Source of the DNA: a virus
Taxonomy: Duplodnaviria; Caudoviricetes
DNA length: 34,003 nt
Direction: 5' to 3' (one strand)
IMG/VR virus record: IMGVR_UViG_3300037419_001409
Location: 1 to 34,003 of that record
Part shown: positions 1-34,003 of the stretch, in pieces
How positions within the stretch are numbered: position 1 is the stretch's first letter
How the letters are laid out: each line of letters starts with the position of its first letter
The notes under the pieces: generated by a model
What the model was told of the DNA's origin: nothing
What the model saw: the letters and a program-made list of their open reading frames with translations, nothing else
Databases searched by the model: none
Made by a program: the position numbers and the translations under genes

Positions 1-5
1 TTCGG

Positions 6-251
6 ATGCTAGACGGTATTCGCAAGGGCAACCGCGAATTCAACGGCGCGGTCCTCCGGATGACCATCGCCAACGCCAAGAACATGGCAGAGGCGTATCT
101 GAGCACGCTCGATGCCGTTGAGGCCGAATGCCGGGCTCACCTCGCCGAGCGTGAGCGGGTTCTGGTGTTCTCCGTCCTGCCGCCCGCGAAGCCATTCGGA
201 CGCCGCCAGTCGACTGGAATTCCCGCTGTCGTCAGCCCGGAGGCGTTCTGA
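6..251 (+). CDS. Hypothetical phage protein (may be 5'-truncated by window edge)
   Basis: ORF ends in a TGATG overlap with the next gene. Confidence 0.5.
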   Translation: MLDGIRKGNREFNGAVLRMTIANAKNMAEAYLSTLDAVEAECRAHLAERERVLVFSVLPPAKPFGRRQSTGIPAVVSPEAF

Positions 252-502
252 TGCCCGCCTTCGAAATTCGTCCCGTGATGGGCAGCGACTGCCTCGAAAT
301 CATGGCCGATGGGGTGCGCGCGGCCATCATATACCCGCCCGAAGATGACGGCCGGGTCGCGATCTACCCGTGGCCACGCACCTACCAGACCCTGACCTTT
401 GAGGGCCTGCCCTCCCCGCTGCGCCCCGAATGGGACTGGCATCCGTCGCTGGAGAGTGTGCGGGCCATGCTCGGCATCGAAGAGGAGAGGCAGGCAGCAT
501 GA
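251..502 (+). CDS. Hypothetical phage protein
   Basis: GGAGG upstream; overlapping stop/start at both ends. Confidence 0.65.
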   Translation: MPAFEIRPVMGSDCLEIMADGVRAAIIYPPEDDGRVAIYPWPRTYQTLTFEGLPSPLRPEWDWHPSLESVRAMLGIEEERQAA

Positions 503-711
503 GCTACCTTCTGCGACCCGAGATCCATTTCGAAATCACGATCTGGCCGCCTCGTATCAGCTACCGGCGCGGCGTCTGGCATGCCTTCGGCCGCAGAAGC
601 CGGCGGCTCAAGTACCTGCCGATCCCGCTCAAGAGCGACATCCACCTTGGTTGGGCAACGACCAGGGATGGAGCACGCAATCTCGGCGAGGGCTGGGGGG
701 AGCGGCCATGA
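499..711 (+). CDS. Small hypothetical protein, paralog of 3286..3516
   Basis: ATGA overlap start (MSYLLRPE...); about two-thirds identical to 3286..3516 by manual alignment. Confidence 0.7.
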   Translation: MSYLLRPEIHFEITIWPPRISYRRGVWHAFGRRSRRLKYLPIPLKSDIHLGWATTRDGARNLGEGWGERP

Positions 712-1217
712 ACGCGCCCGTCCGCATTCCCCTTCATGAGGAAATGGCGCTGGCGAATAGGGTCGCCGACGCCCTCGTTGCAGCAGGCGTTCTGCCCGAG
801 GACGACGACTACGCCGAGCTGATGGCCTCGGAAACCGACATCCAGGCTCGCTTGGTTCGCATCCTCCGCGTCGCCCGGCTCACCGAAGCCCAGTCCAAGG
901 CTCTCGGACAGATCGAGGCCGACATGCGAGCCCGCCGGGATCGGCTCGACACCAAGGCTCAGCGGCTGCGGGGCATCGTGCTCCAGGCGATGAGCGATCT
1001 GGGGCTGAAGAAGCTCGAAGGCCCCGACCTCGGCGCTTCGCTCTCTGCCGGTAAGCCGAAGGTCCAGATCATCGACCCGGCAGCCCTGCCTGACGACGTG
1101 TGCGTCTTCCGCCGCGAGCCGAGCAAGACCGCCATCGCCGCTGCACTCGCTGAAGGCCCGGTCTCCGGAGCCGAGTGGAGCAACCCTCAGCCCGTGCTGA
1201 CGATCAGGAGCCGGTGA
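708..1217 (+). CDS. Siphovirus Gp157-like (Mu Gam-like) protein
   Basis: Coiled-coil region, then LKKLEG...KVQIIDPAALPDD...EPSKTAIAAAL..G.V.GAE..LTIR C-terminus; lies upstream of SSAP and NinB. Confidence 0.85.
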   Translation: MNAPVRIPLHEEMALANRVADALVAAGVLPEDDDYAELMASETDIQARLVRILRVARLTEAQSKALGQIEADMRARRDRLDTKAQRLRGIVLQAMSDLGLKKLEGPDLGASLSAGKPKVQIIDPAALPDDVCVFRREPSKTAIAAALAEGPVSGAEWSNPQPVLTIRSR

Positions 1218-1894
1218 TGGCTACTGCGAACGACAAGATCCGCGACGTGCTGCAGCGCTATGGCGAGGCGTTCACCGAAGGCCAGGGTGGGAACGTCTGG
1301 CGCGTGCAGGGCACGCCCGTCATCTCGCACCGCTGCCTGGAGCGGATCGCCGCCCAGGCCGGCATCGCCTTCGATCTGCCGACCATCCTCCGCAGCGAGC
1401 GCGACGAGGCCGTAATCCTCGTCGCCGGCAGCCTCGACAAGCGCCGGGAGTGGTCGATTGGGGAGGCCGTGATCAACGTGAACTACCGCGTGTCCGGCAA
1501 GCAGGCAGCCTACGTCTACGCGATGGCCGAGAAGCGCGCGAAGGATCGCGTCATCCTCAAGCTGGTTGAGCTTCACGGTCTCGCCTACTCGGAGGAGGAG
1601 GCGGACGAATTCAAAGGAAAGTCGGCCGGCAGCGGCGATCCTGACGACCGCGCCCAGTACGAGATCGATCAGGACGACGAAGCTGCTGAGGCCGCTAGGC
1701 GCTTCATCGCCGACTGCGAGCGCGCCATCGACGCCGAGCAGAACCGTACCGCCCTCTTGGAGTGGTGGAACGGCAAGCAGCGCAAGGATGACTTCCTTCG
1801 CTACCAGCTCACGCCCGATGAAGGCGGCGCGCTCTCTGCGCGTGTGAAGCGCCGGGCCGAGGAATTGGCTGCTAGCGTGAGGGCTGCCGCATGA
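1217..1894 (+). CDS. Probable single-strand annealing protein (RecT/Erf/Rad52-like superfamily)
   Basis: YAMAEKRAKDRVILKL..LHGLAYSEEEAD resembles the SSAP core motif; position between Gp157 and NinB; acidic linker and helical C-terminal domain. Confidence 0.65.
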   Translation: MATANDKIRDVLQRYGEAFTEGQGGNVWRVQGTPVISHRCLERIAAQAGIAFDLPTILRSERDEAVILVAGSLDKRREWSIGEAVINVNYRVSGKQAAYVYAMAEKRAKDRVILKLVELHGLAYSEEEADEFKGKSAGSGDPDDRAQYEIDQDDEAAEAARRFIADCERAIDAEQNRTALLEWWNGKQRKDDFLRYQLTPDEGGALSARVKRRAEELAASVRAAA

Positions 1895-2304
1895 CCGCCC
1901 GTCACCTCCTCGTCCTCGCCAACGACGCCATTCGCGAGAAGGCCATCCGGTGGATCCGGGGCCTGCCGGCCGGAACCCGCGTGGAGTTCAAGGGGCCAGC
2001 CCGGTCGCTCGACGCCAATGCGCTGATGTGGGCGCGTCTGACCGATATCGCCAAACAGGTCGAATGGTACGGCCAGCGCCTCTCGGCTGAGGACTTCAAG
2101 GACATTCTGACAGCCTCGCTCCGAAAGTCCCGTGTCGTGCCCGGTATTGATCCCGGCACCGTCGTTCCGCTCGGCATACGGACTTCGGACATGAGCAAGG
2201 CCGAGTTCAGCGAGCTTCTGGCGCTGATTGACGCCTTTGCCGCCGAGCGTGGCGTGGTCTGGTCAGACAGCGGCTTTGAGGATGCCGCCAGGAGGGCGGC
2301 ATGA
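1891..2304 (+). CDS. ninB: NinB/Orf-family recombination protein
   Basis: RSLDANALMWA..TDIAKQVEW.G..LSAEDFKD and VPG...G.RTSDMSKAEFSELLALI.AF.AERGV motifs. Confidence 0.9.
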   Translation: MTARHLLVLANDAIREKAIRWIRGLPAGTRVEFKGPARSLDANALMWARLTDIAKQVEWYGQRLSAEDFKDILTASLRKSRVVPGIDPGTVVPLGIRTSDMSKAEFSELLALIDAFAAERGVVWSDSGFEDAARRAA

Positions 2305-2423
2305 CCCTCAACGACATCGCCCTGACCGGCGCCGCTCTGCTCGGCTTCGGCGTGCTCACGATCATCACGGTTCTGTTTGGCCCGGTTGTTCGGGCGGCTG
2401 GCGCTCTTCGGAGGGCGAAATGA
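2301..2423 (+). CDS. 40-aa single-TM peptide
   Basis: ATGA overlaps at both ends; GGAGG RBS; MTLNDIALTGAALLGFGVLTIITVLFGPVVRAAGALRRAK. Confidence 0.55.
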   Translation: MTLNDIALTGAALLGFGVLTIITVLFGPVVRAAGALRRAK

Positions 2424-3286
2424 GAACGCTGAACAACGCCTGGACGGAAGCCGAAGACGCCCTGCTCAAGGCGAACTATCACCGGGGCTCTCGCTGGTGC
2501 TGTGACCGCCTGCCTGGACGCACACAGTCGGCCGTCAAGAAACGGGCTGCCGTCATCGGTGCCGCTCGGCCCGTCGCTGACGTGCATCACGAGTGGACGC
2601 CTCTGCTCGATGCACAGATCCGCCGCGCGTACCAAGAGGGCTTCGGTGCCCCCGCTGCCCTGGCTCGCAGCACGGGCATTCCGCCGAATTGCTTGAGCCG
2701 TCGCGCCGCTGCGCTGGGCCTCGGGGCTCGGCCCGTTCCCTTCAGCGCCGAGGAAGCGGAGTTTGTTGAGCGCCACCTTCATCTCAGCCGGAACCAGATC
2801 TCAAAGCTGATGGCGAAGCGCGGCTGGCATCGCTCAAAGCAGGCCATCCAGCGCTTTCTGCATGCACGCGGGATCGGGGGGATCGGCGACTACCTGTCCA
2901 TCCCGACGTTGGCCGCCTGCCTGGGCATGTCAGAGTTCTCGATACGGGGCAGCATCGCTCGCGGCGAACTGCTGGTGGAGCGGTCGGAAGGCGAGGAAGG
3001 GCGGATCGTCATCGCTCAGCCGGAAGTCGCGAGATGGATCATCCGGCACCCGCATCGGATCGACCTGCGCCGGGCGGAAGGCCCTTGGCTGATCGACCTC
3101 CTGGCTCGGTACGGCTCGCTCGGGCTGATCGATGAACGGGATCAGTGGCGTCGCATCCTGGCCCTGCACGAACTCGGCAAGAGCAACCAGGAGATCGCGG
3201 CCATTCTGGAGACGAAACCCAACATCGTCGCGAGCACGCTGTCTCAACGGCGGTCCAAGTCAGGCCAGCAAGAGGAGGCTGCGTGA
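2420..3286 (+). CDS. Multi-HTH DNA-binding protein with Myb/SANT-like repeats
   Basis: Repeats WTEAEDALL..PGRTQSAVKKRA, WTPLLDAQI, FSAEEAEFV; then LSIPTLAACLGMSE HTH and C-terminal GKSNQEIAAILE HTH. Confidence 0.7.
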   Translation: MRTLNNAWTEAEDALLKANYHRGSRWCCDRLPGRTQSAVKKRAAVIGAARPVADVHHEWTPLLDAQIRRAYQEGFGAPAALARSTGIPPNCLSRRAAALGLGARPVPFSAEEAEFVERHLHLSRNQISKLMAKRGWHRSKQAIQRFLHARGIGGIGDYLSIPTLAACLGMSEFSIRGSIARGELLVERSEGEEGRIVIAQPEVARWIIRHPHRIDLRRAEGPWLIDLLARYGSLGLIDERDQWRRILALHELGKSNQEIAAILETKPNIVASTLSQRRSKSGQQEEAA

Positions 3287-3516
3287 TGTACACCCTGAGA
3301 CCTGAGCCTTATCTTGAAGTGTCGATCTGGCCGCCCAAGATTATCTGCCGGCGCACCGTCTGGCACGCCTTCGGTCGCACCAGCCGATGGCTCAAGTACC
3401 TGCCATTCCCTCTCGCAAGTGACGTGTTCCTCGGCCGCGCGACGACCTTCGACGGCGCACGCAATCTCGGCAGAGGGTGGGATGAGCGGAACAAGCAGGA
3501 GGCGCCCCATGCCTGA
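3286..3516 (+). CDS. Small hypothetical protein, paralog of 499..711
   Basis: TGATG overlap; shares IWPP..RR.VWHAFGR.SR.LKYLP and DGARNLG.GW with 499..711. Confidence 0.7.
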   Translation: MYTLRPEPYLEVSIWPPKIICRRTVWHAFGRTSRWLKYLPFPLASDVFLGRATTFDGARNLGRGWDERNKQEAPHA

Positions 3517-3937
3517 CGCCAAGATCGCGCCTACCGTGGCAGAGGCCCAGGTCGGGGATCTGCTCTGGCTCATGGACCCGACCGCGCCCCGCTACGATGC
3601 GGACGGCAAGTACCAAGGACGCGGCGACTGGAGGCTCATTGATGCGACGACGGTCGGCCGCATGTCGGTCGAAGTTGCGACGTACCGCAGCGGGACCAAG
3701 TTCGACCGCAAGACCGGGGCCATGCGCGGCTCCAGCGGCTACAACAATGTGCCCTATCTCTGCGGCGCCAAGGAGCGAACCGCCAGATGGTGGGCAGGCC
3801 AAGTGTACGCCATCGCGAGGAAGGTCGAGCGCTGCCGGGATGAAGAGACGCTGAAGACCATCGCGTTCGCTCTCGGCATCGAAGGCCCGCCGGACTTCTC
3901 CAAAGCACCCGCAGAGATGGAGGCCACCAATGCCTAG
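3509..3937 (+). CDS. Hypothetical phage protein
   Basis: AGGAGG RBS; MPDAKIAPTV... start; fits the operon. Confidence 0.7.
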   Translation: MPDAKIAPTVAEAQVGDLLWLMDPTAPRYDADGKYQGRGDWRLIDATTVGRMSVEVATYRSGTKFDRKTGAMRGSSGYNNVPYLCGAKERTARWWAGQVYAIARKVERCRDEETLKTIAFALGIEGPPDFSKAPAEMEATNA

Positions 3938-3991
3938 GCCCATCCGTCTCCCAGAGCGGGATCAGGTCACTGAGGACAGAGGAGGAGAGCA

Positions 3992-4426
3992 GTGAGCGTG
4001 CGCCCCCTGACGCCAGAGCAGGAAGAGGCAATGGATCAAAGGATCGCGGATGCCTTGGACTTCGGGCATCTCATGAGCCCCCCGCCGCCGCCCTTGGTTA
4101 GCGTCCCGATACCTCACGCCGAAAAACGCTCGACCGATGTGCCGGGCCTGTTCGGAAGGCGCCGCACCGTGGCGGTCCCTCACCTGACCTACGTCATCCA
4201 GTCTGGGCCGTTCGTGAAGATCGGGGCCACCGCGAACGTCGAGAACCGCGTGCGCGAACTCATGATCGACAACCCGCACGAAGTGATCGCTCTGGCGGTA
4301 CTTCCTGGCGGCCGAACGGTCGAAGGCGCTCTCCATCGCCGGTTCAAGGCTTACCGGCATCGGCACGAGTGGTTCAGGGTCGAGGGTGATTTAGCCCAGT
4401 GGATTGAAGGGGGCTGCATTGAGTAA
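3992..4426 (+). CDS. GIY-YIG nuclease, T5orf172/MUG113-like
   Basis: YVIQSGPFVKIG.T.NVENRV.EL...EGALHRRF.....EWF signature; GGAGGAG RBS with GTG start. Confidence 0.85.
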   Translation: MSVRPLTPEQEEAMDQRIADALDFGHLMSPPPPPLVSVPIPHAEKRSTDVPGLFGRRRTVAVPHLTYVIQSGPFVKIGATANVENRVRELMIDNPHEVIALAVLPGGRTVEGALHRRFKAYRHRHEWFRVEGDLAQWIEGGCIE

Positions 4427-4865
4427 GGTTTCTGTTCCCCGGTTGGATGAAATCGCGAATGACACGCCGTTGCGCCTTGAAGTGGCGGCTGCCCTCGCTT
4501 TTCCTGGCGGCGGCATGACGGTTAGCGGCCTCCGCAAGGAAGCCGCGCGCGGGCGCCTTGTCATCGAGCGCATCGCCGGCAGAGATTACACCACGTTGGC
4601 CGCCATAGCGAAGATGAGGGGGCAATGCCGCGTCCAGCCAAAGGGGCTCGTCTCTATCTCGTACCAGCCCGCCGAGACAAAGCTGGCCGCGTCACCCGAG
4701 CCGCCCGATGGGTCATCCGCGACGGCGACCGCATGCACCCCACAGGATGCGCTGCAAGCGAAGTTGCAGAAGCTCATCAAGCCTTCGCCAACTACCTCCG
4801 CGAAGCGCACCGGCCGACGCGCGGGCAACGTGGTATCGCTGAAATCCCGGTCGCAGATGTCCTGA
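4419..4865 (+). CDS. xis: Excisionase-like protein (start uncertain)
   Basis: DTPLRLEVAAALAFPGGGMTVSGLRKEAARGRLVIERIAGRDYTTLAAI, typical of rhizobial excisionases; directly upstream of and overlapping int. Confidence 0.8.
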   Translation: MSKVSVPRLDEIANDTPLRLEVAAALAFPGGGMTVSGLRKEAARGRLVIERIAGRDYTTLAAIAKMRGQCRVQPKGLVSISYQPAETKLAASPEPPDGSSATATACTPQDALQAKLQKLIKPSPTTSAKRTGRRAGNVVSLKSRSQMS

Positions 4866-5773
4866 ACATCTACGCCGACGATATCGTCTCACGGGATCCC
4901 GATGCCTCGCGCATCGCCCGGCGCATCGCCCGGCTGGCGGCATGGTGGGGCAATCGCACGCTCGCCCAGGTGACGGGCGCGACGTGCCGAGCCTATGCCG
5001 CATCAAGGCCGGGCCCAGGCGGCGCGCGGCGCGATCTGCAAGACCTGTCGGCCGCCATCGGACACCACCACCGCGAGGGCTACCATCGCGAGGAGATCAA
5101 GGTCTGGCTGCCGCCGAAGGGCAATGCCCGCGAGCGCTGGCTGACGCGATCCGAAGTCGCCAAGCTGGTGTGGACGTGCTGGCGGGCCCGTGAGGGTGGC
5201 GACCGGGAGGGCGAGGGCCGCTACACCATGCGCCACATCGCCCGGTTCATCCTCTTGGCCTACTCGACGGCGAGCCGGCCGGGCGCCGTGCTCACGGCGA
5301 GCTGGGAGGCGGCGTCGGGCCGGTCCTACCTCGACCTCGACCGGGGCATGTTCTACCGGCTGAAGGACGGTGGGCGGATCACCAACAAGCGCCAGCCGCC
5401 CGTGCCGCTGACCGACAAGATGCTTGCCCATCTGCGCCGCTGGCGTCGGCTTGGCGGATCCTACGCGGTGGAGTTCCGCGGCAAGCCAGTCGCCCGCATC
5501 AAAGTCGGGTTCGCCAGCGCCGTGAAGCTGGCCGGGCTCGGGGCTGGCGTGTCGCCGCACACGCTTCGGCATTCGGCCGTGACGCACATGCTGCTCGATG
5601 GCGTCGACCCGTGGCAGGCAGCCGGTTACGCGGGCATGAGCGAGGCCGTGATGAAACTGCACTATGCCCACCACCACCCCGATCACATGAGTGGCGCGAA
5701 AGCCTCGATGAGTGGGCGCAAGCGTTGGGCGACAGAAACGCTACAGATTGGCGTGAACCGAGCGCGAACATGA
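4625..5773 (+). CDS. int: Tyrosine recombinase / phage integrase
   Basis: Catalytic motifs TASR, TNKR, PHTLRHS and HYAHH; RERWLTRSE; followed by attP. Confidence 0.95.
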   Translation: MPRPAKGARLYLVPARRDKAGRVTRAARWVIRDGDRMHPTGCAASEVAEAHQAFANYLREAHRPTRGQRGIAEIPVADVLNIYADDIVSRDPDASRIARRIARLAAWWGNRTLAQVTGATCRAYAASRPGPGGARRDLQDLSAAIGHHHREGYHREEIKVWLPPKGNARERWLTRSEVAKLVWTCWRAREGGDREGEGRYTMRHIARFILLAYSTASRPGAVLTASWEAASGRSYLDLDRGMFYRLKDGGRITNKRQPPVPLTDKMLAHLRRWRRLGGSYAVEFRGKPVARIKVGFASAVKLAGLGAGVSPHTLRHSAVTHMLLDGVDPWQAAGYAGMSEAVMKLHYAHHHPDHMSGAKASMSGRKRWATETLQIGVNRART

Positions 5774-5947
5774 GCGCACAAACGCGAACGGTTGTCGTTG
5801 ATTTTATTGGCTTTTTCAGTAAAGCCGGACGTTATGAGCGGCCGGCTCTAACCATTGAGCTACGGGCCCGAAGCTTTATGCTTCAGTAGCTTAGCGCTGA
5901 TGCTGCCGGCCGGCGACAGGCTGGACGACAGAAACGGCGACAGAAAC
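5729..5947. other. attP: core AGCCGGACG-TTATGAG-CGGCCGGCT (5823-5847) flanked by arm-type repeats (G/A)CGACAGAAAC
   Basis: Inverted core arms around a 7-bp overlap equal to the tRNA anticodon loop. Arm repeats at 5729 and 5740 (degenerate) on the left, and 5913 (partial), 5925 and 5937 (12-bp period) on the right. Confidence 0.85.
5830..5869 (-). pseudogene. 5' half of tRNA(CAU), probably Ile2 (often annotated Met); attP identity block, not a complete tRNA
   Basis: Minus strand reads GGGCCCGTAGCTCAATGGTTAGAGCCGGCCGCTCATAACG (acceptor 5' strand, D arm, anticodon loop CTCATAA); no T arm or CCA follows. Confidence 0.85.
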
Positions 5948-5954
5948 CGCCTTT

Positions 5955-5983
5955 TGAGTACCTGCCGCCGAGCCATGCATCAA
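5955..5983 (-). promoter_or_regulatory. Putative sigma70 promoter pointing into the tRNA half
   Basis: Minus strand TTGATG-N17-TACTCA, about 85 bp upstream of the tRNA 5' end. Confidence 0.4.
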
Positions 5984-6097
5984 GGCCCCCTCCCCGCCTC
6001 TCAGGCGATTAGTCGGGCTTGGGGGCGGAGGGGCGTTCCGGCGCGCCAGCGATAGCGTCGAGCGCCTTGTCGCTGATCTCGGTGTGCGGCTGTCCGA

Positions 6098-6316
6098 TTA
6101 AGGCTTCCGGGCTCGGTCTGCAGCGATCCGCTCCTCAACGATCCTTCGCACCGCTTCCGAGAAGTTGGGCGCCCTGCCCGGCTGTTGCTTGCACCACTCT
6201 TCAAGTTCACGGACCCACCGCGCCGTGACGACGAGCTGCTTGCGCACGTCCGCCAATTCCCCTTCGGGCTCGACCCGTCGCGTCACCCTCGGCCCCGCCA
6301 TCGAAAATCTGATCAC
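6098..6316 (-). CDS. Ribbon-helix-helix-like regulator
   Basis: VRKQLVVTARWVRELEEWCKQQPGRAPNFSEAVRRIVE; GGAG RBS with GTG start; similar to 10016..10237. Confidence 0.7.
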   Translation of the reverse strand: MIRFSMAGPRVTRRVEPEGELADVRKQLVVTARWVRELEEWCKQQPGRAPNFSEAVRRIVEERIAADRARKP

Positions 6317-6389
6317 GGCGTCATAGCTCCGCTTGCCCTTAGCCTCAACATGTGTAACTTGAGCAAATCGCTTATGCAAGGGACCGGCT

Positions 6390-6977
6390 ATGGGCATCGT
6401 GGTTGAGATGAACCAGGGCGGCGCGAGCGCCCGCTCTGCGGCGGACATGGGCGCCCCTGATCTTTCTGATGAGAAAAGAAAGTCGCTTGAACAGCTACTG
6501 GGCTGCTATGATGAGGCGCTCCAGCTAGAACAAATTGCAAAGCTCGCCTTTACTGACCCTCTCGCTGCTAGAGATGCACTAAGATTATTCGGGGGAAATA
6601 GCGGGTTCGAATTCTTGGAGACCGCTATCTCGGCGTTCATTATGCGGTCTATCGCGGATAGCCGCTACCGCGAAGAACATGTCCGCAAAGAATTCTACGA
6701 CAACCTGGGTGCGTACATACCGGGAGCCACAAAAGCAGCCGTTCCGTTGTTCAAGAAGAACATTCCAGACGGTTTCATCGCTGTCGATGGAGAAACGGCC
6801 CCGGTAGAGATTAAGCGGTACGCTTTCGATGAGAAAGCGCTGGTGCAAATTCTTCGCTACATGACGGCGTATAGATGCGACCTTGGGTTCGCCGTTGCGC
6901 CAAAGCTCGCTTGCAAGCTGCCGGCCAACGTCCGCTTCGTAAAGGTTTTGCCTCCGGACCAAGAGGCGCGCCAATGA
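6390..6977 (+). CDS. PD-(D/E)XK nuclease-like protein
   Basis: IPDGF...PVEIK...ALVQILRYM (PD..EXK..QxxxY pattern); more AT-rich than neighbours; start uncertain. Confidence 0.7.
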   Translation: MGIVVEMNQGGASARSAADMGAPDLSDEKRKSLEQLLGCYDEALQLEQIAKLAFTDPLAARDALRLFGGNSGFEFLETAISAFIMRSIADSRYREEHVRKEFYDNLGAYIPGATKAAVPLFKKNIPDGFIAVDGETAPVEIKRYAFDEKALVQILRYMTAYRCDLGFAVAPKLACKLPANVRFVKVLPPDQEARQ

Positions 6978-7072
6978 CCGTGGCCGAGAAGACCGTCACG
7001 CAGGTGCGCGTCACGCCGAAGGGCCTGACCAAGCTCGCCAAGCTGCTGCCGCCGGCTGCCAGCCCGGTCTGA
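6974..7072 (+). pseudogene. C-terminal remnant of a KilAC/ANT phage antirepressor
   Basis: EKTVTQVRVTPKGLTKLAKLL matches the characteristic end of ANT/KilAC domains; only 32 codons. Confidence 0.65.
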
Positions 7073-7136
7073 TCAGAAACGGGTCAGGCGCGCGCGAAGC
7101 CCAGCCTGACCCCTCCCCTAACTCATAGGAGAGACG

Positions 7137-7382
7137 ATGACCCTGCCACTCCTTACGCCAGCCACCGCGCCCCTCACGCGGGACTTCGATTTCGTCGGCT
7201 GGGTCTGCGTCGCCCCGGAGGGCGACCCGCATTGGGGTTCGGCCCGGAGCGCCATGACTGACAGTCTGCATGCGTGCTTCGGAGCGGCTACGCCCGAGCG
7301 CCTGGACAGCCTCGCACGTAAGGGTTGGCGGTGCGTGCCGATTGGAGCCTTCGCGCAGTCCGCGCCTACGGGAGAGAAGTAA
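7137..7382 (+). CDS. Hypothetical protein
   Basis: AGGAGA RBS; TAATG overlap with next gene. Confidence 0.65.
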   Translation: MTLPLLTPATAPLTRDFDFVGWVCVAPEGDPHWGSARSAMTDSLHACFGAATPERLDSLARKGWRCVPIGAFAQSAPTGEK

Positions 7383-7591
7383 TGCCCGTGACGCTGCCCG
7401 GCTGGATCTTGTTCGCCGTGATGCTGGCCTCAAACTGCGTCGCCAGCTTCATGTCCGGAACCCTGCTCTTCACGGGCTTCGGCAAGCGCGAGCCGAAGTC
7501 GCTCCGCTACATGGTCACGGCCCTGGCATTCGGAGCCGTGATGATCGCCTCGGCCCTGCTGTTCATCTGGGTCGAGCCGAGGCCGGCGTGA
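7382..7591 (+). CDS. Small two-TM membrane protein
   Basis: Two hydrophobic segments (WILFAVMLAS...; YMVTALAFGAVMIASALLFIWV). Confidence 0.65.
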   Translation: MPVTLPGWILFAVMLASNCVASFMSGTLLFTGFGKREPKSLRYMVTALAFGAVMIASALLFIWVEPRPA

Positions 7592-7653
7592 GGCGCTGTC
7601 TCCTCCGTTCAAACGAGCGTTCAACCGGATGAAACACCCCGCAGGAGGGAACG

Positions 7654-8073
7654 ATGAGCAGCGCCGAAATCGACAACATCCTCGACCTCCTCGACGCGTT
7701 CGCGGACCGGCGCGGCGGCGGGAGGGAGCAGGCGTGTTTCCATGCCGCGAAGATCATCCGCGAGCTTGAGGCCGAGAACGCCCGGCTGCGGAAGGACCGC
7801 CTGGATTGGGTTGGCGCGACCTTCCACGAAGAAGACCGGGTTGCGGAGCTTGAGGCCGAGAACGCCAAGCTGGCCGCCTTCGCCCGCGAGATCATCGAGC
7901 CCGCCTTTGATGGGCAAGATGTGGACGGCGCCACGATCCAGCGCGTGGCGCTCCACTACGGCCTGCTGGCGGAAAGCAAGTACGACCCGGAGAAGCACGG
8001 CTCGTCCTTCGCCGAGCCGGGCGATCAGTGGTTCACCTACGCGGGACCGCTCGCCCCGCCGAACGCACGATAA
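7654..8073 (+). CDS. Hypothetical phage protein with internal ELEAENA repeat
   Basis: AGGAGG RBS; ELEAENA coiled-coil motif occurs twice. Confidence 0.75.
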   Translation: MSSAEIDNILDLLDAFADRRGGGREQACFHAAKIIRELEAENARLRKDRLDWVGATFHEEDRVAELEAENAKLAAFAREIIEPAFDGQDVDGATIQRVALHYGLLAESKYDPEKHGSSFAEPGDQWFTYAGPLAPPNAR

Positions 8074-8093
8074 TGCGGCTTAGCTTGCGTTCG
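8060..8093. repeat. dif/Xer-like inverted repeat CGAACGCACGATAA-TGCGGC-TTAGCTTGCGTTCG
   Basis: 14-6-14 imperfect palindrome with a TAA-N6-TTA centre; the TAA is the stop codon of the upstream gene. Confidence 0.5.
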
Positions 8094-8126
8094 GAATGAC
8101 CCGCACCCGACCCTGGAGAACCAGAG

Positions 8127-8357
8127 ATGACCGAGATGATTGAGCGCGTCGCGAGAGCCATCGCCGATGCCTTCATGGAAGACTATTCGGAGGCGCCGAA
8201 CCTGTATGACGAGATGGCCGAGGCCGCCATTGCCGCTATGCGCGAACCGACCGAGGCGATGATTGAGGCCGGGCGCTGGCCTGCCGAGGACGATGGCCCG
8301 GCAGCTTGTTGGCAAGCGATGATCGGCGCCGCCCTCACCCCCACCAAGCAGGACTGA
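8127..8357 (+). CDS. Conserved small phage protein (MIERVARAI...AMREPTEAM family)
   Basis: Motif pattern common in alphaproteobacterial phages; GGAGA RBS; distant similarity to 20701..20967. Confidence 0.75.
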   Translation: MTEMIERVARAIADAFMEDYSEAPNLYDEMAEAAIAAMREPTEAMIEAGRWPAEDDGPAACWQAMIGAALTPTKQD

Positions 8358-8361
8358 GAGC

Positions 8362-8619
8362 ATGCTGACCGACAAGCGCCGTCGCATCCTGCGATGCCTG
8401 GACAAGATCAACGAACGCAACGAGGCGTGCCCATCGGCCTATGAGGTTGCGATCCGGTGCGGAGAGCATCGCACCGCCAGCGATTGGGCTATCCGCCCGC
8501 TTGCCGACATGGCCGAGAAGGGCTGGACGGAGCGTGTCGGCGTCACAGTCGGCAACGCTCGCACGTGGCGCATCACCGAGGCTGGCCGGGCCGCCCTCGC
8601 CCATTCCGTCGATGCATAG
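8362..8619 (+). CDS. Winged-helix-like small protein
   Basis: MLTDKRRRIL...SAYEVA...L..MAEKGW.ER...WRITEAGRAAL. Confidence 0.65.
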   Translation: MLTDKRRRILRCLDKINERNEACPSAYEVAIRCGEHRTASDWAIRPLADMAEKGWTERVGVTVGNARTWRITEAGRAALAHSVDA

Positions 8620-8676
8620 CCCGAGCTTGTCGGCAAAACGGTCGTATTCCCGCCACGGAGAGGCATCGAAACTTTT

Positions 8677-8729
8677 TAGGCCCCTGGTTCCTTTTTCCGT
8701 TGACGCGGTAGGAACTAAGGGCCTATAAG
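8677..8729 (+). promoter_or_regulatory. Promoter with two TAGG-N9-CCT(A/T) operators
   Basis: TTGACG (8700)-N18-TATAAG (8724). Operators at 8677-8693 and 8709-8725 are near-inverted copies of each other. Confidence 0.6.
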
Positions 8730-8755
8730 AGGTCATCAGAGACGGAGACGCCGCC

Positions 8756-8980
8756 ATGACCCGCACCGAACTCAACGCCCTCCTCGCCGCCGCCACGAAG
8801 CGGATGATCTCTGAGCGGAAGACCATCAAGCTGCCGACCGGCGTCCTGAAGACCTCGACCTTCGTCCGCGAGGTTTACGACCTGCCGACCGGCGAAACGG
8901 TGCGGATCGTTGAGGACCGGCTCTATGACGGCCCGAGCAACCGCAACCACTGCACCTACCGGCTTGAGGTGGCGGCGTGA
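8756..8980 (+). CDS. Hypothetical protein
   Basis: GGAGA RBS downstream of the promoter; GTGA overlap with the HTH gene. Confidence 0.7.
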   Translation: MTRTELNALLAAATKRMISERKTIKLPTGVLKTSTFVREVYDLPTGETVRIVEDRLYDGPSNRNHCTYRLEVAA

Positions 8981-9210
8981 CCGCCGCCGAACTCCGCGAG
9001 CTGTTGCGGTCCCTCGGCCTTAAGCAGGTCGGGGCGGCCCGCCTGCTCGGCAAGAACCCGCGCACGGTGCGCAAGTGGGTCTTGGATGAGGCGCCGGTCG
9101 ATGAGACCGCCGCTCGCTTCCTCCAATACATCCTGGCGAAGGGCGACAGCGCGGAGGAGGCGTTGCGCGTGCTGGAGCCCTTCCTTCGCCAAAACCAAAC
9201 CCCGGAATAG
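8977..9210 (+). CDS. Xre/Cro-type HTH regulator
   Basis: MTAAELRELLRSLGLKQVGAARLLGKNPRTVRKW. Confidence 0.85.
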   Translation: MTAAELRELLRSLGLKQVGAARLLGKNPRTVRKWVLDEAPVDETAARFLQYILAKGDSAEEALRVLEPFLRQNQTPE

Positions 9211-9241
9211 CGGCCGTTTTTCGGGACATCAGGAGAAGGTG

Positions 9242-9475
9242 ATGGACTGGCATCCCATGGATACCGCCCCGAAGGACGGGACGGCGTTCCTCGCCTACTG
9301 GCTGCGCGAGCATACGGGCGGCGAGCGATACGAGGCCGAGCAGCCCTACGTGGTCGCGCACTATTACCGCGGGCGCATCTACCCATCATGGATCGGCGAG
9401 GACGTGCCGACCCATTGGCAACCGCTTCCCTCACCGCCGTCCGACAAAACGGACGCGCCGGCTGCGTCGGAATGA
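9242..9475 (+). CDS. DUF551-like protein
   Basis: WHPMDTAPKDGT...PTHWQPLPSPP signature; AGGAG RBS. Confidence 0.85.
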   Translation: MDWHPMDTAPKDGTAFLAYWLREHTGGERYEAEQPYVVAHYYRGRIYPSWIGEDVPTHWQPLPSPPSDKTDAPAASE

Positions 9476-9513
9476 CGGTCGGTTTTCGGGGCAGCCGGCG
9501 CTAGGCTTGCGGG

Positions 9514-10029
9514 CTAGGCCCCTTGGCCCTCACCCCGGCGAGCCAGTTCGCGTTCGATGGCTTCGCGGATGAAGCCCGACCGGGTTTCGTCGTTGCCCAG
9601 CACCGCATCAATTCGCGCGACGGAGCCCTTCGGCAGCCGCATCATGAACTGCTCAGCGAACCCGGTCCGCCGCGCGCCAGGGTCCAACTGCGGGATCAGA
9701 TTACGATGGTCGAGCTGCGCCATGTTGGCGATGCCGTGCTCTACGGCGACCCTGGCCTCGTCTAGGGTCACGGTGAACCACTCGCCCCGATAGTGCTTAT
9801 CGCGCAGCCAATGATGGACGTACCGCTCCACGGCGATAGCCTTCTGTGCCTTCACTGGCCACTGGCCGAGCACGCGCAAGGGATGCCCATCCCGCCCCTG
9901 CGCCTGAAGCTGCTTCAAGCGGGCTTCCGGCACCATTGCGTGCCCGATCTTTAGCGGCCCGTCATCTGGTCCAATGGCGTAGAGGAAGCAGATCACGCCG
10001 TCGCGCGAGAGAGAGCTAGCGTTTGGCAT
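9514..10029 (-). CDS. GIY-YIG (T5orf172-like) nuclease fused to a C-terminal RHH domain
   Basis: FLYAIG....LKIGHA..PEARLKQLQ...VERYVH.....RGEWF; C-terminal MRLPKGSVARIDAVL..ETRSGFIREAIERE. Confidence 0.8.
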   Translation of the reverse strand: MPNASSLSRDGVICFLYAIGPDDGPLKIGHAMVPEARLKQLQAQGRDGHPLRVLGQWPVKAQKAIAVERYVHHWLRDKHYRGEWFTVTLDEARVAVEHGIANMAQLDHRNLIPQLDPGARRTGFAEQFMMRLPKGSVARIDAVLGNDETRSGFIREAIERELARRGEGQGA

Positions 10030-10237
10030 TGCCGCGCCCCTCGCTCTCCAGGCCGATCTCGACCAGCCGCCGGATCGCAGCCGACAGGTTCGGGACTGGG
10101 CGCTGTGTGGCCCGCCAATCCTCTACGAGGTCGATCCATGAACGCGGCGCGACGAGCTGCAAGCGCTCCGTCTTGCTCTTCTCGTCCAGCTTCGGCCGCA
10201 TCCGCCTGTCCGCATCGTTTTTTCCGACCCGGATCAT
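10016..10237 (-). CDS. Ribbon-helix-helix-like regulator
   Basis: TERLQLVAPRSWIDLVEDWRATQRPVPNLSAAIRRLVEIGL; AGGGGG RBS. Confidence 0.75.
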   Translation of the reverse strand: MIRVGKNDADRRMRPKLDEKSKTERLQLVAPRSWIDLVEDWRATQRPVPNLSAAIRRLVEIGLESEGRGNAKR

Positions 10238-10247
10238 TACGTCCCCC

Positions 10248-10280
10248 TTGCCTATCTTGCCAATGGTGTGTAACTTACAC
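10248..10280 (+). promoter_or_regulatory. Putative promoter with palindromic operator GTGTAA-C-TTACAC
   Basis: TTGCCT-N17-TAACTT; palindrome at 10268-10280; the same TGTGTAACTT occurs at 6351-6360. Confidence 0.5.
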
Positions 10281-10311
10281 CTCATTGGCAGGAAACGCAA
10301 GGAGACGCCCG

Positions 10312-10674
10312 ATGGACGAGACCAAGCTGCCGAAATGGGCGCGGGACAAGATGGAAGCACTCCGGCGCGAGGCGAGCGACCTGAGAAAGGATCGGGATGC
10401 CCTGCTCGGACAGGGCGACCCGTCGCGCTGCCGAGACCTCTGGTTCGAGGGCTACTATGGCGACGAGACTGCGTTCCCCGCGCCTCTGTACGGCCGGCGC
10501 CTGATCTTCCGAGGGTCTACCGGCAAGATCCAAATCACGGGCGAGCACGCAATCCGAGACAGCGGAGAGACGTGGCTAAACATCAACGGCATTGACGGGG
10601 CCGGTCTGATTGTCCGGCCACACGCATCAAACGTCGTCATGATCCGCGTCGCGGGGCACGGCGAGATCAGCTGA
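10312..10674 (+). CDS. Hypothetical phage protein
   Basis: AAGGAG RBS; MDETKLPKWA...LIVRPHASNVVMI. Confidence 0.75.
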   Translation: MDETKLPKWARDKMEALRREASDLRKDRDALLGQGDPSRCRDLWFEGYYGDETAFPAPLYGRRLIFRGSTGKIQITGEHAIRDSGETWLNINGIDGAGLIVRPHASNVVMIRVAGHGEIS

Positions 10675-10733
10675 CCCTTCGCTAACCCCGAAGGCCGGCA
10701 AAACGGCCGAATATCCGACATCAGGAGAGAGCG

Positions 10734-11051
10734 ATGAGCCAACACACACCCGGACCATGGCGCGTGTTCACGACGCCTGACAATTCAAAGATCATCGGCA
10801 TTGGCGAGCGTACCGGCGACGGCATAGCAGACTGCGGCTTTGGTGTTTGGCGGGGCGGCAGCGAAGAAGCTCGCGCTAATGCTCTGCTCATGGCCGCCGC
10901 GCCTGAGCTTCTGGCCGCGCTCAAGTGGTTCATCGACGATATCGACGGCACGCACACCGCCATGGTCGATTTCGACCGCAACGTGGAGCTTGCCCGCGCA
11001 GCTATCGCCAAGGCCGAGGGGCGCGACACAACATCTAGTGTGTCGGCTTAG
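10734..11051 (+). CDS. Conserved small phage protein (HTPGPW...ANA.L.AAAPELL family)
   Basis: Common phage motif; AGGAG RBS directly after a family-1 site. Confidence 0.8.
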   Translation: MSQHTPGPWRVFTTPDNSKIIGIGERTGDGIADCGFGVWRGGSEEARANALLMAAAPELLAALKWFIDDIDGTHTAMVDFDRNVELARAAIAKAEGRDTTSSVSA

Positions 11052-11080
11052 CGGCGTTTTCACGACATCAGGAGACGGTG

Positions 11081-11263
11081 ATGGACGAACCTGCACAGCC
11101 CAGGCCAGCAACATACGTGAGCGACCTGATCTATGAGGGTGTACGGCAGAAGTCACCCGAGGAGGCCACCGCCCATATCGAGCGGTTGCGGCGAGCCTAT
11201 GCGCGCCGCGGGCAGTCATTCCCGAGGCCCCCGTCCGACAAAACGGACGCGCCGGTCAAGTAG
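11081..11263 (+). CDS. Small hypothetical protein
   Basis: AGGAG RBS; bounded by family-1 sites; ends PPSDKTDAP like 9242..9475. Confidence 0.6.
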   Translation: MDEPAQPRPATYVSDLIYEGVRQKSPEEATAHIERLRRAYARRGQSFPRPPSDKTDAPVK

Positions 11264-11374
11264 GGAAAGCGGCCGTTTTCCAGACATCGCTCCGGGGTGG
11301 CTCCGGAGCCGATCAAAACGCCCCTGATCGTGTCGGGAATGCGTGTCAACTATTCAATCGTCGGAGAAACGGTG

Positions 11375-11767
11375 ATGCCTGATAATCCCGACACGGCGCT
11401 GCCGGCCGACATCGCGGCGGCGATTGAGGTGTTTCGGTGTGCGGCGCGCGATGAGACGCGATACCCCGACGGCGCGAATATGAGCGCGACCGCATCGGCC
11501 CGCGCCGCCCTCACCGCCGCTATCTTCGCCCGCCTCGCCGCCGCCGAGGCGAAGCTGGCGCACTGCGAAAAGACCATGGCGCCGCTGAGCAACGACGGCC
11601 AAGCCGTTTGGGTGGATGGCACCGGGCTTGTCCCGCTCGACTACTCGCAGGGCCGCGACCTCGCCGCCGCCCTCGCCCGCGCGGAGCGGCTGGAGGCCGA
11701 GCGAGACGCCGCTATCGAGCGCATCATCAGCCTGGAAAAGCGCATCGACGCGATGATGCGGCTCTGA
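11375..11767 (+). CDS. Hypothetical Ala-rich coiled-coil phage protein
   Basis: GGAGA RBS before MPDNPDTALP. Confidence 0.7.
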   Translation: MPDNPDTALPADIAAAIEVFRCAARDETRYPDGANMSATASARAALTAAIFARLAAAEAKLAHCEKTMAPLSNDGQAVWVDGTGLVPLDYSQGRDLAAALARAERLEAERDAAIERIISLEKRIDAMMRL

Positions 11768-11814
11768 ACATGGCGGAGACGGTAGAACTCGAACGGTTTA
11801 GCAAGGGGAATACA

Positions 11815-12030
11815 ATGAGCGACGAAGGAACCGAGTGGTTTTGGCGCATCGTTGACGCCAACGGCTTAGGCGACGTCCCGAGCGACGAGGGGCCAGCCCT
11901 TCGGCTGCTGTGCGAGCGTGCGGCCAAGGCGCAATGGCTTAAGGCCGAGAACGCGCGGCTACAGGCCGAGCTAGAGACAGCCCGGCACACCATCGCGGCA
12001 ATGGCTGGCCACATCAACGCCCCCGCCTGA
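11815..12030 (+). CDS. Small hypothetical protein (alternative in-frame start at 11770)
   Basis: AAGGGG RBS; coiled-coil LKAENARLQAELE. Confidence 0.65.
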   Translation: MSDEGTEWFWRIVDANGLGDVPSDEGPALRLLCERAAKAQWLKAENARLQAELETARHTIAAMAGHINAPA

Positions 12031-12632
12031 TGGCGGATGGGATTACGGCCATTTCGGCAAGTAATTCAAGAGCGGGGACTGTTATGAAGATTGAGACGGC
12101 AGGATTGCTAACAATAGCCGACGCATTGGAGCAAGAAGGAAGGCGTCTCGCTGCCGGGTGTATTCGAGAGGCCGCAGCCGAAATCTCCGCCCTACGTGCC
12201 GCGCAAGTTGGGGCCGGTGATGGGGCCGAGAATGAGCCGGGCGCCACGCTCGACGGGCGACTGAAAGCCGCCGGCATGTTTACGGTCACGGAGATGATGG
12301 GACAAACGCCCCTTAGCCGGTGGCAGGTTCATGCCGGAATGAGCGGCCTTGAAGCCTTCGGGGAATGGCTCGACCGCAAGACCGCGGAATACACCCGCAT
12401 GCGGGCCGGCTATGAACTCGGCGACAAGGACAAGTCAGACGAGCTTTACGAGTGGGTGCTCGCCCATTCTGCCGCCTTCGCCACCATCCGCGCGAACTTC
12501 ATAGCGGCAAGGGATCGCCAAGCGGCGGTCAATGTTGGGGCCCGAGTTGGGGCCGGCGAGGATCAAGCAACGCCGTCCGCATGATACTTCAACGGGTTAG
12601 CGAACATTTGCGAATGTAGCAATCTCCGCCAT
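12030..12632. mobile_element. Putative non-autonomous attL-cargo-attR mini-element 1
   Basis: Core at 12030; arm pairs at 12207/12219 and 12534/12546; TGATACTTCAA box at 12582; core right arm at 12625. Confidence 0.55.
12084..12584 (+). CDS. Hypothetical phage protein (alternative start at 12030)
   Basis: ORF spans mini-element 1; RLKAAGM.TV.EMM...PL..W..HAGM domain. Confidence 0.7.
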   Translation: MKIETAGLLTIADALEQEGRRLAAGCIREAAAEISALRAAQVGAGDGAENEPGATLDGRLKAAGMFTVTEMMGQTPLSRWQVHAGMSGLEAFGEWLDRKTAEYTRMRAGYELGDKDKSDELYEWVLAHSAAFATIRANFIAARDRQAAVNVGARVGAGEDQATPSA

Positions 12633-12653
12633 ACCGAAGGCCAGGGGTTAACG

Positions 12654-12905
12654 ATGACCGGCACAGCTCAGATCAGCCTCGAAACGGGGCGCAAGTTTCC
12701 ATACGATCAAGGCGAGCGTCGCCGGCCACCGAAGGCGAAGGATTGGGCAGAGGCCGCCGCCCGTGGCGTGCTGGCCGATCTCTGCGACCGCCGCGGGATC
12801 AAGTGGGCGCTGCAAGACGACGAGATCACCGACGACGTGCGCCGGGAGATCGTCGCCTCGCTCGCTGCAATCATCCGCCTCGCACACGAACAGGCGTCGG
12901 CCTGA
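12654..12905 (+). CDS. Conserved small phage protein (AARGVLADLCDRRGIKW family)
   Basis: ORF between two family-2 sites; AGGGG RBS. Confidence 0.75.
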   Translation: MTGTAQISLETGRKFPYDQGERRRPPKAKDWAEAAARGVLADLCDRRGIKWALQDDEITDDVRREIVASLAAIIRLAHEQASA

Positions 12906-12907
12906 GT

Positions 12908-13422
12908 ATGGCGGACGGGGCCACGGAAATTTCGGAAGGTATTGCGATGAGCGAAACAGTAATCACGGACGTGCTTCCGGGTCTTCGTCAGCTTCACGAG
13001 GAATTGCTCGCCGAAGGAAAACTAGAGCGCAGCGTAGACGTTATGTTCGCCATCCTCGAACTTGAGCGACTGTCCGCCAAACCCGTTGGGGTGAATGTTG
13101 GGGCGGGATGGAGGCCAATTGAGACGGCGCCGAAGGATGGCAGCCGCATTCTGATCTTCAACCCGAAGAGTGACCGCCATCCTGTTTGCGAGGTGGCATG
13201 GGCTTACGTCTATGAGGGCGGCCCCGGCTACTGGTCCACGCCTCACGGCATCAGCGGTCGAGGCTATACGATCTTACCGGAAGCTCCAACGCATTGGATG
13301 CCGCTTCCCGAACCGCCATCAGATGTTGGGGTAAATGTTGGGGTAAGCGCCCCATCAGTAGAGCCCCCGCCTGATACTTCAAAGGCTTAGGGCATAGTTT
13401 GCTCGGACGGGGCCACAGACAT
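12908..13422. mobile_element. Putative non-autonomous attL-cargo-attR mini-element 2
   Basis: Both ends share CGGACGGGGCCAC; arm pairs at 13085/13097 and 13325/13337; TGATACTTCAA box at 13372. Confidence 0.65.
12947..13390 (+). CDS. DUF551-domain fusion protein (alternative start at 12908)
   Basis: WRPIETAPKDGSRIL...PTHWMPLPEPP domain, flanked on both sides by VGVNVG. Confidence 0.8.
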   Translation: MSETVITDVLPGLRQLHEELLAEGKLERSVDVMFAILELERLSAKPVGVNVGAGWRPIETAPKDGSRILIFNPKSDRHPVCEVAWAYVYEGGPGYWSTPHGISGRGYTILPEAPTHWMPLPEPPSDVGVNVGVSAPSVEPPPDTSKA

Positions 13423-13442
13423 CAGGGAGATGAGGAAGGTCG

Positions 13443-14048
13443 ATGGACGCGGTAACGCCTAAGAAGTGGACCAAGCCGACAACAAGGCCAGAGACCGCGT
13501 CCGCTCGCTTCCATGCGAAGTGGATCGGTGAGCCCAATAGTGGCTGTTGGCTTTGGCTCGGCGGCCTGTCTGCTAACAAGTATGGCTCAATGCATGATGG
13601 GGAGCGGATGTGTGGCGCGCATCACTTCTCGTATCGGCTCCATCACGGGCTAATCCCGAAGGGCATGTTCGTTTGCCACTCCTGTGACACGCCAATTTGC
13701 GTGAACCCGGATCACCTGTTCCTCGACACACCATGCGGGAACCAAGCTGACATGGTGAAGAAGGGGCGAGCACGCGCGGGCAATCCAGAATGGTGGCATT
13801 CGGAGGAGCTGCGGAAGAAGGTTCAGCAGGACCCGCGCCCTTACCGCGTGATCGCTGAAGAGTACGGCTTGAAGTTCAACACGGTGAAGGCATTCAAGTC
13901 GGCCGAACGTAAGGGCGATTGGCGCCGGAACCTACGCAGCATCCGGATCGAGACTGCCCGGCTGCGAGCGGCGCTTCAGCAGATCGCTGGCATGACGCAG
14001 GCGGACGAGATGGCCGAGGTGGCCAAGCGCGCGCTGAGCGGCGACTAG
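13443..14048 (+). CDS. HNH endonuclease (HNH_3-like) with C-terminal HTH
   Basis: SGCWLWLG...YG...AHHFSY..HHG.IP.GMFVCHSCDTPICVNPDHL......N.ADMVKKGR. Confidence 0.9.
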   Translation: MDAVTPKKWTKPTTRPETASARFHAKWIGEPNSGCWLWLGGLSANKYGSMHDGERMCGAHHFSYRLHHGLIPKGMFVCHSCDTPICVNPDHLFLDTPCGNQADMVKKGRARAGNPEWWHSEELRKKVQQDPRPYRVIAEEYGLKFNTVKAFKSAERKGDWRRNLRSIRIETARLRAALQQIAGMTQADEMAEVAKRALSGD

Positions 14049-14082
14049 TGGCGGACAGGGGAGAACCCATACCAGGGAGAGA

Positions 14083-14334
14083 ATGATGCAAACGGAGCTT
14101 AAGCCGGCGCAGGTCGATGCCGCGTACCGGATGTTCTACGGCGAAGGCAAGAACCTCGGCGAGATCACGAAGGAACTCGGGTGCGGGATCTATGACCTGT
14201 CGCCCTGGCTCACGGCGCCAGCGCTGCGGATTGGGCGCGAGGCGCGAGAAGACGCCTCCGAACGGATCAAGATCCTTTGTGCGGAGATCAAGCGCCTAGA
14301 AGATGCAAACGACCGCCTGACCTCGCGGCCGTAA
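14083..14334 (+). CDS. Small HTH-like hypothetical protein
   Basis: GGGAGA RBS; EGKNLGEITKELGCGIYDLSPW. Confidence 0.65.
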   Translation: MMQTELKPAQVDAAYRMFYGEGKNLGEITKELGCGIYDLSPWLTAPALRIGREAREDASERIKILCAEIKRLEDANDRLTSRP

Positions 14335-14388
14335 GGGTATGGCGGACCGGGGCTCCGCCATGCGCCAAGCTAAGCAGTTGACGCGCAC

Positions 14389-14421
14389 GAAAAAGCCCGC
14401 CTCGGCTGGGCCGGGCGGGCT
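14389..14421 (-). terminator. Intrinsic terminator (possibly bidirectional)
   Basis: AAAAAGCCCGCC...GGCGGGCT hairpin with a U-tract on the minus strand; near-duplicate at 15760. Confidence 0.7.
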
Positions 14422-14495
14422 CTGGCAGACACGGGCGCGAGCCAGAAGGGTCTCCGCCCCTGGCCGAGCACCCCGCCTCACGCTAGCTCGGCGGC

Positions 14496-14723
14496 ATGTC
14501 TGAACGCCCGCCCAAGCGCCACATTGAAGCCCTCCGCGCCTGCCGCGTCTGCCGTGGCGGGATGCGCTACGAAGCCCACCTGAGGTCAATGCTGGCCCTC
14601 CGGGAACTGGGGTACGTGGAGGACAGGCCGCTCCGGAGCAGACCGAGAGAGGTACGGTGGTTCCTGACACCGGCCGGGCGGGATCTGCTTGAGGCGTTGG
14701 GAACAGGCGAGCCGGAGGATTGA
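14496..14723 (+). CDS. Small winged-helix-like hypothetical protein
   Basis: L.ELGYVE...WFLTPAGRDLL; no SD sequence, with GCTAGCT shortly upstream (possibly leaderless). Confidence 0.6.
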   Translation: MSERPPKRHIEALRACRVCRGGMRYEAHLRSMLALRELGYVEDRPLRSRPREVRWFLTPAGRDLLEALGTGEPED

Positions 14724-14859
14724 GGCACCGGAACGAAAAGGGCCCGGACAGCGGGGGGTACCGGGTCTGTCGCTAAGGGCACAAGCCTGCGCGGGCATCG
14801 CGTGACAGCCACACAACCCTGCGTTACGCCCACGCTTGAGGGGCTAAGGCGAGACCGAC

Positions 14860-15744
14860 ATGACCGACAGCCGAACCGGCATCGAGCGCACCAAAGACGC
14901 ATGGGCTGTCATCAGCCCGGAGCGATGCCTCTGGAACTACCCTTACACCAATGAGCTCGTCAGCAAGCGCGCGGGTGATCCAGCCAGGGGCGACTGGTAT
15001 CAGCAGGTCGGCGTACGACACCTCGCCGGCCGGCAGCCCGGCCGCGCTCTGTCAATCGGCTGCGGCATCGGATCGTGGGACCGCGCCTTCTACAAAGAGG
15101 GCTGGTTTCGCGAAGCCGTCTGCACCGACATCTCGGACGGCGCCGTTGCCACGGCGGCCTCTGTCGCGGAGGCTGAGGGCCTGCCGCTCCGCTACATCGC
15201 GGCGGACCTCAACAGGGGGCTGCCGGAGGGCGCGGAAGGCCCGTTCGATCTGATCTATGCGGTGGCCGCCCTGCACCACATCGACGCCCTGGAAAGTCTG
15301 CTGTCCGCCTGCCATGACCGCCTGACCGCGGACGGCCTGCTGATCTTTCAGGAGTATTGCGGGCCGTCCCGGTTTCAGTGGAAGCCGAAGACGCTTGCCC
15401 TGGCCAACGCCATCCTCGACCTGCTGCCGCCCGAGCTGAAAGGCCCCATCGAGCGGATCAAGCGCCCGCCCTATTCTGAGTTCGTCGAATACGACCCGAG
15501 CGAGAGCGTGCGCAGCGCCGAGATCATGGACCTGACCGCGATGTTTTTCGACATCGTCGAGGTTCAGGACATCGGTTTTACTCTGACGCAACCGCTGCTC
15601 AACCCGATCCTGCGCCACTTCGACGATGCCAATCCGCTGCACGGCGCCATCGCGAAGCTGATCTTCCTGTTTGAGGAGACGCTGATTGACGAGGGCGTGA
15701 TCGAGGCGGACACGAAGGTCGTGGTCGCGCGCAAGCGGAGGTAG
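14860..15744 (+). CDS. Class I SAM-dependent methyltransferase (moron)
   Basis: ALSIGCGIG motif I, TDISDGAV, ADLN, FDLIYAVAALHHI, L..DGLLIF.EY.GPSRFQW. Confidence 0.9.
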   Translation: MTDSRTGIERTKDAWAVISPERCLWNYPYTNELVSKRAGDPARGDWYQQVGVRHLAGRQPGRALSIGCGIGSWDRAFYKEGWFREAVCTDISDGAVATAASVAEAEGLPLRYIAADLNRGLPEGAEGPFDLIYAVAALHHIDALESLLSACHDRLTADGLLIFQEYCGPSRFQWKPKTLALANAILDLLPPELKGPIERIKRPPYSEFVEYDPSESVRSAEIMDLTAMFFDIVEVQDIGFTLTQPLLNPILRHFDDANPLHGAIAKLIFLFEETLIDEGVIEADTKVVVARKRR

Positions 15745-15759
15745 GCTGCGGCACGAACG

Positions 15760-15795
15760 AAAAAGCCCGCCACGGCGGCTGCCGGGCGGGCTCTT
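15760..15795. terminator. Intrinsic terminator between the convergent methyltransferase and the late operon
   Basis: AAAAAGCCCGCC...GGCGGGCTCTT hairpin. Confidence 0.75.
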
Positions 15796-15820
15796 GGTCT
15801 TGTCGGTGGTGGAGAGGCTA

Positions 15821-16423
15821 TCAGGGCGGATCTGCGGTCGCGTGCTTCTCCCGGCTATTCAGCACCGCAGAGGAGTGGGCGGAGCCTGACTGGATCTCCG
15901 AAACCCGCTCCTTCAGCCACCCCACGACCGGCGAGACATCCGGTCGTAGGTGAACGATGACGAAGCCGAGGATGAGGCTGATCACAAGAGCCCAGGCGAC
16001 GCGTCCCCACCGGGTTCTGGGAGGCTCCCTCGCCATGTCCTTGGGGGCGATCAGCGAGTAGAAGCAGCCGAGCCCCACAAGCCAGATCCACCACCCGTTA
16101 AGCTCAGAGTTGACCATCCAAGCCGGCTGTCCAGCCATCCGCCAGAGCAAGAGCCACACCGCCCCGCCGAACACTCCGGTCAGGAACATGACCTGACCCA
16201 TGATGCTCTGCTGAGCTGAGACCGGCGAAGGCCGCAGGATGATCTCCCGGAAGGCAGGGAACCACGCGAGGATCGCGGTCGCGCTGAAAACGATCATGAT
16301 GACCCGAAGCCACTCGGTCTGAAGGTTCGTCGGCAGGAACGGCGCCACTAGCCAGTAGGACAGCGCCGAGGCCAATCCGATCCAAAGCGTTAGGCTCCGG
16401 CGGAAGCGGGCGGTAAAGGTCAC
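15821..16423 (-). CDS. Multi-pass membrane protein
   Basis: About five hydrophobic helices; last gene of the lysis cluster. Confidence 0.8.
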   Translation of the reverse strand: MTFTARFRRSLTLWIGLASALSYWLVAPFLPTNLQTEWLRVIMIVFSATAILAWFPAFREIILRPSPVSAQQSIMGQVMFLTGVFGGAVWLLLWRMAGQPAWMVNSELNGWWIWLVGLGCFYSLIAPKDMAREPPRTRWGRVAWALVISLILGFVIVHLRPDVSPVVGWLKERVSEIQSGSAHSSAVLNSREKHATADPP

Positions 16424-16710
16424 TGGCGGCGCTCCAAGAGCTGCAGGGCATCTATGGCGGTCGCTAGTCCGGTGTCTCTCCCGGAACTGTGCCGCTCTCG
16501 TTCGAGCCGTTGATCGCTGCGGCGGCGAGTTTCCCGGCGGGTCGCTTCAATCGTCTTCAGATCCTCATTGGCCGACTTCGCGACTTCATGAGCGACCTTC
16601 TGGGCTTGCTCGCGCGCCTTGCCGCTCTCAGCCAGCACAGCCGTCAAGCGCTCACGCTCGGCATGAGCGGGATTGGGTATCAGCCACGACATCAGGCGCC
16701 TCCAGATCAT
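16420..16710 (-). CDS. Small coiled-coil hypothetical protein
   Basis: Overlaps both neighbours by 4 bp. Confidence 0.7.
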   Translation of the reverse strand: MIWRRLMSWLIPNPAHAERERLTAVLAESGKAREQAQKVAHEVAKSANEDLKTIEATRRETRRRSDQRLERERHSSGRDTGLATAIDALQLLERRQ

Positions 16711-17075
16711 GCGGCCCCCTGATCACGACGAACGAGCAGGTTGACGATGGCATTGACGGAGGCGTGATGGTTTCCGACCGCGTGACGAACCTCTCGGATC
16801 TCGGTCGCGGTCTCGTGTGACTGCTCCTGAAGGGCTTGAGCTGCTGTCGTCTGGGCGGCCTGCATCCGCTCCAGGGCCGCGGTCTGCGCGAGGATGGCGG
16901 ACGTGCCCCTCTCCGCAGTCGTCGTCGTCGTCGTGATCAGCCTGACGAATTGGGCGTGTAGCTCGTTGATGCGTTTCGAGAGCAGGTAGCAGCAGACGCC
17001 GAGGATCACCGCGCAGGCCCAACCCGAGCCTTGAAGGGCGAGGTCGCCCGCGGTTTTGGTGACGAGAGCTTCCAT
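16707..17075 (-). CDS. Single-TM holin-like membrane protein
   Basis: N-terminal TM (GWACAVILGVCCYLL) plus coiled coil; in the lysis cluster. Confidence 0.6.
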   Translation of the reverse strand: MEALVTKTAGDLALQGSGWACAVILGVCCYLLSKRINELHAQFVRLITTTTTTAERGTSAILAQTAALERMQAAQTTAAQALQEQSHETATEIREVRHAVGNHHASVNAIVNLLVRRDQGAA

Positions 17076-17240
17076 CCGTCAGGCTTGCGCAGCTTGGGTG
17101 TTTCGGCACAGGTTGGGCTCAGCCATCGCTAGCGCGGACCTTTCGCGTTGGTGGATGGTCAGTGGCGCTGGCCGGCTTGCTTCCCGGCTGACGGCTGGCG
17201 CCACGCTGCATCGCCTTTGGCCGGGCGACGGCGGCTCAGT

Positions 17241-17678
17241 TCAGCGCTTAGACAGGGCCGCCGCGCCCGTCCGGATGGCCTGGACGACAGGCGCGACCAC
17301 GAAGAAGCTCAGCAGGATCTTGCCCTGCCAATCGCCATAAGGTTCTGGAGGCTTCGGAACGCCCCAGGCGCCAACCACGTGAGCGCCGAACGGAGTCCAG
17401 AACGGCAGACTGTCGAAGTAGATGCCGGCCGCGTGCAGGGCCGGCGGCACTGCGATCAGGTAGACGATCCACGGATAAGCGGCCTGCGAGGCGGCCTTCA
17501 GCTTGTTGGCCTCGACCACACCTTGGAGCGCCGCGAGATCGCGTTGCCGATCCGCGTCGATCCCGGCCACCGCTATGTCGCGCGCGCTGGTGTCACGCTG
17601 CTTGAAGTAGGCCAGCACCGGCTCCGCGATACCGGATCCGAGCAATTTTACGAGGAAGCCGCCGAGGAGAGCGAGCAT
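17241..17678 (-). CDS. Membrane protein, holin-like (lysis cluster)
   Basis: N-terminal amphipathic helix, two later TM segments, ..PEPYGDW...ILLSFF. Confidence 0.7.
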   Translation of the reverse strand: MLALLGGFLVKLLGSGIAEPVLAYFKQRDTSARDIAVAGIDADRQRDLAALQGVVEANKLKAASQAAYPWIVYLIAVPPALHAAGIYFDSLPFWTPFGAHVVGAWGVPKPPEPYGDWQGKILLSFFVVAPVVQAIRTGAAALSKR

Positions 17679-17992
17679 CAGGGCTTCTCCTCTTCATCCG
17701 GGACAGCCGTGCTGCCGGGATCGGCTTTGACTTGGACCAGCCGCACGGGCCGGTAGTTGAGAGCGAAGCGGATGACGAACAACGCCATCGCCCCCCAGGC
17801 GGCCTGCGTCGGGGTGAAGCCGAGCGACACGAAGTTGATCTCGCCCACGCTCTGAAGAAGCGCGGCGATGAAGGCGCCCGCGATGGCGCAGGCATCGAAG
17901 ATGCGCCCCCACCGGCTTTTGCGAACGATTGGCGTGATGACAGTGTGCGAGGCCGGCGTCTCGACGGTGACAGGGGGGAGCTTGGTCGTCAT
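17678..17992 (-). CDS. Two-TM membrane protein (lysis cluster)
   Basis: Two hydrophobic helices; immediately downstream of the endolysin. Confidence 0.7.
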   Translation of the reverse strand: MTTKLPPVTVETPASHTVITPIVRKSRWGRIFDACAIAGAFIAALLQSVGEINFVSLGFTPTQAAWGAMALFVIRFALNYRPVRLVQVKADPGSTAVPDEEEKP

Positions 17993-17995
17993 CGC

Positions 17996-18778
17996 TTAGG
18001 CCGTCTTGCCGGAGAGGAGCGCCGCGAGGCGCCGGAAGAGGGAGGGCTTTGCAACGGCTGGCGCAGGCAGGGGCGCGACATCGACCGGCCCAATCGGCAC
18101 AGGCTTTCCGACCGCATCTTGTGACGGCGACCAGGGCGTATCCTTGATCTTCGCCCACTTCGCGAAGGCCGCCGCCAGCTTGGTGTCGTAGCCGTTCTGC
18201 GCGTATTTCGGGCCGTTGTAGCCGCGGGCGAACGCCGCCCAATTGTGGCTCCGGATCTCGTCGTCCAAGTGGGTCTCGACGATGAACCGGATCATCGCGG
18301 CGAGGTGTTCGCCTTCACCGTTCTCCACGAACGCCACGACCATGTGCTGGGGGCTGTCGTAGCCAGCGGCGACGTAGTTCTCGCCGAGAACCTGCCCAAG
18401 GCCCCAAGAGGCGGCCTTTAGCGCTGCCGTCTCGTTGATGTCCATCGCAGCCTTAAGCCGAGGGTAGCTGTCCGCCGGATAGTTCCCAGGACGCCATTTC
18501 TCGTAGGCGATCCCGAGCTGCACGGCATGGGCGCGATCAGAGCCCACGAGGTGCCGATAGAAGACGTGCGGCTCAAACAGCATCTTGGGCCGGCCGAGTT
18601 TGTCGAAGCCGCTGCCAGCTGCCTCCACGTCGATCACAGCGTGGATCTCATCTTCGCCGACACCGATGGTGTGGCCGACGCGCGGCAGATCAATGTCGGC
18701 TAATTTGGTCGCCTTGCTGACGAAGCCGGCGGCACGCACGCGCGCAAAAGCCGCCGCTGTAGCTGCGGGTGTTGGCAT
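17996..18778 (-). CDS. Endolysin, N-acetylmuramidase DUF3380 family
   Basis: AVIDVEAAGSGF..GRPKMLFEPHVF, ASWGLGQVLGEN, WAAFARGYNGP.Y.QN.YDTKL. Confidence 0.93.
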   Translation of the reverse strand: MPTPAATAAAFARVRAAGFVSKATKLADIDLPRVGHTIGVGEDEIHAVIDVEAAGSGFDKLGRPKMLFEPHVFYRHLVGSDRAHAVQLGIAYEKWRPGNYPADSYPRLKAAMDINETAALKAASWGLGQVLGENYVAAGYDSPQHMVVAFVENGEGEHLAAMIRFIVETHLDDEIRSHNWAAFARGYNGPKYAQNGYDTKLAAAFAKWAKIKDTPWSPSQDAVGKPVPIGPVDVAPLPAPAVAKPSLFRRLAALLSGKTA

Positions 18779-18811
18779 GACAGTCTCCAGCGAATTGGTA
18801 GAGGGCGCGGG

Positions 18812-19144
18812 CTACAGGCCGGTGACGGTCAGGACGGCGGCGACGGCGGCGCTAGAGCCGGCGGCGACGAGCCATTGCGCGAGGTTGTCGCGGTCCCACT
18901 TGAACGCGAACTCCGCCCCGAGCCACGCCATGATCGGGCTGGTGCCGGCGTGCTTCAGGTCGTGCTCCCTCTGGCCAGCCTCGCGGCCGTACCAGAACGG
19001 TGAGACCATGAGCGTTGCGACCACCGCTGGGAGCGGGAAGCCAACCGCCTTCAGGACGAGCGCCACCACGAATGTGTAGAGCGCGGCCAGGAGCGTGTGC
19101 GTCACGAGCGGGCGCGCGAGGAGCCAGGAGACGGGATTGGTCAT
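18812..19144 (-). CDS. Small membrane protein
   Basis: Hydrophobic segments with FWYGREAGQREH; GGAGG RBS; ATGA overlap. Confidence 0.7.
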   Translation of the reverse strand: MTNPVSWLLARPLVTHTLLAALYTFVVALVLKAVGFPLPAVVATLMVSPFWYGREAGQREHDLKHAGTSPIMAWLGAEFAFKWDRDNLAQWLVAAGSSAAVAAVLTVTGL

Positions 19145-19629
19145 TTGCTGGCCTCCGGCCCGCCAATCCACTTCTGATAGGCCGCAACCCAATCGGTCGC
19201 GATGGCCCGCTGCGCCTCCTCAGGGGTGATCCGGCCAGCACAGATCAGGCGGTGAAGCTTGTTCTCGATTGCATCTTTCTGATGCGCGCCGAGCGGCTGG
19301 TCATAGGCTTCCGGCCACAAGTTGGTGATGTCGTTGGAGCCGCCCAATTCGAGGCTGACCAAGTGATCCACCTCATAGGGCGGCAGCAGGTTCGTGCCGG
19401 GGAACGCCGCAGACGGGCCGGCCATGCCGTACCGGCGGTACACCTGAAGCTTCAGGGAGCCGGACACGTTGCGGATGGTGCTCGTCTTGGTGCCGCAAAT
19501 CTCGGCCCGGCTGGTCGTGCGAACTGCGCCCGGTGTGAGCACAGGGTCCGGCCGAACCCCATCAGAGGCAGCCCAGGCAGGCGAAGAGAGCGCGATGGCG
19601 AGCGCCAGCGCGGTAGCGGGACGGAGCAT
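19141..19629 (-). CDS. Secreted HNH-like protein
   Basis: Signal peptide (ALALAIALSSPAWA); LTPGAV...IC; YEVDHLVSLELGGSNDITNLWP; KDAIENKLH.LIC.G. Confidence 0.8.
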   Translation of the reverse strand: MLRPATALALAIALSSPAWAASDGVRPDPVLTPGAVRTTSRAEICGTKTSTIRNVSGSLKLQVYRRYGMAGPSAAFPGTNLLPPYEVDHLVSLELGGSNDITNLWPEAYDQPLGAHQKDAIENKLHRLICAGRITPEEAQRAIATDWVAAYQKWIGGPEASK

Positions 19630-19681
19630 GGGAGTTCCTGATGCCGGGAAAGGCGCGCGGCCCTTGTCGAAATCGACGCTT

Positions 19682-19698
19682 GTTCCCAAATTGGGAAC
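19682..19698. promoter_or_regulatory. Likely higBA operator palindrome GTTCCCAA-A-TTGGGAAC
   Basis: Perfect 8-1-8 inverted repeat 15 bp upstream of the higB start. Confidence 0.7.
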
Positions 19699-19713
19699 GT
19701 GCCAAAAGAGGGC

Positions 19714-20016
19714 ATGAACGTTGTCGCTCGCCCGGCCATGGTCGCCTTCTGGACCCGCTACCCGCAGGCCGAGACCCCGCTTGAGGCGTGGTACGCGACG
19801 GTCACGAAGGCGACTTACAAGGAACCGGCGGACATCAAGACGGTGTTTGGCACGACCGTCGATTTCGTCGGCGACAACCGCGTGATCTTTGATATTGGCG
19901 GGAACAAATTCCGCCTCATCGTTCACGTGTCCTACGTGTTCAAGGCGTTCCAGATCAAGTTCATCGGGACGCACAAGGAGTATGACAAGATCGACCCGCT
20001 AACGGTCAGCCTGTAG
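19714..20016 (+). CDS. higB: HigB-family toxin (RelE superfamily)
   Basis: FW..YP.AE.PL.AWY...PADIK..F...D.VGDNRVIFDIGGNKFRLIV...IKFIGTHKEYDKID. Confidence 0.93.
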   Translation: MNVVARPAMVAFWTRYPQAETPLEAWYATVTKATYKEPADIKTVFGTTVDFVGDNRVIFDIGGNKFRLIVHVSYVFKAFQIKFIGTHKEYDKIDPLTVSL

Positions 20017-20033
20017 GATTTCGAGCAGAGGAG

Positions 20034-20423
20034 ATGGGTATGGACATTCGCCCGATCCACAACGAGGACGACTACGCTTGGGCTATGGCGGAGGTCTCTC
20101 GCTATTTTGAGAACGAGCCCGAATTCGGCTCCGAGGATGGGAACCGTTTCGAGGTGCTGCTCACTCTTATCGGCGCATACGAGGTTGACCGCTATCCGAT
20201 CTCAACGCCTGATCCAATTGAGATGTTGGAATTCGCTATCTCAAGCATGGGGCATACTCGGGCGGAACTAAGCAACCTGCTTGGTTCACGCTCACGTGTG
20301 TCGGAGATCCTAAATCGGAAGCGCCCTCTAACGCTGGATCAAATCCGGACCATTAGCGAGGCGTGGAAACTGCCGGTTGATGTTCTTGCGAAGCCATACC
20401 GGCTTGAGAAGCAAGCGGCGTAA
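20034..20423 (+). CDS. higA: HigA-family antitoxin (HTH)
   Basis: IRPIHNEDDY...L.TLI.AYE..PDPIE...LLGSRSRVSEILNRKRPLTLDQIR. Confidence 0.93.
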   Translation: MGMDIRPIHNEDDYAWAMAEVSRYFENEPEFGSEDGNRFEVLLTLIGAYEVDRYPISTPDPIEMLEFAISSMGHTRAELSNLLGSRSRVSEILNRKRPLTLDQIRTISEAWKLPVDVLAKPYRLEKQAA

Positions 20424-20455
20424 CCACTGAAGGTCACGGAACCGCTGGAGGAGAG

Positions 20456-20704
20456 ATGAGCCAGTCGATTGAGCCCATGGCTGCTGGAGAGAAGCCTACG
20501 GAACCGGGATGGTATGTAATCCAGCGAGAGTACGGCGGCCGCGACTTCGTAAGGGCTTGGCGATACCATCACCTCGCCGAGGGCGTCAGCGAGTACGTTG
20601 TTGGGAGCACGGGCGAAGAACTGCAGGCGGATGAAATAGACCGCGAAAATTGGACCTTCATCGCCCGCATCTATCCGGACAGGATAGAAGGGAGGAAAGG
20701 ATGA
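20456..20704 (+). CDS. Hypothetical protein
   Basis: GGAGG RBS; KPTEPGWY motif; ATGA overlap. Confidence 0.65.
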   Translation: MSQSIEPMAAGEKPTEPGWYVIQREYGGRDFVRAWRYHHLAEGVSEYVVGSTGEELQADEIDRENWTFIARIYPDRIEGRKG

Positions 20705-20967
20705 CTCCCGACATGAGGCGCCTGTGCCAAGCCGCAGAAGAGGCATTCGAGACGGTGTTCAACGGCGATGCCGAGATCACTCCGGGCGGCTCCGAGACCA
20801 TCGTCCGTGCTGTTCTCATGGCTCTGAGAGAGCCGTCCTACGGGATGCTGCGAGCGGCTGACGACGCTGAAAAGATCGGGGATGGCGGTCGAACGGTCAG
20901 AGGCGATTTCGAGCGCGAAGTCACCGCCATGATCGACCACATCCTCGCCGAGCCCGCTAAGGCGTGA
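20701..20967 (+). CDS. Small phage protein (ALREPS..M...AMID family)
   Basis: GGAGG RBS; similar to 8127..8357. Confidence 0.65.
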   Translation: MTPDMRRLCQAAEEAFETVFNGDAEITPGGSETIVRAVLMALREPSYGMLRAADDAEKIGDGGRTVRGDFEREVTAMIDHILAEPAKA

Positions 20968-21065
20968 GTCTCACCGATGCTCCGGTCACGCCCTTCGTGA
21001 ACTCCTCATCGAGGAGCGACAGCAGTTCGGCGTCGGAGACGGGTTTGGGCTGAGCCATCAGGTGC

Positions 21066-22412
21066 TCAGTTCAGGACGCGCAGGGTCATGCCGGCGAGCT
21101 TCACGGTGGCCGTGGCCGCCGCAGCCGAGGCGTCGAAGCCAAGCGTAAGCTGCGCGTAGAGCGTGGCACCAGACACGACCGTGTAGACCGGCGTGCGGAA
21201 CACGAGGCCGTTGTAGGTGCCCGCCGGGTCCCACTTGTTCAGATTGGCGTCGGACGTGGCCCACTGATTGAAGCCATCTGCCGCACAGATCGGGAAGTTG
21301 GAGTTGTCGCTGTCGCCGATGCCGATCTGGGAGTACCAGAGGTTCGACACGCCTGAGACATCCAGCTCGGCCTCCAGCACAACCTGCTTGCCGGGCGCGA
21401 TGCCGAAGATGCCCTGCGTCAGAACCACCTGCTCAAGGTTGGTCTTGCCCGAGGCGATGTTGACGGCGAGCACCTGCTTGTTGCCCGGCACCGCATTGAC
21501 GCCGGCCGCCTGCACCTCCACCGAGGCCGTGACCTCCGAGTTGACCCAGCCGCCGTTCGGCTTGAACAGCGTCCAGCCGCTGGCGACCGTGCCCTGACCG
21601 TTACTCACCGTGCCGCCGCTCGCCGCCGAGAAGCAGCCGTTGGTCACGCGGTTGCCGAGCGGATTGTACGTCGCGTCATAGGCGTCGGCCGCGGAGGCGA
21701 TGACGCTCGGCGAGGCCGGCAGCAGCGGCGCGAGCGCGTTCGCGAGCGCAAGGCCGATGCGATAGGAGCCGCCGGCCGCCGGGTGGATGCCGTCGCCGTG
21801 CATGAGGCTGGCAATCGCGTATCCGTTGGCGCTGGTCGGATCGGCGAGCGAGCGGAAGGCGTCCACCAGGACCACGCCCGACTGTGTGCGCGCCCATTCG
21901 CGGATGAGCGTGTTGAGGTACTGGAGCTGCTTGTAGCTGTTCGCCGTCATGCCCGAGGACGAGGCGGCAGCCGTCATCGGCGGCACGGTCAGCAGAACGA
22001 CGGCCTTACCGAGCGCCTGCCCGTTCGCGACGATGGACTTGATGCTGGCGAAAGCCGAGGAGACCGACGTGCCTTGCAGGATGTCGTTCGTGCCGGCGAG
22101 CACGACGAGGATGTCGAAGTTGCTTGCGTTGGCCGCCACGTCGGTCTGAAACCGTGCCAGCACCTGATCGGTGCGGTTGCCCGAAACGCCCTTATTGAGC
22201 GCCGGATCGAAGTAGATCCGCTGCCCGAGCAGGCGTCGTGTCCAGTTCAAGAAGCCTTCGTCGTTGTAGCACAGCCGATTGTTCGGATAGGCTGACGTTG
22301 AGACGAAGGTGTGGAAGTACGCGATGCTGTCGCCAAGCAGCAGCACGCGCCGGCCGTAGGTGGCGGTAGACGAGCCGCCGCCTACGGAGCCGAATGGGCG
22401 CTGGATCGCCAT
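21066..22412 (-). CDS. SGNH/GDSL esterase-domain protein, probably tail-associated
   Basis: Blocks LLGDSI, GVSGNRT, LAGTND and DGIHP; beta-rich C-terminal domain. Confidence 0.88.
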   Translation of the reverse strand: MAIQRPFGSVGGGSSTATYGRRVLLLGDSIAYFHTFVSTSAYPNNRLCYNDEGFLNWTRRLLGQRIYFDPALNKGVSGNRTDQVLARFQTDVAANASNFDILVVLAGTNDILQGTSVSSAFASIKSIVANGQALGKAVVLLTVPPMTAAASSSGMTANSYKQLQYLNTLIREWARTQSGVVLVDAFRSLADPTSANGYAIASLMHGDGIHPAAGGSYRIGLALANALAPLLPASPSVIASAADAYDATYNPLGNRVTNGCFSAASGGTVSNGQGTVASGWTLFKPNGGWVNSEVTASVEVQAAGVNAVPGNKQVLAVNIASGKTNLEQVVLTQGIFGIAPGKQVVLEAELDVSGVSNLWYSQIGIGDSDNSNFPICAADGFNQWATSDANLNKWDPAGTYNGLVFRTPVYTVVSGATLYAQLTLGFDASAAAATATVKLAGMTLRVLN

Positions 22413-22415
22413 AGT

Positions 22416-22730
22416 TCAGTAGCTCCGCAGCACGGAGACGGTGCATGTTGCCGTCGTATTGGCGGCGTTCACGTCCGAGACGGCGATGTTGTCGATGATC
22501 GCGGTGCCGACCTGCGCGTAGAGGTCGAGTGTCCCGTACAGCAGGACGAGACGGATCATGCCAGCAGCCGAGCACGCCAAAGCGACGCCATCCCCGGCCG
22601 GGACAGGCGTCCCAGGCGTGATCGTGCTGGCCGAACGGTAGATCTTCGCCGGCTGCGCCTGTGCTGCGGAGGTAAGCAGCGACAGCGCCGCAGCGGCACA
22701 AATCAAGAGACGGCAAAGATGCTGGCGCAT
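22416..22730 (-). CDS. Small hypothetical protein with signal-peptide-like N-terminus
   Basis: LLICAAAALSLLTSAAQA-Q; small beta-rich body. Confidence 0.75.
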   Translation of the reverse strand: MRQHLCRLLICAAAALSLLTSAAQAQPAKIYRSASTITPGTPVPAGDGVALACSAAGMIRLVLLYGTLDLYAQVGTAIIDNIAVSDVNAANTTATCTVSVLRSY

Positions 22731-22799
22731 GGCAAAGGCTCCCGGCGAGCAGGTTCGAAGCGGTTGGGTGAAGGGGAGAGGCTTAGGCGGCGACCTTGG

Positions 22800-24098
22800 C
22801 TACCAAGCCGCGCCGTTGCTGACGCGGTGCCAGGAATTGGTCGCGACGCAAGTGTAGATGTACGTTGCGTCTATGCTCATTTCGCCTTGAACACAGGCTG
22901 AAGTCGCGGTCGCCGGCGTGCTGAAGGGAAGAGCAAAGCGACTTTGGACTTTGAAGAGCGTCGTTCCCGTGGGAATAACAGCGACGCCTGTCCCGGCCAC
23001 GTTTACGAGCGAGAAATCATTCGTCGTGCCCAGGTTCGGCGCGATGACGAGGCCAAGGCCCGCGTTCGTGTAGATCTGCCCGATGTTGCCCGCGAACGTG
23101 CCCGCACCGGGGAAGAACCCGAGCCCCCGCACGTTCCCGCTCCCGTCGACCGAGAAGTTCTTGCTCGCGTAGGCGTTGCCCGAGATCGTGATCGTCGAGA
23201 GGTCGATGCCCTTGCCGAGGGTGTAGGTCGGCGATGTGCCGGCTCGCGTGCCCGTGCAAACAAGGCAGCTCGTCGTGTCAAACGGCCAGATGCCGTTCAT
23301 ATTGCCGAGCAGGATGCCCGTCTTGTGTGAGACTGCGCCGGGCTGGTTTGAGAAGGCCAGGACGGCGTCGAAGGCGCTGCCCTGAACCGCATCGTCGCTT
23401 CGTCCGACGAAGGTCGAGAGCGCCTTATAGGCTACCGAGGCGCCCGTCTGGACGGCGGTGTTAAACTCCGCGCCCGTGCATTCGTCCCAATAAGTTGCGC
23501 CGGTCATGAGCGCGCAGACAGGCTCCATGCCGTAGAGATTGCCGCGCGGGACCGAAGACGTGCCGCCCTCGTTGACGGCCGCCTGCGCCTGCCCGGAGAC
23601 CGCCACGTACTGCGGAAGCCCGTTGCTGGCGTTCGACGCCGCGCTGAGGTTCGCGAAGACCCCGAGTGCGATCCTGCCGCCCTGCATGGCCGACCCGCCG
23701 AACGAATGCACGATTTCGACGCAGCTATTGGCCGGCGTGACGCCGCCATTCCAGCTATCGCCGAAGCAGTAAATTGGGTTCTGCTTCGCGCTCGCCGAAC
23801 CGTTTCCGCCCGTGAAAGACGGGATGGTCTCGGAGATGCCGCCGCTGAGTGAGAGGTTCGGTGCCGTCACCGTGCCGGTGAAGGTCGGGCTCGCCTTGGG
23901 CGCGAAGGTGTTGGAGATTGAGTTCAGGAGAACCTGGGCAGCCGCATCGACATAGGCCGTCGTGGCCGTGTAGGTCGAGTTGTCGCCCGCTGGGCGCGTT
24001 GCGTATTTGGGCGGCGTGCCCTGAGCCGAAGCAGGGATGGGCAGAATAGCGAACGCCATCAGCGCGGCGCTGAAAGCCGCTCGAACCGAGGGGAACAT
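22800..24098 (-). CDS. Tail fibre/spike-like protein with signal-peptide-like N-terminus
   Basis: T.PAGDNST..ATTAYV and APKASPTFTGTVTAP fibre motifs; C-terminal C.QGE...D..YIYTCVATNSWHR. Confidence 0.75.
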   Translation of the reverse strand: MFPSVRAAFSAALMAFAILPIPASAQGTPPKYATRPAGDNSTYTATTAYVDAAAQVLLNSISNTFAPKASPTFTGTVTAPNLSLSGGISETIPSFTGGNGSASAKQNPIYCFGDSWNGGVTPANSCVEIVHSFGGSAMQGGRIALGVFANLSAASNASNGLPQYVAVSGQAQAAVNEGGTSSVPRGNLYGMEPVCALMTGATYWDECTGAEFNTAVQTGASVAYKALSTFVGRSDDAVQGSAFDAVLAFSNQPGAVSHKTGILLGNMNGIWPFDTTSCLVCTGTRAGTSPTYTLGKGIDLSTITISGNAYASKNFSVDGSGNVRGLGFFPGAGTFAGNIGQIYTNAGLGLVIAPNLGTTNDFSLVNVAGTGVAVIPTGTTLFKVQSRFALPFSTPATATSACVQGEMSIDATYIYTCVATNSWHRVSNGAAW

Positions 24099-24108
24099 CC
24101 CAGATCCT

Positions 24109-24354
24109 TCAGTAGCCGGAAAAGGCGAGGGTCGAGCCGTTGACCCAAGGGGCGCCCGTGATGCCGGGATCGGTCTTCGGAAGGCCAGCCACGTAGGCAG
24201 GAAAAACCTGCCCGAGGATGGTCGTCGTGAGCGTGAACGCCGGGCCAGGGGGTCCGGCCGGGCCAGGCAATCCTTGAGGTCCAGCCGGCAAAGCTACGCC
24301 AGGCGCGACGTTCTGTGCCGCTGGGCGCGCGACTGTAATAGGACCCGTGATCAT
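24109..24354 (-). CDS. Small collagen-motif protein
   Basis: GPQGLPGPAGPPGP; C-terminal LPKTDPG..G.PW.NG. Confidence 0.75.
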   Translation of the reverse strand: MITGPITVARPAAQNVAPGVALPAGPQGLPGPAGPPGPAFTLTTTILGQVFPAYVAGLPKTDPGITGAPWVNGSTLAFSGY

Positions 24355-24746
24355 CGTACAATCCCTAGATTGACTGTCACCGGCCCCGTCGCGATTGTCT
24401 TTGTGTAACCATCTCCCATTGCCTGCATCTCAAAAACATAAGATCCAGGCCAGAGCCTCTCTACGGAACTTTTAGGGATGGCTAGCGCGACAACGTTTAA
24501 GCCGTCACCGCCTGTTGAAATGGTGCCGTTTTGCGGCAGCCCATTCACGAGTCCCGAGACGCTGGACGCGATGATAAGGGCATTGGGGTCAACTGCCTGT
24601 GCCCGCAGCATCATCACGAGAGTCAGACCGGCGAGCGAGATCGGGTCCGACGAGGCGTCGATATACGCCCAGGCATCGGTCCAGTCTTCATTGTTCGCGA
24701 TTGCGACCGGGAATGTGAGCAGAGGGAGATCGAGGATCTGTGTCAC
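24351..24746 (-). CDS. Tail-associated adaptor-like protein
   Basis: NEDW....P.SLAG..L.MMLR...GSYVFEM......TIATGPVTV..GI pattern seen in tail modules. Confidence 0.7.
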   Translation of the reverse strand: MTQILDLPLLTFPVAIANNEDWTDAWAYIDASSDPISLAGLTLVMMLRAQAVDPNALIIASSVSGLVNGLPQNGTISTGGDGLNVVALAIPKSSVERLWPGSYVFEMQAMGDGYTKTIATGPVTVNLGIVR

Positions 24747-24752
24747 TGGATG

Positions 24753-25220
24753 CTAGGCCGCGATCTGCGCTGCTTCGATAAAGAGCTGATCCACCTGCGC
24801 AGAGGTCAAATCGAGGCTCTTGCTCAGGCTCGCCACGTAGGAGTTCGAGCGCTCCCACGTCCTTGCCTCGGTGAACCAGATCTGCGCCTCAATGCCGGCA
24901 GCCTGCGCGGCGGCCGTCACATCATTGAGAAGCGTCTTGCCCTCAGCCGATCCGGGGGTGCGGGAAAGCTGGATCTTGGCCTGCACGCTGGTGACGGCCG
25001 CGGGAACGACCGGATCGGACGATGGGGCGGGGGGCGCCTTGAACGCTTCTGCCGCCTCATCCCAGACCCAGCCCGCCTGCGCGTCGCCGGCCGGCTTGTA
25101 GGTGGCGGCCAGGTCTGGCGGGAAGCAGTCGGCCAAGGTCAGGCCATCCGGGGGCGTGAACGGGCTTACGGCCATCAGGCCAACACCGGGGATGTCGGCA
25201 GTGCTGAAGTAGGCGTCCAT
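24753..25220 (-). CDS. Tail-fibre-associated protein
   Basis: AGWVWD....F.AP, VPAAVTSVQAKIQL, L.LTSAQVDQLFIEAAQI; GGAGG RBS. Confidence 0.75.
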   Translation of the reverse strand: MDAYFSTADIPGVGLMAVSPFTPPDGLTLADCFPPDLAATYKPAGDAQAGWVWDEAAEAFKAPPAPSSDPVVPAAVTSVQAKIQLSRTPGSAEGKTLLNDVTAAAQAAGIEAQIWFTEARTWERSNSYVASLSKSLDLTSAQVDQLFIEAAQIAA

Positions 25221-26119
25221 CAGGCGTACTCCTCCACAATGATGGCCCCTGGGCCGCCGGAGCCGCCGATCTGGCCGCCCGCATTGGAGCCCTGGCACAC
25301 AGCGCCACCTCCGCCCGCGCCGTAGGAGCCGGCAGACGGCGTGTTGCCGTTTGAGTTGCTGGTGAAGACGCTGGAGCCACCTGCAAAGCCGAGAGGGGAG
25401 GTGCCGCCCGCTCCTGACGCCTCATTTGAGCCCGAGAACGAGATGGCATTGCCACCGGCCTGCCCGGCCCCGTTGAAGACGTTACCACTGGCGCCGGAGC
25501 CGCCTGGGCCGCCGGCCTGCGTCGCCGGAGCGGACGCGGCACCGCCGTTGCCGCCGCCAATGCCGCCGCTGGCGCTCAAGAGCCCACCAAAAGAAGTGTT
25601 GCCGCCGGTCTGTTGCGGGAGGTAGACCGCCGAGACCGCGCTCGTGCCGCCCGCGCCGATTGTCATCGCGACGCTGGAGAACCCCGAAGTCAGCTCCGAG
25701 ACGGCGACACCGCCCGCCCCGCCGCCGCCGCCCGATCCGAACTGGCCGGACGTAGTCGGTCCTGCCGAGCCGCCCGACGCGCCGCCGCCGATGCAGGTCA
25801 CGCGGATGTAGCGCGTGCCGGTGGTCGGCGTGTACGTGCCGCTCGCCGTGAACACCCGCCGGGCGATCAGCGATCCCTTGGCGTAGTTGTTGACGACGAC
25901 TGTCTTGGCGCCGGCTTGAACTGCCTTCCAGAGCTGAAACAGGTCCGCCGTGTCTGGCGTCTGCCCAGATGACGTAATCGCATTTACGATTTCATGTTGA
26001 AGCTGGTTAAATACTTCAGCATTGACGATTGAGCCCTTCACCGAATTGGTCGGGTCAGCGTTCTGAAAATCGGGCACGGGCGTGACGCCGATTTTGTCGA
26101 AGGGGGGGAGCCTATCCAT
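25220..26119 (-). CDS. Glycine-rich tail fibre protein
   Basis: N-terminal F.NADP...GS.V.AE..N.LQ.EI.NAI..SG.TPD..D..QL baseplate-attachment motif; FTASGTYTP...GGGGG..GG...G.IIVEEY domain. Confidence 0.85.
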   Translation of the reverse strand: MDRLPPFDKIGVTPVPDFQNADPTNSVKGSIVNAEVFNQLQHEIVNAITSSGQTPDTADLFQLWKAVQAGAKTVVVNNYAKGSLIARRVFTASGTYTPTTGTRYIRVTCIGGGASGGSAGPTTSGQFGSGGGGGAGGVAVSELTSGFSSVAMTIGAGGTSAVSAVYLPQQTGGNTSFGGLLSASGGIGGGNGGAASAPATQAGGPGGSGASGNVFNGAGQAGGNAISFSGSNEASGAGGTSPLGFAGGSSVFTSNSNGNTPSAGSYGAGGGGAVCQGSNAGGQIGGSGGPGAIIVEEYA

Positions 26120-26894
26120 TGCTGATCGCCACCTGTGAATAGTCAAAAATCACGGCGGTATGGCCAGGAGCCAGGCGCCGAATAAGGCACTCAAGGTCTG
26201 TCGCCAGACCGAATTCGCACATGTGATCAACGCCGCATTGACCGACGCCTGCGCGCAACCAAGTCAATCGTGTATTGAAGACTGATATTCTCCAGATGAA
26301 GCGGATATTCGGAGGGCCAAGCCTCCAGATCCAATCATCTCCAGCACTTAATTCAATCTCACACATATGGCTGACGCCGCACTCGGCGACGCCGCAATAG
26401 GCTGGGATCCTCGTAAGTTCGCCAACCGGCCTTGTGTCTCCGCACCGCGTCTCGCCGCAGACTACAGGCCGGTACTCATAGATCGTGACCTGATAGCCAA
26501 GCTGCTCAGCCAACCCGAGATAGAAAGCCGGGTCTTGGCGCCCGATCAGGGTCAGGCGCTGGATCAATGCGTTACGCCGCAGATCAAGGGTTAGCGCTTC
26601 GGCGTTGCAGGGATCTGGTAGACCGAAGGCGCGCTCCCAATCGGGCAGCAGCTCATAGGTCAGTCGCGGGTCAGTCTCGATGAACAGCAGATCGGCGGCC
26701 CGAGCGTCGACCTTATCGCCCCAGACGCGCGCGAGACCGCGGGTCAGGTCGGAGAGCGCTTCGTCATCACCTCTTGGAGCGTCATCGTTCGGCGCGGGCG
26801 CTACGGCGCGGGGCCAAGCCGCGCCGACCGGATGCAAGCCAGAAAATGCCTCTGCATAGTCGTCGGCCGAGCGACGGACAAACAAATCCGTCAT
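26112..26894 (-). CDS. Baseplate protein YmfQ/DUF2313 (Mu gp48-like)
   Basis: P.G.AWPR, E.DPR.T.ELLPDWER..GLPD.C, LEC.IRR..P.HT..IFDY. Confidence 0.9.
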   Translation of the reverse strand: MTDLFVRRSADDYAEAFSGLHPVGAAWPRAVAPAPNDDAPRGDDEALSDLTRGLARVWGDKVDARAADLLFIETDPRLTYELLPDWERAFGLPDPCNAEALTLDLRRNALIQRLTLIGRQDPAFYLGLAEQLGYQVTIYEYRPVVCGETRCGDTRPVGELTRIPAYCGVAECGVSHMCEIELSAGDDWIWRLGPPNIRFIWRISVFNTRLTWLRAGVGQCGVDHMCEFGLATDLECLIRRLAPGHTAVIFDYSQVAISNG

Positions 26895-27988
26895 CAGGCA
26901 AAGGCCACTGTTCCGAGCGTCGCCATCCGCCCGCCATTCGCCATGACAGCGTCGCTAGCCGTCAGGTCGAAGTAGTCGACGCCCTCGGCGGCCGAGATCG
27001 CCTCGGAAATCCATGCCGCATAGATTGTCTGCGCGGGCTGGAGACTACCGTTCACGGCTCGGGCCGGCGCGGCGCGCTGTTTGATCATATCGGATACGCT
27101 CGACAAGATCGCGGCCCGAGTGGACAGCGTGTCGGGAGAAAGGTTGCTGATCGCGAAGTTGACCGGCTGCGGGATAGGCGAAACGACGTAGATGTCGGAC
27201 ACCGTGATCGGCCGGACTGTGGCAAGATGAGCCGCCACTGCATCGCAGTCCGCCTGGATCGGGTAGCCGCCAACGGAGGCGCGCAGGTCGTCCATCATGA
27301 ACCGGACGGTGACCGTGCCGAGGGCGACCTCGTGCGGCGCGGCCCAGGCTCGGGTCACGCCCGGCACCTCACGCGCCCAGGCCACATAGTCGTCGGCGTC
27401 ACCGCCCATCGGCGGTTTGCGGATCCGGAACAGCACCCGGTCGCGCAGGGAGTCTACGCTCTCAATATCGACGCCGTAGCTCGTGACCCCGGTCACGGCA
27501 GCGGAGGCCGTCACGCCCGAGATCGCCGCGATCAGCGAGAGGCTGGTGCCCGTGTCGAGATTGCCAACGACGCCGGCAGTGAGCGCTCGCACGCTGAGCG
27601 GAGTGGCGACATCGGTTCCACCGAGCGTCACATCAGCCGTAGACTGGAACAGGACGCCATTGTTTGAGAACTGCGTGCCCTGCGCCACTACCGTCCCGGC
27701 CGGGCCAGACAGGGTCGCGGTGAGCACCGCGTAAGTCGCCGCCTTGCGACCGCCGGGCAGAAAGATGTCCGCCCAGCGCTGAAGCATCTGCTCGCCGGCT
27801 TGATCGGGCAGGTACTCCTTCGCCTGGCGGGCGATGTACTGGAGCACCAGGAAGGCGAGCGCGCCATTGTCGTCGGCGAGGATACCGGCCGGACAGTTGC
27901 CGGGTAGAGCGCCAACGCGCAGCGCCTCTATGACGGCGTCACGGCTGAGCCCTCGCGTTTCCGCGAGCGTGGGGATCTGCAAAGGCAT
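26894..27988 (-). CDS. Baseplate J / Mu gp47-like protein
   Basis: G.DIES.DSLRDR.L.RIR.PP.GGDADDY..WAREVPGVTRAW...GTVTVRF. Confidence 0.95.
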   Translation of the reverse strand: MPLQIPTLAETRGLSRDAVIEALRVGALPGNCPAGILADDNGALAFLVLQYIARQAKEYLPDQAGEQMLQRWADIFLPGGRKAATYAVLTATLSGPAGTVVAQGTQFSNNGVLFQSTADVTLGGTDVATPLSVRALTAGVVGNLDTGTSLSLIAAISGVTASAAVTGVTSYGVDIESVDSLRDRVLFRIRKPPMGGDADDYVAWAREVPGVTRAWAAPHEVALGTVTVRFMMDDLRASVGGYPIQADCDAVAAHLATVRPITVSDIYVVSPIPQPVNFAISNLSPDTLSTRAAILSSVSDMIKQRAAPARAVNGSLQPAQTIYAAWISEAISAAEGVDYFDLTASDAVMANGGRMATLGTVAFA

Positions 27989-27991
27989 GCG

Positions 27992-28480
27992 TCAGGCCCT
28001 GATGCTCTGCCAGAGATCCGAGAACCGGAGTGCGATTGACGGCAGCGGCCCGCGATAGAGCGTAGCGGTCGCATCGATCCGTTCAACGCCGACGCGCTCG
28101 GCCGACACGCTGATGCGAGAGGCGACACCCTTCTCCTTGAAGGGTTGGAGCGCTTCACGGATGTATGTCTCAACGCGGGCCACCGTGCTGCCCCTGCGAG
28201 CGGCAGCGCCGGTTATGCTGGACCGAGACAGGAGCCAGAGGCGCGTTCCGATTGGCCAGCCATCGCGGATAGCGTCAGCATTGAGATCGCCCCACCAGCC
28301 GCGCCGGTTGGTGTCGCCCTTCTCCGGCAGTTCATCATCCGGTTGCGCCAGCCGATCCGTGCCGAGGGCGATCACCACGCAATCGGCGAGATCTTCCGCA
28401 GGGTCGCGCTGATCCACGGGGGTCAGAAGCCACTCGCGCGTGACCGCGCAGCGGGATTGAACGACGATAGTATCTGGCAT
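27992..28480 (-). CDS. Mu gp46-like baseplate protein
   Basis: V.IALGTDR.A..DD.LP....RRGWWGD....IGTRLWLL.R. Confidence 0.93.
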   Translation of the reverse strand: MPDTIVVQSRCAVTREWLLTPVDQRDPAEDLADCVVIALGTDRLAQPDDELPEKGDTNRRGWWGDLNADAIRDGWPIGTRLWLLSRSSITGAAARRGSTVARVETYIREALQPFKEKGVASRISVSAERVGVERIDATATLYRGPLPSIALRFSDLWQSIRA

Positions 28481-29256
28481 CAGGTGGCATAGACCTTCGT
28501 TGCCGCACCGTTGGTGGTGAGCGTGTCGCTTCGGCTGTCCTGCGTCCCGACCATGCCGATGCGCTGGCCTCCGGAGCCGCCCAAATGCACCTCGCCGTCA
28601 AGGATGATCTTGCCATCGGCCATGGTGATCGTGCAGCCGCCAGCTTTGATGGTGAGCGTCTTGAAGGTGAGAGTGCCCGCGTCCTTAGCTGTGACGGCAT
28701 AAGTGCCGTCTTGCTTGGCCTCGACGTTGACCTGAACATCCTTCTCGGCCGCGACGTTCGCGCCGTTGTTCTTCTTCTGGTCGCCGGAGGACGAGCCTGA
28801 GCCGCTGCCGCTGCCGCTCTGTTGCTTGTCCGACGCGACCCGATGCACGAAGCTCTTCGGGCTCTCCAGCACGGCGGCGTTCTCGCCGAAGTGCAGGAAC
28901 TGCTTGAAGGCGTCGTGCAGGACGTGCTCGCCCGCCTTCATGCCGTTGGGGCGGAAGCGGCGGTCAGCGGCCGGCATCGCGATTGGGTGCGAGTTGTTGC
29001 CGGTGAGCGTCCCGAGGATGACCTCAGCCGCGCCTTTCATCATGCCGGCCTTGGCCTGCTCATCGGTCGTGGCTCCCATCGGGAAAGCCGTCGATCCGAA
29101 CGGGTGCCAATGCTCGACGTCGGAATTGGTCTCAGCCCCGCGGATCTTCACGCCGAGCGTCTGCATGAACGGGCTGTCGTTGATCGTGCTGATGACCGAG
29201 CGCGACAGGCTGTTCGCGATCCGGTCAACGGCGGGGCGAGGTGGAGTGCGATGCAT
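28480..29256 (-). CDS. Mu gp45-like baseplate spike
   Basis: MQT........VEH.HPFG, G.NSHP.....DRRFRP.GMK.GE..L.D. Confidence 0.9.
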   Translation of the reverse strand: MHRTPPRPAVDRIANSLSRSVISTINDSPFMQTLGVKIRGAETNSDVEHWHPFGSTAFPMGATTDEQAKAGMMKGAAEVILGTLTGNNSHPIAMPAADRRFRPNGMKAGEHVLHDAFKQFLHFGENAAVLESPKSFVHRVASDKQQSGSGSGSGSSSGDQKKNNGANVAAEKDVQVNVEAKQDGTYAVTAKDAGTLTFKTLTIKAGGCTITMADGKIILDGEVHLGGSGGQRIGMVGTQDSRSDTLTTNGAATKVYAT

Positions 29257-29257
29257 G

Positions 29258-30379
29258 TCAGATCGCCGGGGCCGTCCCAGAGCCATACAGCCCCGGCACG
29301 CCGCCAGGGCCGTTCGCTTCAATCCGGTTGCCGCCGCCGAGGCGCCCCGGCAGGCACATCTCCAGCACCGACAAGGTGCCTTCCGGTCCCTGCGTTGAAG
29401 TCACGCCTTGGATAGCCAAAGCCATGTGATTGTCGGGAAACATGAAGGGGTCGTAGACGGTGATCGTCTTGCCGATCATCTCAAGCCACAGTGTGCTGCT
29501 GTCCTTGAACCAGCCTTGGACCGTGTAACTGCCGGAGAGCATCGTCACGTAGTTCGTTGCCAGTTCATGGTCAGCGCGCATCTGCATATCGCGCTTGTCG
29601 CCCGGCATCTCGGCCATGAAGCTGAATGGGCGGTTGCGCGTGACGGCGGGGTTCGTCGCCGTCGCCTTCACGTCCCGAGAGGCATCCCCGAATGTCTGAT
29701 CGTTGCCGGGCTGTTGCCCGACTGCGTCGATCTTGCTGAGAGCGTTCTCGTCGCACATCAGCAGGGAGCCTGCCTTGATGTTGCGGCCGAGTTCCAACTC
29801 GGCGCCCGTCCCAGTCTGATCGCCCGCCCGATAGGCGATCATGTTGCCGTCTTGGTCATCCCGCAGAAACACGTTGCGGAAGCGGCAGAGGCGTTCGATG
29901 AACGCAAACACAGTTTCGCCAGCCTGAACGTTAACCTTCGGGAAGACCTTGTCGGCGCCGTCCGTGCTGCCCTGAAGCTGGAATTTGATGCCGTAGGGCT
30001 GAAGGACCGAGTTGGCGATCTGGCTCAGGCTGTAGTTCTTAAACTCGCCCTTCTCGTGATCGACCGTCGAGTTGATGATGTCCGCCATCTTCGACGTGAC
30101 GGTGATCTGCAGCCCGTGTTCCTTGTCGTTGTAGGCGGGCTGCCGAGCCGAGATCGTGCCGTCGATGACCTTGCGACCAGCGAGGTTGATGATGGCGCGA
30201 TCAGCGACCCGTAGCTTCAGGCTATCCCAGGTCGGCACACCGGACTCGGCTGGCGAAGCGGCGGTGAAGGTCGCCATGCTCGCAACCGCGCCGAACGTCC
30301 GGTTTACCGATACCGTCTTCCAGTTGAGGTAGCGCTTGCCGTTCACCTGGATGCTGGCGACTTCCTTTGGGTTAGGCAT
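29258..30379 (-). CDS. Mu gp44 (gpP)-like baseplate hub protein
   Basis: V.G..Y..W..VSV.R, GETVF.FIERLCR, LELG.NI, TVQGW; lies between gpN and gp45. Confidence 0.9.
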   Translation of the reverse strand: MPNPKEVASIQVNGKRYLNWKTVSVNRTFGAVASMATFTAASPAESGVPTWDSLKLRVADRAIINLAGRKVIDGTISARQPAYNDKEHGLQITVTSKMADIINSTVDHEKGEFKNYSLSQIANSVLQPYGIKFQLQGSTDGADKVFPKVNVQAGETVFAFIERLCRFRNVFLRDDQDGNMIAYRAGDQTGTGAELELGRNIKAGSLLMCDENALSKIDAVGQQPGNDQTFGDASRDVKATATNPAVTRNRPFSFMAEMPGDKRDMQMRADHELATNYVTMLSGSYTVQGWFKDSSTLWLEMIGKTITVYDPFMFPDNHMALAIQGVTSTQGPEGTLSVLEMCLPGRLGGGNRIEANGPGGVPGLYGSGTAPAI

Positions 30380-30382
30380 CGG

Positions 30383-31057
30383 TCAAGCTGATAGCGCGCG
30401 GCCGTTGGACGGCATGAAAAGTGGGTGGACCACTTCATTTTCTAGAACCAACTCGTCTGCCCGCCTTGCATCGCCGTAGAGGCGCTGAGCCAGCACGAGC
30501 GACGACGGGTTGTTGGCGAGGCTGTAGGCTGCCAACTGCGGCAGCGGCCGTGCGCGGTCAGTCAGGTCGCGGATCATCGCGGCGCGCAGGCTGACCAGCA
30601 CTCGATAGGTGTCGGCGTCGCCCAGGTTCGCTGAAGCGTCCTGAGAGGCCGTAAAAGCTGCCGTCGCGAGCGCCTGAACCCGGTCCACCTCATTCCGACT
30701 TGGGAAGGTCGTATCGGCTAGGATCGCGGCTTCTTGGACGCAGCAGAAGACCAAGCCGCGTGCTTGCAGGATGGACGCGCGCGCGTCGGTCGCCGTGAAT
30801 GCGGCGATCACGGTGCGAAGCCGCTCCATCGCGTCGAAGGTCATGCCCGTCCGCCGGGCTAGGTCAAAGCATTTGAACAGCGGCGAGTTGATCGCCGCCC
30901 GCCGCAGAAGGCCCGGAGCATCGGCACGGAGGTCGCCCACAGCCGCGTCGAGATCGGCTCCAACGGTGCCGAGGTCGGCAGCACCGGAATAAGCCAGGAT
31001 CGCGTCAAGAATAGCCCCCAGCATGTCGAGAGCTGGCTGATCACGGCGCAGGCTCAT
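30383..31057 (-). CDS. Mu gpN (DNA circularisation protein) C-terminal-like protein
   Basis: LRAA...DL..RARPLPQL....PSSLVLAQRLYGDARRADEL..EN.V.HPLFMP. Confidence 0.85.
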   Translation of the reverse strand: MSLRRDQPALDMLGAILDAILAYSGAADLGTVGADLDAAVGDLRADAPGLLRRAAINSPLFKCFDLARRTGMTFDAMERLRTVIAAFTATDARASILQARGLVFCCVQEAAILADTTFPSRNEVDRVQALATAAFTASQDASANLGDADTYRVLVSLRAAMIRDLTDRARPLPQLAAYSLANNPSSLVLAQRLYGDARRADELVLENEVVHPLFMPSNGRALSA

Positions 31058-31576
31058 TCAGGCACCCGCAGCTAAGGCGCGGTTCAGGGCTTCGTTTTCT
31101 TTGGCAAGCTGAGCATCGCCGGCCGTCGCAGCCGTGGAACCTGCCGAACTCGCTTGGGTCCGGAGCTGATCCTGCGTGTCGTCCTGCACGTCGAAGGCGT
31201 CGTCTTCGCCTGCCTCGAAGAACTGCATCTCGATTTCGACGTAGCCGCCGCGCTCCCGGCGCTCTTGTGCGGCGCACTGGCCGACCTTGACTTCGAATTC
31301 GCCGAGCGTCGGGTGGACAAGCGTGCCCGCCCCCTCTTCGTCCAGCGCTTCAAGGAGGTCGTCCCGTTCGTCGAGGTAGAAGGGGCCGATGCAGTAGCCG
31401 GTGATCGGGAACGCGCGGCCCCGACGACCCAGGTCTTCCGTGTAGGGCACATCCCGTTTCGGAAACTCATGGAAGGCGAGACGCCGGCCCGCTGAGCGCC
31501 CCCCCACCTCGACGTGGAAGGGCACGCCGCGGAACGATGCAGGGCGCAGGCGGGCGCGCCAAGGACTATCGGCCAT
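31058..31576 (-). CDS. DNA circularisation protein N-terminal domain (Mu gpN-like)
   Basis: WRARLRPASFRGVPF.V....GRR..HEFPKRD.PY.EDLGR...G.GTLVHPTLG. Confidence 0.93.
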   Translation of the reverse strand: MADSPWRARLRPASFRGVPFHVEVGGRSAGRRLAFHEFPKRDVPYTEDLGRRGRAFPITGYCIGPFYLDERDDLLEALDEEGAGTLVHPTLGEFEVKVGQCAAQERRERGGYVEIEMQFFEAGEDDAFDVQDDTQDQLRTQASSAGSTAATAGDAQLAKENEALNRALAAGA

Positions 31577-31630
31577 GTTCTATAACCGTTCCCCTAGACG
31601 GCCACGCTGCGGCTCTCCACCTTTGAGAGC

Positions 31631-31972
31631 ATGCGCACCGCACTCGCCGCCTTAGCGTTCCTCGTCGGCTCTCATGGAGCCAACGCGCAGTCCGGTGTGC
31701 CAGCTGAAACGACTGTCAACACCTTGGCCATCGTCATGGTCGCAGAGACTTACTGCAAGCTGCCGGTTGACCATTCCAGGCTGGAAAACGCCTTGAATTT
31801 TAACGGCATATACAGCAGTGACATCAACCGCGGCGGCTTCTACTACGCTCGCCTGCGCTATCACTACGACAGCTTAATCAACATTTTGCAAACCACGCCG
31901 GGCGCCTCATGTGAAGCGTTGCGAACGAACGTGAATGCTGGCAACACTATCTGGCGTGGAGTGATCCGATGA
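31631..31972 (+). CDS. Exported hypothetical protein (moron)
   Basis: Signal peptide ending ANA-Q; two Cys; antisense to the tail operon; more AT-rich. Confidence 0.7.
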   Translation: MRTALAALAFLVGSHGANAQSGVPAETTVNTLAIVMVAETYCKLPVDHSRLENALNFNGIYSSDINRGGFYYARLRYHYDSLINILQTTPGASCEALRTNVNAGNTIWRGVIR

Positions 31973-32220
31973 TCTCGGTGACAGGGTTAGGGGCAATCGC
32001 CGCTGGACTAGCAATTGGCTGTCTTGCCAATGTGGCGTGCGCGGAAGACCTTCCGACTAAGAATTGCTCGGCGGCTTTCTTGACGCGGTGGCGGGCAGAT
32101 AGTGACGCGGCTCTCAAGAACATGCCGAAAGAACCGTGCTGGATGCGAACCAGCAGCGGCCCTTACGTTTGTTACAAAGACGGGTGCGTCCGTGCCAGCG
32201 CGTACTTTGATGGCGGCTGA
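31969..32220 (+). CDS. Small exported Cys-rich protein (moron)
   Basis: Signal peptide ending ACA-E; four Cys in the mature part; ATGA overlap. Confidence 0.65.
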   Translation: MISVTGLGAIAAGLAIGCLANVACAEDLPTKNCSAAFLTRWRADSDAALKNMPKEPCWMRTSSGPYVCYKDGCVRASAYFDGG

Positions 32221-32231
32221 GCGCGGACGTC

Positions 32232-34003
32232 TCAAGTCCGCTCAGCAGGAGCCATCGTCCGCCCGCGGCTCAGGACAACATCCTTGAACAGGTTTCCAGA
32301 GGCTGAAGTGCGGACGTTCGTCTCTGGCCCAGGCTTGTGGACCTGCACGTAAACGCTGCCGTTTGCCTCAACCTTCTGGCCGCCCACGACCCCCGCGCGA
32401 GCGGCGGATGCGTCCAGTCGACCCTCATTCTGTTGCATCTGCGCGTCGAAGGCTTTCCGAGCCTTTTCCCGCGCCGCCCAGCCCTCGCCGTCCGCGGCCG
32501 AGTTGCTGGCATCAGCGCGCGGCATAGACGCAACCCGCCGACTAGCGACGACATCATCGCTATAGGGCGCATATGGACCGTTAGGCGCCCCGGCTACAAA
32601 GCCATAGCGGTTGCCGCCAACGTTCGGGCCGATCTGGGAGGTGCGAGCCCAAGTCCTGTTCCGGCCTTCGCCGCGGTAATAGCTCTCGGCACGATATGAG
32701 TTGGATCCGCCAGTGTTATCCGGGACCCCGCCCGATGCGATGGCTCGGATGCGAGAGCGAATGAACTCGGTCTCGCTGGCTGAAGCGGGCCGATTTCCGG
32801 CATACTGACCACGAGCCAGCGCAACGTCGCGGAGGTTGGAACTCGGCCCCCAGCTTTTCGTGCCGATCCGGTTCATCATATTGTTGATGACCGCGTCGAC
32901 TCCTTCGGGGCTACGGGTGCTGACTTCGCCAGCGATTTTGTTCACCACGCGCTGGTCAAGATCAGCATCGCTGAGCTTGTATTCAGGGCGATAGATGCCG
33001 GGTCCTTCAGGCGCCCGAGCGTTGGTACGTCCCGCAGGCCCTTGCCCGATCCCAGGCAGGCGCCCGGCACTGCCCATTTCCGGCACCTTGGCGCCCGGCG
33101 CAAGCGGCACCGTATCCCCACCGGTATAGCCCGGCACGGTTCGCTTCAGATGCTCGCGGAACTGCTCCCGAGCGGCATCGCGCTCGCCCTGCTCTCCGAC
33201 ATAGCCGGGGCCAGAACCGCCGCCCGGCAAGTTTGCGCCAGTCCCGCGGCTGCTATAGCGACGGAACCCGCCCCCACCGAACGCAGCCGACTGGACGCGC
33301 GCACCCGCAAATGGGCCATCGTCGCCCTCGGCGGACGAGTTCTGCTTCGTCGCGCCGTCGCGTCGGTTCTTCATCTCATCCGTCAGGCCCTCAATGGACC
33401 GACGCAGCTTCTCGCTGGCCTCGAAATCCTTCTGGCGCTGCTCGGGCGTGCGAGCCTTGAGGCGGTTCAATTCTGCCTCGGCCGCGTCAAGCTTGCGCTG
33501 CGCAGCCTCCGGGGTGTCCATCAGCCCCATACGCTGCTGTGTGCGGCCGATCAGAAAACCGGACGCCTCCTTCGACATGTCTCTCAGTTTGCGAAGGCGC
33601 TCAACATTCTCCTCAGCATCGATTTGGTCGTCGCCAACACGAGGGGCAAGCTTGCGCGCGAGAGGGCCTTGAGCGCCATCCGCGCTGCGTAGGGCCTGCA
33701 CATATTCGCCATCACGCAGATAGTGGATAGTTTCAGCAATTTCATGAAACGCTTTGGCCATCGTTCCGGCCAAGGCGGTGCTCTCTCGCAGAAAAGCAGT
33801 GGCGTCATCGCCCGCCTGCTTCCAATTAATCTCGCCGAGTTCCTTCTTTACATCCTGGAGACCTTGACGAAGCCCTTTCATCAGGTCGCCTCGCTTGCCG
33901 GAAGCTATGTCGTCCAGCCATGTAGCAAATTCCTCGGCTGGCCCCATCAACTCGGAAGCGATTACTGTCCCAATTTTAGACATGGACGAGCGCAGATCAC
34001 TCA
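32232..34003 (-). CDS. Tail tape measure protein, 3' part, with SleB/Hydrolase_2-like domain (5'-truncated by window)
   Basis: Frame is open to the window edge; helical region, then IAGEV....G..AV...MMNR...W....V.LA.GQY...DNTGG; upstream of gpN. Confidence 0.85.
   Translation of the reverse strand, partial: SDLRSSMSKIGTVIASELMGPAEEFATWLDDIASGKRGDLMKGLRQGLQDVKKELGEINWKQAGDDATAFLRESTALAGTMAKAFHEIAETIHYLRDGEYVQALRSADGAQGPLARKLAPRVGDDQIDAEENVERLRKLRDMSKEASGFLIGRTQQRMGLMDTPEAAQRKLDAAEAELNRLKARTPEQRQKDFEASEKLRRSIEGLTDEMKNRRDGATKQNSSAEGDDGPFAGARVQSAAFGGGGFRRYSSRGTGANLPGGGSGPGYVGEQGERDAAREQFREHLKRTVPGYTGGDTVPLAPGAKVPEMGSAGRLPGIGQGPAGRTNARAPEGPGIYRPEYKLSDADLDQRVVNKIAGEVSTRSPEGVDAVINNMMNRIGTKSWGPSSNLRDVALARGQYAGNRPASASETEFIRSRIRAIASGGVPDNTGGSNSYRAESYYRGEGRNRTWARTSQIGPNVGGNRYGFVAGAPNGPYAPYSDDVVASRRVASMPRADASNSAADGEGWAAREKARKAFDAQMQQNEGRLDASAARAGVVGGQKVEANGSVYVQVHKPGPETNVRTSASGNLFKDVVLSRGRTMAPAERT

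Follow-up and report, generated by a model that had tools for sequence, protein, structure and literature searches.

The window, that is, the whole stretch of 34,003 nucleotides that was analysed, is the record of a linear virus and is 61% complete. Its early genes are followed by a tyrosine integrase gene (Int) and about 10 kb of small genes, beyond which the minus strand carries genes for lysis and for a Mu-like tail. The phage also encodes NinB and a Gam/Gp157-like protein. The best match of Int in the plasmid collection was found in Methylobacterium aquaticum (68%), and the block of DNA homology that surrounds Int in both molecules stops at 5869, at the edge of a sequence that we take to be tRNA-like and read as a putative attP. 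No tRNA was detected by ARAGORN, and Rfam returned a single sub-threshold miRNA match in the region 5700-15900. Host tRNA-like loose ends were also noted in the run contigs. We infer that the host is a Methylobacterium. A GTTGGGG family was examined and set aside, since it had no plasmid match, phage matches of only 19 bp and no integrase match in 39 viral loci.

The small-gene region includes six repeats of about 28 bp, which were found exactly where the sequence-only reading of this DNA had located them (8628, 9200, 9465, 10693, 11041 and 11259). That reading had them bounding units of one to three genes, and five such units are present, with 2, 1, 3, 1 and 1 likely genes and lengths of 572, 265, 1228, 348 and 218 bp in order. 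A 107-bp accessory block at 11287-11393, which had been overlooked, turns the last copy into a full res site. The features are the following, with the repeats named site I according to the identification given below.

4625-5773, plus strand: tyrosine integrase (Int), context only and not the cassette enzyme.
8628-8655, plus strand: isolated site I, copy 1; centre GT; marks the array end farthest from res; accessory score -78.
8642-9213, plus strand: cassette 1, 572 bp; ORF 8756-8980 and ORF 8977-9210 (phrog_3865), the stop of the latter inside the site arm.
TTGACG at 8700 and TATAAG at 8724, plus strand: sigma70-like promoter of cassette 1, as read from the sequence.
9200-9228, plus strand: isolated site I, copy 2; centre GC; right arm one base longer; TAG in frame at positions 9-11; RBS next.
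9214-9478, plus strand: cassette 2, 265 bp; DUF551 gene 9242-9475.
9465-9493, plus strand: isolated site I, copy 3; centre GT.
9479-10706, no single strand: cassette 3, 1228 bp; T5orf172/MUG113 gene 9514-10029 (minus) and DUF7239 gene 10312-10674 (plus).
Ending at 10016, minus strand: small ORF of cassette 3, no family match.
10693-10720, plus strand: isolated site I, copy 4; centre GC; RBS next.
10707-11054, plus strand: cassette 4, 348 bp; phrog_1273 gene 10734-11051, stop inside the site arm.
11041-11067, plus strand: isolated site I, copy 5; 27 bp (a central base is missing).
11055-11272, plus strand: cassette 5, 218 bp; ORF 11078-11263, no family match; res-proximal unit.
11259-11286, plus strand: site I of the full res; centre GC.
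11287-11393, plus strand: accessory part of res; conserved spacer and half-sites; plasmid-only matrix score +47.8.
11331-11342, 11344-11355 and 11359-11370: three predicted accessory half-sites, co-oriented.
11382-11393: one predicted accessory half-site, inverted.

The five ungapped copies score 19.5-25.3 bits each with a leave-one-out matrix, and no other position in the window reaches an equal score. A second-order Markov null gives 0.07 matches of at least 19 bits per 34 kb, with a matrix that includes the window sites. Copies 9200 and 9465 have one surplus base in the right arm. Copy 11041, which lacks one central base, is likely dead; contigs of run X2 have a C or a T at the missing position. 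Two observations of the sequence-only reading were reproduced: a stop codon lies in the left arm of three copies (9200, 9465 and 11041), in frame at site positions 9-11, and TCAGGAGA, the RBS, directly follows the right arm in three (9200, 10693 and 11041). The copies that lead into an RBS would also be expected if the sites were operators, start-associated elements or RNA hairpins, and so would the location of copy 1, with a promoter-like -35 box 45 bp downstream; repression at res by a resolvase, or by the protein P0004 described below, would be possible. However, copy 3 sits between two converging gene ends, only one of the six copies folds into a hairpin better than its shuffled versions (z<-2, with RNA parameters and the top strand only), and each record has its sites in one array only, with the units changing at them. 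A regulatory or hairpin nature of the sites is very improbable.

Related arrays were identified by pattern scans of viral contigs. The RBS pattern produced 21 viral loci, three of which were genuine arrays (G001, G002 and G003). Three others (G004, G005 and G407) were found through the downstream block alone, and in these the core site was at the expected distance, with further sites upstream. The six relatives share a like layout (3-6 sites, res last) with different genes; they have 3 (G001), 3 (G002), 4 (G003), 3 (G004), 6 (G005) and 4 (G407) sites, for a total of 29 with the window. In the window and the five records read whole, matches of at least 19 bits are confined to a single array; G407 was read over 20 kb. 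A search of 50,697 annotated phages with the array DNA returned a single 53-bp match, and none of the 22 viral loci found with the cassette-4 protein had an array. Other probes were discarded. An exact 18-mer located upstream of copies 3 and 6 matched two loci in viral contigs, both by chance, and the loci that matched the accessory pattern in cellular collections (7 of 7 in metagenomes and 6 of 6 in GTDB) were without a core site and were taken as chance.

The sequence-only reading had described the repeats as 11-bp arms around a 6-bp spacer. A 13-2-13 arrangement fits better, and positions 1, 3, 4 and 6 of the hexamer vary. The centres of the 29 phage sites are GT (13), GC (13) and AC (2), plus one deletion, and CG is found on both flanks of the centre in 25. 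To find homologues, the G003 platform was used as query against plasmids. The search returned 17 weak records, of which the best three were intergenic matches in Methylobacterium plasmids, immediately before genes annotated as 'recombinase family'. The plasmid recombinase P0001 has a Resolvase domain (E 3e-41) and HTH_7, and its closest solved relatives are annotated as DNA-invertase and gamma-delta resolvase. At E<=1e-60 it has 35 plasmid relatives, 26 of them from Methylobacterium or Methylorubrum, and no match in 401 sampled alphaproteobacterial genomes; consequently, no host genome or prophage was reached. Fifteen plasmid loci were scanned, namely the first three and 12 fetched from the 35 relatives. 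With a matrix built from phage sites only, the top match lay exactly 134 bp upstream of the resolvase ATG in 13 of the 15, and the peak at -134 appeared in 11 of the 12 loci that were chosen by protein similarity alone. The two misses (L090 and L093, on one plasmid) flank transposase-like genes and share the replacing sequence, which we read as a probable insertion into res. The 13 plasmid sites have AC (5), AT (5), TT (2) or GC (1) between fixed CG pairs, and variable centres between fixed pairs indicate that the site has the 13-2-13 layout at which serine recombinases cross over. Cleavage by resolvases falls on the central 2 bp (PMC12217951 and PMC9943657).

The homology is not limited to the core. 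Phage and plasmid res align over about 135 bp, down to a terminal CCGAC-ATG that is kept in G004 and G005 with a different gene behind it; in the window there is ACG at 11393, the position where the resolvase genes start on plasmids. A conserved block of repeated half-sites follows the last site in every array. When a matrix derived from plasmid accessory sequences only was applied, the last sites scored from +10.6 to +61.2 in 7 of 7 arrays while the other 22 phage sites scored from -53 to -104. Each phage therefore has one full res preceded by two to five lone copies of site I. A single accessory block was detected in each of six records and also in the 20 kb read of G407, and a pair of full res sites was found in none of them. 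On this alignment evidence, each of the six repeats is identified as a site I, the 28-bp crossover site (13-2-13) that belongs to a family of small serine resolvases frequent on Methylobacterium plasmids. One trait sets the phage sites apart: 11 of the 29 have a stop triplet at positions 9-11, eight of these ending an ORF of at least 72 codons, versus none of the 13 plasmid sites.

This identification bears directly on the enzyme. The sequence-only reading had proposed an Xer-type tyrosine recombinase site, with Int or host XerC/D as candidate enzymes. Dyads of 28 bp at unit borders and a tyrosine integrase gene nearby in the window would suit sites for Xer or the phage integrase. Nonetheless, the homologues of the sites belong to small serine resolvases, whose genes they precede by 134 bp, and a hexamer that varies at four positions is not shared by recombination partners. 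G001, G002 and G003 each had one Phage_integrase match, at a large distance from the array in G001 and G003 and in no case behind res, while the homology between the Int region and M. aquaticum ends at the tRNA-like stretch. The array sites are absent from the 31 kb surrounding the M. aquaticum Int homologue. The Xer or integrase explanation is largely refuted and is extremely unlikely.

The claim that the repeats are cassette borders of a shuffling platform was borne out by the comparison with the six related phage records, where whole units are present or absent exactly at the sites. Cassette 2 is missing in G005, and the end of unit 1 meets the start of unit 3 within one site. Cassette 3 is missing in G003, where unit 1 is joined directly to the homologue of cassette 4. 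In G407 the end of unit 1 is joined to another start type. When the arrays are cut at the site centres, shared end types enclose different interiors, as is the case for cassette 1, the ends of which recur in G003 and G005. That units with like ends hold different genes points to other ways in which the interiors change. The shared unit types mostly follow one order from phage to phage, a pattern more in line with loss and exchange than with free shuffling. Inversion at a palindromic spacer, another suggestion of the sequence-only reading, found no support because the shared cassette types hold one orientation in all seven arrays. A contig from run X1 skips 9204-9475 (joint 9204->9475); the window may itself derive from that run, in which case the contig is not independent of it. 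Its letters look like those of G005, and for this reason it is read as a probable relative rather than an excision product. No circles or empty sites of the window phage were seen in the contigs. The cover of run X1 has a hole at 9527-10313.

The point at which inheritance switches was located by comparing pairs of sites that share one flank. In pairs sharing only the left flank (n=16), the identity at columns 1-12 was 0.70 versus 0.60 in permutations (p=0.007). In pairs sharing only the right flank (n=29), it was 0.77 versus 0.70 at columns 15-28 (p=0.015) and 0.77 versus 0.48 at column 15 (p=0.007). The best split falls after column 14 of 28, and positions 1 and 4 of the hexamer track the left and right unit, respectively. 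These alignments constitute moderate evidence that inheritance switches at the exact centre of the site, graded so because the pairs do not represent independent events and the analyst chose the thresholds for the flanks. The central dinucleotides of neighbouring sites agree in 6 of 20 pairs, no better than chance, and the same is true for the centres of the last two sites, which agree in 3 of 6 arrays.

A search for the enzyme in the phages detected no resolvase domain in the window, G001-G003 or G005 and no large serine recombinase in five records. The cognate resolvase gene, present on the plasmids, was not found behind res in any of the seven arrays. The resolvases of G004 and G407 were rejected as cognate because they are 37% identical to P0001 and are encoded away from the array. 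Since none of the phage records searched yielded a cognate resolvase, the enzyme is likely supplied in trans. In G005, a protein of 210 aa, P0004, starts at the native res ATG. It has two HTH_7 domains, the last of which is 59% identical to P0001 and retains the resolvase segment RDTFYSYFP, and it looks like a relic of the lost resolvase gene. PacI, a nuclease of the HNH type, gave a weak alignment (Z 6.1, rmsd 3.4, 82 residues, rank 2) with the N-terminal part of P0004, which may be an HNH-type nuclease domain; a Foldseek search with P0004 returned nothing at E<=0.001. A protein of this type, combining a resolvase HTH with a nuclease-like domain and starting at the res ATG, could cut at or near the sites, with repair driving the exchange. 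However, it was found in one of the five records searched with P0001 as the query, only two close relatives were found, and Z values below 8 are common by chance. Cutting by P0004 is therefore an improbable origin of the exchanges.

The main rival explanation is that the sites are fossils derived from a resolvase system that now act as short homologies for phage recombination, with no involvement of resolvase. The lack of a cognate enzyme in the phage records searched is compatible with this possibility, as are the mismatched centres of neighbouring sites, the swapping of unit interiors and the presence of NinB and the Gam/Gp157-like protein. There is also a precedent in the PeSL cassettes of T4-type phages (PMC2839356, accessible text). 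The split at the exact centre speaks against it, although a conserved central block would favour crossovers there too. In addition, the sequence and spacing of the accessory block are kept in 7 of 7 arrays, and fossil sites would leave the placement of isolated site I copies at gene ends unexplained. We regard this explanation as unlikely, but as one to be taken seriously.

Our preferred reading, to which we assign a probability of about 60%, is that related phages exchanged units at the centres of site I, likely through a plasmid resolvase acting in trans at low frequency. An ancestor phage would have captured a res-resolvase module and subsequently lost the catalytic gene, G005 keeping its DNA-binding end. 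In a host bearing the plasmid, the resolvase would load onto the phage res and the lone copies of site I. Rare exchanges between res and site I, or between two copies of site I, could then delete units as circles, insert units beside res or, in co-infected cells, link one phage's upstream array with the downstream part of a second phage. Sealing of one strand and repair of the other would allow 2-nt overhangs that do not match, which would explain both the mismatched centres and the fact that position 15 follows the downstream unit. The main objection is that, by analogy with the resolvases studied so far, two full res sites would be needed. In Tn3 all three subsites are required and the synaptosome blocks intermolecular reactions (PMC9943657), recombination between two copies of site I went undetected (as cited in PMC12217951), and in SGI1 intermolecular res recombination was very low (PMC12217951). 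A second objection is that neighbouring centres are mostly mismatched, and that one site lost a central base and two gained a base. A broader version holds that temperate phages and Methylobacterium plasmids share a pool of site I cassettes that a resolvase excises and inserts in trans at res sites devoid of a resolvase gene, making up an active serine-resolvase cassette system. We propose it tentatively, at somewhat less than even odds. If true, this resolvase family relaxes the two-res rule, the phages use it as a gene-capture device, and the plasmid and phage gene pools are linked.

In integrons (intI-attI-attC), a complex platform site ends a polar array of simple sites, and stop codons are often located within the site. 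The phage arrays are similar in being polar, in having one platform site and in gaining and losing small units whole. They differ in that the sites are those of a serine resolvase, no integrase is adjacent, some units have their own promoter and attC-like hairpins are lacking. In pdif modules, sites of 28 bp bound the modules and XerC/D are supplied in trans; the phage arrays share the size and location of the sites and, likely, the supply of the enzyme in trans, but the enzyme class and geometry are different and the array ends in a full res. The array has an integron-like layout without being an integron, is built from res without being a resolution module, and is not an Xer system. Resolvases are textbook one-way enzymes that act intramolecularly on two res sites. 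Natural arrays of lone site I suggest that this family works beyond the two-res rule, a matter of importance for recombinase biology and engineering.

The closest relatives of the site organization are the res sites found in Tn3, gamma-delta and SGI1 (PMC9943657 and PMC12217951, accessible text), which also consist of a 28-bp dyad site I and accessory half-sites; the plasmid homologues are likewise directly upstream of the resolvase start codon. Unlike those sites, each phage array has one full res plus a row of two to five lone copies of site I, no cognate gene was found in the phage, and the sites border gene units instead of forming a pair that resolves cointegrates. Furthermore, in place of the inverted pairs of sites II and III of Tn3, there are three co-oriented half-sites and one inverted, as predicted from sequence only. 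In Tn5501, TnTsp1 and Tn4662a, the central dinucleotide of site I is the point where homology breaks, which was interpreted as intermolecular recombination by resolvase (PMC7157771). As far as the accessible text of that article goes, those swaps are single and involve elements with a full res and a resolvase of their own, with neither single-gene arrays nor phages. In the PeSL system, repeats border small variable genes that are gained and lost, and mini-circles were shown; the repeats are promoter-terminator motifs and the crossovers occur at varied places (PMC2839356, accessible text). Unlike PeSL, the phage repeat is an enzyme crossover site with a central split and no consistent hairpin. 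No description of site I arrays in phages was found in titles and abstract openings, in a literature coverage that leaves out most subscription journals. This case stands out for its occurrence in phages, for lone site I copies that lack a cognate gene, for a matching plasmid family from a cultured genus and for a mapped crossover. The swapping of small accessory genes by phages at exact borders is usually ascribed to illegitimate or short-homology recombination; as the borders are sites of a named enzyme family found on plasmids of a cultured genus, the question is directly testable.

Lone copies of site I also occur on plasmids. At least three copies were found in 2 of the 15 plasmids scanned; the other 13 had one site or none under the strict patterns used. 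NZ_CP155001.1 has three co-oriented lone copies. In NZ_CP099615.1 the arrangement of the phage arrays recurs together with the enzyme: this plasmid has a resolvase gene with its res and, upstream, three co-oriented lone copies (17898, 12584 and 10448) that enclose units of 2-5 kb. The left flank of the copy at 10448 is common to res, and its right flank is common to the other lone copies.

In this res family, site I is separated from its accessory part at the plasmid loci L093 and L090 (NZ_CP155008.1) and L127 (NZ_CP155001.1 51797) by a transposase-ATPase element whose end sequence is shared. Res-hunter transposons are placed in the same manner. Insertion of such an element may constitute a second route by which lone site I copies arise. 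Another plasmid locus, L126 (NZ_CP099615.1 12878-17840), is a site I-bounded unit that includes bacteriorhodopsin and beta-carotene dioxygenase genes and an IS91-type element.

In the related phage record G005, the position of the native resolvase start behind res is occupied by a different gene:

L051:10079-10711 (G005), P0004 gene, at the native resolvase start

Its product fuses a possible nuclease domain to two resolvase-type HTH domains, and each of its two close relatives has one HTH. P0004 is a candidate res-targeted nuclease or repressor.

Other sequences are shared within and near the array. An identical 25-bp block is located directly ahead of site I copies 3 and 6 (window 9437-9461 and 11231-11255), where a pair of genes unrelated to each other translate it in frame as PSDKTDAP; its sequence resembles a half-site belonging to a different resolvase. 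The window also shares a 45-bp block containing GCGGCTTAGC (8058-8102) with G002, G003, G005 and G407, although the neighbouring genes vary. Further repeats and the attP-like region are as follows.

Window 12534-12608, 13085-13105 and 13325-13420, GTTGGGG repeat family; also in G001, G003, G004 and G407
Window 11772, 12030, 12908, 14049 and 14339, TGGCGGA..GG motif; also in G001, G002 and G407
Window 5733-5950, attP-like region

The GTTGGGG repeats, a second family found downstream of res, occur in pairs about 30 bp ahead of a GATACTTCA..TTAG core, an arrangement that resembles tyrosine-integrase attachment sites. They are often translated in frame at the ends of genes, and the family is common to the relatives with its order changed among them. 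A search of 39 viral loci found no integrase adjoining these repeats. The TGGCGGA..GG motif lies immediately 3′ of stop codons; its reverse complement resembles a tRNA 3′ end, and it is possibly a third border family.

Within the attP-like region, GACAGAAAC repeats lie to either side of a tRNA-like half (5830-5870) in reverse orientation, and the homology between the window and Methylobacterium aquaticum stops at 5869. The early region of the window contains a 214-bp direct repeat (492-705 versus 3276-3489, 72% identity). Where the accessory region ends, a methyltransferase gene (14860-15744) is flanked by two similar terminator-like blocks (14384-14423 and 15754-15794).

What the first reader, a model, noticed from the sequence alone, without database searches (positions are those of the whole stretch)
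11770..14361. Second array: seven tRNA-Ser-related core sites at consecutive gene boundaries (family 2)
Seen: ATGGCGGA-GACGGTA-GAACTCGA (11770), ATGGCGGA-TGGGATT-ACGGCCAT (12030), right arm TCCGCCAT (12625), ATGGCGGA-CGGGGCC-ACGGAAAT (12908), TGCTCGGA-CGGGGCC-ACAGACAT (13400), GTGGCGGA-CAGGGGA-GAACCCAT (14048), and a perfect ATGGCGGA-CCGGGGC-TCCGCCAT (14339). There is one per intergenic gap, mostly within 10 bp of a stop codon. The reverse complement of 11771-11794 (GTTCGAGTTCTACCGTCTCCGCCA) resembles the T-loop/acceptor/G-CCA end of a tRNA-Ser. Known: inverted arms around a 7-bp overlap are the core of lambda/P4-type integrases, and tRNA 3' ends are common targets. Inference: serial integration of small cassettes at a tRNA-Ser-like attB carried by the phage. 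The integrase in this window has a different core and arms, so the cognate enzyme would act in trans.
Basis: partly seen in the sequence, partly recalled or inferred. Interest (0 to 1): 0.85.

Follow-up and report, generated by a model that had tools for sequence, protein, structure and literature searches.

The report
Address-coded integrase cassette array in phages
Small phage genes here are separated by likely docking sites of a DNA-swapping enzyme, each with its own 7-letter address, and some genes sit in mini-units present in one phage and cleanly absent from another, so unrelated phages likely trade genes slot by slot with an enzyme borrowed from host genomic islands.

Summary
All seven sites are real. 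They match the att cores of tRNA-Ser-targeting, arm-binding (P4-like) tyrosine integrases of Methylobacterium-like bacteria. Seven other phage contigs and one Methylobacterium genome carry such arrays. Arm-bearing units have the same 7-bp spacer at both ends (10 of 13; plain units 1 of 33). Arm-free 'empty' sites occur in other phages, one 22/23 identical to the predicted excision scar of window 12908-13422. Spacers keep one order across phages (136 concordant pairs, 1 discordant) while the genes between them differ. So this is not serial integration at one attB but a multi-address array, likely run in trans. Against: no exact cognate integrase found (chromosomal long arm 134 bp, not 177), no excision seen in contigs, and some gene bodies were swapped at start/stop codons, not at cores. 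Not found in 10 literature searches. One earlier scan note on other DNA saw the arm motif.

The parts
11770..11792 (+). Core site, spacer GACGGTA; tRNA-Ser(GCT) 3'-end-like, arm-free
11793..11804 (+). 12-bp remnant identical to the anticodon arm of an alphaproteobacterial tRNA-Ser(GCT) (reverse strand); the same leader follows two other spacers in other phages
11815..12030 (+). Plain slot gene, 71 aa, no Pfam/PHROG family; its 3' part recurs in three other slots elsewhere
12030..12052 (+). Core site, spacer TGGGATT; left junction of arm-bearing unit 1
12038..12624 (+). Arm-bearing unit 1; ends carry different spacers, read as a hybrid of a TGGGATT-type left end and an AGCGATC-type right end; ORF 12084-12584 (166 aa) runs through both arm pairs
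12207..12226 (+). Arm-type repeat pair (period 12), 177 bp after core 12030
12534..12553 (+). Arm-type repeat pair, 76 bp before core 12610
12588..12599 (+). IHF-like site (consensus recalled), same place as in chromosomal tRNA-Ser att sites
12610..12632 (+). Core site, spacer AGCAATC; right junction of unit 1
12654..12905 (+). Plain slot gene, 83 aa, no family
12908..12930 (+). Core site, spacer CGGGGCC; left junction (attL-like) of arm-bearing unit 2
12916..13414 (+). Arm-bearing unit 2 with the same spacer at both ends; ORF 12947-13390 (147 aa, DUF551 between the arm pairs); matching empty site in L280
13085..13104 (+). Arm-type repeat pair, 177 bp after core 12908
13325..13344 (+). Arm-type repeat pair, 75 bp before core 13400; identical (20 of 20) to the pair in front of the P4-like integrase gene of L027 and L232
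13378..13389 (+). IHF-like site (consensus recalled)
13400..13422 (+). Core site, spacer CGGGGCC; right junction (attR-like) of unit 2
13443..14048 (+). Plain slot gene, HNH endonuclease (201 aa); homologue in the L023 array
14048..14070 (+). Core site, spacer CAGGGGA, arm-free
14083..14334 (+). Plain slot gene, 83 aa, no family
14339..14361 (+). Core site with perfect inverted halves, spacer CCGGGGC, arm-free; last site of the array
4625..5773 (+). The window's own tyrosine integrase; not of the P4-like family and not the likely cognate enzyme

Best explanation
The gene junctions match the attachment cores of a tRNA-Ser-targeting, P4-like tyrosine integrase, and the two arm-bearing genes are likely integrase-less mini-elements that such an enzyme, likely supplied in trans by a host island or prophage, would cut out and insert at the site with their own 7-bp spacer. 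Shown: core, arm pair, IHF-like site and short-arm spacing are those of chromosomal tRNA-Ser att sites; arm-bearing units carry duplicated spacers; arm-free versions of the same sites exist in other phages; spacer order is shared while genes differ. Inferred: each unit excises as a 0.4-0.6 kb circle whose attP arms lie inside its own ORF; because tyrosine integrases need identical spacers, the different spacers act as addresses that keep neighbouring sites from deleting each other and let two phage genomes in one cell cross over only at like sites, which preserves order while slot contents change. Also inferred: phage homologous recombination adds a second layer, swapping cargo domains in frame at the arm repeats and gene bodies at start and stop codons.
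For: Only 4 period-12 GTTGGGG pairs exist in the 34-kb window, all inside the two units. The arm+IHF pattern, which did not contain the core, hit 16 genome loci: 8 abut a tRNA-Ser 3' end, 1 tRNA-Glu, 2 an att-like core, 1 an array, 4 nothing relevant; arm-to-core 74-76 bp in 11 of 11, as in the units. In two genomes the same spacer marks both a tRNA-Ser end with short arm and a P4-like integrase end with long arm (L015/L027, L012/L025). 14 of 29 Methylobacterium integrase loci show core plus arm pair, 5 with right half TCCGCCAT; 9 of 29 abut tRNA-Ser; the 8 closest enzymes (75-90% identical) use six different spacers. 13 of 13 units have arms at 176-178 and 75-77 bp although the DNA between core and arm is mostly 21-61% identical and ORF starts and stops move by 15 and 70 bp. 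Same spacer at both ends in 10 of 13 units versus 1 of 33 other slots; 9 of 10 predicted scars have an arm-free counterpart at 19-22 of 23. Order 136:1; between-array agreement 127:5, 0 of 20000 shuffles. One 240-bp plain module is 96% identical from core to core in two phages with different neighbours. The M. oryzisoli array holds a P4-like integrase gene and is bounded by a tRNA-Ser(TGA)-type core. Spacer rule: PMC7736782 and PMC10111431, passages read.
Against: No integrase with the 177-bp long arm was found: chromosomal elements have 134-147 bp. None of the window's spacers equals a chromosomal att spacer seen here (nearest GACGGAG/GACGGTG, CAGGGAG). 0 of 9 virus records encode a relative of the P4-like enzyme. 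The integrase inside the L023 array has no close relative among 401 genomes (best 52-56%) and no matching second end. No joint at the exact excision points among the 15 of 19 joints shown in contigs of 3 runs. Empty and occupied sites were seen in different phages with different flanking genes, not as an isogenic pair. One gene (L269, L274, L280) sits in two different slots with different half-sites, so it was joined at start and stop codons, not at cores. 3 of 13 units have unlike spacers. The arrays share ancestry, so the order statistic does not count independent events; site lists were picked by hand with a matrix.
Confidence: 0.7

Rival explanations
1. The sites are dead relics of old att sites that persist only as short homology patches ('linkers') for phage recombinases; no integrase acts on them now.
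For: Homology between units breaks at the arm repeats, read in frame as V-G-x-x-V-G; contigs of another soil run join at start codons, near stops and between arm pairs; gene bodies move with new half-sites; no cognate enzyme in 9 virus records.
Against: A homology patch needs no fixed 177/76-bp geometry across segments 21-61% identical, no IHF-like site and no spacer duplication confined to arm-bearing units; empty sites fall exactly on the spacer.
Confidence: 0.18
2. One reading: every gene arrived as a cassette by serial integration at one tRNA-Ser-like attB on the phage, as in tandem island accretion or an integron.
For: One site per gene gap; tRNA-Ser remnant at 11770-11804; accretion at att sites is known (PMC5704250, passages); the neighbouring family-1 array has near-constant spacers.
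Against: Six different spacers in seven sites; plain genes have like spacers at both ends in 1 of 33 slots and no arms.
Confidence: 0.06
3. The inverted repeats are operators or RNA hairpins that regulate the small genes; the likeness to att sites is incidental.
For: Sites overlap stop codons and ribosome-binding sites; one is a perfect palindrome.
Against: Match in sequence and register to att sites beside integrase genes and tRNA-Ser ends; most sites cannot pair well; no Rfam family; presence/absence at the spacer.
Confidence: 0.04

Closest known systems
tRNA-targeting P4-cluster integrase att sites (Smyshlyaev et al. 2021, PMC8138268, passages read; lambda/HK022 att anatomy, PMC4111918 and PMC7736782, passages read)
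   Same: Inverted core halves around a 7-bp overlap, arm-type repeats, IHF-like site, attP about 290 bp, tRNA 3'-end target; 20-bp arm pair identical to chromosomal ones.
   Different: Many cores with different overlaps in a row inside a phage; arms lie inside the cargo ORF; no integrase gene in the unit; long arm 177 instead of 134 bp.
CIMEs and site-specific accretion (Guedon et al. 2017 review, PMC5704250, passages read)
   Same: Elements that lost integrase but keep attL and attR, arranged in rows.
   Different: CIMEs are decayed chromosomal islands stacked at one target and carried in cis; these are single-gene 0.4-0.6 kb units with conserved geometry, at several non-interchangeable targets, in phage genomes.
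Helper-embedded PICIs (Tommasini et al. 2023, PMC10111431, passages read)
   Same: P4-related integrase clade whose elements insert into prophages, with a doubled motif at fixed spacing from the core and new sites evolving within one clade.
   Different: HE-PICIs are about 11-kb satellites with own integrase and replication genes that interrupt late genes; these units are integrase-less and sit between small genes.
Integron cassette arrays (recalled; PMC8618304 seen in listing only)
   Same: Co-oriented, promoter-poor single-gene units with a recombination site in every gap, stop codons overlapping the site.
   Different: No attC hairpin, no IntI; double-stranded lambda-type sites with arms; different spacers fix the order instead of allowing reshuffling.
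Engineered cassette exchange with heterospecific sites (RMCE; PMC4111918, PMC7736782, passages read; MultiSite Gateway recalled)
   Same: Sites of one recombinase made mutually incompatible by their spacer, so that segments are swapped slot-wise.
   Different: Here natural and only inferred from sequence.
Mosaic Ea22/exo-xis genes of lambdoid phages (PMC10834534, passages read)
   Same: Small mosaic phage proteins with common N-terminal helix and swapped domains.
   Different: The passages read name no att sites (0 occurrences of 'integrase', 'recombination', 'attachment' in its main text).

Membership tests
att site of arm-binding tRNA-Ser (P4-like) tyrosine integrase | Inverted core halves around a 7-bp overlap matching those beside such integrase genes | tested here: met
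att site of arm-binding tRNA-Ser (P4-like) tyrosine integrase | Arm-type repeat pair and IHF-like site at the family's short-arm spacing | tested here: met
   75-77 bp in 13 of 13 units, 74-76 bp in 11 of 11 chromosomal sites
att site of arm-binding tRNA-Ser (P4-like) tyrosine integrase | Long-arm spacing equal to a known integrase-bearing element | tested here: not met
   177 versus 134-147 bp; a separate subfamily or a 4-turn shift, untested
att site of arm-binding tRNA-Ser (P4-like) tyrosine integrase | Recombination by the enzyme | not testable with these tools
   needs an assay; contigs drop rare variants
CIME (integrase-less element with attL and attR) | attL and attR with one overlap, no integrase or transfer genes | tested here: met
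   10 of 13 units, incl. window 12908-13422
CIME (integrase-less element with attL and attR) | Tandem with an autonomous element at one chromosomal target that moves it in cis | tested here: not met
   0 of 9 virus records carry the enzyme; several targets; only L023 has a P4-like gene in the array
Integron | IntI gene and attC hairpins with constant crossover | tested here: not met
   window integrase is of another family; sites are 23-bp cores with variable spacers and arms; no dedicated attC model was run
HE-PICI / P4-like satellite | Own integrase, AlpA and primase; insertion in a late gene | tested here: not met
   units are 382-580 bp with one ORF, intergenic
tRNA gene | Cloverleaf | tested here: not met
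   only a damaged fragment at 11770-11804

The most novel reading that the evidence does not exclude
Unrelated phages of Methylobacterium-like hosts share a natural multi-address gene-exchange platform: an ordered row of sites for one borrowed integrase, made orthogonal by their 7-bp spacers, in which both the arm-bearing mini-elements and the plain genes are actively swapped slot by slot, and proteins are rebuilt in frame at the arm repeats: a natural counterpart of multi-site Gateway cloning and a second route, beside integrons, to cassette arrays.
Probability: 0.35. Interest if true: 0.92.

Novelty: new variant of a known kind. Interest (0 to 1): 0.78.

Why it matters
Phage mosaicism is usually put down to illegitimate or short-homology recombination (recalled). 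Here gene boundaries in phages with unrelated structural genes coincide with att cores of a defined integrase family, with empty and filled states and an address code. That makes a site-specific contribution to mosaicism directly testable with cloned 0.5-kb units. It also points to very small mobile elements whose attP arms double as coding sequence, and to a natural set of orthogonal att sites for one integrase that could serve as a multi-slot tool in alphaproteobacteria.

Tried and rejected
Relatives by DNA in named phage and plasmid collections: only HNH and one cargo domain matched. Family-wide pattern search with 1 mismatch in 401 genomes gave coding-sequence noise. Genus DNA search in 146 genomes gave terminators and cargo domains in prophages without att junctions, so the cargo itself is ordinary phage material. 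Metagenome scan: 3 hits, none an array. Viral scan with the L023 integrase: nothing. Palindromic-core scan: 120 loci returned of about 650; by matrix and by eye for 4 of them, one further small-gene array (L169), one P4-like att (L125), one att-like site (L112); the rest not followed; 17 loci, 5 arrays (2 already known), 12 dropped as chance matches without second sites or arms. Sequencing runs: no RNA holder listed; only contigs, no excision joint among those shown. tRNA gene or Rfam RNA: none. In one search one L227 site was read one base off and so left out of the order count; G001 was left out of the order test because its spacers are mostly different, and its order of GGGGGCA and GAAGGGT is opposite to that of GGGGGCA and CAAGGGT in L004. 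Not in print: searches of an open-access library; subscription journals and supplements were not seen.

Full report
Setting. The window is a 34-kb virus record, 61% complete by CheckV, with a tyrosine integrase at 4625-5773, small rightward genes to 14723, and leftward lysis and baseplate genes. The host is not given; the nearest cellular array is in Methylobacterium oryzisoli, so a Methylobacterium-like host is inferred.

Observation. A matrix trained on other contigs recovers six of them. Six of seven start within 10 bp of a stop codon. The site at 12625 is the right half of a full core at 12610.

The window holds four tandem GTTGGGG pairs of period 12 and no others. Two lie 177 bp after the cores at 12030 and 12908, two lie 76 and 75 bp before the cores at 12610 and 13400. 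Between the second pair and the core sits a site like the IHF consensus (recalled), at 12588 and 13378. The ORFs 12084-12584 and 12947-13390 run through both pairs, which are read as V-G-x-x-V-G. I call these arm-bearing units; the other genes are plain.

Which enzyme. A scan of 185,579 genomes for arm pair plus IHF-like site, without the core, gave 16 loci; 8 abut the CCA end of a tRNA-Ser gene, 1 a tRNA-Glu, 2 an att-like core, 1 is an array and 4 are unrelated. The core falls 74-76 bp from the arm pair in 11 of 11, as in the units. In M. goesingense and a Bosea genome the same spacer occurs at a tRNA-Ser end and at a second site followed by an arm pair and an integrase gene. The query enzyme of that search has Arm-DNA-bind_3, Phage_int_M and Phage_integrase domains; I call the family P4-like from recall and from PMC8138268 (passages). 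Among 29 Methylobacterium loci, 14 show core plus arm pair at 134-146 bp and 9 abut tRNA-Ser; the eight enzymes closest to L027 use six spacers, so one clade works with many overlaps. The site at 11770 is a damaged tRNA-Ser(GCT) fragment; damaged tRNA fragments in att sites are described for Ser genes in PMC10111431 (passage). The window's own integrase has no BLASTP match to these enzymes, and 0 of 9 virus records encode one (positive control G002), so the enzyme would come in trans. In M. oryzisoli a P4-like gene lies inside the array, the array begins at a tRNA-Ser(TGA)-type core, and another contig has a second P4-like gene beside the same core next to the tRNA; linkage across contigs is inferred.

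Other arrays. Seven more phage contigs of 20-123 kb carry the array. They share at most short stretches with the window's structural and lysis half. Several have neighbouring sample numbers and may come from one campaign. Across the nine arrays: 13 arm-bearing units, all with arms at 176-178 and 75-77 bp (search windows 170-185 and 70-82); 10 of 13 with one spacer at both ends, against 1 of 33 other slots. The DNA between core and left arm is 21-61% identical without gaps for most pairs (81% and 97% for two), and ORF starts lie 16, 28 or 31 bp after the core, so the fixed quantity is DNA distance, not peptide length.

Empty sites. L227 and L280 have the same cores with no arms; L269, G532 and G534 have some. 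Joining the outer halves of each matched unit in a script predicts a scar; 9 of 10 have an arm-free counterpart at 19-22 of 23 bases, and that of window 12908-13422 matches L280 at 22 of 23. Flanking genes differ, so these are states of a site, not isogenic pairs.

Order and content. Spacers run GACGGTA, TGGGATT, AGCGATC, CGGGGCC, CAGGGGA, CCGGGGC, CAAGGGT, GGGGGCA in eight phages, 136 concordant pairs to 1. Shared descent explains the order; what needs explaining is that it survives while content changes. The first slot holds five unrelated genes in six phages, and the window's four plain slots differ from every counterpart. One 240-bp module is 96% identical from core to core in two phages with other spacers and neighbours, and its trailer meets three spacers that all begin CA, which fits crossover at the spacer edge. 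But another gene appears in two slots with new half-sites, and homology among units breaks at the arm repeats. Contigs of an independent soil run join at 11817>12019, 13106>13319 and 14079>14337 (such joints come from other phages, and several have short sides). So a second, homology-driven layer is at work.

Mechanism. Tyrosine integrases accept any 7-bp overlap if both partners share it (PMC7736782, passage; PMC10111431). I infer that a unit leaves as a small circle and returns only to a site with its spacer; that unlike spacers protect the row from collapse; and that crossovers between two phage genomes at like sites exchange slots and keep order. Units with unlike ends (3 of 13, incl. 12038-12624) would be hybrids made by recombination between two units and would be fixed in place. 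How plain genes first came between cores is open; the tRNA fragment suggests capture of flanking DNA by imprecise excision (inference). Shown are the anatomy, the family match and the filled and empty states. Not shown are activity, the exact enzyme and integrase-driven exchange of plain genes.

Comparison and novelty. The sites work like P4-family att sites and the units like minimal CIMEs, but fail the long-arm test against known elements and the in-cis test for CIMEs; they are not integron cassettes or HE-PICIs. Ten searches of an open-access library found no description of such arrays. Verdict: new variant of a known kind, interest 0.78.

Noticed in passing
Likely att sites of another integrase.
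   Followed up: partly
window 5716-5960: Behind the window's own integrase: CGACAGAAAC repeats and, on the minus strand at about 5826-5868, a 5' half of a tRNA with anticodon CAT (form recalled); likely the phage's own att, unrelated to the array.
   Followed up: partly
window 7606-7625: CGTTCAA pair of period 12 upstream of a small gene; arm-like, a further att family.
   Followed up: no
L225 (G001:C43), array between about 12450 and 13950 in reverse orientation: A unit with spacer GGGGGCA at both ends and different arm-like repeats, and a third junction family beginning GTCAGGAAA.
   Followed up: partly
L169 (reverse strand 500-1850): Another phage small-gene row with a TGGCGGA/TCCGCCAT core between stop and start codon, an arm-like pair about 75 bp upstream inside the ORF, and junctions of other families; suggests the phenomenon is wider.
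   Followed up: partly
window 492-705 and 3276-3489: A 214-bp duplication at 72% identity covering a small gene.
   Followed up: no
window 14860-15744: Methyltransferase gene right of the array; L001 has a methyltransferase-like gene at the same place behind a homologous small gene.
   Followed up: no
L280 1500-3600: The array sits between a tyrosine recombinase gene and a tRNA-fragment att with arm-like repeats in a phage of quite different gene content.
   Followed up: no

Follow-up and report, generated by a model that had tools for sequence, protein, structure and literature searches.

The two elements between 12028 and 13424 of the window (the whole 34,003-nucleotide stretch of DNA analysed here, from a soil phage) are best read, with moderate confidence, as one-gene cassettes without an integrase that are moved in trans by the P4/CP4-type integrase of islands located at Methylobacterium tRNA-Ser genes. 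The observations behind this reading are the anatomy of the cassettes, their spacing, filled and empty slots in related phages, islands with matching ends, and the absence of such an integrase from six virus records, the window included.

Genomic setting

The window, a linear virus record of 34 kb, has a completeness of 61%. A tyrosine integrase gene is found at 4625–5773, with recombination genes upstream and tail genes downstream, and the two elements lie within an early-gene array, a same-strand run of small genes at 7–14.4 kb. The phage's own integrase has an intact attP at about 5720–5950, with GCGACAGAAAC arm repeats on both sides of the core. This 38-base core matches a Methylobacterium tRNA region – of five Methylobacterium-genus genomes searched, three contain it exactly and two contain it with two mismatches – and therefore the host of the phage is probably Methylobacterium. 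The window contains no tRNA, an Rfam scan gave no family above chance, and BLAST of 11700–14400 against annotated phages and plasmids returned short domain matches only.

Two other features of the window are a diverged 214-nt duplication in the early recombination region (492–705 and 3276–3489, 72% alike) and, at the end of the array, a 294-aa gene (14860–15744) that has no PHROG family and lies between two terminator-like hairpins. Putative methyltransferase genes are found at a similar place in two related loci, L001 and L008.

A ladder of core sites

The sequence-only reading had described the elements as twins with matching attachment-site geometry, and all of its coordinates held on recheck. 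GTTGGGG arm pairs begin at four positions (12207, 12534, 13085 and 13325); in the one at 12207 the second half reads GATGGGG, with one mismatch. The left arm pair begins 177 bp from the left core in both elements (12030 and 12908), the IHF-like boxes start 36 bp (12582) and 35 bp (13372) past the start of the last repeat, and the outer core arm (12625 and 13415) starts 43 bp past the box in both. The arm-pair pattern had four matches in the window, compared to a mean of 0.00 and a maximum of 0 in 100 shuffles, and the box pattern had two (0.00 expected, 100 shuffles). The core motif TGGCGGA is weak evidence on its own, with 16 copies relative to a mean of 8.9, and two of 100 shuffles reaching 16.

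The cores were read as two arms flanking a 7-bp overlap. Element 2 has the same sequence at both ends, as had been claimed, with CGGACGGGGCCAC at 12912 and 13404 and an overlap-to-overlap unit of 492 bp. The ends of element 1 are indeed unlike each other, since the overlaps TGGGATT (12038) and AGCAATC (12618) do not match. Three further core sites, at 11778, 14056 and 14347, have no arm pairs (Table 1). The shared scaffold is thus real, but the elements are members of a longer ladder rather than twins.

Each element is a single ORF that starts past the left core and stops inside the box, and both arm pairs are translated as VGxxVG within it. The conserved box past the left core was considered as an inverted IHF site, but this was not supported, as no IHF consensus is present there. 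Comparison of the cassettes suggests that this box is also a crossover point for swaps of N-terminal segments.

Table 1. Core sites, arm pairs, boxes and genes along the ladder (positions in the window)
Feature	Position	Strand	Remarks
Armless core-like site, first rung of ladder; overlap GACGGTA 11778–11784	11768..11794	+	Same overlap and rank in L007, L009, L023, L028
Inter-slot gene, 71 aa	11815..12030	+	3' part related to gene preceding L001 cassette and to ORF tail in L023
Element 1 left core, slot a; overlap TGGGATT 12038–12044	12028..12054	+	
Conserved box past left core, TTCGGCAAGTA(A/T)T type	12053..12065	+	No IHF consensus
Element 1 ORF, 166 aa, no Pfam/PHROG family	12084..12584	+	Spans both arm pairs, ends in box
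Element 1 left arm pair, GGGGCC flavour	12207..12225	+	169 bp from overlap start
Element 1 right arm pair	12534..12552	+	84 bp before right overlap
Element 1 IHF-like box	12582..12600	+	
Element 1 right core, slot-b type; overlap AGCAATC 12618–12624; outer arm TCCGCCATAC	12608..12634	+	
Inter-slot gene, 83 aa, no family	12654..12905	+	
Element 2 left core, slot c; overlap CGGGGCC 12916–12922	12906..12932	+	
Element 2 ORF, 147 aa; DUF551 between two arm-encoded VGVNVG motifs	12947..13390	+	
Element 2 left arm pair, GGGGT flavour	13085..13103	+	169 bp from overlap start
Element 2 right arm pair	13325..13343	+	83 bp before right overlap
Element 2 IHF-like box	13372..13390	+	TCAA at +54 from arm start, equal to islands
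Element 2 right core; overlap CGGGGCC 13408–13414	13398..13424	+	
Inter-slot HNH endonuclease gene	13443..14048	+	
Armless core-like site; overlap CAGGGGA 14056–14062	14046..14072	+	Same site in L009, L023
Inter-slot gene, 83 aa, no family	14083..14334	+	
Terminal core, near-perfect inverted arms; overlap CCGGGGC 14347–14353	14337..14381	+	Followed by inverted IHF-like box

The left overlap of element 1 is that of slot a and its arm-to-box stretch is like slot-a ends; its right overlap and the bases before the right core are like slot b. This mosaic probably arose by a deletion that joined slots a and b: neighbouring units would have recombined at their boxes, which would account for the mismatched overlaps, and the fused element would no longer be able to move. 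L023 has a comparable hybrid, from slot b to slot c, and L009c differs by two bases.

Filled slots, empty slots and other cargo in related phages

Scans by pattern and by protein located the scaffold in six contigs, five from IMG/VR (L001, L007, L009, L023 and L028) and one from Methylobacterium oryzisoli (L008). With the window these are seven phage or prophage loci, in which there are 14 complete cassettes and one lone left end. Of the 15 left ends, 12 have 169 bp between overlap and arm pair, two have 170 bp and one has 168 bp, whereas in all 14 right ends the arm pair lies 83–85 bp before the overlap. Cargo varies among the cassettes, with arm-to-arm distances of 129–327 bp that are a multiple of three in 14 of 14. 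The left segments are of about 12 types, with middles mostly 25–50% alike that align almost gap-free. A ribosome-binding site and start codon follow every core. Among 95 homologues of the element 2 protein, the VGxxVG motif occurs twice in four, of which two are from L009 and two are new.

Copies with other cargo, which the sequence-only reading had proposed to look for, are present in all six of these contigs. Its alternative of an old tandem gene duplication does not account for the scaffold, as the units are slot-specific and the left segments differ to the extent given above at a fixed length. The label "MITE-like" holds as a loose analogy only, because the units are coding and bounded by att sites.

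The overlaps at the two ends are identical in 11 of the 14 complete cassettes and mismatched in three. The matched cassettes use five overlaps (TGGGATT, AGCGATC, CGGGGCC, GGCGGTG and GGGGGCA), and slots a, b and c keep a constant order wherever they co-occur. The empty sites sought by the sequence-only reading are present for three overlap types, as lone armless sites with CGGGGCC (slot c) in L028, AGCGATC (slot b) in L001 and TGGGATT (slot a) in L023. At each of them the outer left arm meets the outer right arm at the overlap, which is what precise excision, or a target that was never filled, would give. The lone sites are in other phages and are flanked by genes other than those of the window, hence they are not isogenic alleles of it.

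For element 2, the expected empty site has its counterpart in the CGGGGCC site of L028, but no circle junction or isogenic empty allele was found in contigs of three sequencing runs (contigs only, 71–84% read), a result that neither shows nor excludes excision since contigs drop rare forms. The probable source run covers the cassette region at flat depth, without a circle or empty-site joint. A joint in run X2 that "goes back 440" was considered as a circle and rejected, as the tandem slots b and c of L009 match its loose ends and it is a tandem pair of an L009-like phage. Runs X2 and X3 contain short parts only and were left out as evidence of habitat.

The strict right-end pattern had one match in genome contigs, one among 401 family genomes (G001 itself) and none in metagenomes; the left-core pattern had none in 146 Methylobacterium-genus genomes; and a geometry-only metagenome scan found a second arm pair with a box in 0 of 113 loci, among the matches listed from 9 of 64 parts. 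A scan yielding six loci contained one duplicate (L005, of L001), one real locus (L007) and four chance matches to Thr/Pro repeats, and L193 was likewise dropped as a chance match.

In L008 the cassette array is separated from an HNH gene, which is related to that of the window, by an antisense P4-like integrase whose arms are different (minus strand, 5000–3680).

Other inter-gene site families

A second family of palindromic sites lies between the upstream small genes of the window (8631, 9207, 9466, 10696, 11040 and 11260–11372), ending in a three-part copy at 11260–11372. ORFs such as the DUF551-like gene near 9244–9475 extend into these sites. Similar three-part sites were found in 10 of 146 Methylobacterium-genus genomes; the 12 loci fetched contain no tRNA, and none has a convincing tyrosine integrase in its vicinity. 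We take them to resemble serine-resolvase res sites, and a small resolvase is encoded by two related complete phages. Conserved, partly palindromic motifs are also found between genes in the window (7600–7650 and 8066–8110), in L007 (590–630) and on the minus strand of L028 (near 6820 and 7410), and their rank is unchanged in related phages. A further motif family, of GTCAGGAAA repeats, is found in L008. These motifs and repeats are possibly further look-alikes of recombination sites.

Parent islands at Methylobacterium tRNA-Ser genes

The arm pair alone had 52 matches in 34 of 146 Methylobacterium-genus genomes, compared to 16 for the reversed control. Among the 51 matches examined, 32 are island ends with att geometry, distributed over 20 genomes. 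At the tRNA-Ser side, the IHF-like box is at about +54 from the arm pair and the overlap at +83, with an arm-to-overlap distance of 83 bp in 14 of 18 ends (range 80–84). At the far end, the overlap lies 126 bp before the arms in 11 of 14 ends, 127 bp in two and 138 bp in one, and the integrase gene starts about 22–37 bp past the arm start. One genome (G512) has a tandem junction of 83+126 bp. Repeats are present at -33, -23 and -13 before both arm pairs, with an IHF site at +59. A parent of the P4 type, to which the sequence-only reading had pointed, was thereby found, with the same arms, box and short-arm spacing.

Three domains were identified in the island integrase (Arm-DNA-bind_3, Phage_int_M and Phage_integrase), and among its nearest relatives of solved structure is the arm domain of a CP4-like integrase. 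The island arms are of two flavours, GGGGT and GGGGCC, and the N-terminal part of the integrase is of two types; these correspond to elements 2 and 1, respectively. In four islands scanned (102 ORFs), a D5 primase or AAA_25 gene lies behind the integrase; two have an HTH_17 excisionase-like gene, one has DUF5681 and one has a phosphorothioate-type gene set. From this content we read them as satellite-like or defence islands.

A tRNA-Ser island (L199-L200, G515:C32:28000-50700) has DndB, PAPS-reductase, cysteine-desulfurase-like and PLD-helicase genes, a set that is likely a phosphorothioate defence system. In another locus (L013, G003:C1, about 44200–44400), a phage has its own unrelated integrase and an attP whose overlap equals a tRNA-Ser 3' overlap found in hosts. 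This attP has the same TGGCGGA-N7-TCCGCCA core but different arms, indicating that several integrase families share the core.

Cassettes compared to islands, and the search for a helper

Cassettes and islands of the P4/CP4 type have in common the arm pairs, the IHF-like box, the core with a 7-bp overlap and the short arm of 83 bp (83–85 bp in cassettes, 80–84 in islands). They differ in the long arm, which is 168–170 bp in cassettes and 126–138 bp in islands; the cassette arm is 43 bp longer, or about four helical turns. No island with a long arm of 150–180 bp was found above background in 146 genomes, and none had 169 bp. Cassettes keep one of the excisionase-like repeats, at -22, in 9 of 15 left ends, with no regular block at the right ends, and they have the conserved box past the left core instead of the islands' IHF site at +59. 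The inner core arm of the islands, TCCGCCATAC, is the outer right arm in the phage, and in slots a and b the inner core arms are very unlike the island core. Cassettes are 0.4–0.6 kb long, found in phages and away from tRNA genes, and have no integrase or excisionase gene, whereas the islands are 18–38 kb and carry their own integrase. No slot overlap equals the tRNA-Ser 3' overlap in the six genomes compared.

The integrase promoter region of the islands overlies their long arm, and the island repeats resemble the TorI sites GTTCG, GATCG and GTCCG of KplE1 (PMC2951348). Because of this likeness, we infer that the island repeats bind excisionase. The KplE1 integrase, which is related to the island integrase, requires its excisionase for excision (PMC2951348).

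No protein with the PF13356 domain was found in the window or in five related virus records, of which four have a completeness of 90% or more. Two complete related records had no PF00589 match, and the cassette ORFs have no integrase domain. The phage's own integrase was considered as the helper and rejected, as its attP has other arms and relatives carry other integrases or none.

Proposed mechanism and alternatives

In the proposed mechanism, the island integrase would act when the phage infects an island-bearing Methylobacterium, inserting and excising cassettes in trans. Excision would produce a circle of 392–492 bp whose junction is a complete attP-like site, and the empty core left in the phage would be nearly palindromic. 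Re-entry of the circle would be confined to sites that share its 7-bp overlap, so that each slot would be separately addressed and host tRNA-Ser sites would be avoided. The mechanism uses the rules of lambda-type intasomes – overlap identity, helical phasing and the IHF consensus. With 43 bp more in the long arm, arm and core would stay in phase, and the re-phased arm would replace bending by excisionase and IHF. Homologous exchange would also cross over at the shared scaffolds, and in this way neighbouring units would be fused and N-terminal segments and cargo domains reshuffled without loss of frame. Against the borrowed integrase are the lack of a circle or isogenic empty allele in the contigs, the location of the empty sites in other phages, the 169-bp arm compared to 126 bp, the lost repeats and IHF site together with the excisionase requirement of the KplE1 integrase, the divergent inner core arms of slots a and b, and the mismatched overlaps in 3 of 14 cassettes. 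The fixed length could also be due in part to protein constraint on an N-terminal segment of 41–42 residues.

In an alternative that we consider unlikely, the motifs are relic att scars: islands or CIME-like derivatives integrated and were then trimmed, and the motifs now only serve homologous reshuffling of mosaic Ea22-like genes whose length is held by the protein. Several observations fit such scars – N-terminal segments and DUF551 cargo have moved between slots (L001c and L007a are 85% alike, L009b and L023a 95%), arm-to-arm distances preserve the reading frame, the three mismatched or hybrid cases could have come from neighbour exchange or point change, contigs of three runs had no circles, and mosaic Ea22 genes with a portable DUF551 are known (PMC10834534). 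However, the box-to-overlap and arm-to-overlap distances, which are non-coding, equal the island values in 14 of 14 ends, while relics would lose arms, box and spacing, and the 43-bp shift has one uniform value. The empty sites also break exactly in the 7-bp overlap, which offers little homology.

A role as integrase decoy is improbable as well. Copies on the replicating phage would bind the island integrase or trap abortive synapses with mismatched overlaps, blunting island excision, and cassette mobility would be a side effect. The satellite or defence look of the islands (D5 primase/AAA_25, HTH_17, DUF5681 and the phosphorothioate-type set) is in keeping with such a target. The phage has copies of two arm flavours (L008 has three), in which the short-arm geometry is preserved and the excisionase-like repeats are dropped, and its overlaps match no tRNA-Ser 3' end in six genomes. 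A decoy needs neither matched overlaps at both ends (11 of 14), nor precise empty sites, nor an ORF with swappable cargo. The decoy reading can be compatible with cassettes that borrow the integrase.

It is very improbable that the motifs act in the expression of early genes, as regulator boxes or sites of RNA processing, with an incidental att likeness, for although every core precedes a ribosome-binding site and start codon, the arms, box and 83-bp spacing match the tRNA-Ser island ends base by base, 11200–14600 has no promoter-like or terminator-like match, and the Rfam scan gave no family above chance.

Comparison with known systems

The cassettes resemble CIMEs and microCIMEs, which are bounded by att sites, have no recombinase and are derived from or dependent on integrative elements; microCIMEs are 130–220 bp (PMC7563491). 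Like a CIME, a cassette keeps attL and attR and has no recombination or transfer genes, with overlaps matched in 11 of 14 cases and a single cargo ORF. CIMEs are described as decayed chromosomal elements that are moved in cis by accretion at one shared att core (PMC7563491). The cassettes differ in being located in phages, in having no adjacent cognate helper in the six virus records, in having a different overlap in each slot with other genes between the slots, and in keeping a strict geometry around an intact ORF. They are not in tandem with an integrative element in cis; the P4-like integrase near the L008 array has other arm sequences.

Integron cassettes and CALINs are likewise promoterless arrays of single genes that have no integrase in cis, can be mobilised in trans and vary in content among relatives (PMC11389934). 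A consensus scan of 11200–14600 had no sigma-70-like match, and no IntI-like gene is annotated in the window. The attC sites of integrons fold as single-strand hairpins and are recombined by IntI. In contrast, the sites of the phage cassettes match island att ends and are probably double-stranded att sites of lambda type with arms rather than attC, their slot order is set by overlaps, and the putative helper is an island integrase rather than IntI. On this comparison, they would work like a CALIN or hitcher element (PMC11389934) and appear to be built like a CIME (PMC7563491).

Two other systems share the phage setting. The mobile elements MPME1 and MPME2 of mycobacteriophages are also ultra-small (439 bp), with filled and empty alleles in phage genomes, but they have terminal inverted repeats, are almost identical in sequence, insert at many sites and come with a 6-bp addition (PMC3029335), unlike the arm/IHF att anatomy, varied cargo and fixed slots of the cassettes. 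The Ea22/Ead exo-xis genes of lambdoid phages are small mosaic early genes with a portable DUF551 (PMC10834534); the parts of that paper available name no att-like DNA joints, while the cassette joints are arm sites at a fixed distance from the core. MITEs are non-coding, have terminal inverted repeats and are moved by a transposase, unlike the cassettes, each of which has an ORF, direct repeats of the overlap and directly oriented arm pairs. No description of att-bounded, overlap-addressed phage cassettes was found in the literature, in which subscription journals were poorly covered.

Significance

A broader possibility, put forward tentatively, is that Methylobacterium phages built an integron-like array from the recombination sites of their competitors, with orthogonal 7-bp overlaps, a satellite-like island integrase and an arm lengthened to work without excisionase. 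The content of the array would respond to the satellite and may jam it, and the upstream res-like sites would work likewise with a serine resolvase.

If the cassettes do borrow the island integrase, they would provide a site-specific route for the long-noted turnover of small early phage genes, and the usual direction of hitch-hiking would be reversed, with phage DNA using the integrase of a satellite-like island. The reading names an enzyme–substrate pair that can be tested – the island integrase, the 492-bp cassette and the empty slot. The cassettes also offer minimal att sites from nature in which the overlaps are orthogonal and the arm is re-phased, and these would be useful for the study of intasome geometry in the lambda family and for multi-slot integration tools.
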